Shown here: piece after piece, positions 1-64,000 of the stretch
How positions within the stretch are numbered: the first letter of the stretch is position 1
Layout of the letters: each line of letters starts with the position of its first letter
NCBI RefSeq assembly: GCF_052425735.1
Contig: NC_135761.1
Span: 14,942,001 to 15,006,000 of the forward strand
Direction: 5' to 3'
Source: Oculina patagonica
Lineage: Eukaryota
Length of the DNA stretch: 64,000 nucleotides
The notes under the pieces: model-generated
Seen by the model: only the letters and a program-made list of their open reading frames with translations
Databases searched by the model: none
Told to the model about the DNA's origin: nothing
Translations under genes and position numbers: made by a program

Positions 1-238
1 GTTAAAAGAAAAGAATGTAAACTGGAAGAAAGTGAAGGGAGAGAGGAAGGTAAGGTGGGAAAAAGAACCAGGAGAAAGAAAACAACGTCTACATGTTTGC
101 TCCTAGAATCCCTGTAACATCGGAGAGACTGAGAGTTACTAAACGTGCAAGGAGCAAAAAAAAAATGAATGCATTTCGTAAAAAGATTTGGCCGAGAGAG
201 AGTAGTATTCTAGGAATCACCCTAAACATTCTACATAC

Positions 239-3200
239 CTTGTACATAAATGCTCTCCAAGGCAAGTGAGCGACAGACTTGAGCTGAGAGCAAAGAACAA
301 GTCAATCAGTAAATAGTAACAAGGCTGAACCTTCAATTTAATGAATGGTGCGGCATGCTTGTGGACATTGACCGTATTCCAACCACCCTGTTTTTGGTCC
401 CTGTTTGAATTTATTTATTTATTTAACATTTCTTTATACACGGTTAAAAATCATCAGGTAAATACTAGTAATTACAGTTATAATAAAAATTAATACAAAT
501 AAATAAATAAATAAAACAAATAAAAATGAATCAATCAGCACTTGTCACCGTTGTGAAAAAATTCTATAAAATTTCTAGATGAATAACTCGGTTTTTAACT
601 CTGTAAAAAACCATAGCTACGCTACGTACGACTAACCTTGTAGTTAACAAACAGCTGAGGCAACATGAACAGAAAACCAAACACATAGACCCCTAAAGAA
701 CGGCAAAAACAGCAACACATAATTATCAAAAATCAACATGACAAGTGTTGTGTATGAATAAAATCACGTAAGAAACATGAATAGAACAAAAAAGTAGAGA
801 GAGATTATCCTTGAAGTTAAAGCAGACTACAAAATACAATAAAAATTAACTATAAAAAGAGACGTTGTAGTCGCGGATATTTTTTAGGGTCTTTAATTTG
901 AATTGCACAAATTTGAAATCTCCTGACTTTACAAGAAAACACGAAGTGTTTTTTAAGTAATGTAACAGTACTTAGCAGATCCATATATGGTCTTGTTAGT
1001 AAAGCGAACCGTTAAAAAATGGCCGAGGGTGCACTTACCATTCACTAAGCTTCGAACAATCCAGGAATACCAACTGCAAGGAAAACAAAGAAACTTGTAA
1101 CGATCATATACATAAAAAGTTACAAGTTCTAGGCTCTGCTAAACAAAGATAAGCGATGTGAACATAAGCTTCATAAGAGTCACCAACCACTTCCAAGTGC
1201 AACAAGAACGACACCACCAAAAGTCTTTTAATATTCGTTTCTTATCATCTTTTTCAGTAATTTTCATCTTTTTTTTTTTCGTGGAGAACATCTTTGGCAG
1301 CAGTAGACTTACAAATCGCGAATATAATAAAGACACGATACATATTATCGTCTCTTAAATGACCTTCATCTTCATAAAACAATTGTTCGTGCAGGTAGAA
1401 CAACACTTAAGAGGTAATAATTTCGATAATAACCCGAAATGAAACAAGGTTTTCATGTGACATGAAAGTTAAAGCGGTCGTTGCAATTGTGAAAGATTGT
1501 TACATTATTGACACCCTTTTGCTTTCGCCTTATTAATTCCTCTACCGCAAATTGCACTCTAGATAGAAGAAATTAACTCTGCGAAAAAATTAAGAAATTA
1601 ACTCTAAAATTAACACTCTCAAGTTTTTAAACTCAGCAGTTTCACGACTGTACATTACCTCTTGTGTGGATGATACACGAGTGAGTATGCAGCACCGGCT
1701 AACAACAAAGGGTATAGGGCGTAGGAAAGGTACCGCATGGCCTGGAGAAAACAAAAATCACACTTACATGTACAGATAGTTTAAACGATAATAAAAATAA
1801 AGAAAACACCAAAAAAGGGACTTTTGCATACCTAAAGGTACCGCTTTCAGGCGAAGCCTTCCCGTATAGGAAGTACCTCCCCCCCCCCCCACCCCCCCCC
1901 CCCCCCCCCCGGCGGACAACTAAGCTCAACTAGACAAATTAAAGTCAAACGTCATCCGTAATGTAGCGTCCTAAAGTTTCAGAAATAAAGTAGAAAAGTG
2001 TTTCCCCTTATGGAATGAATTTTAATCATGGAATCTAGTTTGTATCGCGCTTAACTATCCTGTATATGAAATTCACCCGCCTCTACGTTACCACAATGAC
2101 ATATCCCCGGAAGATACACATCAAATCAGAAGTAAATCATTTTGTTTTATTAGCGTCCTTCTCGTGATTTGCTTTAGCACTACTGTCTGCAAGGAGTAGC
2201 TATTAAATTCCACTCCTCACTCACTGATCGTCGAACGCGAAGAGAGAGTCGCGCGCGCGAACGAACGGACAATGCGCGCGCGGAAAACACGTGATTGGCG
2301 GGCATAAATAATAACGGCCCGTGCTTCTCTGTGGGTAGCTCTATACAATCAGCCAGTAAAACGCTTTAAACTACTTTTTAGTTAGGCCCTTCCGCGCCCT
2401 CAAAAAACCAAATTCAACAAGCAACAGCAAAAGAACTAACAAAGAAAAGAACAAAATTACTTATTACCTCGCTATCAAACTGTTCAGTCTCTTTTTCTTG
2501 GCTTGTCTTTTCTCCAAACTTGAAATGGAAAAAAATAGAGGAGTAAACACAGAAAGAAGACAATTTGGTTAAATCAGAAGCTTATCTGGTAAAATTAAAG
2601 CAAGACAACGTGCATTCCGAGAAAAAAAAACGTTACGCCCGCTACACAGTGGCTGTGTTGCAATTTGGCGAAATGCTGGGGCTGATATAGCAAATGTAAT
2701 AACGAGGTGCAAAATGGTTGTCTTTTAACCTGTATTGTCGGTCTTGCACCTTTTTCCCATTTGATGCTGACTTTGAATGCCTTAGTAACCTTCCACATCT
2801 GTGTAAAACAATTAAATAACAAAGCTAAGTTAGTTAAAAGGTGTGACTTAAAGTCTGTACCCTTAGTGGTGGTGGTGGTGGTAAAATGGGCAAACATAAC
2901 TGACAATGGCTTTTTTATCTAGTTACAACTGTGGGAGGTGCGGTAACCTATTAGTTGGCGTGATGGACTCCAGATTGAACGGTCTAAGTTCCTGCCCTAG
3001 CCAGGGCCAGTGTTGGGCAGGACAGTTTATTCTCAAAGTGCCTCTCTCCACCCAGGTGTGTAAATGAATACATGTACTGGCATTGTGCCAGGGCAACCAA
3101 TCAAAATGCTGGAGGCCAACCTCATTCATGCAGGGGGAGTAGCAATACTGCTAGTCACTTTAATGCTACAAAAACCGAGTGGAAACTTACTTCGATAAGT

Positions 3201-6200
3201 GAGCCAATCCCAGCAGGAATAAGAACGAGAAGACTTGTTTTCTCATCCATTAGATACAAGAAGATTATCAACGTGCTCACACATCGCCAGATAACTGGAA
3301 AGCAACAAATAAAAGAAACAAGATACTGACACTGAAACTGAGTGGCTAAAATAAGAAATGCTGCTATGAAGAGATAAAAGATAAAGACTGTGATCACTGA
3401 AAAGTTTGCCTAAACTAACATCGTTAAGAACTACTTGCAACTGGAACAAAAATCCAAACTTTTTCCCCATTTATTAATACCCTTTACTTTCAAAATTCCA
3501 AGACTCCAAAATTAAGATTAATGTAAATCAATAATTCTTCCAACAACTACCAGGCTATCTCCCCCCCCCCCCCCTTCACATTTATTTGGTTACAGTGATC
3601 ATTAGGCATGTGTTTTTCTACTCCGCCTCAATAATTACCTGTTCGTATAGATAGTCCCACCATACTGTTTCTGCTCTTCCAGTAATTTATATCATTCTTA
3701 AATGCTAAAAAGTCAAACAGAAGCTGCAAAAGAAACCAGGCACTTAGTTAAAAAGAATACTGTAGATGGCCCTGGGCACACCGGGGGGGGTGGGAGGGAG
3801 GGAAGGGAGAGCAGTGGAAACGGAGAGGGAGTGGAGAAATCGGGACCAGCAACTTAGCCCTGCAGATTCCCAGAGGGGGGCAAGGGGGGGGGCATCGGAT
3901 GTTGAGGAGAGGGCCAAAGGGAGGGCAGGGAGGGGCAAACGGAATACGGAACCATGTTTGCAGTTTGAGTATCAAGTACCAGGCACTGTTCGGAACAAAG
4001 ATCGGACTCGAGAGAGCAGAGGAAATCAAGCCTACCTCAACAATTGCCCCTGAAATTTCTAAAACTCTGTGCACCAAATTAAAATTTCCCAATTTGAAAT
4101 AAAGACCAGTTTTTATATTACTTTTTATAGGCATAATTTACTTTTTTATCGATTTTTATCACTCTTACCCCTATCTGAAAATAGGTCCTTAGAAACCCCT
4201 TCTCAATTGCTATCAATTCAAAATTCTCCCTACTGGTTTCCAATATTTTTTTTAAAAATTCCTCAAAGAGAATTTGCCTCTCAATCAAGAATTTTTTTTT
4301 TTTTCCTGAGATGATTAGGTCCTTTACTCAATACTGTTTTGCCTTTATCTACTAAAACTTGTTATAAAGAGGTAAAGAGTTCAATGAGATGATCACTTTG
4401 GGGTTTAAGGTGGCTTAATACAGTTTTGAGAGGGCAAATAAGTCCAACCTTTAACTCTCTTGTACAATCTCCAGAAAAGGTTTGTCTTTCTCTTATCACT
4501 GTTTGTTACATCCTAAAAGAGCGAGTAAACAGCTTAAATGAATGGCCGAGTGCTTAAGAGGGGACTGGCACTAGTAGTTTAAACGGCATTTTTCTCAAAA
4601 TCTACCCGTACGACCCCACCTCAAAATTTCAGAAATAAGAAATTGCCTTTGATTTATCATTCATGCAAAATAAAATAAAAATCTGTAAGACAGATTTTTC
4701 GCAAAATAGGAAAGTGTGATATTTTGCTGATTTTTGAAATAGCTCAAAATTATTCTGTCTTACAGATTTTTTTCAAAATTTTGGCTGTGGACATGGTTCA
4801 CCCCTTAAATTTAATTGTGAAAGTTTCATAATAAGTTGTACGGTAGGTTTTCGAGAAAATCTGGATCAAAATCTGGCTTTAACGACCTCCGAAGCAAATC
4901 AAATTGCGCGTGCAAGCGAGCGCTAATAAGAGACCATACATCGCAAGCGATAATGAAAGACAGAATTAGAACTTCTCTGTCGGTTGTTTATCCACCTTTT
5001 TTGTCATATTGTTTTCCGTCCCAGGTTTCAAGACCTATCTGAAAGTATTTTGAAGTTTTCTTTTGTATACAAATTTGGTAAAGTGCAGTAAAACAGATGG
5101 AACTCTTTTTCATTTCTGTTTAGAGTTGCTAGCGCCATTTTAGCCCACACAAGCAATAATGACCAGTAATGACATCAAGCAGAAAATGTAGCACGTGCCC
5201 TTGAGCCACGTAAAAACTGTATTCAGCCACCTTAAGGAACANNNNNNNNNNNNNNNNNNNNNNNNNNNNNNNNNNNNNNNNNNNNNNNNNNNNNNNNNNN
5301 NNNNNNNNNNNNNNNNNNNNNNNNNNNNNNNNNNNNNNNNNNNNNNNNNNNNNNNNNNNNNNNNNNNNNNNNNNNNNNNNNNNNNNNNNNNNNNNCGAGT
5401 AGACCTCATTGACAATATATTATCAGGGACGGGGGAGCATTTTTTCCAAGTGGGGGGGGGGGGGGGCTGACTAGTCACTTGAAGCGGGGGGGGGGCTTAA
5501 AAGACGCTTCACTTAGTAAGTCTTAATTAATTCGGAAATTCTGGGGGGGGGGGCAAGCCCCCCGGCTCAGCCGTCCCAGCTGTTAAAACATACATGAAGC
5601 ACTGTGATTCCAAATGTGACAGCCAGAAGGAAGAGATTTGTGTCTGTGAAAATTCCTCTCATTTCATCTAAGTCCTTGTCTGAAAATCCTTAAATGCAGA
5701 TTGAACATAACATCGGTTTGTTATATATAATTTAGGCATATACAGCAAAATTGAGTGTACATGTACAGTGCAGCTCAGAAATAAAAGAACCAAAATATAT
5801 GTACATATAATATTTTGCACAACATCGCCACAAAAAAGCAAACAATTAAGCAGTGAATAACAAAGACATGTACATGCATGCATATATGTGTATGTATTCG
5901 CAAAAACACGGATAATCTGCATATGCTTTTTTTTTTTTGCAGTGTTTGCTAATTTCTGATCTGCACAGAAGTTTCAACACACGTATGGCCACAGTATTTA
6001 TTAAGGCCAATGTTAATTCAAACACTGTAGATTTTAATGTGACAGTCTGCCTCCACAATCAGTGGTTATAAAAAGTGAACTTGATCAGAAATTAAAGGTG
6101 CATGATACCATGACAAAGGTTCCATACCTAAATCTTTCATTGACTTGAGTGAATGGTGAACTGATGACCAAATGCGAAGCTTGCCGAGTGATATGGGTGA

Positions 6201-9200
6201 GTAGTTTATCTTCAGTTCCATCGCGCTGCTACTTTTATTGACCCGCTGTTCCACAGAGAAATCAACATGAATCAAATTAAATTTACTTTTGAATTGTCAT
6301 TATTTAGTTTAACTACTTTATTCCACATGGTTTTCCTTAATCTGTAACTTAAATTTAAAGATTCAAGACATAAAATAACATGACTTGTACAATGTACTAC
6401 TTGTCCCACCCCTCCACCCAAAGTCTCCTCCTCCTCCCCACCCCTTCCCACAAAAAACACCATTCAATGTGGTCTTTGAAAGTCCTCCTTGACATTTTCA
6501 ATGCTTAACCCTCGGACGTACAAGCAAACTCATACCCCCACCATCGTACAAGGGGGGGGGGAGGGACCCCCCCCCCGGTTTTTTTTTTTTTTTAGGGGGG
6601 GAAATTTTTTTTNNNNNNNNNNNNNNNNNNNNNNNNNNNNNNNNNNNNNNNNNNNNNNNNNNNNNNNNNNNNNNNNNNNNNNNNNNNNNNNNNNNNNNNN
6701 NNNNNNNNNNNNNNNNNNNNNNNNNNNNNNNNNNNNNNNNNNNNNNNNNNNNNNNNNNNNNNNNNNNNNNNNNNNNNNNNNNNNNNNNNNNNNNNNNNNN
6801 NNNNNNNNNNNNNNNNNNNNNNNNNNNNNNNNNNNNNNNNNNNNNNNNNNNNNNNNNNNNNNNNNNNNNNGGGGGGCCCCCCCTTAACTGTAAACAATGT
6901 ATTTAAATACCGGTATGTACTATAATAAATAAAATATACCTTGAGATATCTATAAATCACTCCCAGTTGGTCGATATACAACACTGGAAGGTATTGGTCA
7001 TTTGGAGCTAACCTAATGAAAAGAACAACAGCAACAATCATGAATTATGCAAGCAGTGCCAAACACTCAACACATGCTTTTCATGACTTCACAATGGAGT
7101 ATAAATTATATAATAATGAACTTAGTACCTACCTGATGAAAGGGTAGATCTCACCAGGAATGGCTTGGCGCTCAAAATCAACTTTTTCATTTAAAACATG
7201 AAAATTAAGAATGGGCTTCCAGTGGGTCACTGGAATCTCGTTAGATGTTGCACTAGTTTTCTGCAGGAAATACAATAATACCAAAATCAATAAAATTGAT
7301 ATGTACAAGAATCAATGAAAGAGAGAAAAAATATCCTGATAGTTTAACATCTAAAACACGAACAAATGTATTGACAAACAAACAAACAACCTTTGTTCCA
7401 ATATATTGCTACAATGCTACCCACATATCTCTCAGCGAATTCGGAGATACCTGGCTGCGAGGTTTTCGCTTGAACTCGGGCAAAACCCGAGTTCAAGCCT
7501 AGCCAGCAACCTTAACTTGAGGGGGCTTGGCGTCAACCATGGCTTGGGGACCCTGCCCAGGCTCTGGGCTATCTAGCCTGCTGGTGTTCAGCTGGCGGGT
7601 AGCAGTCAAAAGCTGGGGGGAGGGGAGGGTGTCACTTTTGACAGCTGGGCCTAGCTAGGTTCTGGCCCCTTTGAGCAAGTTTGTGTGAACTTGGAATGCC
7701 CTGTGTAGTCTGTGAATATTTTGAATGACACCGGTCAAGGGTTCCCTGTATAGAAGGCACCCTGCTGGTCTGGCAGCTGTCAGCTGGGCTCCTGAGGTGA
7801 CAACCTTCCAGCCTGGGGGAGGGCAAGTAGCCCGGGCTGTTTTGGCTGGTGGGCGCCAGGTTCTTGGAAAATCAATCAGATATACAGTGTATAAGCGTAA
7901 AATGCATGTGATACTACTACAAGCATGTAGGAATCAAAGATTATTGTGTCCTTGATTGCCTGCATGCCCACAAAGTGTATTTAAACTAGTTCACAAGCAT
8001 GGATTTACATGTGCTAACCGTTTTCCCAGCATCTTGGAAACAATTTTTTTGGTGAGAACTTCCTTACAGGCAAAGTGTACAAAGACAGAAATCATTATAT
8101 CACCTCTAAATAATAATTGTTATAATTGGGTCTTGAACTGACTCACCTCCTTTGATTTTTGCTCAGAAAGAAGGTTAATAGATTCATCTTGAGGTAATGA
8201 ATACACTGTTAATGGAGCAACAGCACGTGACACATACTGATTTTCAAATGGGTGACTTCCAGCTGGGTAAATAAATATGTGAGCATACAGTGATCCATTG
8301 TCTCTTGTTTGACTTGGTAAACTAGCATTCACAGATCTGTAAAGGGATTCAAGTTTCAATAAAGATAATGTCTTGAAAACAGACAAACAAACTAAGTATA
8401 TGTAGCATTCATGAGATGTGTAGACAGATTCAAGTTGGAATATCCTAAAACCTGAAACGAAGTAAAACAAAACAAAGGCGTTAGCTCTCACTCCAATTTG
8501 CTTGCAGTTAATTCCACTCTAGTTTACTTGCAGTCAGCTTTCACTTCAGTTTGCTTGCAGTAAGTTTTTACTACTTGGTTAGGTTCCGTTTTGCTTTCGT
8601 TTTCGTTTTTCGTTTCATTTCATTCGTTTGTTAGGTTTCATTTCAAAGGCTTTGTTGTTTCGTTGTTTCAGGTTTAGTACAGGCCATGGATTCAAGTTAC
8701 ACTAATAAAGGTAAATAGTCTTGAAAACAGACAAATAAACCATGTAGTACTGGATATATCACTGCCACTACATTAAACTTACTTTGTAAATGGCTGAGAC
8801 AAACTAAAGTTATCACTTTTCCAAAGTAAGTGACAATTTCTACTGTTTATCTTCTGCTGTTGAAGTGATGTGTAAATTGATATCTGCAAGTTAAAAATTG
8901 TATCAATGAGTGAAATTTTAGTTCTAAGTAGTTGTATAAAGGTAAGGATTAAGTTAAGAGTATAGTTCACCTGCAAATTCAGTCAACTAAAATAACTAAG
9001 AGTTTACTACACTGAAGCTCACTTTGAAAACCAAGTCTCTCCACACAAGCCCTTCTGGGATTATTTGGGGAGACACGATAAACAAATATGATTGAAGTGG
9101 ATGATGAGAGGAATTATGCTGAACATGACGGTGAAAGAAATTTACACAACAGAGCAGAGCGCCACCTCTGAGGGTAGCAAAAAGGGGGTCGTGATCACAT

Positions 9201-11039
9201 TTCAGTCTATTTAACCAAATTCACGTGTCACATTTACTTGATACAGCAGAATTCACGAATTATGTGTCTTTTCTAGCTAGCTACGCATCACGGTCTAATT
9301 TTTGCCAGCTATTTTCATGCGTCACGGTCTAACTTTTGCCCTTTTCACGTGTCAGACATAAACCCTTTGCTACCTTCACCTACATAGCTGTCATATCATG
9401 CAGTGCAATTTACAGGTTTGTTCAAGGAAAATTTTATTACCCTGAGAGCAGAGTTCCCTTCGAGAAAAAATTATTGTCCCTTCTTCTTCCTGATTTTTCT
9501 TGGAAGATCAAAGGCAGCTCTGCTCACAGGGTAATTATTTATTGCTCCTGAGGCATCTATTTCCTTACATGTATTACATAAAGTTCCACACATTCACAGT
9601 TTTTTTTTTAGTTCTCTAACTGACCCGCGGCTCATTAATCCCCATCACATTCAGCTTTCCTCTCATTGTTCAATGCATTTGATTATTGTGTCCTCTCAAA
9701 TAATCCCTTAAGGCCTGAGGTATTGCCTTTTCCCTCTGAAAGTGTTTAACTTGAAAAAACAGGAAGAAGAGGTTCCTAGCTCTTGTTTGTAAGGCCGGGA
9801 GAAACCTTAGCATTTTTAAAAACTACCAAAAATTAATAATGATGTACTATTATTCTGACTTTGACTAAAGTTAAAAAGGATCTAGATGTACATGTACTAG
9901 TCCCTGTGAATGCAATGTTTCCTTAATAAAGTAAAATAATTTTTACAAGCTCCCGCCACCCCCCCCCCAAAAAAAAAAAATAATATAAATACTAAAAAAA
10001 TAAACAATAAACCTATAATTTATTTTATATTAATCAGTGCCCATTGCATCCCCCTTTACATAATACATCAAAATAATATCTAAAGCAGTTCCTATAGAAA
10101 AAGGTACCGTATTTTCTCGATTAAACGCCCCCGGCGTTTATTTCAAACTTGGCCCGATAGGGCCGAGTTTATTTGATTTCAGGAGTTTTTTCAGGCCCTA
10201 TGTTTCTAAGAAATGATTTTTATTCATTATTTTTGAAAGCTCAGTTTATAATTAGACATTATTTTTAAAGCATATTAAACCTTTAATAATTGTTTAAGGG
10301 GTTTATTTTCAAATACAGCTTGGAGACCCGGCGTTTATTCGGGGCCCGGCGTTTAATCGGGAAAATACGGTACTTGAGGGTCCTGAAGGGGGGGGGGGGG
10401 GGTGGGTACCAAATCCCATTTCCCGCCCTTTTTCCCAAATCCCATTTCCCAGCCCAATTTTTGCCCAAATCCCATTTCCCAGCCTATTTTTTGTCTAAAT
10501 CCCAGTCCCAGCAGTGAAATTCCCAGTGTGTGGAAAATCTGGTCTCAAGCGCATTATATCTGTGTTGTTTTTTATTTTCCTTAATGTAGGGGAGGAGTCC
10601 CAGTCCCAGTGACCTAAATCCCACTTTCCCAGTCAAAATAGGCAAATCCCAGTTCGCATTTTACCCCTTCAGGACCCTCGTACTTGAGTTTGAGGATTTT
10701 TTCCCGGCGGAAGGGGGCAAGTGGTATCCAAAGCAGGGGGAGGGGGGAGGGGGTTGCTCTCTACTTTTGAAACCATAAGGTGTTGTAAAAATAAAGCTAC
10801 TTAGGTGAGTCATTTTCAGATGAAATTTTTAAATCAGGGTCAGCGCTCCAAAAACGGTCAACGGATTTTAAAACTATGAGGCTTACCTCTAACTTTTTGT
10901 CGATAATACCATGCGGCTGAAGACATTTCCTAGGACTTCCCTTGCATTCCGGTACGTGAAAAAGATGATAAATCACATATATACTATTAGCTATATACAA
11001 CCCGAAAAGAATAAGAACTATTGTGGTAACAAAACTCAT
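239..11039 (-). CDS. CLPTM1L: CLPTM1-like protein (lipid scramblase CLPTM1L), 15 exons visible; final exons lie left of the window
   Basis: Exons (minus): 11039-10887, 8883-8783, 8336-8147, 7260-7133, 7012-6940, 6245-6128, 5688-5594, 3723-3639, 3294-3191, 2798-2730, 2518-2468, 1741-1659, 1073-1039, 692-637, 283-239. All introns are GT-AG with compatible phases. Translation gives CLPTM1-family motifs [72 protein letters not shown]. The short N-terminus (MSFVTTIV...) matches CLPTM1L rather than CLPTM1. Confidence 0.95.
2930..3176 (+). mobile_element. Degenerate tRNA-derived SINE
   Basis: tRNA-like head followed by the core CTCTCTCCACCCAGGTGT..AAATG and a GGGAGTAGCAATACT tail. Related copies lie at about 30831-31172 (-), 32226-32310 (+) and 32400-32632 (-). 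Confidence 0.6.
4409..5231. mobile_element. Non-autonomous TTAA-target DNA transposon (Kolobok-like)
   Basis: TIRs GGTGGCTTAATACAGTTTT / AAAACTGTATTCAGCCACC with TTAA on both sides. Confidence 0.75.
5242..5395. other. Assembly gap (N run) in CLPTM1L intron 7
   Basis: Run of N in the sequence. Confidence 0.99.
6613..6870. other. Assembly gap (N run) in CLPTM1L intron 5, probably inside a TTAA-flanked MITE starting ~6508
   Basis: Run of N, flanked by TTAACCCTCGGACGTAC... and ...CCCCTTAA. Confidence 0.95.
9170..9377. mobile_element. MITE with GAGGG termini
   Basis: TIR GAGGGTAGCAAAAAGGG / CCCTTTGCTACCTTC. Confidence 0.6.
10107..10370. mobile_element. Tc1/mariner-type MITE (TA TSD)
   Basis: TIR CCGTATTTTCTCGATTAAACGCC / GGCGTTTAATCGGGAAAATACGG with TA flanks. 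Same family as 26256-26734. Confidence 0.8.
10376..10679. mobile_element. MITE with GAGGG termini and 6-bp TSD
   Basis: Perfect TIR GAGGGTCCTGAAGGG / CCCTTCAGGACCCTC; GTACTT on both sides; internal tandem AAATCCCATTTCCC repeats. Confidence 0.8.
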
Positions 11040-11612
11040 TGCAAAGACGGGGAATCAACGGCACTTTGCTGACTACAAATTTTAAAATGACTCTCTTTCT
11101 TCCATCTTTTTTCGTGGTGTTCGATAAGTGCGTCGTGTAAGCTAGCATGAAGCGTTTAGTGCCTCATGTAAAGGAAACCGATATGTACCTCTAGCTCTCA
11201 GTTTGAAAAAAAGAAATTACAACAGATTATTATTTTTTTTTTAAAAAAAAAAACAACAACATCATAGTAAGCCGAAGATAACATATTCATAAAAGAAATG
11301 TACTATTTTATATAGATCATACGCTTTCTACAATATACATCCATTTCATTTTATAGGCCAAGGAAGAAAATTGGTTTGAATGAAAATAAATAAGTGCACA
11401 GTCTGAAAATCTTCCGTAAAGCCAGGGAATCGTCCAAATTCGTTATATAAAACTTTCTTTAAAAAAATACTTTATGAAAAAACGAAATTGGATTCAAAAG
11501 AGCTAACCTGAAGAGAGGTATTCCTGGGCTGGGCGACCTGTGACTTTAGAGGACCCACATTGCCTTGCGCTGCTCGATGACGCAATGGATAGCGCGAACA
11601 GAGATAACCAAC
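11040..11612. promoter_or_regulatory. Putative bidirectional promoter CLPTM1L / RANBP9
   Basis: Divergent start codons at 11039 (-) and 11613 (+), 573 bp apart, with no recognisable repeat between them. Confidence 0.7.
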
Positions 11613-14600
11613 ATGGCGGCGGGCAGTAGCTCAACTTCTTCGTCTTCAAACTCAGACACAAGTCAACAAGTTGATCGGATTGCTCTATTATACCCTAAAG
11701 TAGACGAATCCGAGACTCCTTTACCACGGTCATGGTCTCCTAAAGACAAATTTACTTTTATAGGGCTTTCGCAAGACAATCTCAGGGTGCATTACAAAGG
11801 TAAGCGAGCTTGGGCATTTTTGTATTCTTTTTTCGCGAGCTCAGAAAATCCATACCATTGTAAGCTAAATCGTCAGGGAGGATTAATAAAGAACTTTATG
11901 CGTTATACTTCTGCTTTACCAAGCAAAAACAAACCCGGGATTGAGCTAAAATTTGGCGAAGATTGCTTTTGGAGGAACTGCATAAATTCAAGATTGGTTT
12001 GGCAGCGTTTTCTCGTCAAAATCGAAGCTTTCTTTGATGGTGGCAAAGTTAATGCAAAATACTATTATAATGGGCAAGAATGCCGCTTAATATCTGCGCT
12101 TGGCATTGTTTGAATTTGCTATTTTTCTTCCTGAGGGGTTTTCGCGTCAAGTGCTTTTATAATCCGTGTAAGATGATACGCGCTTGTATTTCAAAACTGA
12201 GATACAAAATTTTCTAAATTGCAGGTGTAGGGAAAACTCACAAAGACGCGGCTTCGGTCAGAGCGACGCACTGCATTCCAGCGGCTTGTGGTATTTATTA
12301 TTTTGAAGTTCGAATTGTAAGCAAAGGACGCGATGGGTAAGTCTAATTCGAACCAATAATAATATTTTTAAATTAACGTTAGAATTTATATTGCTTTTGC
12401 ATTTTCTTTGTTGGGTTATGTAAATTCTAGTTATACATGTACCTGATGAATGCGTGACAGCCAACACCAAAGAATTTGCATTACAATATATGTGGTTTTT
12501 TTTTTTTCATGTCAGGAAATTATTGTTTATTTTTTTTATTCAGCACAGATTCAAGGTCTTCCTAGTAATAATTTGTGGGCTTTCAGCACCGCAAATCATG
12601 TGAATTTTGTAATAATTATTTAAATAGCAGAAACCATAGCTGAAAGATAAAATCAACAGTAGCTAAAATGTGTGGTAAACTATAAAATGTACAGGTGTAC
12701 ATAATTTTTTTTGGTGTAATTCCATTATTTGCAAGAAGGTCCCATTTCCATTGGTCCAAAACCACAGTGTTGAAATGTGATGACAACCAAATTTGATTGA
12801 TAGCTGTCAATAAAACTAATAAACACAGTTTAAAACCAGCATCAAATATATAATGTTGTGGTTCAATTTTACCCATGCCACAATTTGGTATTTTCCTTTG
12901 TTCTGGTGTATGGTAATCCCGGGAGCCGAGGAAGAGGACAGAGCGGGAGAGACCGCCACGCCAAGCCACACCGAGAAGGGAAACGACCAGAAGTGACAGT
13001 GAACCGCAGACGACACAGACAGGAAGGGAGACGAACCACGGACAGAGCGGCGAAGGCCAACGGCGCACCAACGGAGACCCGCCCGGAACCCAGAGGCGGC
13101 ACGGCACGTGATGCAAGCGACGGTATATGATAACGAATAAAAAAAACAAGGAAAATACCAGATTGAACCAAGAGTAAAATTGAACCACAACTTTCTTAAA
13201 ATGCAACTATTACTTGAGCTTCACTTTGAATACTTACCATTTTGTATAATTACTATTATTACCAGTAAAACACAAATTTATTAATAACACTTGAATGTTG
13301 TTCAGTTTTCTCTTTATTTGTCACATTTTCATGTCATGTTTCTCTGTTTCCTGGTTGATGTTGTGTGTGACACAAATGTCAGTGGGTATAATAGAAGAAA
13401 ATTAATTTTAAAAAATCAGTTATTACAGTAATTTGTTTTTATCACTACAGTAGTACCAGAATCTTGGATCTTGATTGCAGAATCTGCATACATGTAGTTT
13501 ATCTAGCTCTAGATTTTTTCTTCCTTTACAAGTAGACTTTGAAGGGTTGGCTTAAGATACATTATGTACATGTATATGCGAAAAACAAATAAACTATCTC
13601 TGCAGTGTACATTATGTCTTTGCTCTCCCGTAAACACTGTTCACTTGTTTAATAATTATTGTTCATTTAGGTACATGGGCATTGGATTATCAGCTCAAGG
13701 GGTCAACATGAACAGATTACCAGGCAAGCTACACAATTCTTTTGCGATAATGTGTAATAAAAAGTCACATAACACAATCTTCACAATCAATAATTATTAC
13801 TGTGGTTTCAAAATGCGTTTAAGTTCTTGACAAAACGTTTTGCTATTGTACAGAAACAGAAACCCATAAGGGTTGAAATGTGTAACTCCCTATGATTCGC
13901 ATTGTACAAAGCGTTTGCACATTCGTTTACACTAAGTACCATATTTGGAAAATCACGAGAAACATTTAACCAATAAAAATTACTATATTTGGATTAAATT
14001 CACAGCGCGCGCTAGCTCGCGCTTGATGGCGTAATCTTGTTTTTGAACAAGCTTTGTTGAATAAAGTTAAATTTGGTTAAGTTCTCCTATTTCATCTTAT
14101 TGAAGTTGTCTGGAGAACTTCACTTCGATACACTTAATGTATTTCTTTAGTTTCTGTAAGAAATTTACGGCGTTTAGGTCGAAATTCAAGCAACTTACCG
14201 CAAAACCAAAAGTTATGTTGCGTGTGTCATTACTTCTATAAAGCATTCGCGTACAAACTCTTTTTGTTTCCAAATATGGTACTTAGCAAAATGATTATTC
14301 AAACGCTGTGAGCGCGTTACACGTTTCTACCCTTGTGGGTTTCTGACAGGAATCAATAATGTAATCTTTATTTTGTACTCTAAACAATGTATTTGTGGTC
14401 CATGGGGTGTCTTGGGGTGGGGAATTGCCTCTTTCTGTGTGCCTGAAAAAGAAAATGACAAATCCCTGGGGGTATGACTAGGGGGAAAGGGTAACAGGTA
14501 AGTATGAGGAAGTCCAACAGTCCTGTGGACTCCACGTTTGTTGTTACTCTCCATGTACATGTATGTTTATTTTAATGTCATGTTTCATGTCATGTCATGT

Positions 14601-17600
14601 TTCAGGTTGGGAGAAGAATTCTTATGGTTACCATGGAGATGATGGTCACTCCTTCTGTTCATCTGGGACTGGAAAACCTTATGGACCCACCTTCACTACG
14701 GGAGATGTCATTGGTTGTGGTGTTAATCTTATTGATAACACTTGTTTTTATACCAAGAATGGAGTGAATCTTGGTAATGATCCATCTAATAGTATATGTA
14801 TTTCAAAAAGTCATTTTAGTGCAGAGTGGTTCATACAGACTGTTAAGTAAACAATAAGTTGTCTCTAAAAATCAATTACCGTAAATTGGATAAGCCCCCC
14901 GCATAAGCCCCCCGGATAGGCCCATCAACCGGAAACAAAAAAATACATCCGGTATAAGCCCCCCCGGATATAAGCCCCCCTCTACCGGATGACAGTACTG
15001 AACAGGGCTAAAGGATGCTTTTTGTGCGTTTTTAACTTAAAAACGTATTTCGATCAACACTCCCGAGGCTCGTTTCCAAACGTTTTGTTCCAGGGTTCCC
15101 GCTTATAAGCCCTCCCGAATATAAGCCCCTCCGCTTATAAGCCCACCCAAAAACCCTTACAAAGTTGTATAAGCCCCAGGGCCTTATAACCGGAATTCTA
15201 CGGTACATCAGTGTCATACAAACTGTGGGCCATAAAATTGATAATAACTTCAAAATATTGTTTGGAATCATAGATTGAAATACTTGAAAGATGCCTTCTA
15301 GTGGGAGTAGCAATGTTGCTAGTTGTTTTATGACACAGAAGCTGGAGTTATATGTGCTGCATTGTGGGCCATTACATGAAAGGCAAATTAAGTCTTTTCT
15401 ACACCTTTAGTTTCTTCAAGAATCAGAGCATACTGTACATGTATATGTACAGTGGAACCTCGATATAATGAAGGGCCAAGGGACTGGCAAAATGTGTTCG
15501 CTATATCGAGGTTTTGTTATATCGATGTTCTTTTCCATATATTGTGCTATTACTGGGACGAAAAATATCGTTCGTTATATCGAGGAGAGGACTTCGTTAT
15601 GTAGAGGTTCGTTAAATCGAGGTTCCACTGTTGTAAGGTAGCCTAGATTGATAATTATCAACCCTCCAAGTTAAGACCATTTTAGTCCCTGGGTAATTTT
15701 GTGGGGTTTTTCCCCCGGGGAAAAAATTGGAGGGAGGGGTGGGGTTTTTGTAATTTTTGTGATGGGGGGCCAAGACAAAAAAAAAAAAAAAAATGGTGAT
15801 TATATACTATTTAAACATAAATTATTTTGGTGACTGACCTTTAATTTTTTGTGTGTTTTACAGGAATTGCTTTCACAGACCTACCAGTAAGTACATGTAC
15901 CTGTTAATTTTTTTGTTGAACAAACAAGTTTTTTGAGTGTGAGTTTAGCATCAGTTGACTGTGTGTTCAGACTGCTTTGTTTACTTTTGTTACAAAATTT
16001 CTTAAGTTCCTTAATGTACAGTGAACCTCGTATCGCCGTATTTCGCCCCGACGAACAAACCTGTCCCTGGATGCCCCAGCATTACATTGGCACGAACTCC
16101 GCATTCCTTTTTTTTCCCCGACGGTTGATAACGGGGTTCAACTGTACTTTCTCTTCAGCCAAACTTGTATCCCACAGTTGGACTCCAAACTCCAAGGGAG
16201 ATGGTTGATGCAAATTTTGGAAAACAGCCTTTTGTTTATGACATAGAAGAAGTTATGAAGGTACATAACAGATATGGTTTATTAGAGAGCGTAGAAGCTA
16301 TTAACACCTATACAACCCTCCAAGTTAAGACCATTTTAGTCGCCTGGCGACTAAAATTTTGGAGCTGGCGACTTATTTGGACGAAGTCCGCCGGTGGGGA
16401 AAAAAATTAGAAAAAAAAGATAAAAAGTCTTTTTTTAGGAAAATTTTTTTTGGCGCCATTGGGGGGGGGGGCCAAAAGGCCACCAAGGAAAAAAAAAAGG
16501 GGGGGCTATAGATATTGTAGTCAATGTTGCACAGAGAAATGAGTATATTTTGATAGAATTTGGTTATTGTATGTGGCTATGTTGACTAGTACAGACATTA
16601 AAGCATCTTTCTCTTACTTTGGCAATTATGCCAGTGTCTTAAATTCTGGCTTGGTTCACATACATGTAGGGTTAAAATGTTTCAAGCCCAGTGACTGTTG
16701 ACATGTACAGGCCACAAGATGCCATTCCCTATGTGGCAACTTTGAGCAATTTCAGAATCCTTTAATTTAGCTGAAAAATGAAAAAAACATTAGAAGGCCC
16801 CACATTCTGAAATTCTGAAATGTATTGTTTTGTGTCAGTTCTAATTATAATACCGGTAACTAAGACATTCTTACTGTACAGCTTGTCCATTTACCGTTAC
16901 TCAGAGAGAATTTGTTGTTAATATCAGTTAAAATATAAATCTGGCTTTATGGCACCAGCCAGTTTTTTAATGTAAATCAACTTGACTTTCCCACCAAAGG
17001 AAGGGCTACAGGCCCAAAAATTAATGTCTGGGACTAAAATTTGGCTGAAACCATTCTTTATTCTTTGTAGGAAGTTCATGCTCGAACAAGGCATACAATA
17101 CAAACATTCCCATTCACAGACAAAGAAGGTCTTTGGCAAACAACGCTACAAAAGTGAGTGGCTACTTAAATTTTACAAAGAGTGTCATCAAACTAGGACT
17201 GTATTTTTGTTTGATTTTCAGTCTCGTCCAAAACTCATTTTTTTTTTTTCTTGATCAGAATTGTCTCAACATACCTTGTCCATCATGGCTATTGTGCTAC
17301 TGCCGAGGCTTTTGCCAAGAGCACTGGACAGTCATTTACAGAGGAGCTGGCTTCCATCAAGAACAGACAACGTGAGCCAATAAGAAAAGACATTTGACAT
17401 GTTCTAGTTGGCTGATGAGTCACATTGTGTTAAGTAATACATTAATTTATCTGTAGATGATAATGAAGAATCACTTTATTGACCGCTTTTTTATTCTGTG
17501 GAACATTGTGAACACTACATGTATACACAGTAAGGAGGTGAATTCTTGTCACTCCACAACTCACCCAGTTGATCACATGACAAGATGTTGGCAAATGCAA

Positions 17601-20361
17601 ATATTTAAAGAAATGTACGGAAAATTATTTACATGCCTAGTCCCTTACCCTCCAGTGGGGGATAGGGCCAAATGGGAAATTTATTGTGATTTATTTTCTG
17701 TATTTACAGTACTATTTCTAGGATGTTACTAAGTACATTACATTGTTTGTTCATGTGTGTATATGCGTAAAAATTTATGAGTTGCTTCTTTTGTTATGGT
17801 ACAACAAATTAATCAGCAAGCTGTCGTTTCTTTCCACCTTTCAGGAATACAAAAGCTAGTTCTTGCAGGCAGAATAGGAGAAGCTATTGAAACAACACAG
17901 ACATTATATCCAGGACTCTTAGAACGAAACCCAAACTTGTTATTTCTTTTGAAATGCCGGCAGTTTGTGGAAATGGTTAGTGGATGTGATAGTGATGTGC
18001 GACCTGCGGCTCACAGTCCACGATCAAGCCCTAACGTCAGTCCATCACATTCCTACAGTGCAACATCAGTAGGAAGCGTAGGAAGCAGCTCATCATCAGC
18101 GACTAATGGATTTGTCACTAATGGCACTTGTATAGACAATGGATTTGAGCCTGATAATATGCCAATGGAAGTAGAAGATTTTGAAGAATCATCTAATCAT
18201 GGAGTTCTAAATGGGACAGCAAAAATGGATGAGAGCGACCATAGTGCTAGTCCCAGTAGAGGTAAATTATTTGCCAGATTTGTTTTTTTATGTTTTTTTT
18301 TTACTTGTGGGGTGGGGGGAGGCCACAAAAGGGGTATCATCTTCAACCAGGACAACTTTAAGACGAAATTGGTGAAACAAATAAAAGTCCCTTGACTATA
18401 AATAGGTGCTCTTTAGGATCCATCAAAATGTGGTTCTCCAGGGATGTCACTAAGGGCAGGGTGCCAGCTTATTTCGCCGGGAAAGGGACTATCCGGCGAT
18501 GAACGAAGCAAAGACTAAGGCCTTTTGAGAAAAGCCAGCTGGGCTGTGGTGCCGGCTTAGTGCTTCCCTAGCTACATCGATCCCTGCCTCTCAGAACCTA
18601 TAAGATTTTGTACCAAGGATGTCCACACAATAATTTTCTCCTTCTATCTAAAATCTGATAACTTATCTCAACTAGTTATTTATCTCAAGCTCATTTTCTC
18701 TCCTAACCTGCAATTTCAGTGAACAGATAAGTTTTAAAAAAAATTGTTCTATTCTTTATGTTCTCTGTTACTGCAGAATCAAGACAAACTTGCTGTCACA
18801 ATAGAACTGTACTTGAAAAAATTTTAACATTTGGAAGAGAACTGCAAAATATGAGTGTTCAACTGAGAAGAGAACATGGCAAGAACGAAACAAATAAAAA
18901 GACTCTGCAGGTGAGAAGATTGCTTTTTTTAATTAGTTATCATTAACACAAATGTACATTTTGCACCTTGTGGAGTTAGAGCTGTGAAATTGAAAAGTTT
19001 TAAAGAAGCAAGGTAATAATTCCCTGAGAGTAGCAACCTCAAACGCAATTTGACTTTTATTAAGAGTTTCAGCAGTTGGCTGCTTGCCTTTCTTTATTTT
19101 TATTTATGATTAGTCGACAGACGATTTTCCTGGTTCTGTGCCCAATGAAAATTTACTTGTCAAAGTGATTTTTTCAAGCCCTGAAATAAGACTTGTAAGG
19201 GTACAGTGACATTTTGGTTACTCAAAAGTTGTAACCCAACAATTAAAGTAGGCGGGGATATGAAAAGGCTACTTAATGGTCATATTCACTTTCCAGGGCT
19301 GCAGATAATTTTTTTCACTTGAAAGGACATATGTACTACTAAGACAGACCATTTTGTTCGGACAAATAAAAATAATTGTGGTCAGACATTTTTTTTCATC
19401 GCTGCCATATAATGATTTACGATCAAAAAAATTGTCCGTACATCAGGTCCGAACACACTTTCGGACATGAGCAAATTTTGGTTGGCAAATGTCCAATGAC
19501 TGACTGTTTTTTTGCAGCCCTGCTTTCAGAACTTTACTGTACTAAGTAATTTTTTCAACAGAAAATACTTATTAATGTCATTTTAGTATTTAATGCATTG
19601 TTTCCATATTTTACTTTGGGGACAGATTTTGGGGCTAATGTTAGGTCTGAATTGCATTGTATTTTTTCAGGAAGCGTTTAGTCTTTTGGCGTATACTGAC
19701 CCATGGAGTAGCCCAGTTGGTTATCTTTTAGATCCTGTACAGAGGGAACCAATATGTTCATCTTTAAATAGTGCTATTTTAGGTAAAAAATAATAATAAT
19801 TTTTTTTTGTTTAAAATCTATATCTGTTCAAGTGTTTATGCATCTGCCTTTTTTAATTATAATTTATTGTTGATAAATTAAAGTTGTTCAAAGTTAAACA
19901 TAAAAGATCAAAAGAAAGCAGTAAGAAGTGGCATCCAGCGGCCGGCACCTTCTGCAAGTTTCCCTTCTTTCAGACCAGTAGTTTTAAACTTCACTATTTC
20001 AGTAGGCAAATACATGTTTACATCATACTTAACTTTTTTCCATACAGTTGAAGGTGACCTCTCAGTTTGTTTAATAATCGTTTGAACCATCTATTGCCCA
20101 AATATTAAGCTCTAAATTATATTTTCTTTGCAAGCAAGTTGCAAACTCAGTGTTATAACATTATTATTTATATTTTTTTTTTTATTGTGTTGTGTTATTT
20201 TGAAATTTTGACAATAATCTTGTTTGCTTTCAGATTCTCATCACTTACCCAGAAAACCACCTCTGGATTTAGTTTTGGGACAAGCTCAGGAGTGTTTGAA
20301 ACTCATGTCAAAGATTGGACTAGGTGCATGTGCATTTGCTAGTGTTGAAGAGTACATGTAA
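11613..20361 (+). CDS. RANBP9: Ran-binding protein 9/10 (RanBPM; SPRY-LisH-CTLH-CRA, CTLH/GID E3 complex), 12 exons
   Basis: Exons: 11613-11799, 12225-12336, 13671-13723, 14606-14773, 15864-15886, 16159-16260, 17071-17153, 17259-17371, 17845-18261, 18777-18910, 19671-19782, 20234-20361 (TAA). Motifs [62 protein letters not shown]. Likely co-ortholog of vertebrate RANBP9 and RANBP10. Confidence 0.95.
12855..13191. mobile_element. Palindromic MITE (GTTGTGGTT family) with a GC-rich central insert
   Basis: TIR GTTGTGGTTCAATTTTAC...GGTATTTTCC / GGAAAATACC...GTAAAATTGAACCACAAC. Relatives at ~58699 and 63174-63339. Confidence 0.7.
13857..14345. mobile_element. Non-autonomous TIR element (CA...TG termini) in the RANBP9 GC-AG intron
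   Basis: TIR CAGAAACCCATAAGGGTTGAAATGTGTAAC / GTTACACGTTTCTACCCTTGTGGGTTTCTG, plus an internal inverted repeat CTAAGTACCATATTTGGAAA. Confidence 0.75.
14879..15203. mobile_element. Tc1/mariner-type MITE with internal ATAAGCCC repeats
   Basis: TA-CCGTA ... TACGG-TA termini and multiple ATAAGCCC motifs. Confidence 0.75.
15450..15630. mobile_element. pogo/Tigger-type MITE
   Basis: TIR CAGTGGAACCTCGAT / ATCGAGGTTCCACTG preceded by TA. Confidence 0.8.
16019..16144. mobile_element. pogo/Tigger-type MITE abutting the RANBP9 exon 6 acceptor
   Basis: TA-CAGTGAACCTCG ... CGGGGTTCAACTG-TA. Confidence 0.7.
19294..19522. mobile_element. MITE (CAGGGCTGCA termini)
   Basis: TIR CAGGGCTGCA / TGCAGCCCTG with a CTTTC duplication. 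An inverted second copy lies at 50683-50910. Confidence 0.75.
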
Positions 20362-22833
20362 CAATGGCGTTACATGGCTATTTGTAGATAAAGTTTAATA
20401 TTTTATATAGCATTGCTTGATATAACTTGAAGGAACTTTACACTAATATTACTTATTCTAATGTAAATGAGGTGGCAAGGTGAAAGAACATACACTGTGA
20501 CAGTCACATGCTTGTACCCAGGGTTTTCATTTCCCTTGTTCAGCGTTCCTGAAACGAGCGACCCTGGAAAGTTCCAATTTGAAGTCTGAAAATATTGGAC
20601 TTCCGTTTGAATTGCGCATGCTTAGCTTTCAAAAGCATGACCAACAAACGTTTTGGTGTTATACTTGCAGCCATTTTTATTGTTTTCAAAACCAATCAGA
20701 ATCGATCCTGCAATGGAACTTTCGAGAGTCGCTTGTTTCGTCAAGCATGTGCAGTAGGGGAACGAAGACTCAAGGAACGAGATTGTGACGGTGTTTAGGC
20801 AGTTTTCTTTTTTCCTCTGCGTTTCACTTTACTTTTTGCATAACACCCTGAAGGCCCATGGTGTTATAAAAATACATGTATGCAAGTACATTGTTTCACT
20901 GACCACTTACATGAAGTTGTAGTTTTGCTGAATTCTTGATCATGAATGTTAACATCAGGATAATTTGGGGGAAACCAAAACCAACTTGTTGTTTGCATTT
21001 GTTATTGTACTTCAGATCTTTAGCCTTGCCTCCTCAGCCATTTTACTAATTATCTGTTTATATTACACTCACCTATTTATGGGTTAGGGGTCAGCAAATC
21101 TCAAATGCCTTTTGTTTTGTTAATGTGTTGGGTAATGATGCGAATGTAACTTCTATCATTTATTTTTCAAATTTATTTACCTTCTATTGTAGGTAACTAA
21201 TTAGGACTTTTGTAATAACATTCTCAAAAATTATTCAGCCATTCCAAGTGTAAAATAAAACTTCTTGATTAGTTCTTCTGGCAGATAGTTGTGCGATTAG
21301 AACACTTCCACCAGAGGTACTGCTTCTTGTCTAAAACAGTTCTGTCTAGCTCTCTGTCTTTGCTGTCTTGTGACTAAGGAACAAAAGAAACCTTGAAAAA
21401 AGCAGACTTCTCGTATTTATACCCATTCAAACCGTTAATAACCGAGAAATAACTGAGATTCAAGCCAAGTAACTTTCTTACACACTCACACAGTCTAGCG
21501 CCTATTCATATGGACACACAAAAGGGACAGGGATCAACAGTGTCTATTGATGACCGAGGTAATGTTGATAAAAATTTTGGTGTCTTACAGACCAAGTGAA
21601 CTCCCTATGATAAGGTGGCTTTCATGTTACAGAGGTGTCTGCAGGGAGAGATTTCACTGCAGTTGAACCTCACAGCTGTTTTTGGGGCCCTGTGCAGTGT
21701 AAACCCATACCTTTTCTGTTAAAAATTAACCACCTTAATAATATGCTTTGTGGTCCCAGCTCCTTTGCCAGTATAAACAGTGTTCAACTGTACTGATAAA
21801 CTTTTGAATTCTCCCAAACCTTCTTTGTTTACATCAGGCTATGTAAACAAGAACTCATGGAACAGTCTTCAATCAGAAAAATAATTATTATTATCTGAAA
21901 ATATCTTGAAAACTACACCGTACACTTCTTATTCACTTTGCCTCTATCAGTTTACAATAGCTTTGTTTTTCATTCAAGAGTGCACAAATTATTCTTGATA
22001 ATGTAGATAAATAATTAAGGTTTAGTGTTTTATATTGGATGGTTTTCTGCACATATTTTTTATGTTTGGTGTGGGAAGACAGTGAACTTCTCTTATTTGT
22101 TAAGTTATCAATTTTGGTGTTTACACTTACACTTACTTATCTGTTACGCTCCCTGCTTGAAGTAACACTTCAGATTAATTTTTGATTTAAGGAAGTTTAG
22201 AGCAATTTTTACCCGAGTGTCAAAAGTAAAAAACTTGCACCACATTCTCAACGACTCAGAAGAGAAACCGAAAACCAATTGTGACTCGCCCACATGTTTA
22301 CCAGCCCTTTGTGCCAGCTATATGTATTTGCTTCGAGTTTTGATTGGGTCACTGGATTATCTTGTGTCCAAATGTGACTAGCCAGTGAATACTTTGCTTT
22401 TGGTTTAATGACACTCGGTTGAAAATTGCGCTAATAGTAATGCTCAGGTTTTAGAATAAACTTGCTGCCTTCATTAACAATTATAACTTTTTGGAGACTT
22501 TGGGCTGTAACATCACTTTACAATAACATTTAAAATGAGAGGCAAATAGCTTCCAAGAGATGCAGGGATATTAAAACTTACTTAACAAGAAGGGTCATTG
22601 AATGTTGAAACAATAACTAAAGAAACAGTGTGCGTACATTATTGTGATTATCAAAACAGAGCATGTGTAATCTTGTATAGAATTTGCTAAATGTAGGGGT
22701 TAGGTTTTCAGTTTTCATTGTAAATAAAAGGAACCATTAAATAACTGTAAAGTCTTGCTGGTAACAACAATTTGTTATGTAAATCAGTAGATGGTGGACC
22801 GTGTTTTGTAGTACACTATTAGTTTTGTATACT

Positions 22834-23118
22834 TAGAGCAGTTTTCAATTGAGTGTCGTAAAACCAAAACCAAAGTAATTACTCTGGCCAATCACAAAGG
22901 ACACAGACAATCCAGTAAACCAATCAAAACTCGAAGCAAATACATGTAGCTGGCACAAAGCGCGGGAAAACGTGCGCGAGCAAGTCACGATTGGTTTTGG
23001 TTTTACTCCTGATTGGCTGTGAAAGTGGCGCGGGATTTTTAAGCCAATCACTAAGCGTAGTAATGCAAAACCAAAGCAAACGCAATTAACTTTCGACACT
23101 CAAGTGAAAACCGCTCTA
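22834..23118. mobile_element. High-copy-type MITE (TAGAGC...GCTCTA)
   Basis: TIR TAGAGCAGTTTTCAATTGAGTGTCG / CGACACTCAAGTGAAAACCGCTCTA. A degenerate opposite-orientation copy lies at 22198-22433. Confidence 0.8.
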
Positions 23119-24239
23119 TTTAGGTAATCACATGATTTCGAGTGCAATCTGGGATAAATCAGCACTCGTAAATTTTTGCAAAGACTACAAATTGGTTGGC
23201 CTTTGAAAAATTTACTCGTGCTGATTTATCCCAGATTGTACGAGAAAAATCATGTGATTAATTGTAAATAATACACATACAAAAATTTCACTTGAAGTGG
23301 ATGACAAACAAAACATGTTAAGTGGCTTACCTTTCCAATTCGTTCTTAAACATAATGGAGTTGCCAGGCTTTGTAAAATCCAGATACTGCTAGGGAATTT
23401 TTTAATCTCTCTGTCATGCATTATCAGGTGCTTTTATCCTTATTCAGTTGTATTGGTATGGGCTGAAATGTCCAACTTCAATTCACGCTTGTAATATTTC
23501 TTCTTTACTAGCCGTCGCGTAAGAAAATCCACGATTGGTAGCTTTCAGTAGTTTCGTAAAGCCTCTGTTTGCTTTCAGTAGTTTCGTAAAGCGTTTGTGC
23601 TGTACAAACGTCCAATTCCTAGTACTTTGGTTTATATACTTACAACTTTTGTTAAATTGGTCAAACTTTTCATGAATTGTTAATATGTTTTTGCTCGATT
23701 TTTGCTCTCTCAAACACTACGACATCGGCCGCCATTTTGTTTTGGCGCGCTTTCCGACTTTCCTGTCAATCAATTTAATTTCTTTCAACTTTCTGCACTC
23801 AATTTCAACATTTTGCCCTCAATTTCAACTTTCTGCACTGTTTGGGATTAATTGACGTGCTCTCAGCCAATGAGCATGCAGACATTTTTTTATGTATATT
23901 ATAAGCAGTGAAATTAAATGGCTCTTTTCAAAGACCACAATCAGTTGGCTTCAAGAGCATACCTTCTGTACATCAATTTATAGATCAGTAAAACATGAAT
24001 TGTAATAAGCAATCAGCTGGTGAAAGGTCTGAAACTAAAGAATTATTACTGACTGGGTCTGTAAGTGGGCAAGAAAATTTCATTTAAAATTCTTAGAACA
24101 TCACATTGCCTGCCTCTTGCCTGCCAAGAGTTCCATGCAGTTTCTGAAGGTTTCTCCAAGGGCCAGTTGTTTAAAGGGTGGATAATGCTATCCACTTGAT
24201 ATCGCTATCCAGTGGATAAATGCTAACAAAACATACTGT

Positions 24240-24450
24240 AAGAAAGTGATAAATGATCATCGCAGTGAATTTCCAATTTAAGCAATTGGAATAAAGAAGC
24301 CTGAAAAAAATTCAGGGCTTCAACAGGATTCGAACCGGTGACCTCCGCGATGCTCTACCAACTGAGCTATTGAAGCCACACATTGGGAGCGAGGTCAATG
24401 TGTCATATCCATCCGCAGTTCATATATGAATTATTTCATATACATTACAT
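24240..24450 (-). mobile_element. tRNA-derived retroposon inserted into a palindromic GGATA/TATCC MITE (~24162-24524)
   Basis: 13-bp TSD CAAAACATACTGT at 24227-24239 and 24451-24463. Minus-strand A box TAGCTCAGTTGG and B box GGTTCGAATCC. Confidence 0.8.
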
Positions 24451-25042
24451 CAAAACATACTGTGCTATCCACCTTATAGCGATTTATCCAGCAGATAACA
24501 TTATCCAACTTTTGAACTGGGCCCTGACCAACATTACATGACCGCATATTGAAGTTCAAATTAAATGGCCACTTATATTCCTTCCATTTTATTTATACCC
24601 TTATTTGCTGTGAGGGCCCCTGTGCAAGAACAGTAAAGCAGGCATGAATTCTACCCCCTCACTGCAGCACCTATCCAGTACCAAACACGGTTACTAACCC
24701 AATCTCCTTCACTACTGTTATTTGGCCATTGCACAATTCTACAAAGCTGTGAAGGAAACCAATGCACTTCCTAAAGACTCACTGTGGTACACTGACTGTA
24801 ATAGAGCTGGTCAAAAAAAACTCGCTAACAAAATATTGTAACTGTTGTGATCCATAGACAAAAACAGACTAGCAGCTTATTTTTTTATTTCTTTTACAGT
24901 GCTTTCAGTTTCTTGCAGAAAGAGTTAGTTTCATTGATGACCACAAAATTAATTATAAGATAGCATTCAGTCATCATCAAAACCTGCATGAGCCTAATAA
25001 TAAAATTTCTCTGTCTTTGGTAGGAAATATCAGATACGTGTA

Positions 25043-25217
25043 TTACAGCAAGGCGCCCAAAAGTGTGACCACTTTTAATTTATTCACATTCTTTCATGCA
25101 GATTTAATCCAATCAGAAGTCAATTACAAGCTATCCACGGCTTTTGATTGGATTAAATCTGCACGAAAGAATGTGAATAAATTAAAAGTGGTCACACATT
25201 TGGGCGCCTTGCTGTAA
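25043..25217. repeat. Near-perfect palindromic element (~75-bp arms)
   Basis: TTACAGCAAGGCGCCCAAA...TTAATCCAATCA mirrored as TGATTGGATTAA...TTTGGGCGCCTTGCTGTAA. Confidence 0.85.
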
Positions 25218-25722
25218 ATCACATTTCCATTAATCGCTTGTACAGTTCATGTACCATGTGACCCAAAACAAGTTGACTGCGACGAAAATAGAGGGCTCTT
25301 AGGAACTAGGCAAAACAATACCCATGCAAACAATCAAACACTAGACATAAATCAACTTTATTTATGTTGTTATTTTGTGACAAGAGGTATTTACAAAGTT
25401 TGATCAAACAGTCGTTAGTGTTTTTACTATAAACTTAATTTAAACAACTACAAACAAGACAAAAATACAGTTACAAAGAGAATATTTTACACTACATGCA
25501 AGATTAAAGAATTGAAACTTTTCTTTAGAATTAGAAAACTTGCTAATAAAAAATTAATGAAGATTCCTTAGGAAATGTACATGTAAGTAATATCAAAATT
25601 GTAATTTGTTGAAAAAAAAATATGTAGCAATTGTATGTACAGCTGTTGCATCTGATTTTTTCTTTAAGCATTGCTAAATTCAACTTTGAAGCTACTTTAA
25701 ACATTAATTCACGGCCTTAAAC

Positions 25723-28354
25723 TTATTTTGTTATTGCTGCCTTTTCCCTTTCAAACTTCTCCATTGCTTTGCAGTAAACTGAAAAGGAAAATAAAAAAAT
25801 AGACATCATTTTTACAGACACTTGCAGTGCTACTTGCATACCAACCATCTTACGACATGCCACGTACACTTTTGTGATTGTCAACAGCAGAGACACCTGT
25901 TAAAAATGTCAAACTGTCAGCTGTTGTAGTTATTGGCAAAAGAAATGACAAACTAAAGTAACAGACCTCAAATCATATTGTGTTTCCATTTTAGACTTAC
26001 TGTAGGCCTGGTAACACTTCAAGGTAACGCTGCATGTTGAAAGATGGTTGCTGTGCAATTGTAACATTAAAGACAGCTGTAATTTATTACCACTTACGAA
26101 GTACCTCGGCCCTCAAACTGTAATTTAATACCAGTTACGAAGTGACCCCTCCAAATCTCAGACAAATATCCTTCTGAAAATAAGCCCTCCCAAATAATAA
26201 AAACAACTTTTTCAATAGTAAGCCCCTATATTTAAAGGGCTTGTTTTGTAGTGTACCGTATTTTCTCAATTAAACGCCCCCGGCATTTATTTCAAACTTG
26301 GCCTTGTGGACCCGGCATTTATTTGAAGCCGGCGTGTAATCGGGGCCCGGCGTTTATTAACGGACTGTAATTTTCTGTAAAATTTTCAGATTGATTTACT
26401 GTTACTGATCTCCGAGACCAAAGGGCAGTTTGTCAAGGCGGACGATTTTTCTCTTTGTTTTATCCCATTGTACAGCGTCCATCCTAGCTATGTATCGCTC
26501 GGACTTTTCCTTTGATCGTGTTTTGAAACTTCCAAAGCAGCATACCGTACTAGTATGTCATAGCGCTGCCATTCAAGAGAATTTTACTTGTTAGCTTGAC
26601 CTCAAAATGACAAATAAACGCCGGGACCTCGAACAAATGCCCCCGGCGTTTATTTAAAAATTAGCAATTTTGACCCGGCATTTATACGAGGCCGGCGTTT
26701 AATTGGGGTCCGGCGTTTAATTAAGAAAATATGGTATGCTGACTTAGAGAATGATCAGAGCAACTGTAGGACTTGTTTTGGGTTTCATAATATTGTAATT
26801 GTGTTTAAACGACAAACAATCTAAAGTTCTAAACCTACCGTCTTTATTCCATTTACTTGCAGCATCGGCGTTAAGTGGGCTTTCATTGTTTGGCTCTGGA
26901 AAAAGTGACATTTTTACTATATTTTTTGCACAATTATTCTGTAGTCGTAGTAATACTAATCAGGTCACTTGCGGATTTACACAGCACCAGTCCCAAGTGA
27001 GCCCAGCTCAAGACTGTACCAAGTCTGTCTACTTGCAATACTGTCCCTTAAATTGTTAGCATCTGTTCACAATGGACCAGCCATTACTACAGCCTAGCCT
27101 GGGGCAAACCATTGATAGGTGCATTGCATTACTCATAATGCCTGTGACATATATATGCATTACAGGAAAATCTGGCCCAGACTATTAGCCAATCACAGCA
27201 TACGTTATCTCTTATAACAAGTTCTAGCCATATTGTAATTATAATAGTTTAATCCTTGCTGGAATTCATAACACATACCTCCTAGTAAGGACTGTATGGA
27301 CAGTAATATGGTTCTAACATCATATAAAGATGACCAACTTTCCTTGTAACAAGAACAGTGATGAAAAACGTTAATAAACATCTTTAGTTTGCACTGTATT
27401 TTATTGTCCATTGGAGCAACAAAACGTTAATTAACATCATACAAACTCATGTTTATTCAAATTCCAAAAATGGAATTTAGTTTACACTGTATTTCTTTGT
27501 CCATTGGAGCATATATTTGAAGAAAATCTGTTACCTTCAAGATGTCTAAGCAAATGTTCCCTTGTTGGTCCACATTTGGGTGATAGCATGGTGTCTTGAA
27601 TTTCACTACTGGAGGTTTTTGAGGATACGTGCTTGGAAATTCTAGCGTTAGTTTGTATTCTTTTCCGTCGTATACCTGGAATGAAAAGAATGAATAAGCC
27701 ACGCAGAACAAGACTACCCCGAACAAGTTTCAGGATTTTGTTGGCGAAAAGTCTGACTTTATGATCCTTTATGTAACATTCTGTTCAGTAAATAATGGTG
27801 GCCACTACATGGGTCGAGTCGTGCCGGTTCTTGAAAACTTTCTGTGATCAATTGACAAACAACACAGCAATTCCGACGACATACCTTATGCTGAGTACGT
27901 TCAGTAACGTTAACACGAGAATTTCAAGCGGAAATTATGAAAACGAGAGCTCTCCAAAGTTGAATACGTAGACCTGAAGAAGGCTCGATCATTCATTAAG
28001 CTTACCGTTCCTTTTCCTCCTCTGATTGTTCCAATCCATTCTAGCATGTTGTCATCCCGAGATGGGAACGCCGAAACACTATTGTCTGGATTCTTAAATT
28101 AAAAATAGAAAACAACAACTTATTCAGACTAAACGAACGATATATTATAACTAAAAAAACACTCTGACAAATTAATAGCTTGTTTTTCCAGCCCTAGGCC
28201 TTACCTTAAACATAAGTTGACCAAGATCAAGTTTTAACCTGCGAATCGAGTCAAGTGTAGCATTTTAGTTTGTCAGTGCTTGCTCGAGAAGAGACAAAAT
28301 AAATAAAATAATATCAGCAAGGGTGATTTGAACTTCTTACCTAGCTACAGCCAT
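25723..28354 (-). CDS. UBE2C: Ubiquitin-conjugating enzyme E2 C-like (~150 aa), 7 exons
   Basis: Exons (minus): 28354-28341, 28238-28205, 28092-28006, 27675-27535, 27342-27279, 26895-26839, 25778-25723 (TAA). Catalytic [15 protein letters not shown] and the UBE2C-type signature [20 protein letters not shown] are present. The start codon is less certain than the rest. Confidence 0.88.
26256..26734. mobile_element. Tc1/mariner-type MITE (same family as 10107-10370)
   Basis: TA-CCGTATTTTCTCAATTAAACGCC ... GGCGTTTAATTAAGAAAATATGG-TA. Confidence 0.75.
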
Positions 28355-28668
28355 TATTTTGCACTTAATGTAAGCCTATAAAATGAATCGAAACTTCCAC
28401 TTTTCTCTTTCCAATTTTGAACGGCAATGGAAGACGGCGAAAGAGAAAAAGTTTTTTAAACCGGCTTTCGCTTTAAATGGACCAATCAGATCGTTTATTC
28501 TTTTAGAAGCAACCAATCACAGTGCTTTGTTTATTTCTGGTTCTCAGACCCTGCGCGTGCCAACCCATAGGTCTGTTCGGTCAGACAAGTCGCCATATTG
28601 GATTTCTTTCTGGAAGAATCATATTGAAACTCGTGGTAAAACTGGTAAAATAACACTTTCACGGTAAA
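28355..28668. promoter_or_regulatory. Putative bidirectional promoter UBE2C / POLR2C with CHR-like and tandem CCAAT boxes
   Basis: 314 bp between divergent ATGs. TTTGAA at 28416-28421, TTTAAA at 28455 and 28472, CCAAT at 28482 and 28513 (31 bp apart), YY1-like CGCCATATT at 28591. Confidence 0.65.
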
Positions 28669-31600
28669 ATGCCATATGCCAACCAACCCAGTGTGAAGAT
28701 TCTTGAACTCACGGAGGAAAATGTGAAGTTTACGATTGAGAATACAGACTTGAGGTGTGATATATTTCTCGTTTAGTCAGACGAGTCCCCCGAGTAAAAT
28801 TGCTTTTTGCTTTTCCTATTCTCTGTACAAAATCTCATCGTTTGTATCTTTCTGTTACAGCATGGCTAATGCCCTCCGAAGAATATTTATCGCTGAAACG
28901 CCAACTATAGGTACACAGGCTTTTGTTTATGATTCCATTGGTATTGTTTGATGGTCTTGCACAGGCAGCCCAAGCTGAAGTATTGAGGAAAGAACAGCCC
29001 TCTTGTTATAACTTGTTGATTCACAGGTAGCCCAAGCTCCTAAAGGAGCCGTCAACATATAGACCACATATGACATTGCGTAATAACGTTATTATAAGGG
29101 TTTGTATGGGAATTTACCGATCGTAAAAAATAATTCAAAATAGAGGTAAAATATCCAATAAAATCGACTTACCTTTCCTCTTCTATGCATATGTTGTGTT
29201 TCTATGCCGTTTGGAGGCGATTTGAAGCCATTTTAGTGTAGAAGAGGATAGGTAAGTCGATTTTATTGGATATTTTACCTCTATTTTGAATTATTTTTTA
29301 CGATCGGTAAATTCCCATACAAACCCTTATAATAACGTTATTACGCAATGTCAAATGTGGTCTATATGTTGACGGCTCCTTTAGGAGCTTGGGCTACCTG
29401 TGGTTGATTGACCTATGGAATATAAGCGTTACAAGAAAAACACACAATTAATGATGCTTGGTTATAAGATGTGTTCCAGTTTGCAGTGTCACTTGCATGC
29501 ATGAATTTTGTTAGTAAATATTTTTTATATGAAAGGGCCATACCAATAACATGTTTCGTTTCCCGTCGCCCGACCGACCCATTTTTTTTCGAAATGTTCG
29601 AAATTCCAGATTCACTAGTCAAAGAGGCAAGTACTTTCACACGATCTTGTTTTATTTACAACAGTTGGTATGATGTGATGTCCTTGTCTTTAATTAACAT
29701 CGATGCTAAGTTTTTCAAAGGCTTTTTCGCGCCAAGGGCATTAACGATTGTTCCAACATTCTCAGTGAGATCGACTGAAACAAAATCTTTCGGTTCTGCA
29801 TCTCCTGGCTTCTTAAATGAACCCAGATCCCTTAAAGTGTTCATCCTTTTTTTTGCCCAACCAACCAACCGACCCACCATCACAAGAGATGGGGCAATGG
29901 GAAACGAAACCTTTTATTGGGATGGTCAAGTCAGAATATTTATAAAATACAAGTCTCCATCAGACCAAAGAGTACCATTTTGCCAGAGCTTATCTACGTT
30001 TCTGTAGCATTAAGGTCGCGAAGGACCCTTGAAATCATTATGTATGTATTTATTTAAAGAGTATGCACGAACTAGGACGACTGAAGCCGACAACAAACAA
30101 AAAAAAAAATGAGAATGTTTTTCATAAAGTTCTTTGTACGAGTAATTAGACAGTATTGTTCTCAGCTTTGCGTACCGTGCGCTGAAACAAAACGAATTAT
30201 CATAATTAGATTCACAGCTGCGAACTATAGCACAAGACAGTTGTAAACATTGACTCGGAAGGTCTTCGGAAGCGAAAAATCCTGCAATTTTGTGTCCAAG
30301 TTTTCTCCGCCGATATAGAATTTCAGGAGTTGATTAGTGAGGAACATGAACTCGGTGCACTCTATTGTGTTATGACAAGAGCGAATTTTGAAATTTCGTT
30401 CTCAAGTTGAAGATAGCACGTTTCAAAGTTTAGTTTTCACATTTTTACTCTCTTAGAAGCAGATAACTTATAGCAGTTTTTGAAATCTAAAATTTCGTTC
30501 TTGTCAGAACACAAAAGAGGTTATGATTCATCACTAGTTTATACAATCTTCTAATTCGGTGCGCTATTGTAGCCGAAAAACTTGGACACAAAATCGCAAT
30601 ATCTGCAGTTAAACTTTTAAGAACCTGTAACATTACAGTAAATGGTCATCTCTCAGTAAAAGGACAATCATGATGTAATTCCATCATCCCTTAATATCCT
30701 TGATAAATTTTAGAGGAATCGATGTTCAAAATGTAGCGAATTAAAGCTTTACAAGATAGCACTCCGTCAAGAAATTTGGCTAATGAATTTATTAATGAGC
30801 AAGGGTCCTGCGCGACCTTAAGAGACTTAAAGTATTTCTACTCCTCCCTCGATGGGAGGGTTACCCCTCAGCATATTTGCCGGTAGTCATTTATACACCT
30901 GGCCGCAGTTGTTCAAAAGGTAGATAACATTATCCACCGGATAAATCACTATCAGGTGGATAGCGCAGTATGTTTTGTTATCACTTATCCACTGGATGAC
31001 GATTTATCAAGTGGATAGCATTTTCTACCCTTTGAACAACTGGGCCATGGGGTAAGAGAGACACTATGAAGGTAAAGTGTCTTGCCCTAAAACACAATAC
31101 AATGACTTCACCCAGGGCTCAAACCCAGACGACTTGATCCAGAATCCAGTGCACTCACCATTAGGCCACCATTCCTCCAACATTGGGATATTTATGTTGC
31201 ATGCCAAATGAATTCCACTTTAGGAACTTAAGAAAAACAGCCTTTTACCATGGTAGGGTGTGAGTAGCTTGATGAGGATAATACTGCTCGTAATCTTTGC
31301 TGGTAAAAAATGCCATTGCATGCATAAGATTTCATCAAGTTATGCCACACTCTTCAGATATTTTTGTCATGAGAGCTTAGGCTGCCTGTGACCATTGTGA
31401 TTATAATAATAGTGTATTATGAAGTATTTAGTATTGAACAACATGGAACTTTTTTTCAGCAATTGACTGGGTACAGATTGAAAACAACACATCAGTATTA
31501 CATGATGAGTTTATTGCCCACAGACTAGGTAAATAAATTATGTGCATTATAAATCAATATATATTCTTTTGTACATGAATAAGGTGGTTGACTGATGGTT

Positions 31601-32048
31601 CATGAAAACGACATTTGTAACAAGTGTGAATTTTGGTTTTAATCTGGCTTTGACCAAGGTATTTTAATTTGTATTTCAAAGGTTAACATACAGACAGATA
31701 AATTCAAAAATTACAAAGAAAAGAAATTGTAACAGAGTTTTTTGTCACATGACTGTTTACTTTTGAGGAAATCTAATAAAGTAGCAGTTGGACTTAGATT
31801 CTTTGCTAAGTCATTGTTTTCTCTACATTTTAGGTCTCATTCCTTTGACTAGTGATGAAGTTGTTGATCGATTAAGCTATTCCAGAGTAAGTTTGACATG
31901 CTATTGCTTTAGGTCTTACTTAACAGATCCTGTACTCTTGGATTTGTGAAAAATATGTGAAAATCATTGTTTATCATTAAGCAGATGTCATTCCAAGCTG
32001 ATGTTTATTATTACTGTATTATTATTATCAATGATCATTATCATTATT

Positions 32049-32089
<41 letters not shown>

Positions 32090-35000
32090 ATGATGATATA
32101 ATAATATAGCAGTAATGTACAATGTAAACGTAAAGTCAGCAAAGTCTGTTTTAACTGTAGAAGTTGGCACCTTAATACAACTCGTTAGCTGAGTAATGTG
32201 GCAAAGTGTGGGAGGGGTGGGGAGAGAGGTGGGTAACCTGCAATAAACAAGTACTCCATTGTGATCCAGGAGGAGTAGCAATACTTCTAGCTACTACCGG
32301 TACATTTTGTACATGTTGCAGACACCAGAATCAAACACTGGCCCCTTTGATCAGACTTGATAAAAAGGTATTTAGTCTGCATTTGAGCCAAGAGGCCCAT
32401 CTTGTGGGGTTTACCCAGTTTTCATAGGCAACTAGGAGTATTTTACTCCCCTTGGATGAGATGTTAGTCCATTGAAGGGTTACCTCCAACATTAAATTTG
32501 CCAGTACCCATTTATACTCCTGCATGGAGAGGGGTAAGAGTAAAGCCCAAGAACACAATGAAGTGGCCCTGGTCAAGGCTCAAACCTGGACTCGCTTGAT
32601 GCAGATTCCAGGGCGCTAACCATTAGGCCACCAGAATCAGACTTTGCCTTTTTAGTGCAGAATGCACTTTTGTGATGGTTTGGTGGGCAGTCGTGTGATA
32701 AACCCCTAAACCTCTAACGCGCTAAAGCGCTATGGTGTAAACTTTTAATCACCAATTAATTAATTAATATCAATTAATTAATTATTCCTTGTGGAGGGGG
32801 TGGGGGTGGGGAGCACCTGACCGTACCCCTAGGTAAAACCTGGAGCACATCTACGTTACTTTCATATGAAGATCTCAAATGTATATATTTGTTTCAGAAA
32901 ACCCTTTGCTCTCCTTGTGGTACTACTCAACGTAATTCACACCAAACGCATGCGCAGATTAGTCTACGTTGTTTTCTGGAACTATCATGAACATCGCTTG
33001 TATTGCGTGTTTGCGGTAGGCTTCCTGCAGACTTCTTGGCGCCAAGTAAAAACCGCAAATTAATTAAATTAGATTTGAGACTTTCACAGCGCTTTCGTAA
33101 TTAGGTATGCAAAAACTTGCACCGGGATTTTCGGCGTGAACACCTGATAACCAGGAAACAAATATCCTAGCTGTACTGTGTTTTAAAAAACCTGTCGAAA
33201 AATATGTTTTTTGATTAGATTTGTTTCTTTAGTTTTTGAGAATCGTCTTTCGTGCAGTCTAAACCGTAACTTAATTAAATTAAACAAATGTCATCGATGC
33301 CGCTGTAAAACAAACAAAAAACAAAAGTTTCATGTTATCGCATTTTCAAGGAAGACAAAAGTATTTTGTTACAAACGAACAAACGTGTCGTGTTACGTTT
33401 GCAAAGATTAGCGTAAGGAACACCTGGGAAAGAATACAAGTAGCCTGTGAACAGTTTTTCCGAAAGTAAAATAAAGCAAATAAACACGAACATATATAAA
33501 ACATCATACTTTCAATTGTTCCATATTGCATTCTGCACTTACCAAATCATCGAGATTTTTTTAATACCATGATTGTTTCCTTTAAGGACTGCACTTGTGA
33601 TGAGTTCTGTCCTGACTGTTCAGTGGAACTTACTCTTGATGTAAAATGCACAGATGATCAAACCAGACATGTGACAACAAGGGACCTGATATCTGCAGAC
33701 CCAAGAGTTATTCCTGTAAGCTCCTTTCCTGCATCTCTCATAATTTTCATGTACAATACCAACTGTCAAGTATTCTGGACATGTCTTTCAAACAATTCCA
33801 TGTCTTTCAGACAGGAAATTGGTACAGACACTTTTAAAATTTTAACTTAAAGTGACAACAGACTATCATTAAAGTACATTGTAGTTGCTGACCATGTTCA
33901 TTAAATATTTTAGAGAAATTTTGCAAAAGTTTTTTTCATCATGTTTGTTGCTTCTGTATCCTCTGTATGTACATGTAGGTGACATCACGACACCATGACG
34001 ATGAAAACAGTGAATACGGGGAACAAGATGGTAGGTTTATATTTTTTGTCTAATTTTGAGTGTTGAGATGTAGATTTAGTGCTATGCACATCAGGATTTA
34101 TGCAGTTCCTTGCTCAGCTGCAATATGAACATTTCTTGTACAACATTTAGCATGTTTTAATTTGTAAAGCTTATGGAGTTACCTCATTAAATTATTCAAG
34201 TGTCTAATTCTTAGTCCTTTTTATGTTTCAGACATTTTGATCGTAAAGCTTCGTAAAGGGCAGGTGAGATCTTATCTTGCCATCTTGATATTGTACATGC
34301 AGTTCACAACTCTGGTGTTTCTTTATTTGTTTTTTGTTTTTGTTTTTTGTTGTTGTTGCTTTTTGCCAAAACATGTTTTGCAATTTCTTAAACTTAAATG
34401 ATATATTTTTATTTTGTCTCCTTGGCAACAGGAACTCAAGCTCCGGGCCTATGCTAAAAAGGTTAAATAACTTATTTTGCATTGTTACATGTACATGTAA
34501 GAGTTGTGTTGTGTGTTTTTTTTTTTGCTTTGGAAGACATTAGTAACTTATCAGTAATTTATGTTCTTTTGTCTGTCAGGGCTTTGCTAAGGAACATGCC
34601 AAATGGAACCCGACAGCCGGTGTGGCATTTGAATATGACCCTGACAATGCACTGAGACACACTACATACCCAAGACCAGAGGAATGGTAAAAAATGTTTT
34701 AAAGTTCCTACATACATACATACAGTCATATTTTATACATACATACCACCCTTACTTTTCTCTGGATACTACAATAAATGTTTGATTTAATCTGGTATGT
34801 GTTTTTGCAGGCCTAAAAGTGAATACACAGAATTGGATGAAGACATGTGTAAGTAAAGCAACTTAACTGCATCACCCAACATATGTTTATTCAGGTCATG
34901 AGAAACATAGCTGTTTTGTTCTTTTTATTTACAGATCAAGCACCATTTGATCCAAATGCTAAAGCAGACAAGTTTTATTTTAACGTTGAGGTAGGCTGCA

Positions 35001-35719
35001 TGGCTGTTAAATAATAACACTGATTTGATGTGTACCGGTATGTTACACTAGTTACTCAAGATCTTTGATATAACATGGAATAAAATGAACGCACTTTATT
35101 CAACCTCACTGCACTGTCTTGTATCCATGTTACAAATGTAGATACTCTTAAAAGTGAATTTTTTTGTGTTTTCTGACGTCTTGTTGTTTGCATTTTTATC
35201 CTATTTTTGTTTTCGTTGTTGTTGTACTTTCAGTTGTTTTTTATTACCGGTAACTTGTTTGGTTGTTCCTTTGCATTCAAAGAACCTTCCAAGTTTATAT
35301 CAGTAGAGTGGTTTCCCCAGCAATGTTAGTTTAGATTTGAAGTTATCGAATTTCTCCCCGCTCAAAGTAGTTCTAAGAAGATTAATTTTTCATTCCACAG
35401 CAACAATGTAGAACACTCAGAGTAATTTTTTTCTTGGTGTGCAACCCAGAACAGATGCGAGATATTAAATTTTGAATTGACATTGAATAGATAATAACCG
35501 TAGACTAATTGCTGTAGTCAATCGGTGGAAATTCTTTTTGTCGCTTTGCATGGTGGTGAGTTGTATTCAATCTGACAGTTTTTTATCTTGTTGTAGTCCT
35601 GTGGCTCATTAAAACCCGAGACAATCATGATGTCTGGGCTGTCTGTGCTCAAGAAGAAGCTGAGTGATCTTCAAACTCAACACAGCCATGAAGTAGCTGC
35701 TGATGTCTTGACGATTTGA
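28669..35719 (+). CDS. POLR2C: DNA-directed RNA polymerase II subunit RPB3, 12 exons
   Basis: Exons: 28669-28754, 28861-28910, 31460-31528, 31834-31886, 33587-33715, 33979-34030, 34232-34263, 34432-34461, 34580-34686, 34811-34848, 34935-34990, 35597-35719 (TGA). Motifs [60 protein letters not shown]. Confidence 0.97.
29022..29402. mobile_element. Young fold-back MITE, ~160-bp TIRs, 7-bp TSD (P-element-like)
   Basis: Arms differ at about 2 positions; CA...TG termini; GTTGATT at 29015-29021 and 29403-29409. Confidence 0.88.
30014..30817. mobile_element. Non-autonomous TTAA-target DNA transposon (Kolobok-like)
   Basis: TTAA-GGTCGCGAAGGACCCTTG ... CAAGGGTCCTGCGCGACC-TTAA (17/18 TIR match). Confidence 0.8.
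30900..31046. mobile_element. Palindromic GGATA/TATCC MITE inserted in a reverse SINE
   Basis: CAGTTGTTCAAAAGGTAGA ... TCTACCCTTTGAACAACTG with GGATA/TATCC repeats, interrupting the SINE at ~30831-31172. Confidence 0.7.
32042..32088. repeat. (TAT)n microsatellite
   Basis: Direct trinucleotide repeat. Confidence 0.9.
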
Positions 35720-36406
35720 GAAATGATTTCAACCATTAAAACAATTTGTTAGTAGTTATTTATACATGTAAGTAATATTGTGGAGTAAAATCTGTTTTCT
35801 ATACAACACTTCGGTAGTCGTTATTGAAGTCATCCGAATCGGTCAATTGGGTCCTGGGTCCTGTTGTGTTCCAAGCTAGTTTAACATCATTCGTAGTAAA
35901 ATTCACCCTTGGTACATATAACACCGCATTCCGCCAAACCTATATTGGACCCCATTCTTAGCATTTACTTGAAATTTAGAAATGCTCTTGAAATCTTGAA
36001 GTTTTAGCAGTGAAAAAAAAAAAACCCAAATAACGGACAAATGTGACCTATTGCTTATGACTTCAAGTACTACAGTATTTTACTTGTCCAGCCCAGGGAC
36101 ATCCTGCACTCCTCATTGCTTTTCTTGTTTTGTTTGTTGTTTTTGTTGTTTGTTTCTTTGTTTCTTTGTTTTTTCCAACAACCTGAGGAAAACTAGTAAA
36201 ACTGGTTGAAATTTTAACCTCGGAAATCCCGGAAAACAGTTCAAATTTCGTTTTGTTGTGTTGTTTTGTTTTTAAGGGTGGAGGGGCTTTCTCTTTCTCG
36301 TCTTTCTTATGTAAAACAGGCTTTTATAAGAAAACTAGGGTAAAACATTAGTGGCGAGTCAGTTATCCATAGAGACCCTCTACATATACCAGGTACATCC
36401 CGGATC

Positions 36407-36696
36407 TACATGTATGAGCCTCAACTCTAATTAGGACCGTAGGCCTCGTTAGGGATCAGTAACTTAGGCGGTAATCCACCCAATTTTCGTGCAGGCTATG
36501 TTGATACTGATACTGGAGTTCCGTTGGCGCATTATGGTAACGTGCAAACTGATGACGGTCAGGGTTCGGTTCCAGTGTGACTTACGGTCAAGCAAACGTC
36601 ACGAAAATACAAACCCTTGGACCGTCTTGTCTTATACGCCTTTCTCTTAGAAATAAGAGCTTAGCTCGTCATTTGCCTTTAGCAGCTTCTGAGGGT
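36407..36696 (+). repeat. Copy A of a ~300-bp local duplication (putative SLC22 promoter/first exon)
   Basis: Colinear with 38400-38710, including the identical block CGGTCAAGCAAACGTCACGAAAATACAAACCCTTGGACCGTCTTGTCTT. Confidence 0.85.
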
Positions 36697-38197
36697 AAAA
36701 GAAAATGATCGGTTGGTAGCCGGGTATGGTTAAAAAATGTATTAAAAAGGATGATACTGGTTGAATAAAAACATGTTCTATTTTCAGCTAAAAAAAATGG
36801 AAATTACTAACGACATCCCTGGTGTTAAGAAAGAAAATTAAAACATATATACAATAAATGTGATAATGAACGTTTTAAGAACAGGGTGATTGAATTCTTC
36901 ACGACAGCTATAACAATAGCGTAAATAACTTTTGTATATTTTTTTAATTTTCTTTTATATAACAGCAGGGACGCAGTTAGTTATTTACATTTTTAGCTGA
37001 AGAAGGTTGCAGCAGTAACTGAAACATCCGAACACAGCTTTCTAAAGCCAATGTCAACCTTTTTTATTCATTTCCGAGGTAGGTGTATAATATATCTTTT
37101 AGTATTCGGCTACCAGCGCGTCGGGTGAGTGAGTCGCGATATCTATAGCCTGCGAACGCAGACGTATTTCCGGCTGTTTCTCTCCGCCGTAAAGTAACTT
37201 TTAGGCAGAGAAACGAAACGACAGAAACGAAGCCGCTCGCTACATTCTCTTTTTATTTAAGGACGTTTAATTTTGGGGGTGGACCCGAGCGTTCTTATTT
37301 TTACGATTTACGTTCTTTTTAAGGTGGCTCACAACGGTTTCCAGCACTTTCTAACTTTTATACTTTGATGGGTCAGTACCACAAATCTTTATCAGTTGCT
37401 GCTATAATAATGATATCAAAAAAATGTCCAATCATTGCTTAACAAGTTTTGATCATTTTCATGACGTCACTTGTCACCCTAGCAACAGTGTAACCTGGCA
37501 AAACACCCTTAATTTTTGCTTTAAGTACTTACAACTCAAAATCTAGCTCGGTGATTATTATTGCTTATTATTGTATATAAAGTTTGCAAAGTTAAAATTT
37601 CTACAAAGCGGTTGGAAATTCCCTTCTGTCATGACACATCAGAGTACATTAAGTTTACTTCCTTCCTGAATCAATTGCTAAAATTCTATATCCGCGGCGA
37701 AAACGCGAGCACAAAATTGTAGGTTTTTCCACTTCAGAAGACCATCCGAGTCGAGAACAACGTACGTTACGTGCGCTATTTGGCCGTAAGGAAAAAGATG
37801 ACGGTTATATATTTTACCACAATACCCTGCGCGGAGCCAACACAGCAAATCAGAAAGGCCCATTTTTTTGCGAAATTCTCCCATGCAACAACATTGAGTA
37901 TGCTAGGTTTGAATTTCTTAGAACTTTCATGTGTGTTTTAGTGAGCGATTTTAGGATTTTCGTGCGAAAGAATTATGTACCAGACGCCATCTTTTTCTTT
38001 AATGTGGATTCAAATCTGTGAATGCCATTACACCAACGGATAACTCCCTACATTCCGGCGCACAGCCTAGCATGAATTTCAGACCTCCCTGTCTGGTCAA
38101 CAGCTCCCAAGAGGGAGTTCTGAAATTCAGGCTACGCACAGGCCTCTAAGCCGAGAACAATGATGACTTAATAAAATTTACCGAAACAAATATTTTT

Positions 38198-38299
38198 TAT
38201 ATACTATATACAAGGCTAAAAAGAGTTAAAAAAAATGGTAAAATTAAATTTTAATTTTACCATTTTTTTAACTCTTTTTAGCCTTGTATATAGTATATA
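38198..38299. repeat. AT-rich palindrome with a 1-nt loop
   Basis: About 50-bp arms centred on 38249, differing only by one base of homopolymer length. Confidence 0.9.
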
Positions 38300-38399
38300 T
38301 TTTATAAAGCGAACATTATGGACAAATATTTTTTTATATTTCAAGGTCTTTGTTGTAATTGATTTTAATTAATCACTACAAAGAACAAATACATGCAGT

Positions 38400-38710
38400 C
38401 TACATGTATATGAGACTCTCTTTTAATTTGGACCGTAGGCCTCAACAGTTATCATTAGCTTACAGTTCAAGGCTTACAGCAAACCACCCAAATTTCGTGC
38501 AAGCTTTCATGCCAGTAACGTAACGTGCGTGCATTATGGTGACGTGCACACTGATGACAGTCAACCCCAAAGGGTTCGGTTCCACTGTGACTTGCGGTCA
38601 AGCAAACGTCACGAAAATACAAACCCTTGGACCGTCTTGTCTTCACGATACACTTTTGTCTTAGCAATAAGAGCTTAGCTCTTCATTTGCTTTCAGCAAC
38701 TTCTGAGGTA
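38400..38710 (+). repeat. Copy B of the local duplication, ending at a 5' splice site (GAG|GTAGGT)
   Basis: See copy A; similarity ends at the donor at about 38708. Confidence 0.8.
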
Positions 38711-39760
38711 GGTAAAGTATATGTCAGCAAAATAATATTCTCTTGATCTCAGTATGTTGCCTAATAATATTAAGTATTTTGCCTAGTAGCGAGTCGAGCG
38801 CGGGTTTTAAAAGGTTCTTGTGCATGGGTCACGATATGTACTGAGAAGTATAGTTCTGGATTGCGCACGAAAGAATTCGCTAGCCTAAAAATTGTTCAGA
38901 GTGCGAGTAAATACAGTGGAAAATAGACTGTTCCTGGCGTTCGGTTAATTGGGGAGCAGCGCCAAGACGAGTGTTAGTCGGAGAGACGCAGCCCCTTTCT
39001 ATTTTTCCACACGCCATTCTTCGCGCTAATCTCGTTTTTCACGGCGCGCTGGGACCGTTTGTTGAAGGATTGGATAACGCAATCAACCCTGATAAATCGC
39101 TATCCAGTGAATAAGTGCTGACAAAACAAACACCACTGAATAGTAATTTATCTGATGAATGGCGTTATCCGTCCGTTGAACAAGTGGCCCTACTCCCCAT
39201 CTAAGATCTACCCTAAGGCCTTGAACAGGGTAAAATTTTCAGTCCAAAATTCTACTGAAACTGTACTGAAGACGGTGCAAGACCGCAAAATCAAACCTAA
39301 GGGCATTCATTCTGACTGTTGATTTGTCATCTTGAACGTCTCCAACTTAAATATGTTTAGATTAAAAAGTACTTAATGGAATTTTAAAATATGGGTCATG
39401 GTTAAGTGAAAAACTCACTGCGTTAAAATATATATCACCACTAATCTTAAGCGCGTAAACAGCTAATATGTTTGTTGAAGAAGTTTGAAGGTTAAAAGGT
39501 TACCTTAATTGCAGATTAAGTTCTTCTGTTTCAACGCCAGTAGTACTTTAGAAATTTCATTCAGGAGAATGTTTTTTGTTTCCACAAGCTATTCGGATAG
39601 CCTGCATGGGATAGAAAAACAAATTCCTTGTTCAAATAACCTGCTATGAATCTAAACATGTCTGCGCATGCAACGTTTACTTGCGTGCATCCTTTTTGCT
39701 TTTTTATGGTGAATTTCTAGTCCATCCATTTAAATTCGTTTTCTTTATTCATGTGACAGG

Positions 39761-42700
39761 ATGCCTCGAGAAGACGACTCTGTGTCCCACCATTTTGACG
39801 ATGTTTTGCGATATGTTGGCGAGTTCGGTTTATGGCAGAAGTTTCTGTATTTCTCATCCTGTTTCCTCGTCATTGTGCCCAGTGCGTTGCAGATAGCCTC
39901 ACTAGTGTTCGCTACTGGAACGCCAAAGTTTCAGTGCGTGACGCCCAACGTTACTTGCAAGGAGGGCAAGTGTTGTGACGACTGCACTGATTACGTTTTT
40001 GACGAATCATTTACGAGTACCGTGACTGAGGTAGGGCGTTGGCAATAATAAGGTTTTCCAGTGTGATCGAGTCCAGGAGCGTCAACAGGGTCTTGTATAG
40101 GGTGGATGGAAGGGGTAGGCGGTATAAAGGGCGGGGCCTTTCTTTGCCCTATTCCCTTCCGAGGAGCCTGCCACTTTGACCATGGGTTGTTTTTGTTTTT
40201 GTTGTTATTGTTTTCGTCGTCCACAATATCGTGCGGACCCAAAAGTTGACAACGAAATGCTCCAGAGGGTAGAGTAGGGTCATGGACTCCTAAAGGGGAG
40301 AAGCTTTCACCCCTCGAGCTTACCGTGACTCCCAAAGGCAAGATAATGAAAACTGTGGTAGAAAGGTGATATAAATGAAAGGATTTTACAATTGCTTTTC
40401 TTTTCTCATATATGTCTTCCATACGTATACATTCACTACGTCATCCACCGACTCCACATGCAGGATATTAGAACCTACAATTGACCTGCTCCAAACGTAT
40501 GCACCGGTATCGCGGAGGCCGGGCGCGGAGGTCATGGTCTTGAAACCCGTTGCTTAAATTTCCTGTACATTACGAAGATCGTTTCACTCATTTCATTTTT
40601 GTTTGCTTTAAGCCCGGGCCAAACGAAGATGAGAGTTAATGAGAATTGACTAACGTGAGAGTTTTCGTCAACTCTTCATCAACTATCGTCAACTTGGGCC
40701 AAACGAGAACAAGAGTCTGTCAAACTCTCATCGACTCTCACGAAAAACTGAATTTGAGCACGTTCAAAGTCGATGAGGGCGCATGAGAGTCGATGAGATC
40801 ACATAAAAATTCCATGCCAAACGAGAGCGAGAGTTTGAACTCTCGCCAACTCTCGTCCTCATTTGGCCAGTGCTTTATTGTTTTTTGTTCAATGTTTAGC
40901 TTTAGCTTTCCTTATATGTCGATCGTGGACGCCTTTTCAAAAACGGGAGAAAATTTTCCAGAACAACTAACTGCTTTCTCTCCTCGCCTGGCTGTTGAAT
41001 TCATACTCCCCTTGATTTCTTTCTTTCGTTCATAATCAGTAATCTTTTTAATGTTACTGTTTCAGTGGAATCTGATTTGCGACAAGGCTAACATCGCCGC
41101 CATTGTTCAGTCGTTATTTGTGGCCGGTATGATGGCAGGATCGCTGTTATTTGGAGCAATATCTGACTACTTTGGCAGGAGGTTTTGTCTTTTTCTGTGC
41201 AGCGCACTGGCGGTGAGTAAAACTTCTTAATCTTAATAGGAACGGCGGTCGTCGGTTAACATTCGCGGATGAACAGTGCACGGTTACCCTCTAACTGAAC
41301 GTCATAGTTTTTGCAATGTTGCCCGCTTAGAGACTTTTAGACTGCTCACAGCCTCTCTATTTTTCAAAGGAAAAGAACGCGCGCAAAGCGAGCGTGAGTG
41401 AATACGTCCAGTTCCCGCGTTCAACGATCGAAAAAAAATACAAAACAATAGAGGGCTGTGAACAGTCTAAAGACTTTTGGCGGGAAACAGTTTCATTGTT
41501 AGACGGTCATGTGGCCTCGAAGTAGCCAATGAGAGCGCGCGTTGCTGGGGAAAAATTCCAGCTATAACAATGGATTGTAGTGCATGCTTACGTATATATG
41601 AACTTGATTGCGCGGCTCTGCTAGCTATGTTACAACACCTAACAACCTTTATTTTCATTTCCTAGCTGTGTTTTAGCTTGGCATCTAGTTTCGTGGACTG
41701 TTTGTCGTTCTTTACATTCCTTCGCTTCTGCTCGGGTGCCGCCATTACTGGTATGTTTGTAGGCCACTATGTTTACATTCTGGAGCTGGTTGGAGCCAGC
41801 TATCGCACTTTGGCGGGAAAAGTTCAGGACGTGTTTTGGGTCCTAGGCGCCTGTATTATGGTGCTGATCGCGTACCTCGTAAGAGACTGGAGACAAGTCC
41901 TTCTTATCGCCAGTTTCCCCGCAGGATTCTTCTTTGTATTATGGAGGTGGGTGTGCGAATATGTAATCAACTGAGGTCGGAACACAGAGTTTGAAGTGTT
42001 ACACATACAAGAAGTAGAGAAATAAGAAATTTTAAGCAAGTAAGGGTTATCCGACCTTCTTTCATGGGCTCAATAAATTTCACTCCTCCACCGACAAATA
42101 AGGAAACTCTTTATCCATACTATAATCAGTTGTAAAATGAATGAAGAGAAAATAATTTTTATTGCGACCACTTCTCCACTTATTTTCAAATGAAGGTAAC
42201 GTTTTACGCTATCCGTCTAGGAAGGGTCCCATTTTCGATACCATTTGAATTAAACCCTCAAATATCTAATGGATAAATAGCTCACCGTCTGAAACGACTA
42301 CTGAAGTTCTCGCAAGCTCTGAACCCTTTAGGGTCCGGCGGAGATAATTTCAACCCTCAGTCATAAAACTGCTTAACGCTTGTACCATAAGTACTGACTC
42401 AAGGTAACCAGCTACTGTCCTTATAACGGACCAGAAGGGGAACCCCGTCCAAAAGGGGTGCCTTTTTAAAGCTGGAGGTCTATAAAAAAAGATAGGGATT
42501 TCACGTGTTGGAGTATAGAAAAGGGTTGACCTTTTAAAATATCTTGAACAGACCCGCTTAAAGTATGTTTTATCTCAGTGCTTTAAATAAAAGTTTTAAA
42601 AATAGATGCATTATTTCCTGTTAAAAGAGATATAAAAAAGGGTAATTGAAACTCGGGACGGAGCCTACCCGTATATACAATATTTTTGAGTAGCCCCTTA

Positions 42701-45700
42701 CCCGAACTCCGGTGCCACCCTCTTAACACACCCTTTATCCCTATTTTCCCTAGTTTCCTCCTGATTGCTTTTTATTTTTAAAACCTTCATTTTTTTAGAG
42801 TATTCCCCGAATCTCTCAGATGGTTGGTCACTCAAGGTCGATTAGAAGATGCGCATGCGATTCTTATGAAGTACGCTGAAAAGAGCTCGGTGATGGTGGA
42901 CTCAGAAACCCTCACATCCATGTTAGAGGGATGCCGAGCAGCTGAGACTAGGGTTACGTCTAAAATTGAAAGTTCGCCATTGGATCTTGTGCGCACGCCA
43001 AGAATGAGGAAAAGAACAGTGATTCTTTGCTATAACTGGTATGCTGATCACTTATTTTTATTAAGTTTAAAAACTTAATAAACATACGTAATGTAAGGTG
43101 TTTAAAGCCTACCAAACTGCAAAGTGCTGGTCGAGCGTTAAATAGAGTGCGTTACGATACGATACGAAAACTTTATTTAGACACGGTATTTCCATCAGCT
43201 ATTTTAAAGTTGAAAGAAAACTGCGACTGAGATAACAGATATGCGTCACCTTGTAGTTACAAACTGACACGGCGGGAAATAAACAAAAAACTAAGCCATT
43301 TGGGTTCATGATTGTTAAATCTCTTTCCTTTGAAGACGCGAAAGCCCTGGATATGAGATTTTTAACACCAGTCTCTTGTCCAGAGTCTACAGGTTCTTCA
43401 GTCAGCAGGCAGTTGGCAGACAAATTTGAAGACTCGGTAAGAGATAAAGGAACTACTGATGCACGTGCATGGTTTCTAAGCCTGACTAAAGATATCTTAA
43501 AAAACTATTAAAATAGCTTGATTAAACAATTAAGCACGCTTGCCTTATGATCGACCATCGAGGTCGACCATCGTGGCTCCCCCGGTTGGATCACTAGAAA
43601 TAAATCATGTAAATCTTGTTGTTGTTGTTTTTTTATCGCAGGTTGGTGTTGAACATGATATTTTACGGAATCATGCTGTATGTTCCTGGGCTGGCTGGTA
43701 ATATGTACCTGAATATATTCCTGATGTTTGTTACTGACCTACCACACACCCCTATGGCTTGGATTGTCTTCAAATAGTACGTGAATTTCGTTATGTTTAC
43801 TTACATTATTTTTTTACCAATCAGTAAAAATTTCAAGCCCTCGTCAAACCTTGAAATTCCGATTGCACAGAAATCGTCTCTGACTTGGAGAATCAATCTC
43901 TAGGGCTAACCGTCGATCAAACCCTTAGAAATTCACTCGACATCAATGTCTAATGCATGTGTGGTTTTATTTCAGTTTTGGTCGCCGTGTACCGCACTGC
44001 ATGTTCATGATGATCAGCGGTTTCTCGTGTCTTTTGGTACTTACTGTTCCAGAAGGTTGGTGTAGTGCAATAGAGAAATCAGTGTGAGAAATCAGTGTTT
44101 CAATCTCGTCTTCAGAGCTTGCACTACGAACAGGCCGGGAAAAGCAGGCTCTGGGCACGAAATTGATTTTTTTTTTCAAACACGGTGCATTGGCCTTGAA
44201 AATATGTTCTTGTTAGAGTTTGTCTTCCGTTTAGCCTGCCAAAATTTAAACAGATAAATTCTTTTTTCCTGTTTTATGATGGAGAATCAAGAGGGGAACC
44301 TCTGTTGGATGAGTGTATTATTTGACGAGCTAATTATAACCAGTGAAAACTCCGCGATTTCAAAAGAACACTTGCGTGTCGTATCAAATGAAATTCGCTT
44401 TATACAGTTAAGGGGAAGCTAGCACCTCTGCTTCCTGACTCGTCCCCAATTGTCTCTTGTGAGGAAAAAGCCGGCCCGCGCCCAGTCTCCCGCCTTTCCT
44501 TCTTCAAGCCATGCGTCGCGTCTTTTAACTTTCCAATAACAACTAAAAAGGGGTCGGCATTCTTGCGTAGATTTTGTCTGATTTTGTCTTTTAAAGATTC
44601 AGGATTTCAACAATTTGAATTACTTTTTGGAGCCAATAAGAAACGGCAGAAAAGTGCTTCAATCACATTGTCAAAATCTCCTCCTGTTGTATGTTCACTC
44701 AGGAGTTACTTTTTGTTCTTGTATTAACTTTGGGAATTTTGATTTTACCTTGTGAACAGATCTAAAAGGACTGATAACAGCTTTGGCAATAATTGGAAGA
44801 TTCTTTGGATCAGCATCTTTCTCGAATATCTACTTATACAGCACTGAACTTTACCCGACCACTATCAGGTCTGTGTACAGCTATGCAAATACATGGCCGC
44901 CAGATATAACATAGCGTGCACGCAGAAATAAGTAATTTCTCTTCGAATCATGCAGTATTCAACTTGATATCTCACGAGTTAGCGCAGCCAACATATTCTG
45001 AAGGACGATTACTCCTTCGAATAATTACGATCGTTTTCCAGAGTATCCGAAGGTTTTAAAAACGTTTCGGAGATTTCCGAATATTGCCGAGAAAGATCCG
45101 AAGGCGTTCTTTGTTACAGTGAGTGATTCGTTTACGCTTTTTTTTTTAGGAACATGGCCCTTGGTACCTGCTCAACTTTCTCTCGCATCGGAGGGATTGT
45201 GGTTCCTTTCATCGTTGCACTGGTGAGTCTGTATAACAATTAATAACAATAATAACGCTTAAGTATAAAAATAAGCGAAAATAAGCCACGACGTTTCGAA
45301 CTCATCTTGAGTTCATTATCAAGTAGATATGAGTAAAATAATGGTCGAGTTAAGTTTAAATGCAAATAGAGGTGATAGAGTATATTAGAATATTTTAAAA
45401 TATAACGCTAACAGTTTTATCAGTTCAGTATACTAATACTTTTCCACAAGTCCATTGGTCCTGAGTGCCTTTATTCCTCATAACTTTTCATATGTTCTCC
45501 TTTAGGGTCAGCTTCCTGGTGTGTCTGTGACTTTACCTTTGGTTATCATCGGTGTTTTGACTCTGATCGCAAGTTTGGTGTCCCTGTGGTTGCCAGAAAC
45601 TCTCCTGTCAAACATGAGTGAAACAGTAGCAGACATAGAGAGCTCCAGAGAGAGTTATGGCGTCATATGGATGGGAAAGCCTCACCCGTGCCCGGTTTCC

Positions 45701-46492
45701 TTACCATGCACTAGGTACGAACAGTGAAACAGCAATAAGAGATTAGCATGTATAAGTACTTGTTCAGTTGTACATACGGCTTACTGACTTGCTCTCACGG
45801 ATATTGAACCCCAAAGTTCCAACTTGGTTTATCTCGACATACCTATTTGGTAAAAATGTCTTTAAAAATCTCGAAAACTTAAGTTCAAAAAGGCAGTGAT
45901 TTTTTGTTTTCCAAAAATCGCACTTCTGAAGACGCCGTTGCATTGTCGGTAGAGGTGTAAAATTGAGAGGGCGGGGTTGTACACTCATAAATCCATACGC
46001 ACCGTACACGACCAAAGACGGTGCACAGTGATTAGTGATCACTGGGGCTGAGCTAGCCACAGTGATTAGTTGTTCACAGTGATTAGTTCACAAATCAAAT
46101 GGCGAGCAAGGTATTTTTCAAAGCACGTGTAACAAGTATGTTAGCAGAGCAAGTCGAAATAAATTCTTGCAGTTAGCGTTGTAGACTACCTTATTACTAG
46201 CTATTTTTAACCAACATTTCTTCTCCTGTATGTAACTTAGTGTACTATGCTACAACTGGTGCTGTTTTTATGAACATCGTTACCATTACTGTACTGCTGA
46301 ATAACTCACTGCAGTATTCATTTTTCCTTGAACAGTTGTCAAGACTCAGAAGAACAGAACGTGTACGTTTTAACAGAGACATCCAATAAGGACCACTCAG
46401 GAAGGAGCTCAGAAGAGCCCGAGGACCTAAAAGAGACAACACCTCTGGCCACTACAGAAGACGAACCATTGGAGACAAAACCAAATGTTTAA
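39761..46492 (+). CDS. SLC22-family organic cation/carnitine transporter-like (MFS), 10 coding exons
   Basis: Coding exons: 39761-40030, 41066-41212, 41666-41946, 42799-43038, 43642-43776, 43976-44055, 44760-44868, 45150-45222, 45506-45714, 46336-46492 (TAA). SLC22 motifs FDDVLRYVGEFGLWQK, STVTEWNLICD, SDYFGRR, PESLRWL, ELYPTTIR, LPET. A splice acceptor immediately before the ATG implies a non-coding upstream exon. Confidence 0.92.
40610..40877. mobile_element. MITE with GGCCAAACGAG / GAGAGTT repeats
   Basis: AAGCCCGGGCCAAACGAAGATGAGAGTT ... AACTCTCGTCCTCATTTGGCCAGTGCTT. Confidence 0.65.
41338..41469. mobile_element. Small MITE
   Basis: TIR TAGACTGCTCACAGCCTCTCTATT / AATAGAGGGCTGTGAACAGTCTA. 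Confidence 0.7.
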
Positions 46493-47894
46493 CGCTCTCG
46501 TCCAAGCAACGAAATGCTCCATTTAGCTTAGGAACAGGGTTCTAATTTTTGCCTTGATTGCAATGCTATAAAGTCAAGTTTAATCTTAGTAATTGATCAG
46601 TGAAACAATTTAAAAAGCGCTTGCAAAGCAAGCATTAATCATTTAACATAATCACAAAATGTGAAGGGGCTAAAATAAGGTTATGTCTTCGTTCGAGACC
46701 ACTGGTCGGTAGCATTAAGCGACTAAGAGTTTTTGTACACCCCCACTCCCCCTGAATGGGCTTTTAGTCTTTCGCGAGGGGGATCACTCTTACACCTGAA
46801 AAGTGAGTTTTCTACGGGTTGCCCAAATTGTTACAGTTACTTTTCATTTGCTATTCAAAGTAACAATACTTAATTTTTATTCTCTGTAAGCTTTAATATC
46901 ACTGCTGGCTCAGCCCTGGCTCTGTTTAGGTAATGAATAAATAGCAGTAAAACTGTGTATTACAATAAAACAGGCTGAAGGTCGGTTAAAGTTGCTTTTA
47001 TTGTGTTACCATTTCCAATGGCGTGGTTGTTTTTCTATAAATATATACTGTTGCTGCTAACTAGCAAAGTTAAATACACAATTTTTTTAAGTTTCAAAAT
47101 CCCTACGAGGCACTCCACACAGGGTCAATTAATGCTGAAATGGGAAAATTCTCAAAAATACTTTAATTTATACACCTTATAGATACGTGACGTGATATAA
47201 ATATTGTTAATAGAAGAATAAAAGCCTCGAAATTGAATTCAAATTGAAATTGAAATGGAACTGAATCGTGAAAATATTCAGTTAGACACGGGCAATTGCA
47301 TATTAATAATCTGAAAAAATACATTATATTTTCCGAGAAAGAGGTTTAACCTTTAAACAGAGCTACTTCTTGAAGATTACATAAAATACATTTAAGGCTG
47401 CTATTGAATAATTTAAAAATAGAACGCTTAAAGACAGCCTTTTCTCCTAAAAAGTTCAAAAGGTTAAAATACAGTATTCTTTACAGTTGCGGATAGGCGC
47501 TAATCCTTTTGCATTCTGTTGAAATATTTGCGTGTAGAACAATTAAAACACTTTCCACATTCATTCAGTAAGAATTCTTGGTCGTTACTGCTGGAACCAA
47601 GAAATGCTTGCAGAATTACACCAGTAAAAGAATCCTAGGAAAAGTGTTTTCTTCGAGAAAAAAACAATGAGTTGTATGGAAGGGTTGCTGGTACCCTGCC
47701 TAGTCCCCAGTCGCTCTCTCTAGTTTCGGTGACCGCGCAGCGCCTGGCATGGGAGAGGACCAGTGCTATAAGGTGACGTCACCGCTGACGACAGATATTC
47801 CAAGATGAAGGTGCTCCTAGATGTAAGTAAGTAGTACTAAAGTGGTCTCAGTTGATCGGCCATAAGAAAGTCTGTTCTGTCAAAAGATCACTGG

Positions 47895-50800
47895 CTACCG
47901 TGACCGTTCGTCTGTACCAGCCTGAGCTAAGCTTTTCTCCAAAAGCGCAACTTGTTCTGTAAAAGTACGCAAAAATAAAATAAACAAACGTAAATAAGAG
48001 ACGTTAGTTCCTTAGCACACCACCTCAAAACAGTGTCCGTACGGAACGACCCCGGACGAGCATCAAATTGAGGCCTGCCTCAAATTCACGTTACTCGTCC
48101 CAGTCTTTTCAGGTCTTGCTTACCGTCACTAAGTTCTCCAATAGTGCTCATCTTTTGAAGAAATTCGCTGCAGATGTCATTGTCCAGACCAAAAGCCTTC
48201 ATGTTACTTAGAAACGTCCTGAAGAGTTTTTAAAAGAATGAAATAGACTTTCAATTATTAAAATAGACCAAGATAACGCAAATTTTAAATTATTTCCCAT
48301 TACCTATACAATGTTGAAAGCGCAAGACGCGTTTGGTTTGTAGCTGACGTTAAAAAGACGAAAAGTTACGTAAAAAACATTTCCCCTTAAAGGACCCTAG
48401 TCAGCCACGCCTTTGTTTTTGTTTACATCCGAGAGTTTCGGTATTATATTTTACGCAGAGCGTGTCCAAACGATAGAGATCACTGTAAGGTAATTAAACA
48501 GACTTCCGGTATCACAACTTACAGCAATTTAATCAGATTTCGCTTCACCACGCAATTTTCATAATTTCGATGGCATCGAAAATGGCGAAGGCTGACTAGC
48601 GTTCTTTAAAAGTTAATCAAAACGCCTCATCGTGCGTGCGTCGAGCGTGCAGCGATGTCTGATGTAAACCTTCCTTGTCTAAACCTCCAAAGATGACAAA
48701 TGTTCTTTTTTTTATTGAGAACAACAAATTTTCTTACAATACTAACATTACTTACAATACCACAAATTACTTAAACAAAACTAACATTACTTACAATACT
48801 AACATTAACTACATTACTTACAGTTACTAACAGTACAAGAAAACATTGTTAACAATACTGACAATACCTTATATCCTAATAAAACACTGGTGTTACCTAC
48901 CATATTAACAATACTTAACTTACAATACTATCTTTGCTTATTACTTCAGTTTAAATCTATATATATTTCTCTCTTTTTCTTTTTTTTTTCTTTTTTTCTT
49001 ACTATGCTTTCAGTGATGCTAACAATAAGCAAATGTTGTTACACTCACCCCAGTTTACCAAATGTGCTGTTTTTGTCACATTCCTGATATTCACTTTGCT
49101 CCTGTGGCGACCAGCTGTGCCATATATCTCTAAAGGACAGAAATAAAACAAGATAAATATGCATTTATAAAAAAAGAAACAGAAACACTAAAGGCCAGAT
49201 TAGAACTTCTATATAAGTGAGAAAGTAAGTTTTAGCAATGCGACGAAAACTGGAATGTTCGGAGTTACGAGATTATCTGCAGAAACACGACCCGGTCGTT
49301 TACAAATAAGACCAAACTAACGAAAAAATTAAAGTAAAAAGCATGTAACATTTTCTTGAACGTTGAACACATCAAGCTCTATCAATGTCTGAAAATTTAC
49401 AAACCTTGGAATAGCAGGAACTTCTCGTTCACCGTGTACAGCATCGAAAAACGCCGCGTTCCAAAACCGTAGGGATTTCCTGCATTTAGAAACATTCAAT
49501 ACATACATCAATACGAATCTGGATTTAAAAATAACAGCTTAAATGAAAGCTCTTGTGGAACACCAACATCGTGTACACATTCTATGAAATTATTTTATTT
49601 CAGGAATTTTTTTTTCCAACTCAGTTACAAGTTAGATTTGGGTAAAATGTTTCTATTCACTTAAAAATAATTACATTTGTTAATGCTAACAACTGCACGT
49701 AAACAGGTTAACGTAAAATGGTTGGTCATATAAAAGAACCCTGCGGGACTAAAATATGGGCAAATGCCACCTTCTCTTCTATTTAACGAATAGAAAAATA
49801 AACCACACAAGACTTCTTTTTACCAAATAGGTTGATCTCTCAGGTACGGAACAATGAACTGCCTTATCACCTCCTCACCATCTGTTTAAAATAAAACAAT
49901 AAAACTTACAGAAAAATACACAAAGAGTGGCTAAAAGAGCCACAACATGTTAAAAGCCACGCGCGCAATCAGGCCAGTAGAATGCGTCCGTCATTCACAT
50001 TGGGCCGAGGTGAAATTCAACGCACACAGGCGTTTATTAGCGATCACTTATTTTAACTGATACCTCATAATAAGACGACTATCACTTTCATAAAATGAGG
50101 GCGAGTATGATCTAATTGTTTTGAAACAAACTATTAAGGATGACAGTCATAGACCTAAAATTTTTATGTATTTTAAGCAAAAATCATAATAATTTTCCAA
50201 TTTGGTATGCCCTGATGATGCGCCCGCGAGAACGCGAGGCGCAACAATGGCGGCCAGTGGAGTCCGCGAGAGAGAAGTCGCCCGAACGAGCGGGACCACC
50301 ACAAGGGTGAGCCAGCTGCGGACAGACCGGAAAAAACGCACAGACGCGACCGCAGAGGAAGGAGGGAACGGCCCGCCCGACGGACCCCCCATAGTTCCCG
50401 AACCAAGGCGAAGGGAAAGGCGCTTTCAGGGCAATGACCTTAATGGAAACGCACGCGCGACCTACGCATGTGTTAAATCAGCGAATACCGTAAATGCTCA
50501 ATTTACCCCCTGTCTCTTTAAAAACCCTCCTCTCTTATAGAACATTATATGTAGTACGCTTACTGTTATACGATTTGAAATAAGCCTCTCCCCGGTCTTT
50601 AACAAGCTTTCCTCTCTATTAAGCCCCATTCCCCTCCCTCCATCAAAAGGTCCTAAAAAGAAGTAAGCCCCGACGGGAAGGGCAGGGCTGCAAATAACAG
50701 TCGGTCATCGGACATTGGCCAAACAAAATTTGCTAATGTCACCAAATCCAAGGGGTCGGACATAATGTCTGGACAATTTTTTGCTCATAAATCATTTTAC

Positions 50801-53800
50801 AGCAACAATTAATGAAAGTCTGTCCGACCACAATTTTGTTTCGTCCGACCAAGATGGTGTCTTAGTAGGACATATGTCCTTTCAAGTATAAAAAATCATT
50901 TGCAGCCCTGGAAGGGGGGACGGGGGCTTATTAGAGTTTGTTTTTCGATAATCAACGATAGGAAAACCAATCAAATTGGCGTATTTGCAATAAAATACGA
51001 TGAGTGGCTACTAATTAGTTGTTTTGTTCCGGACTTGGACGAATCGGACGAAAACCTCTCTCACATAGAGACCTCTTGACACTCACGCCCATCATATCTA
51101 TCTATCACCACTATACGCTAAACGCTGTGCGATGAGAAGAAAGCTTCCGGCCAATTACACAACATGTAAAGGAAACATTGAATGTTTAAAATAAAACAAA
51201 CCTTTGTTGACTTCAAGGAAGAACGTAAAACACATATTCATTAAAATCTTGGCTGGTTCAAAATCGTCAGCTTGGTTACATCTAAGGAGAAAACGAATAA
51301 GCAATAATAGATTTAACCGAATAGTATTCCTCCATTTATTTGTTTATAATAAGAAAAAAATACGGACCCTTTTTTAGCAAGGGTTCCAATTTTATTCTAA
51401 TTAAAGAACAAAAGATTTCTTTTCAGTGTGACCCATATAAACACCGGTTTCCTACTTTTTCAACTAGAATTTACGCTATGGGAAAATAAAAAGAAAAACT
51501 AATCAATCAAAAAACATACCAGAGAGTCTTAAATCAAAGTATTCAAATATCAATCAATCCTAATTCATTTTAAACACGTTCCAAGAGCTTATCTTGTACA
51601 AATTATTTATTAATGGTCATAAACACATGGTCGCTTCTTTCAAAGAAAAAGTAAATTGTATTCAGTTTTCATTTATAATAGTCATAAAGATCTAACCTTG
51701 ATGTTTCTATAAACGTTCTTCAATTTAACGACAGATCTTAACAGATCATTACGTTTGAAGGTGAGAATGATGTATTAACTAAACGCAGAACTTCATGTTA
51801 GAAAATTGCAAATCCCTAGTGGCTACACACTACAATCTACGATGATAATCCTGAAAATCAGTTTTTGAATTCGAAAAATCCGACCTTTAATTTAAAAAAA
51901 GCAAGACAATTCCAATTGTATATTTTATATATACAATTCTCATAAAACAAACCCGCGTACAAATTCATAAATACCGGTAATGTAATCAAAAATGTATCTT
52001 CTTTACTTAGATTTAATCTGGGGAAAAAACACCAACGATTATGGAAATGGTATGTAAAAAAATGTAAGCGTGCCACAAAGGAATGAATTAAATATACATG
52101 TGTTTTTTTTTTTTTGGATTTCTACATCAGTTTATATATAACGGGCTTCCCAATTAATAATTTGTTCTTTCATTATCACCACTAAAACCATGACTACTAT
52201 TTTGCTACATGTAATTAGCCTCATTTGTGGAGTATTTATTAATAATTAACTAGTTACTACACGCCAAGCAGACAGTTTGTATAGTTGAGCTGTTGGGTGA
52301 AAACATAAACCAGGGTTATTTTCAGTAGCTATTAAAAACACAGTACGATATGAGCCACTTAGGCAAATTAAAGCCCTCGCATTTGTATATTTACGATCGG
52401 TTCAGTCAAGACAAAAAGGAATCGGACGAAAGAAGCATGGCGGATATGGAGGAGCCTCGCCATCCAACTGAATTAACCGAGAATTACAAAATACAGCTTA
52501 AAGATGACGGGCTCGGGAAGTACAAGATAAGTCCGCTAGGCCGTCTTGACGATCCAAAAGAAGTGGTAAGAATCGACTGTCCATTTCTGTTAAGAAATTT
52601 AATGTAGAATTTTTTTATGTTATTTTTTTTTTCACATACCGAGCACAGCTGAAGTAAAATTTTCTTTACTTTGGTTTGCTATGTACTGTACAGACTGTAG
52701 AAGTGCAAATGCCGTTAAAGAAATTCTTATACAGCTAGAAATACGTAAAACAGAATTACTTTTTTTGTTTTATTTATTTTTCAAGTTAGTTTTGAAAAAA
52801 TGTCTCGGCTGTTTTGCACAGAGCCCCCATCAACTTGTTTATCAAAAATAATTCAGTCTGTTGTTTTTCCAAACTGCGTTTTCTTATATATTTTTTTGGC
52901 ACTTCGGCAGTATCGTCTTGCAAATAGTCTCGCGATTTTCTCGTTATTCGTTTCATCTATTGCCATCCTTACTTTAGAAAAACTATTGGATTTCTATAAA
53001 CCATGAACTGTGTGTTTTCATGTTCCGTACCATTAACATAATTTTCCCTGGGCCGTCGAAATTTCAAAAAAATTCAGGTTTTGCGACCATTTAATAGATT
53101 GCTGTTAATGCCACAGTACACATTCAAACAATACTGTTTTGTGATGAATCCTTGAAAAACGTACGTAAAACACCTTGAGGAAGTAAGACATAATATGCAA
53201 GCGTATTTTTAAATGGAGGGAGGAGTGGGTGGGACGTGTTTTGTAACTACATTTTATGTTGTAGTTATATAATTCGGAATGTGGAATTTTTATTAAAATG
53301 CCAAATTCTTTTCCTTTATTTCTGTAGCTGTTATTTGGGCGCTATTAAATGATGCAACGTTCACAGAAGTCAGCTGTGTTTTGTAGTCAGATGTAATCGA
53401 CCTGTAGCCGTTGGGTCCTGTTCATTCTACAACGTTATAATTATTCTAAGATCAGATTATGTTCTTACAAAAGTCATAATTGTCTTTATAGGAAACTGCA
53501 AGAGCAGGCGTTCATACCACAAATGGGGTGAGTGTTAAAGTACTTGCTACTGGTCTTACAGTAAAAGCTAGCTTTGGTCCTCTGTAAATTGCGCTTATCG
53601 TATTGCGGATATATAAGGGTCATTCTGAGCATTTTCAGGATCTAAGGCGCAGCAGAACACTTGAATTTTTCTTGAATGTTCGGACAGTGAGGGAGGGGGG
53701 CGGCCCCGCCCCGCCCCGGCGCGCGGACCAGCCGCCCAACGCCCCCCCGGGCCCCCCCGCCCCGCGCCGGCCCCGGGGTTAATACCAACGTTTGGAACAT

Positions 53801-55934
53801 TTAAACGTAGACAACTAACTTTTTTAAATTCAAACCCATTTTCAGGAAAAGAAGTCTACAAACAGCGTTACAAAGAAAAAGGTAAGACTTAAAAAAACTT
53901 TTTTATAGTCATAAGGTTACAACTTAAGTTTCAACATGGCAGGGAGAGGGGTAGTGGCATTACTGGCAATACTCACTACCCCTCTAGCCACTGTTGACTG
54001 AAAAACTGAATGCATTCATCAACTTTTTCCCCGTTTCCCCACCAACATCAAAAATATTAACAACTGGAACAAATGACATTTAATTTAGTTAAACATGCCA
54101 AGTTATCAGTATCATTACTTTCAATCTAAATTGTATTATTTTGTAGTCCTGGTAAAGCATGTTTAGAAAAAAAATATTACCCGTATAAGAAGAAAAATAT
54201 AGAATTTTAAATATTCATTTATAAGAAACGTAATCCTATGACATTCCTGTCTTGGTTTGATCTTGAAGATGTACAATCATCAGAACATGTAAATTAAATA
54301 ATTTGATCTAAAACTTATATTAAAGGGGAAGTTCACTCCAGAATGGCCATTTATTTTCTTTACGCCAATAGAAAGTTTATACAAAGATACTGTTATTCCC
54401 CTTAAAATTTTAGCCCCCAACGTGCGCTATAAACCCTACGAAATCTTTTCCAAAACTCGACAACTGGACGCCGCCATCTTGGAGCTGGTAATGTATGCGT
54501 GACGTCAACAGAGCTCAGCCTGAAGTTTGGCGGGAAAATTTAAATACTTGAAACTCCTTGTTTCTTCGTAGTGGCTTTTGTTTGTCAAAATGCCTCTTTG
54601 TGTTGTTCGATTTTGCTCAAACGTTAGAGCTCCAAGAAATACAAAAAACAAGGAGTTTTTTCGACCATTAAAATTTTCCCGTCAAACTTCAGGCTGAGCT
54701 CGGTTTGACGTCACGGCTTATACATTACCAGCTCCAAGGATGGCGGCGTTAATAATGAAAAAAACAGGTAAGTTTGTCGAGGTTTGGGAAAGATCTTCGT
54801 AGGGTTACATAGCGAACGTTGGCCGAGGCTGGGGGGTAAAGGCAAAAAAATTTTGGTGAATAACCATATCTTTGTGTAAACGTTTTATTAGCGTAAAGAA
54901 AATAAATGGCCATTCTGGAGTGAACTTCGGTCCTTTTGCATTGTAGCCGTTCATGGGGGAAGTAAACTAAATAAAATAGGTATGCACACTTACTCAAATA
55001 ATTCCCAGAGATGGGGGAAACAATTGCAAAGTACTGAACATGTCTGAAGACGATGGTTTCTGGTACACTCTTGCTGTAGACTCTCTGGTAAAAAATCCAA
55101 TTATCCCACTTTAAATTATTTAATTTTTATTTTAATTTACCTTACTGTCTTTGTTTGTAAATGAACAATTTTCACTTCCGCTTTGCAGCTGGTCTTTATA
55201 GTGGCGCGCCGCGTTTTGTACTGTATAACCATGATGAGTAGCGTGTTGGGCCCGCAATATAATGGTCATTTATTTATTTATTTATTTTGCCACACAAACA
55301 AAAAATATAATTATGAAAAAATAGATAATACAAAATCAATATACAAGATAATAATTAATATACAAGACTACAATATAATAAAAGATTAGAAACAAAATGG
55401 CGAGGGAACCTAATAAAAAACCACGGGGCTTGTAAGCTTAGGTTCCCTCACAAGAAAAACAGATGACTGGTTCAGGTTCTGAAGTAATGACAAGACTAAA
55501 TAGAATACGGAGTGTGTTGGACAAAAGATCAAGCGGTCAGTTGCCTTATCAAAGTTCACAGGGTTTCGGCGTGAAGGAAAAAAATACAAGGAATAAAACC
55601 TTAACATTAACTTTGGTCAAGGAATGTCAGTGGGGCATTCAGACCATAAACAAGAGGCCCTTTTTGTGTGAGGCATTAAAATGTTGTGGGTGCAGGGAGT
55701 CATTAAACCTAAGGAGGGGGACCAAGGTACCAGGGACCCCATGCCCAACCCCTAGATATACCACCGAATGGTATTATATAGCTAGATGTGCACCTTTTAG
55801 TAACACTCAGTGTACACCTATAATGCCTTTGTAGGGAAACCTTTCTCAAAAAAGCTATATACAAGCAGAAGTAACACATTGAATGATAAAAGATACTTTA
55901 CGGCTTGCAGTCTGTGTACCACCCCCCCCCCCCC

Positions 55935-55978
<44 letters not shown>

Positions 55979-58900
55979 ACAGGAATTTGATTTGAATTTA
56001 ATTGGCATTTATAAAATTTACACCATAGCCACCTTGTGCTTTAGCCCTCAAAGTGGACAACGGCCTACTAAACCATCACACTAGTTCAGACTGCACTAAA
56101 AAGAATGATTAAGAAAATTCTGTAATAATTTGAGGCAGCCTTACCTGGTTGTCGACATGTTTGGAGAAGGAAAGGCGCCCAGCACTATGCTGCAAAAAAG
56201 TGTGCAAGATGACAGTATTTTGGCTTTTACAATAAGCAGTATAAACCACTTTTTTTTAGATTCATACTAAATTATTTAAACTTTTAAAAAAACTAATAAC
56301 AAAATAAAAAAAAATACATTTAAAAAAATACATTAACTGCATGGTTAGGTACTGGGGTGTCAACCTTGGTGCAGATCAAACTCAACCTCATCTGAAATAA
56401 TGTTGTGTACACTGTACCTTATTACATAAAATGACGTTAATTTTTTCATTTGCTGATCAGCTGAATGTAATTTACCTGATTAAGGATTCCAAACTTTAGT
56501 TTTTCTTCCTGAGAAATAACACTTCTAAAAGAGTAAATTTGAAAACAGCAGGATTAAAAACAGTTTTAATTCTCTTAAATTATAAACTGCAAGTGTATTA
56601 GGAAAAATATAACAAGCCCTCCAGATTGTGTTATCACCAGGTTCAATAACATTCAGTAAATTCTATCAGTCAGTGAAGTGGAACTTTGGCTTACTGCCAC
56701 CTTATCAATATCACCACACTCAACTTATTAATAACTATGACCACTTTTTTACCCAAGAAATGCTTGATCAGTATGTAATTTGTGGTTCATAATTATAATA
56801 AGAACTGGCAACAACTGAATTTTTTTTATCAATAGTAATAACAGTTGTTAAAATAATATATAGATTTAGGCACGCCTAAAGCGGAGCTCCCCTATTTTTT
56901 CACTGGAGCACAATTTTCATTCAGTGAATAGCGGCCAAAGTACTAATGTTATGGCGGAAGGTGAAGACAAATTAAATAGCTCACGGTACTGAATGTCAGC
57001 AGAACAAATTCTAAAGAAGGGCAAAACATGCCGCCGTCAGAGTACAGTATCCTGCTCAGCAATAATGTTCCGATCTTATAGTTTCGAGAGAGTGACTCCA
57101 CATCACGAGGACCGTGAACAGAGTCTGTCGGAACCCGGTAGGTGCCGGCGCAGATCGGGAGGTCGCGTCACCCCAGAGGGGTTTTTTTTGTTTTTTTTTA
57201 CTACCCCGTTGCATAAAATGTTGTTTTCAACCCGGCGCCATGTCGATGCTGCTACAGTAGACACCAAGTCCGAATGCCCACCATGCGCCTTCACCGTCAG
57301 CCACATTCTGCTTCCTTTCACCCTTCAGGCCGCCTTACGGCCCGCCTTCTTGCTCACCACCACACATGGCGGGGGCGACCCGTAGCCGCGGACGCGCCGC
57401 GACGCCGCTACCTGTTACCGACTGAGATGCGGTTTTCCTGCTTGTGCTTTTCTTTTTTGTGGGGGGGGCCGCCGCGGCCCTGCGGGCCGCTAAGGAGCTC
57501 CGCTATTACTAATATTTAAACTCACTGGAACATTATTTTAATTACATTTACTGATATTGGTAGGTGTACATACTTTGATGACCGACAAAAATTAGAACCT
57601 CAAGCAAATAAATATATTTAGTACCTCATATACGACAACATACTGGCGACTTTACAGCTAGTGTCTAACAGCTAATTAAAATAATACATGTTGAACTGAG
57701 AATTTTAAGTACCCTTAAGCGCACTTCTAAATTCAGCAAGATATCAATCTACAAATAATCCTTTCAAATGAAACCTTTTTCACTAACGTAAACTGTGCCA
57801 GAATTGCAACTTACTCTTTTAGGAATATCTTTGCGACAAAATCTTTCATGAAATCATCACACTCCTGTTCAAACAGCTCTGTTTCCTCATCATAGTCAAC
57901 TTCTGACCCATCTGGTGAAAATATAAACACAGATTAACTCATTACATCTTTGAAAACAATGTCTGAAAACTTCATACATTTGTACTATAAGCCAGGGATT
58001 TTTGCCAAACGTTTCTCAGCTAAATGGTGCCAAACTGCTTAGAGAGTATAATTTCATCCATCATTTGTTCAAAGTATCATAAAAAATATATAATAATAAA
58101 TATGCATTTCAATGTACGTATATATATATACCTTTCTTAGAATTCCTTTTTGACCTAGAATGCCTGCGCTTGTGCATATTTTATCAACCAATAAATACCG
58201 ACTAAACATCAGGGGGAAACTAGGCAAGTTTACAGTTCTTGCTTAAGTTGGAACAAGATATTGGCTTAATTTTATACTGGTAGTTCAAATGGAAATTATG
58301 GTCAAACTTAATTGTTTGGGGATAATTTGAATATATAAACTATTTATAAACACTTTTGTAACAAGTGCTATATAAATAAAAGCTATTGAAATAATTAAAT
58401 GTCAGGCATTAGACATTTTATGGGGTATGTGGCTTAAAAATTAAAAAATCATTTAAATGTGATCAACTCAATAGATAAGATACTCTTGACTTCTGTTGAA
58501 AACCCACATACGACATTTTAACCAAACCAGTTAGAAGCTGGCGTAACTGTTGTCATGACTTCAGTTCATATTTCACAGGAATGCTACCAACACAATCAAT
58601 ATATTTATTGTAATATTGCAAATTATTTCTGTTTACTATTTGGCAAGGTTTAGAATTAGATGAGAATAAAATTATGAAAAATACACCTAGGTGCATGTGT
58701 TGTGGTTAAAATTAATTTTGTTTTTTGTTTAAAATGATAAACCTAGCTGATTTTTGTTTTCCCTTTGTTTTAGATTATGACAAATAGGTGACAAACTTTT
58801 TAAAAGCAAAATTAAAAAGCAAACCATTTCTCTTGTATTTTTTTATGAAGACTAAAAATAAATTTCAATCATTATAAAATGTAGATATTTCAAACTAGTT

Positions 58901-60858
58901 AACATTTTAATATACATGTACATGTAGTTCACCATTAAATTTTCTCCGATTCTGATTGGCTAAAATTGATCACATGATGTAATAGTGTTTGTCTACGGAG
59001 GGCACTATCAGCCCAAAGGGCCCATTTTAGAAAAATACTTACCGGTAAATGGACATAGTATTTGTCCGTGAAATTTTTTTTGTAAACAAGCAGGCCTACA
59101 AACAGAAAAACCCCACTAAATTCACTGCATTTAGTGGGTTTCTTGTTTGGTTTTGTTTCTTTTTTATTATTTCGGCTTTCAATTAGGTCTTTTATCCTAA
59201 AAAGAAAAAAAAATACCTTATTCAAGACGCTTGTTTCTGAATGGGTGCGCAGAAGAAAATTTAGTGGTGAACAATAAAGACAATAGAGTGTTTTTGTCTT
59301 TGAACTATTCGTTTGACAGTTGTCCCTTGGAAATCTGATGTTCTTAAAACTAGCATATTAGCCTTTAAGAACATCAAATTTTTCGCAGGGCAACCATCAG
59401 CCGATAGTTCTTTGAAAGAAACAGGCTATAAATGACATAATTGTTTAAAGAGGTCTGATAGCATACATGTATTGACTGGACAAGAATTATCAAGGGCAAG
59501 GTTTGGGGTATATGGTACATGTATATGTATTGGGGAGTGCCAATAAAGAAATTATGTTACCAATCATTAAGTATTAATAATGGTAATTGAACTGAGTGGA
59601 GTGCAAATTATTTGGTAGAAATCATACGCGTGATTTTTGAAAGAACCCACAGCATGTGTTCAATTTCAAATCACAAGTATGGTTTCAGACCAAAACTGCA
59701 TGGCACAAAGTTCAATTACTCAGCTCAATTAGCTTTTTAGTTATACTGAGTAAAATAACCATTTTTTATATGTTTGAAATGTAAATCTAATTTATTTTTG
59801 TTAATAAAGCATGTGTTTTTGTTGTTGTTATTTATTACTAATACATCCATTTTGAAATTGCACAAGTTTCGGGAAAGTTGCAAATTCTCCACACAGTGGC
59901 TTTCTCTGTCTTTCTTTTTCCTGCATTTGATAGGTTACTTTAAACTAGCCTTGAAATCTGATTGGCTACTTTGTTTTAGTGTCTCTAGCCTTTCTCATTA
60001 GCTGGGAAAAAGATGCGATATATAGCAAAAAAGTGTGATTTGTGAACAAATCCCACTTCTGAGAGCCAATCAGAGTGTATTAAAAGTTCACCAGTGATTT
60101 CAAAATGGTTGTACTGTAATAGTCTTAACCCTTTCATGTGCAAGCGCCATACCGCGCGGACATGACATGTTACATGCGCGACCCTCAAGTAACTCACATG
60201 TGAGCGCATCTGGTGAGAGAGGCTCAGGCGGCGCGAGAAAATTCTGGGGCTTAAAAATGGCAGCACGAGAACCGAGGAGGGAGGACCGTGATGGCGAGAG
60301 GAAGGAAGAGGAGAAATGGAGGAGGAGAGGAAGCCACGAAAACAACCCAGAGACAGGAAGGGGCGGAGGGATCGGCTGCCGACCCAGGTTGCTGCCCCGA
60401 GACAGTGAGAAAGGATCGCTCCCACTGCTGTTTACCACTGTGTTAAAGATGTTCAAAATTGACTGCTATTCTGAGTATTGAGACCAAAAGGGACAGAGGG
60501 AAGTGGTGAGAGAGAAAAAGGACAGTGCGGAAGCCAAAGCGCACATGAAAGGGTTAATATTTTAAATTAACTTTTTTAAGCTTACCGTACAAATTAATTA
60601 GCTAGATTAGCTAGAAGATAATTTGGGGCTGTGGATGTCCAGTATATATAATTTCAAGTTTGAGAACACTGTTATAGGCTGAATTTTTATGCTAGACAAG
60701 GGTAACAACACCATACTTTCTTATCACTGAATATCACAAAATTGTTTATAAAAACATCCACAATATCATTAGATACTAATAAAGATACAAGATGTTTATG
60801 TTTACTTACCGCTGTGATCTGACCATTCCTTCATATCACCCAAAAGATCCACCGTCAT
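47895..60858 (-). CDS. KIAA0513: KIAA0513-like (SBF2-domain related) protein, 11 exons; exon 5 carries an apparent frameshifting insertion
   Basis: Exons (minus): 60858-60810, 57911-57815, 56524-56476, 56189-56145, 55084-54994, 51281-51202, 49881-49824, 49479-49405, 49129-49049, 48218-48124, 47956-47895 (TAG). Motifs FMKDFVAKIF, SQEEKLKFG, CNQADDFEPAKILMNMCFTF, QPIWKSLRFWNAAFFDAVH, TFGKLGTFLSNMKAFGL resemble human KIAA0513. All phases are consistent except exon 5 (91 nt instead of 3n+2). Confidence 0.88.
48733..48930. repeat. Degenerate tandem repeat (CTTACAATACTAACATTA-like)
   Basis: Repeated ACTTACAATAC / ACTAACATTA units. Confidence 0.7.
50683..50910. mobile_element. MITE (CAGGGCTGCA termini), 6-bp TSD
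   Basis: TIR as at 19294; GAAGGG on both sides. Confidence 0.8.
52437..54155 (+). CDS. Putative uncharacterised small protein (~69 aa), 4 exons, nested antisense in KIAA0513 intron 5
   Basis: Exons 52437-52565, 53492-53527, 53846-53881, 54147-54155. The ATGGCG start is in a good context, donors are strong (GTAAGA, GTGAGT, GTAAGA), acceptors are pyrimidine-rich AG, and all junctions are phase 0. ATTAAA at 54293. No family recognised; the last exon is less certain. Confidence 0.62.
54324..54934. mobile_element. Fold-back TTAA-type element with ~270-bp arms
   Basis: GAAGTTCACTCCAGAATGGCCATTTATTTTCTTTACGC mirrored at 54891-54928; the inner arms (GAGCTGGTAATGTA, GAGCTCAGCCTGAAGTTTG) are also mirrored. 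Confidence 0.85.
55922..55976. repeat. poly-C plus (CA)n microsatellite
   Basis: Direct observation. Confidence 0.9.
56880..57504. mobile_element. TIR element (AGCGGAGCTCC) with a GC-rich interior
   Basis: AGCGGAGCTCC at 56880 and GGAGCTCCGCT at 57494. Confidence 0.55.
60129..60553. mobile_element. piggyBac-like MITE (TTAA TSD, CCC termini) with a purine-rich interior
   Basis: TTAA-CCCTTTCATGTGC ... GCACATGAAAGGG-TTAA. Confidence 0.75.
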
Positions 60859-61152
60859 AGTAAACGCAGTATCATTGCTACCTCATTGCTAGAGGACGCC
60901 GAAAAAACAAAAAATACCAAAAGAAAACACAAAGAAAAGCGGAAATCGGCCTTTGTTGCGGAAATACCTTTGAGTTCTTTTGTATCCAGTCCCCTCCCGC
61001 CGCGGGAAAAACATGCTCTATTGTCCGATGCGCATTTTACAAATATCTAAACAGCTGCCCTTTTAACGAGGGCTCAGATAAACTCCCATCACGCATAGCG
61101 GCTCCGTTCCGTGGCAACGTCGCAGAAAAACAAGTGCAAAGAAGAAGGGAAA
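60859..61152. promoter_or_regulatory. Putative bidirectional promoter KIAA0513 / DYNLRB with RFX X-box
   Basis: 294 bp between divergent ATGs. GTTCCGTGGCAAC at 61106-61118 resembles the RFX X-box; E2F-like GCGGGAAA at 61002. Confidence 0.6.
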
Positions 61153-63899
61153 ATGGTGGGCATTTTAGTTGACTTTTTCATATTTTGACTCTTTGGTGGT
61201 CTTGTCTAAATACGATATTTCCTTTTTTTACAGTCTGAAGTCGAGGAATCACTGAAAAGAATCCAGGGCCATAAGGGCGTTATAGGAATAATCGTCGTCA
61301 ACAGTGAAGGTATGAAGGTCAACAACAGTTTCTTGCATTTGAAACAATGATGCGAACTGCCGCCAGAATGAAGGCGTTTCCAAAGGGTTAGTTCATTTAC
61401 TGGATGCTCATTCTGGTCCACGTTTCTTTCTTGTTGTAGGCATTCCTATAAGAACGACCATGGATAACTCGACGACTGTTCAGTACGCTGGATTAATTCA
61501 TCAGTTGACATCTAAAGCTCGAAGCACAGTTCGAGACATCGATCCACAGGTAAACGAATTCAAACATTATATCGTTATTTTAATATGTTAGGAAAGCAAG
61601 GAAACCTTTGGGCGTACATTTTTGTTTCAATCGCATAAGAGTGATTCGCAAAATCTTTACAACATGATATTTGCGGTGACTGTCTCAATTTAAATCCACT
61701 CACCCTCGTGTATAAGGCTTTCCCTGTCAGAGCAGATCCCGATGTTGTGTCAACGTCTTTTAATCTTTATATGACCATTTTCTGACAGGGAATTGTGGAT
61801 TTATTTTAGATTTCAAAGTCCTGCTAAAAAATTCATAGAAAGAGGTTCAAGTGTGATGTTACATACAATGTACATGAGTCTAGTATAAAGTACCCTGGTT
61901 GCCAGAAGTTGTTTTGCTTCTTTTATACAAGGAGCAGTGAACAGTATGCTTCAAAAGCAAGTGACATGAATGGAGAAGGGCAATTTTCCCCACTTTGACT
62001 TGTTTATGCAGTTTTGCCGCTCATAGTTTAGACAATACCCTGAAATACCGAGAATTATATGTGCAGTAGTACATGTAGGTTATTTGTTAATTATGCTCTT
62101 TCTAGCCCTTTTAATACATTATCTGTGAAAGGTTCTGGCAAGACCTTATTAATACAGCAAATCCATGCTTGAATGTTTTTCATAAAGGCAAAAGGATAGT
62201 GTAACAAAAACAGAGGTGGAATCATGGAATGGCGACTGTGAACATTTCTAGAAAATGAATGGGTTATGAAATCCTTTAGCTTGATGTCAAATACCCAACC
62301 TGGCACTCAAAGTTTTGCATCAAATTCCCCAATAATTATACGGAGCTACACGTAACCTCAAGTCAAATGCCCGAAGGTGCCCTTGGGGGGGTGGGCGCTC
62401 TTGAATGTGACTGATGCATTACTGAAATATGGACTCCCATGCAAATTTTGGGGAAAACTATTGTTCAAAGTACATTCATAAAGAGTTATTCTTGTTAAAA
62501 GACATGATCTGTTGGTGTAAGTTTAAAGGGACTATGTCACGACTAATTTAATTTTATGTTATAAAATTTTGTCAAATATTCGCTATGAAACTAAATGTTT
62601 GCAAAGAAATTAATTCTATGATTCTAAATGAAAAAACATAGCTTCATTGCAGTCAAATGTGTCTCCCGGGCGTTATAATTTTAAGTTACAAGCAGACAAG
62701 ATTAACTTTGAAAAATGTTCCGCCGGACCATATTTCAAAAACCCATATCGCAATCCGTTTCAATCTTCGTCGCTTTTGGCCATCCTTGCCTTCTTTTGTA
62801 TTTGCTGTGTTATTTAAATGTTCCTTCACTGATTTAAGAGTTTATTTTGTATATTTAAACAAATCTGATGGTCATTTCCTATGCCTAAGTTTTGCTTAAA
62901 TCTGTGACACGGTCCCTTTAAGTGAATTTTGCAGCAAGATGTCCCAGTTGCTTCAGTGATATTATTCCTTTCTTTTTTCAGAATGATTTAACATTCCTCA
63001 GGGTCCGTTCTAAGAAACATGAAATTCTGGTTGCTCCTGGTAAGTTCCATTTTATAATATAGTTATAAAAGAGGCCAAAAATATTTAGTTAATACAAACC
63101 TATTTTGGTGATTGTGATAATAGTGAGCTTTTAATGAGAGATTACCTACCAAAAAGGAGGCATGGCATGTCTATGTTGTGGTTTATATTTATCTTTGGTT
63201 TAAAACAATTATTTTAACCAGTCTGATTTTTATTTTTTATTGTCTCATATTTATTATCATAATCTGTCATTAATAATGGAGAAGAAAAATAAAACCGGTT
63301 GAAAAAATTTAGACCAAGGATAAATTTAAACCACAACATACATTTACATGTAGGCTACATATAAATTCTGCTCATAAATTTGACAACAATTTATTGTGCC
63401 TATGGGCAGTGCTACGATTCTGCTCATAATTCTCCAATATTTCAGAAACAATACAACACTCTATTGCAATTTTCATTATTCATAAACAATGCTACCGGTT
63501 GCAGTGTGTAAGTTATTTTGTTTATTTATTGGTGGACATTGAATTGGGTTTTTCTTTTTTTTGTAAATTATTTATATATTTTTTACTTCATCACTTTTTG
63601 GTTTTTAAATATAAATTTTATGATTATTTTGCCTATACAGTTTCTGCCCAAAAATTCCTTATTCTGCTCGAAAAAATAATGGTTACTGCCACAAACAGCC
63701 AAAATGGCCTTTGATATTCTGCCAGAATTCATCCAAGCCTAATAAAAACAATAAAAACAACTAGTTAGTGTCAGAACTGAACTGAAACTACAAATGTAAA
63801 TTTCAAAACCTGAGTGTTGCCTTACTTCTTTTTTTTTTTTTTTTTTGCATTTCAGATAAAGAGTACCTGATGATCGTTATTCAAAATCCAAGCCAGTAG
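61153..63899 (+). CDS. DYNLRB2: Dynein light chain roadblock-type (96 aa), 5 exons
   Basis: Exons 61153-61155 (ATG only), 61234-61309, 61440-61549, 62982-63039, 63856-63899 (TAG). Protein [44 protein letters not shown]...[26 protein letters not shown]. Co-ortholog of DYNLRB1/2. Confidence 0.96.
62527..62917. mobile_element. Non-autonomous TTAA-target element (Kolobok-like)
   Basis: TTAA-AGGGACTATGTCAC ... GTGACACGGTCCCT-TTAA. Confidence 0.72.
63174..63339. mobile_element. Palindromic GTTGTGGTT-family MITE without a GC insert
   Basis: ATGTTGTGGTTTATATTTATCTTTGGT ... ACCAAGGATAAATTTAAACCACAACAT. Confidence 0.75.
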
Positions 63900-64000
63900 A
63901 AGAGGAATATTTTACAACCATTTTCATTGTACATACGACACTGCACCTTCGTTTTAAGTTTATTTTTTTTCTCTGCAGGGTTTATTTACCGGTAGTAAAA

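Follow-up and report, generated by a model that had tools for sequence, protein, structure and literature searches.

Upstream coding exons inside a KIAA0513-like gene probably encode an N-terminal extension of a roadblock dynein light chain in Oculina patagonica

Three short plus-strand exons of Oculina patagonica, originally predicted to form a microprotein gene of their own, are in our reading distal alternative 5′ coding exons of a roadblock/LC7 (DYNLRB) gene, of which they encode a long, 191-aa form. We put the probability of this reading at roughly 85%. The assignment of the exons to roadblock rests on RNA joints, on the reading frame, on purifying selection and on a conservation of protein and gene order that reaches from stony corals to sea anemones. 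The window (the whole 64,000-nt stretch of genomic DNA that was analysed) contains the following features:

51182..51281, minus strand: exon of the host gene (KIAA0513-like, SBF2-domain), next to the intron containing exons 1-3; host joint, conserved
52220..52349, plus strand: likely 5′ leader of the distal first exon, from RNA contig starts; putative position of the TSS
52350..52565, plus strand: coding part of distal exon 1, 72 aa, with two conserved motifs, KLKPSHLYIYDR and LKDDGLGKYKISPLG
53492..53527, plus strand: exon 2, 36 nt, phase 0, 12 aa; joints in RNA runs X8 and X7
53846..53881, plus strand: exon 3, 36 nt, phase 0, 12 aa, C-terminal TKKK; RNA joints
53882..61233, plus strand: intron 3 of the long isoform, 7.35 kb; contig continuation from 53881 to 61234
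54147..54155, plus strand: originally predicted exon 4 (SW and a stop), unsupported; found only in the Oculina patagonica GenBank model KAL9975365.1
61153..61155, plus strand: ATG of the predicted proximal (canonical) first exon of roadblock, with GTGGGC after it; GT donor, 78-nt intron
61234..61309, plus strand: shared roadblock exon, with an exact 30-nt RNA match, joined to exon 3
61440..61549, plus strand: roadblock exon, from AG/GT sites and frame; Robl_LC7 match
62982..63039, plus strand: roadblock exon, from AG/GT sites and frame; aligns with coral long forms
63856..63899, plus strand: last coding exon, stop TAG at 63897-63899; its C-terminus aligns to the coral roadblock protein P0030

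Results

RNA contigs lead from exon 3 into the roadblock gene

The original prediction joined four segments into a 69-aa protein, and splicing them does return that peptide exactly, with AG/GT at every boundary. Its first three exons (52437-52565, 53492-53527 and 53846-53881, with the proposed GT-AG sites present) were borne out by RNA. In contigs from four runs, including X8 and X7, compared with region 51000-55200, the joint from 52565 to 53492 was found in X8, where the exon 1 donor GTAAGA at 52566 is used, and the joint from 53527 to 53846 was found in both X8 and X7, each with GT..AG on the plus strand. The fourth exon is without any joint, as splicing from 53881 to 54147 occurs in none of the four runs. 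A 9-nt terminal exon of this kind carries almost no information, because 28 of the 57 AG dinucleotides in 53882-54993 are followed by an in-frame stop within 10 codons. Past 53881, the X8 and X7 contigs instead carry at least 255 nt absent from region 51000-55200, the first 30 nt of which match 61234-61263 exactly; these contigs establish the joint from 53881 to 61234 in two of the four runs and carry no isoform ratios. The idea of an antisense microprotein gene thus survives in part: the plus-strand, spliced coding exons lie antisense to the host, and exon 3 continues in frame into roadblock, 7.35 kb downstream.

The 5′ ends of the contigs over exon 1 lie at 52220 (X8), 52316 (X1) and 52326 (X14). 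An in-frame stop stands immediately upstream of 52329, and no upstream ATG was found between 52210 and 52349. An in-frame ATG at 52350, which had been raised as a possible addition to the 69-aa protein, proved to be conserved as the start: in 28 coral proteins the alignment takes in the whole of distal exon 1 (72 residues), at 54-90% identity. We therefore rejected the start at 52437, an internal Met lying 29 codons downstream of the point where conservation begins.

From 52350 the spliced reading frame stays open as far as the TAG at 63897 (the CDS counted from 52437 is 489 nt), and the predicted product begun at 52350 is 191 aa long, with a 96-aa N-terminal extension ahead of roadblock. Its C-terminal 95 aa align to coral roadblock proteins. 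Among the window exons, Pfam Robl_LC7 matches 61234-61308 at profile positions 2-24 (15.2 bits) and 61442-61549 at positions 26-60 (22.3 bits), and full-length orthologues that align end to end with the window protein score 82-83 bits to Robl_LC7 against a cut-off of 23. A Stylophora short form (P0037), which stands in for the window domain as a member of the same 90%-identity cluster as P0030, to which the window protein aligns, matches human DYNLRB2/DYNLRB1 chains over residues 1-95 with E-values of 1.7e-47 to 8.9e-41. Chains of this family are characteristically homodimers that bind the dynein intermediate chain; in an AF2 monomer model of the long form the roadblock fold is predicted at a pLDDT of only about 70-79. 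By these alignments, the complete predicted product belongs to the very well known Roadblock/LC7 dynein light chain family.

A predicted proximal first exon and a probably disordered extension

The proximal first exon predicts an ordinary roadblock of ~96 aa (M followed by SEVEE...). Together with its 78-nt intron it is ~90% identical to Orbicella, where a 96-aa Robl gene call begins at the equivalent ATG, and the Stylophora short form starts with MSEVEE. Contig depths suggest that the long form is the minor isoform: in X8, the exon 1 contig has a depth of 12.5 versus 693 for the contig with the shared roadblock exons, although such depths are a poor measure of the isoform ratio.

The extension itself belongs to no known family in the searches made. 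Pfam returned no family for two homologues (P0007 and P0051) or for exon 1 of the window, and for a third homologue (P0036) only sub-threshold matches, partly over an intron read-through tail. The best hit in a PDB profile search with the extension was not significant (E 0.64), and we rejected feature matches in the ESM Atlas (at most 0.83, glyoxalase-like; TM at most 0.41) as being at chance level. In the AF2 model, built on a 13-sequence alignment, residues 1-95 have a pLDDT below 50 except for a weak hairpin at 47-63, and the extension is probably disordered. We found no literature description of a hexacoral roadblock light chain extended at its N-terminus.

Conservation from stony corals to sea anemones

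Between the window and Orbicella, exons 1-3 have a dN/dS of 0.21 (dS 0.44, dN 0.09), and their nucleotide identity is 86% versus 60-67% in the flanking introns. The 150 nt upstream are 75% identical to Orbicella, against the same 60-67% in flanking intron. Nine columns of the extension are invariant among 18 aligned sequences, and ~50 homologues contain no frameshift or stop, with the frame into roadblock kept. Judged by a dN/dS well below 1 and by this frame conservation, exons 1-3 are coding sequence under purifying selection. Compared with each other, the RNA runs differ at four positions within exons 1-3 (two synonymous, two non-synonymous), too few to speak to short-range constraint.

The exon structure, including both microexons, recurs in Orbicella and Nematostella, and exon 2 is also present in Orbicella, Pocillopora and Nematostella models. 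The microexon-encoded segment EKKSxNSxTKKK of exon 3 is kept as far as Nematostella. The N-extension is annotated together with Robl_LC7 in Pocillopora (three species), Stylophora, Desmophyllum, Montipora, Acropora palmata, Nematostella, Actinostola and Exaiptasia, and the pair recurs in a spliced Logan contig product (P0046). One further homologue (P0035, locus L003) has exon 1 and a possible exon 3, with roadblock exons absent within 10 kb. For the long forms of Acropora and Exaiptasia, an exact look-up returned no recorded contig. The exhaustive phmmer run for homologues yielded eight representatives. Among the matches with a named source, none lies outside Hexacorallia, each being a stony coral or a sea anemone; by sequence search, then, the extension has been seen in hexacorals alone.

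Interleaving with the KIAA0513-like host

The host joint from 51281 to 54994 is present in all four RNA runs, and the host exon at 51182..51281 has 94% protein identity to Orbicella. Host-strand gene calls in Orbicella and Nematostella match PF12335 SBF2 (weakly). Five host exon blocks are conserved with Orbicella, at about 55017-55099, 56142-56216, 56473-56526, 57814-57933 and 60805-60860; these are the first host coding exons, and all five lie within intron 3 of the long isoform, alongside the promoter region of the host and the proximal first exon of roadblock. The location inside an opposite-strand SBF2/KIAA0513-like gene is found in Orbicella and Nematostella as well. The claim that the gene lies wholly within KIAA0513 intron 5 did not hold: the transcript reaches at least 63899 and crosses the first host coding exons and the host promoter. 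A nested gene has all of its exons inside one host intron, and the coding exons here extend to 63899; the roadblock gene is interleaved with its host, not nested in one host intron.

Discussion

The main alternative is that the upstream exons form an independent small-protein gene in the KIAA0513 intron, either the 69-aa protein ending in SW or a 104-aa protein arising by read-through from exon 3 into the intron behind it, with the roadblock joints being functionless read-through or conjoined transcripts. Public gene models are drawn in this way: KAL9975365.1 (69 aa, identical to the original prediction) and XP_078367674.1 (RefSeq, 104 aa) for Oculina patagonica, and LOC110051660 (105 aa) for Orbicella, where RefSeq annotates the upstream exons as a separate short gene. 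The existence of the two Oculina models also means that the gene was not hidden, as had been supposed when only exon 1 appeared among the open reading frames. Low RNA contig coverage does go on beyond exon 3 (depth 2-5 in X8), but this is the ordinary intron level. The splice from 53881 to 54147 was not seen, and downstream of exon 3 in Orbicella there is neither a motif equivalent to exon 4 nor a conserved terminal exon. Moreover, the tails that follow exon 3 in the short models (SW, VRLKKTFL and VRLSCNLFG) are not conserved, the last two being translated donor site, whereas the in-frame, phase-0 junction to roadblock has been kept from stony corals to sea anemones. A stand-alone microprotein of at most 100 aa would have its own stop and transcript end, which exons 1-3 were not found to have. 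We rejected the 69-aa stand-alone model on the RNA joints and the non-conserved tail, and regard a separate gene of either length as unlikely. That exons 1-3 are instead non-coding 5′ UTR or antisense lncRNA exons with a frame open by chance would suit an extension that has no known domain, is predicted to be disordered and appears in a minor isoform, but is very improbable in view of the dN/dS, the invariant residues over 18 aligned sequences, the ~50 homologues free of frameshifts and stops and the conserved frame into roadblock.

Under our preferred reading, that of distal 5′ exons of roadblock, roadblock would have a second promoter, ~9 kb upstream of its ordinary one and located in an intron of the opposite-strand KIAA0513-like gene. 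The distal transcript would be translated from 52350, and its exons 1-3 (72 + 12 + 12 codons, all phase 0) would be spliced to 61234 over a 7.35-kb intron; within it lie the first coding exons of the host, the region of the head-to-head promoters and the proximal first exon, which is an ATG only. In the resulting long protein an unchanged Roadblock/LC7 domain would follow a 96-aa, probably disordered extension that has two short invariant motifs and ends in a basic TKKK, while the proximal first exon would give rise to the ordinary roadblock of ~96 aa. The extension is presumably translated, and the long form, which may be a minor or cell-type-restricted isoform, presumably has a promoter of its own. 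The suggested skipping of the 36-nt exons and interference of transcription with the host stay hypothetical, neither having been seen. The extension could act as a tail that presents short binding motifs on dynein-bound roadblock and thereby recruits or regulates a partner.

The coral C-terminal 95 aa contain a complete Roadblock/LC7 domain, like DYNLRB1/2, Drosophila robl and Chlamydomonas LC7 (PF03259), and the coral gene also has a conserved ATG-only first exon and short product (~96 aa). The mammalian, fly and Chlamydomonas chains among the PDB matches are 96-106 aa long and lack an extension, whereas the coral long form gains 96 aa from three upstream exons. There is a precedent for the architecture in the ciliate axonemal LC7B (PDB 7kek chain G, 159 aa; Robl domain at 57-151, with ~55 extra N-terminal aa), from which it is clear that N-extended roadblock light chains exist and are built into dynein complexes; it comes from a different lineage, and the likeness drawn here is one of architecture. 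Orthologous long forms are found in Nematostella (XP_032230563.1), Stylophora (XP_022803002.1), Pocillopora (XP_027047594.1, XP_058959633.1), Acropora palmata and Montipora capricornis, and share the motifs, the microexon segment and the TKKK/SEVEE junction. Unlike these fused hexacoral forms, the Oculina patagonica annotations split the upstream exons off as separate short genes; the RNA joints argue for the fused model in this species also. Exons 1-3 do resemble nested intronic genes and smORF microproteins in lying antisense in a host intron and encoding fewer than 100 aa alone. They differ from them in that the roadblock transcript runs on beyond that intron, across the host's first coding exons, and in that no stop belonging to their ORF itself is supported.

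The description of the protein as lineage-restricted and without a family is upheld for the extension, which matches no known family and was seen in hexacorals only, but as a gene model it is not undescribed, as fused models are already annotated in RefSeq for several species. Nor is the roadblock long form a new kind of gene or a new mechanism. For Oculina patagonica our analysis provides a gene-model correction, in which orphan short genes in two public annotations become part of the roadblock gene. It also describes a conserved dynein roadblock light chain of hexacorals that has an N-terminal extension and would be made from a distal promoter, interleaved in antisense orientation with the gene next to it, an arrangement common to stony corals and Nematostella. 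The two invariant motifs of the extension are concrete experimental handles.

A broader proposal, which we consider doubtful when taken as a whole, is that a hexacoral-specific adaptor tail (two invariant motifs and a basic patch) tethers a partner to dynein or axonemal dynein via roadblock in a cell-type-specific manner, from a promoter that has been inside the KIAA0513-like gene since before the split of stony corals and sea anemones. Because the long form needs the first coding exons of the host and the shared head-to-head promoter to be transcribed in antisense, expression of the long roadblock, the short roadblock and KIAA0513 could then be mutually exclusive.

Upstream exons are spliced to a roadblock dynein light chain

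The original prediction placed a stand-alone four-exon gene for a 69-aa peptide on the plus strand, inside one intron (51282-54993) of the minus-strand KIAA0513-like host gene. As a construct at sequence level this is correct: the four segments, when spliced, give exactly that peptide, AG or GT stands at all of their boundaries, the donors read GTAAGA, GTGAGT and GTAAGA, and the acceptors are pyrimidine-rich. The plus-strand coding exons are real and conserved, but they do not make up a gene of their own. They form the upstream part of the long isoform of roadblock/LC7, a known dynein light chain, to which they add a lineage-restricted N-terminal extension.

Coding exons of the long isoform (all boundaries AG/GT from 61234 onward, one frame throughout)
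52350-52565, plus strand, exon 1 (coding part)
53492-53527, plus strand, exon 2
53846-53881, plus strand, exon 3
61234-61309, plus strand, roadblock exon, continuing the frame of exons 1-3
61440-61549, plus strand, roadblock exon
62982-63039, plus strand, roadblock exon
63856-63899, plus strand, last roadblock coding exon, with TAG at 63897

Exon 1 was present in many coral RNA runs, and for the junctions, contigs from four runs (four studies) were placed on 51000-55200. The joint from 52565 to 53492 (GT..AG) was present in RNA contigs of run X8, and that from 53527 to 53846 in those of X8 and X7. No joint from 53881 to 54147 was found in the four runs over this interval, and the proposed terminal exon at 54147-54155 is unsupported: contigs of X8 and X7 leave exon 3 at 53881 and continue for at least 255 nt absent from 51000-55200, the first 30 nt having a single exact match in the window, at 61234-61263 on the plus strand. 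Low, even coverage of the introns in runs X1 and X7 is unspliced RNA or library DNA and, since their libraries contain such material, coverage alone carries little weight here. Neither the suggested skipping of the 36-nt exons nor the suggested interference with the host was seen in these data.

The 95 residues encoded by the exons from 61234 to 63899 align over their full length to coral roadblock dynein light chains. The two larger roadblock exons, each alone, match consecutive parts of the Pfam Robl_LC7 profile, against which orthologues score 82-83 bits (cut-off 23), and the short coral form aligns over residues 1-95 with solved human DYNLRB2 and DYNLRB1 chains (E 1e-47 to 1e-41).

Conservation of the long isoform

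When the open frame around exon 1 was used as query, 28 coral proteins matched over the full 72 residues starting from the ATG at 52350 (54-90% identity). The real start is therefore this in-frame ATG, which had been offered as an optional extension, and the predicted start at 52437 is an internal, non-conserved Met. Most of these matches are genomic open reading frames that read through into the intron; the models that are spliced, from Orbicella and Pocillopora damicornis, have nearly unaltered exons 2 and 3. Longer queries recovered fused full-length models, with the N-terminal extension and Robl_LC7, in Pocillopora meandrina, P. damicornis, P. verrucosa, Stylophora pistillata (isoform X1), Desmophyllum pertusum, Montipora capricornis, Acropora palmata, Actinostola, Exaiptasia and Nematostella vectensis (XP_032230563.1, named dynein light chain roadblock-type 2). 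P0046, the product of a spliced pocilloporid Logan contig, has this architecture too. The junction ...TKKK/SEVEE... is identical in nearly all fused models. Between the window and Orbicella, nucleotide identity is 86% in exons 1-3 vs 60-67% in flanking intron, and the substitution pattern (dN 0.09, dS 0.44, dN/dS 0.21) marks exons 1-3 as coding sequence under purifying selection, in keeping with the coding status first proposed.

The claim of no recognisable family holds for the extension, which matched no family in Pfam and no relative in the PDB, but not for the whole protein. Look-alikes of the extension in the ESM Atlas were at chance level and were rejected. Two islands of the alignment, KLKPSHLYIYDR and LKDDGLGKYKISPLG, are near-invariant; the linker between them is acidic and variable, and EKKSxNSxTKKK comes after them. 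AF2 gave pLDDT <50 for residues 1-95, where the sole predicted structure is a weak hairpin at the LKDDGLGKYKIS motif, and folded the roadblock part at pLDDT ~70-79. We infer a roadblock that is normal apart from a disordered tail with short putative binding motifs. Roadblock chains extended at the N terminus are also seen in other dyneins, such as ciliate LC7B (159 aa) in solved axonemal dynein structures.

Proximal and distal first exons

At 61153 (plus strand), 78 nt upstream of 61234, stands an ATG with GTGGGC immediately after it. This first exon and its short intron are ~90% identical to Orbicella, whose 96-aa roadblock gene call starts at the matching ATG, and the Stylophora short protein begins M-SEVEE. 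Exons 1-3 thus form an alternative 5' end of the gene, 9 kb upstream of a predicted proximal first exon of the ordinary kind. Depth in X8 is 12.5 for the exon 1 contig and averages 693 for a second contig, which runs from the end of exon 1, takes in exons 2-3 and enters the shared roadblock exons; those shared exons presumably account for most of the second figure. Such depths measure abundance poorly, but they hint that the long isoform is minor. The contig path is uninformative about the favoured first exon, because an assembler would probably trim the short proximal exon as a tip. A third annotated isoform, Stylophora P0041 (XP_022803007.1, 124 aa), starts just before exon 2 (ME-L-ETARAG...), a hint that this gene has more alternative first exons in pocilloporids.

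Interleaving with the host gene

Conserved host coding blocks (n=5, by conservation, all coordinates approximate) in the 7.35-kb long-isoform intron
55017-55099, minus strand
56142-56216, minus strand
56473-56526, minus strand
57814-57933, minus strand
60805-60860, minus strand

Because these blocks fall in its intron, the long-isoform gene is interleaved antisense with its neighbour, not nested wholly within one host intron as proposed. The overlap is itself conserved. Gene order in Orbicella is identical to that of the window: the upstream exons sit within an SBF2-domain (KIAA0513-like) gene on the minus strand, which is flanked by roadblock just past its 5' end and, on its other side, by an MFS transporter. 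In Nematostella, a 7-kb gene encoding 182 aa shows this overlap with the SBF2 gene too, and its exons follow the plan seen in the window, 62 aa first, then a microexon each of 12 and 13 aa and finally the roadblock exons.

The first coding exon of the host (minus strand, start codon near 60860) stands head to head with the proximal roadblock exon, ~300 nt apart, and 60860-61155 is probably a shared bidirectional promoter, conserved with Orbicella. Candidate regulatory elements for the distal promoter lie upstream of distal exon 1, in 51515-52167, as several intronic stretches conserved with Orbicella in DNA sequence.

On the host strand, all four RNA runs join 51281 to 54994-55000 and resume at 55018. 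The 17 nt missing from the RNA (55001-55017) suggest that the assembly is in error here or that the sequenced individual carries a private allele, not that the host gene is broken. Within the 37% G+C intron, a ~100-nt block of at least 80% G+C (53674-53793) is absent from the X1 sample, as an X1 contig skips exactly 53678-53777; the block could reflect insertion polymorphism or faulty assembly, and the window holds only one other such block (1856-1916). At 54243-54947, the depths of RNA contigs over a high-copy element added up to 700-5000 in each of the four runs; many contigs fit two places of 51000-55200, with an opposite-strand joint at 54563/54602. This element is probably an expressed repeat of dispersed type, present there as two partial copies.

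Existing gene models

Protein searches able to show a long Oculina form returned none, and no paper on a long cnidarian roadblock form was found. The upstream exons had been called hidden, yet public Oculina patagonica models already encode them: KAL9975365.1 (69 aa) is letter-for-letter the predicted peptide, and XP_078367674.1 (104 aa) comprises exons 1-3 from 52350 plus eight intron read-through codons. Both annotations separate the upstream exons from roadblock. The gene model needs correction, as these exons belong to the roadblock long isoform.
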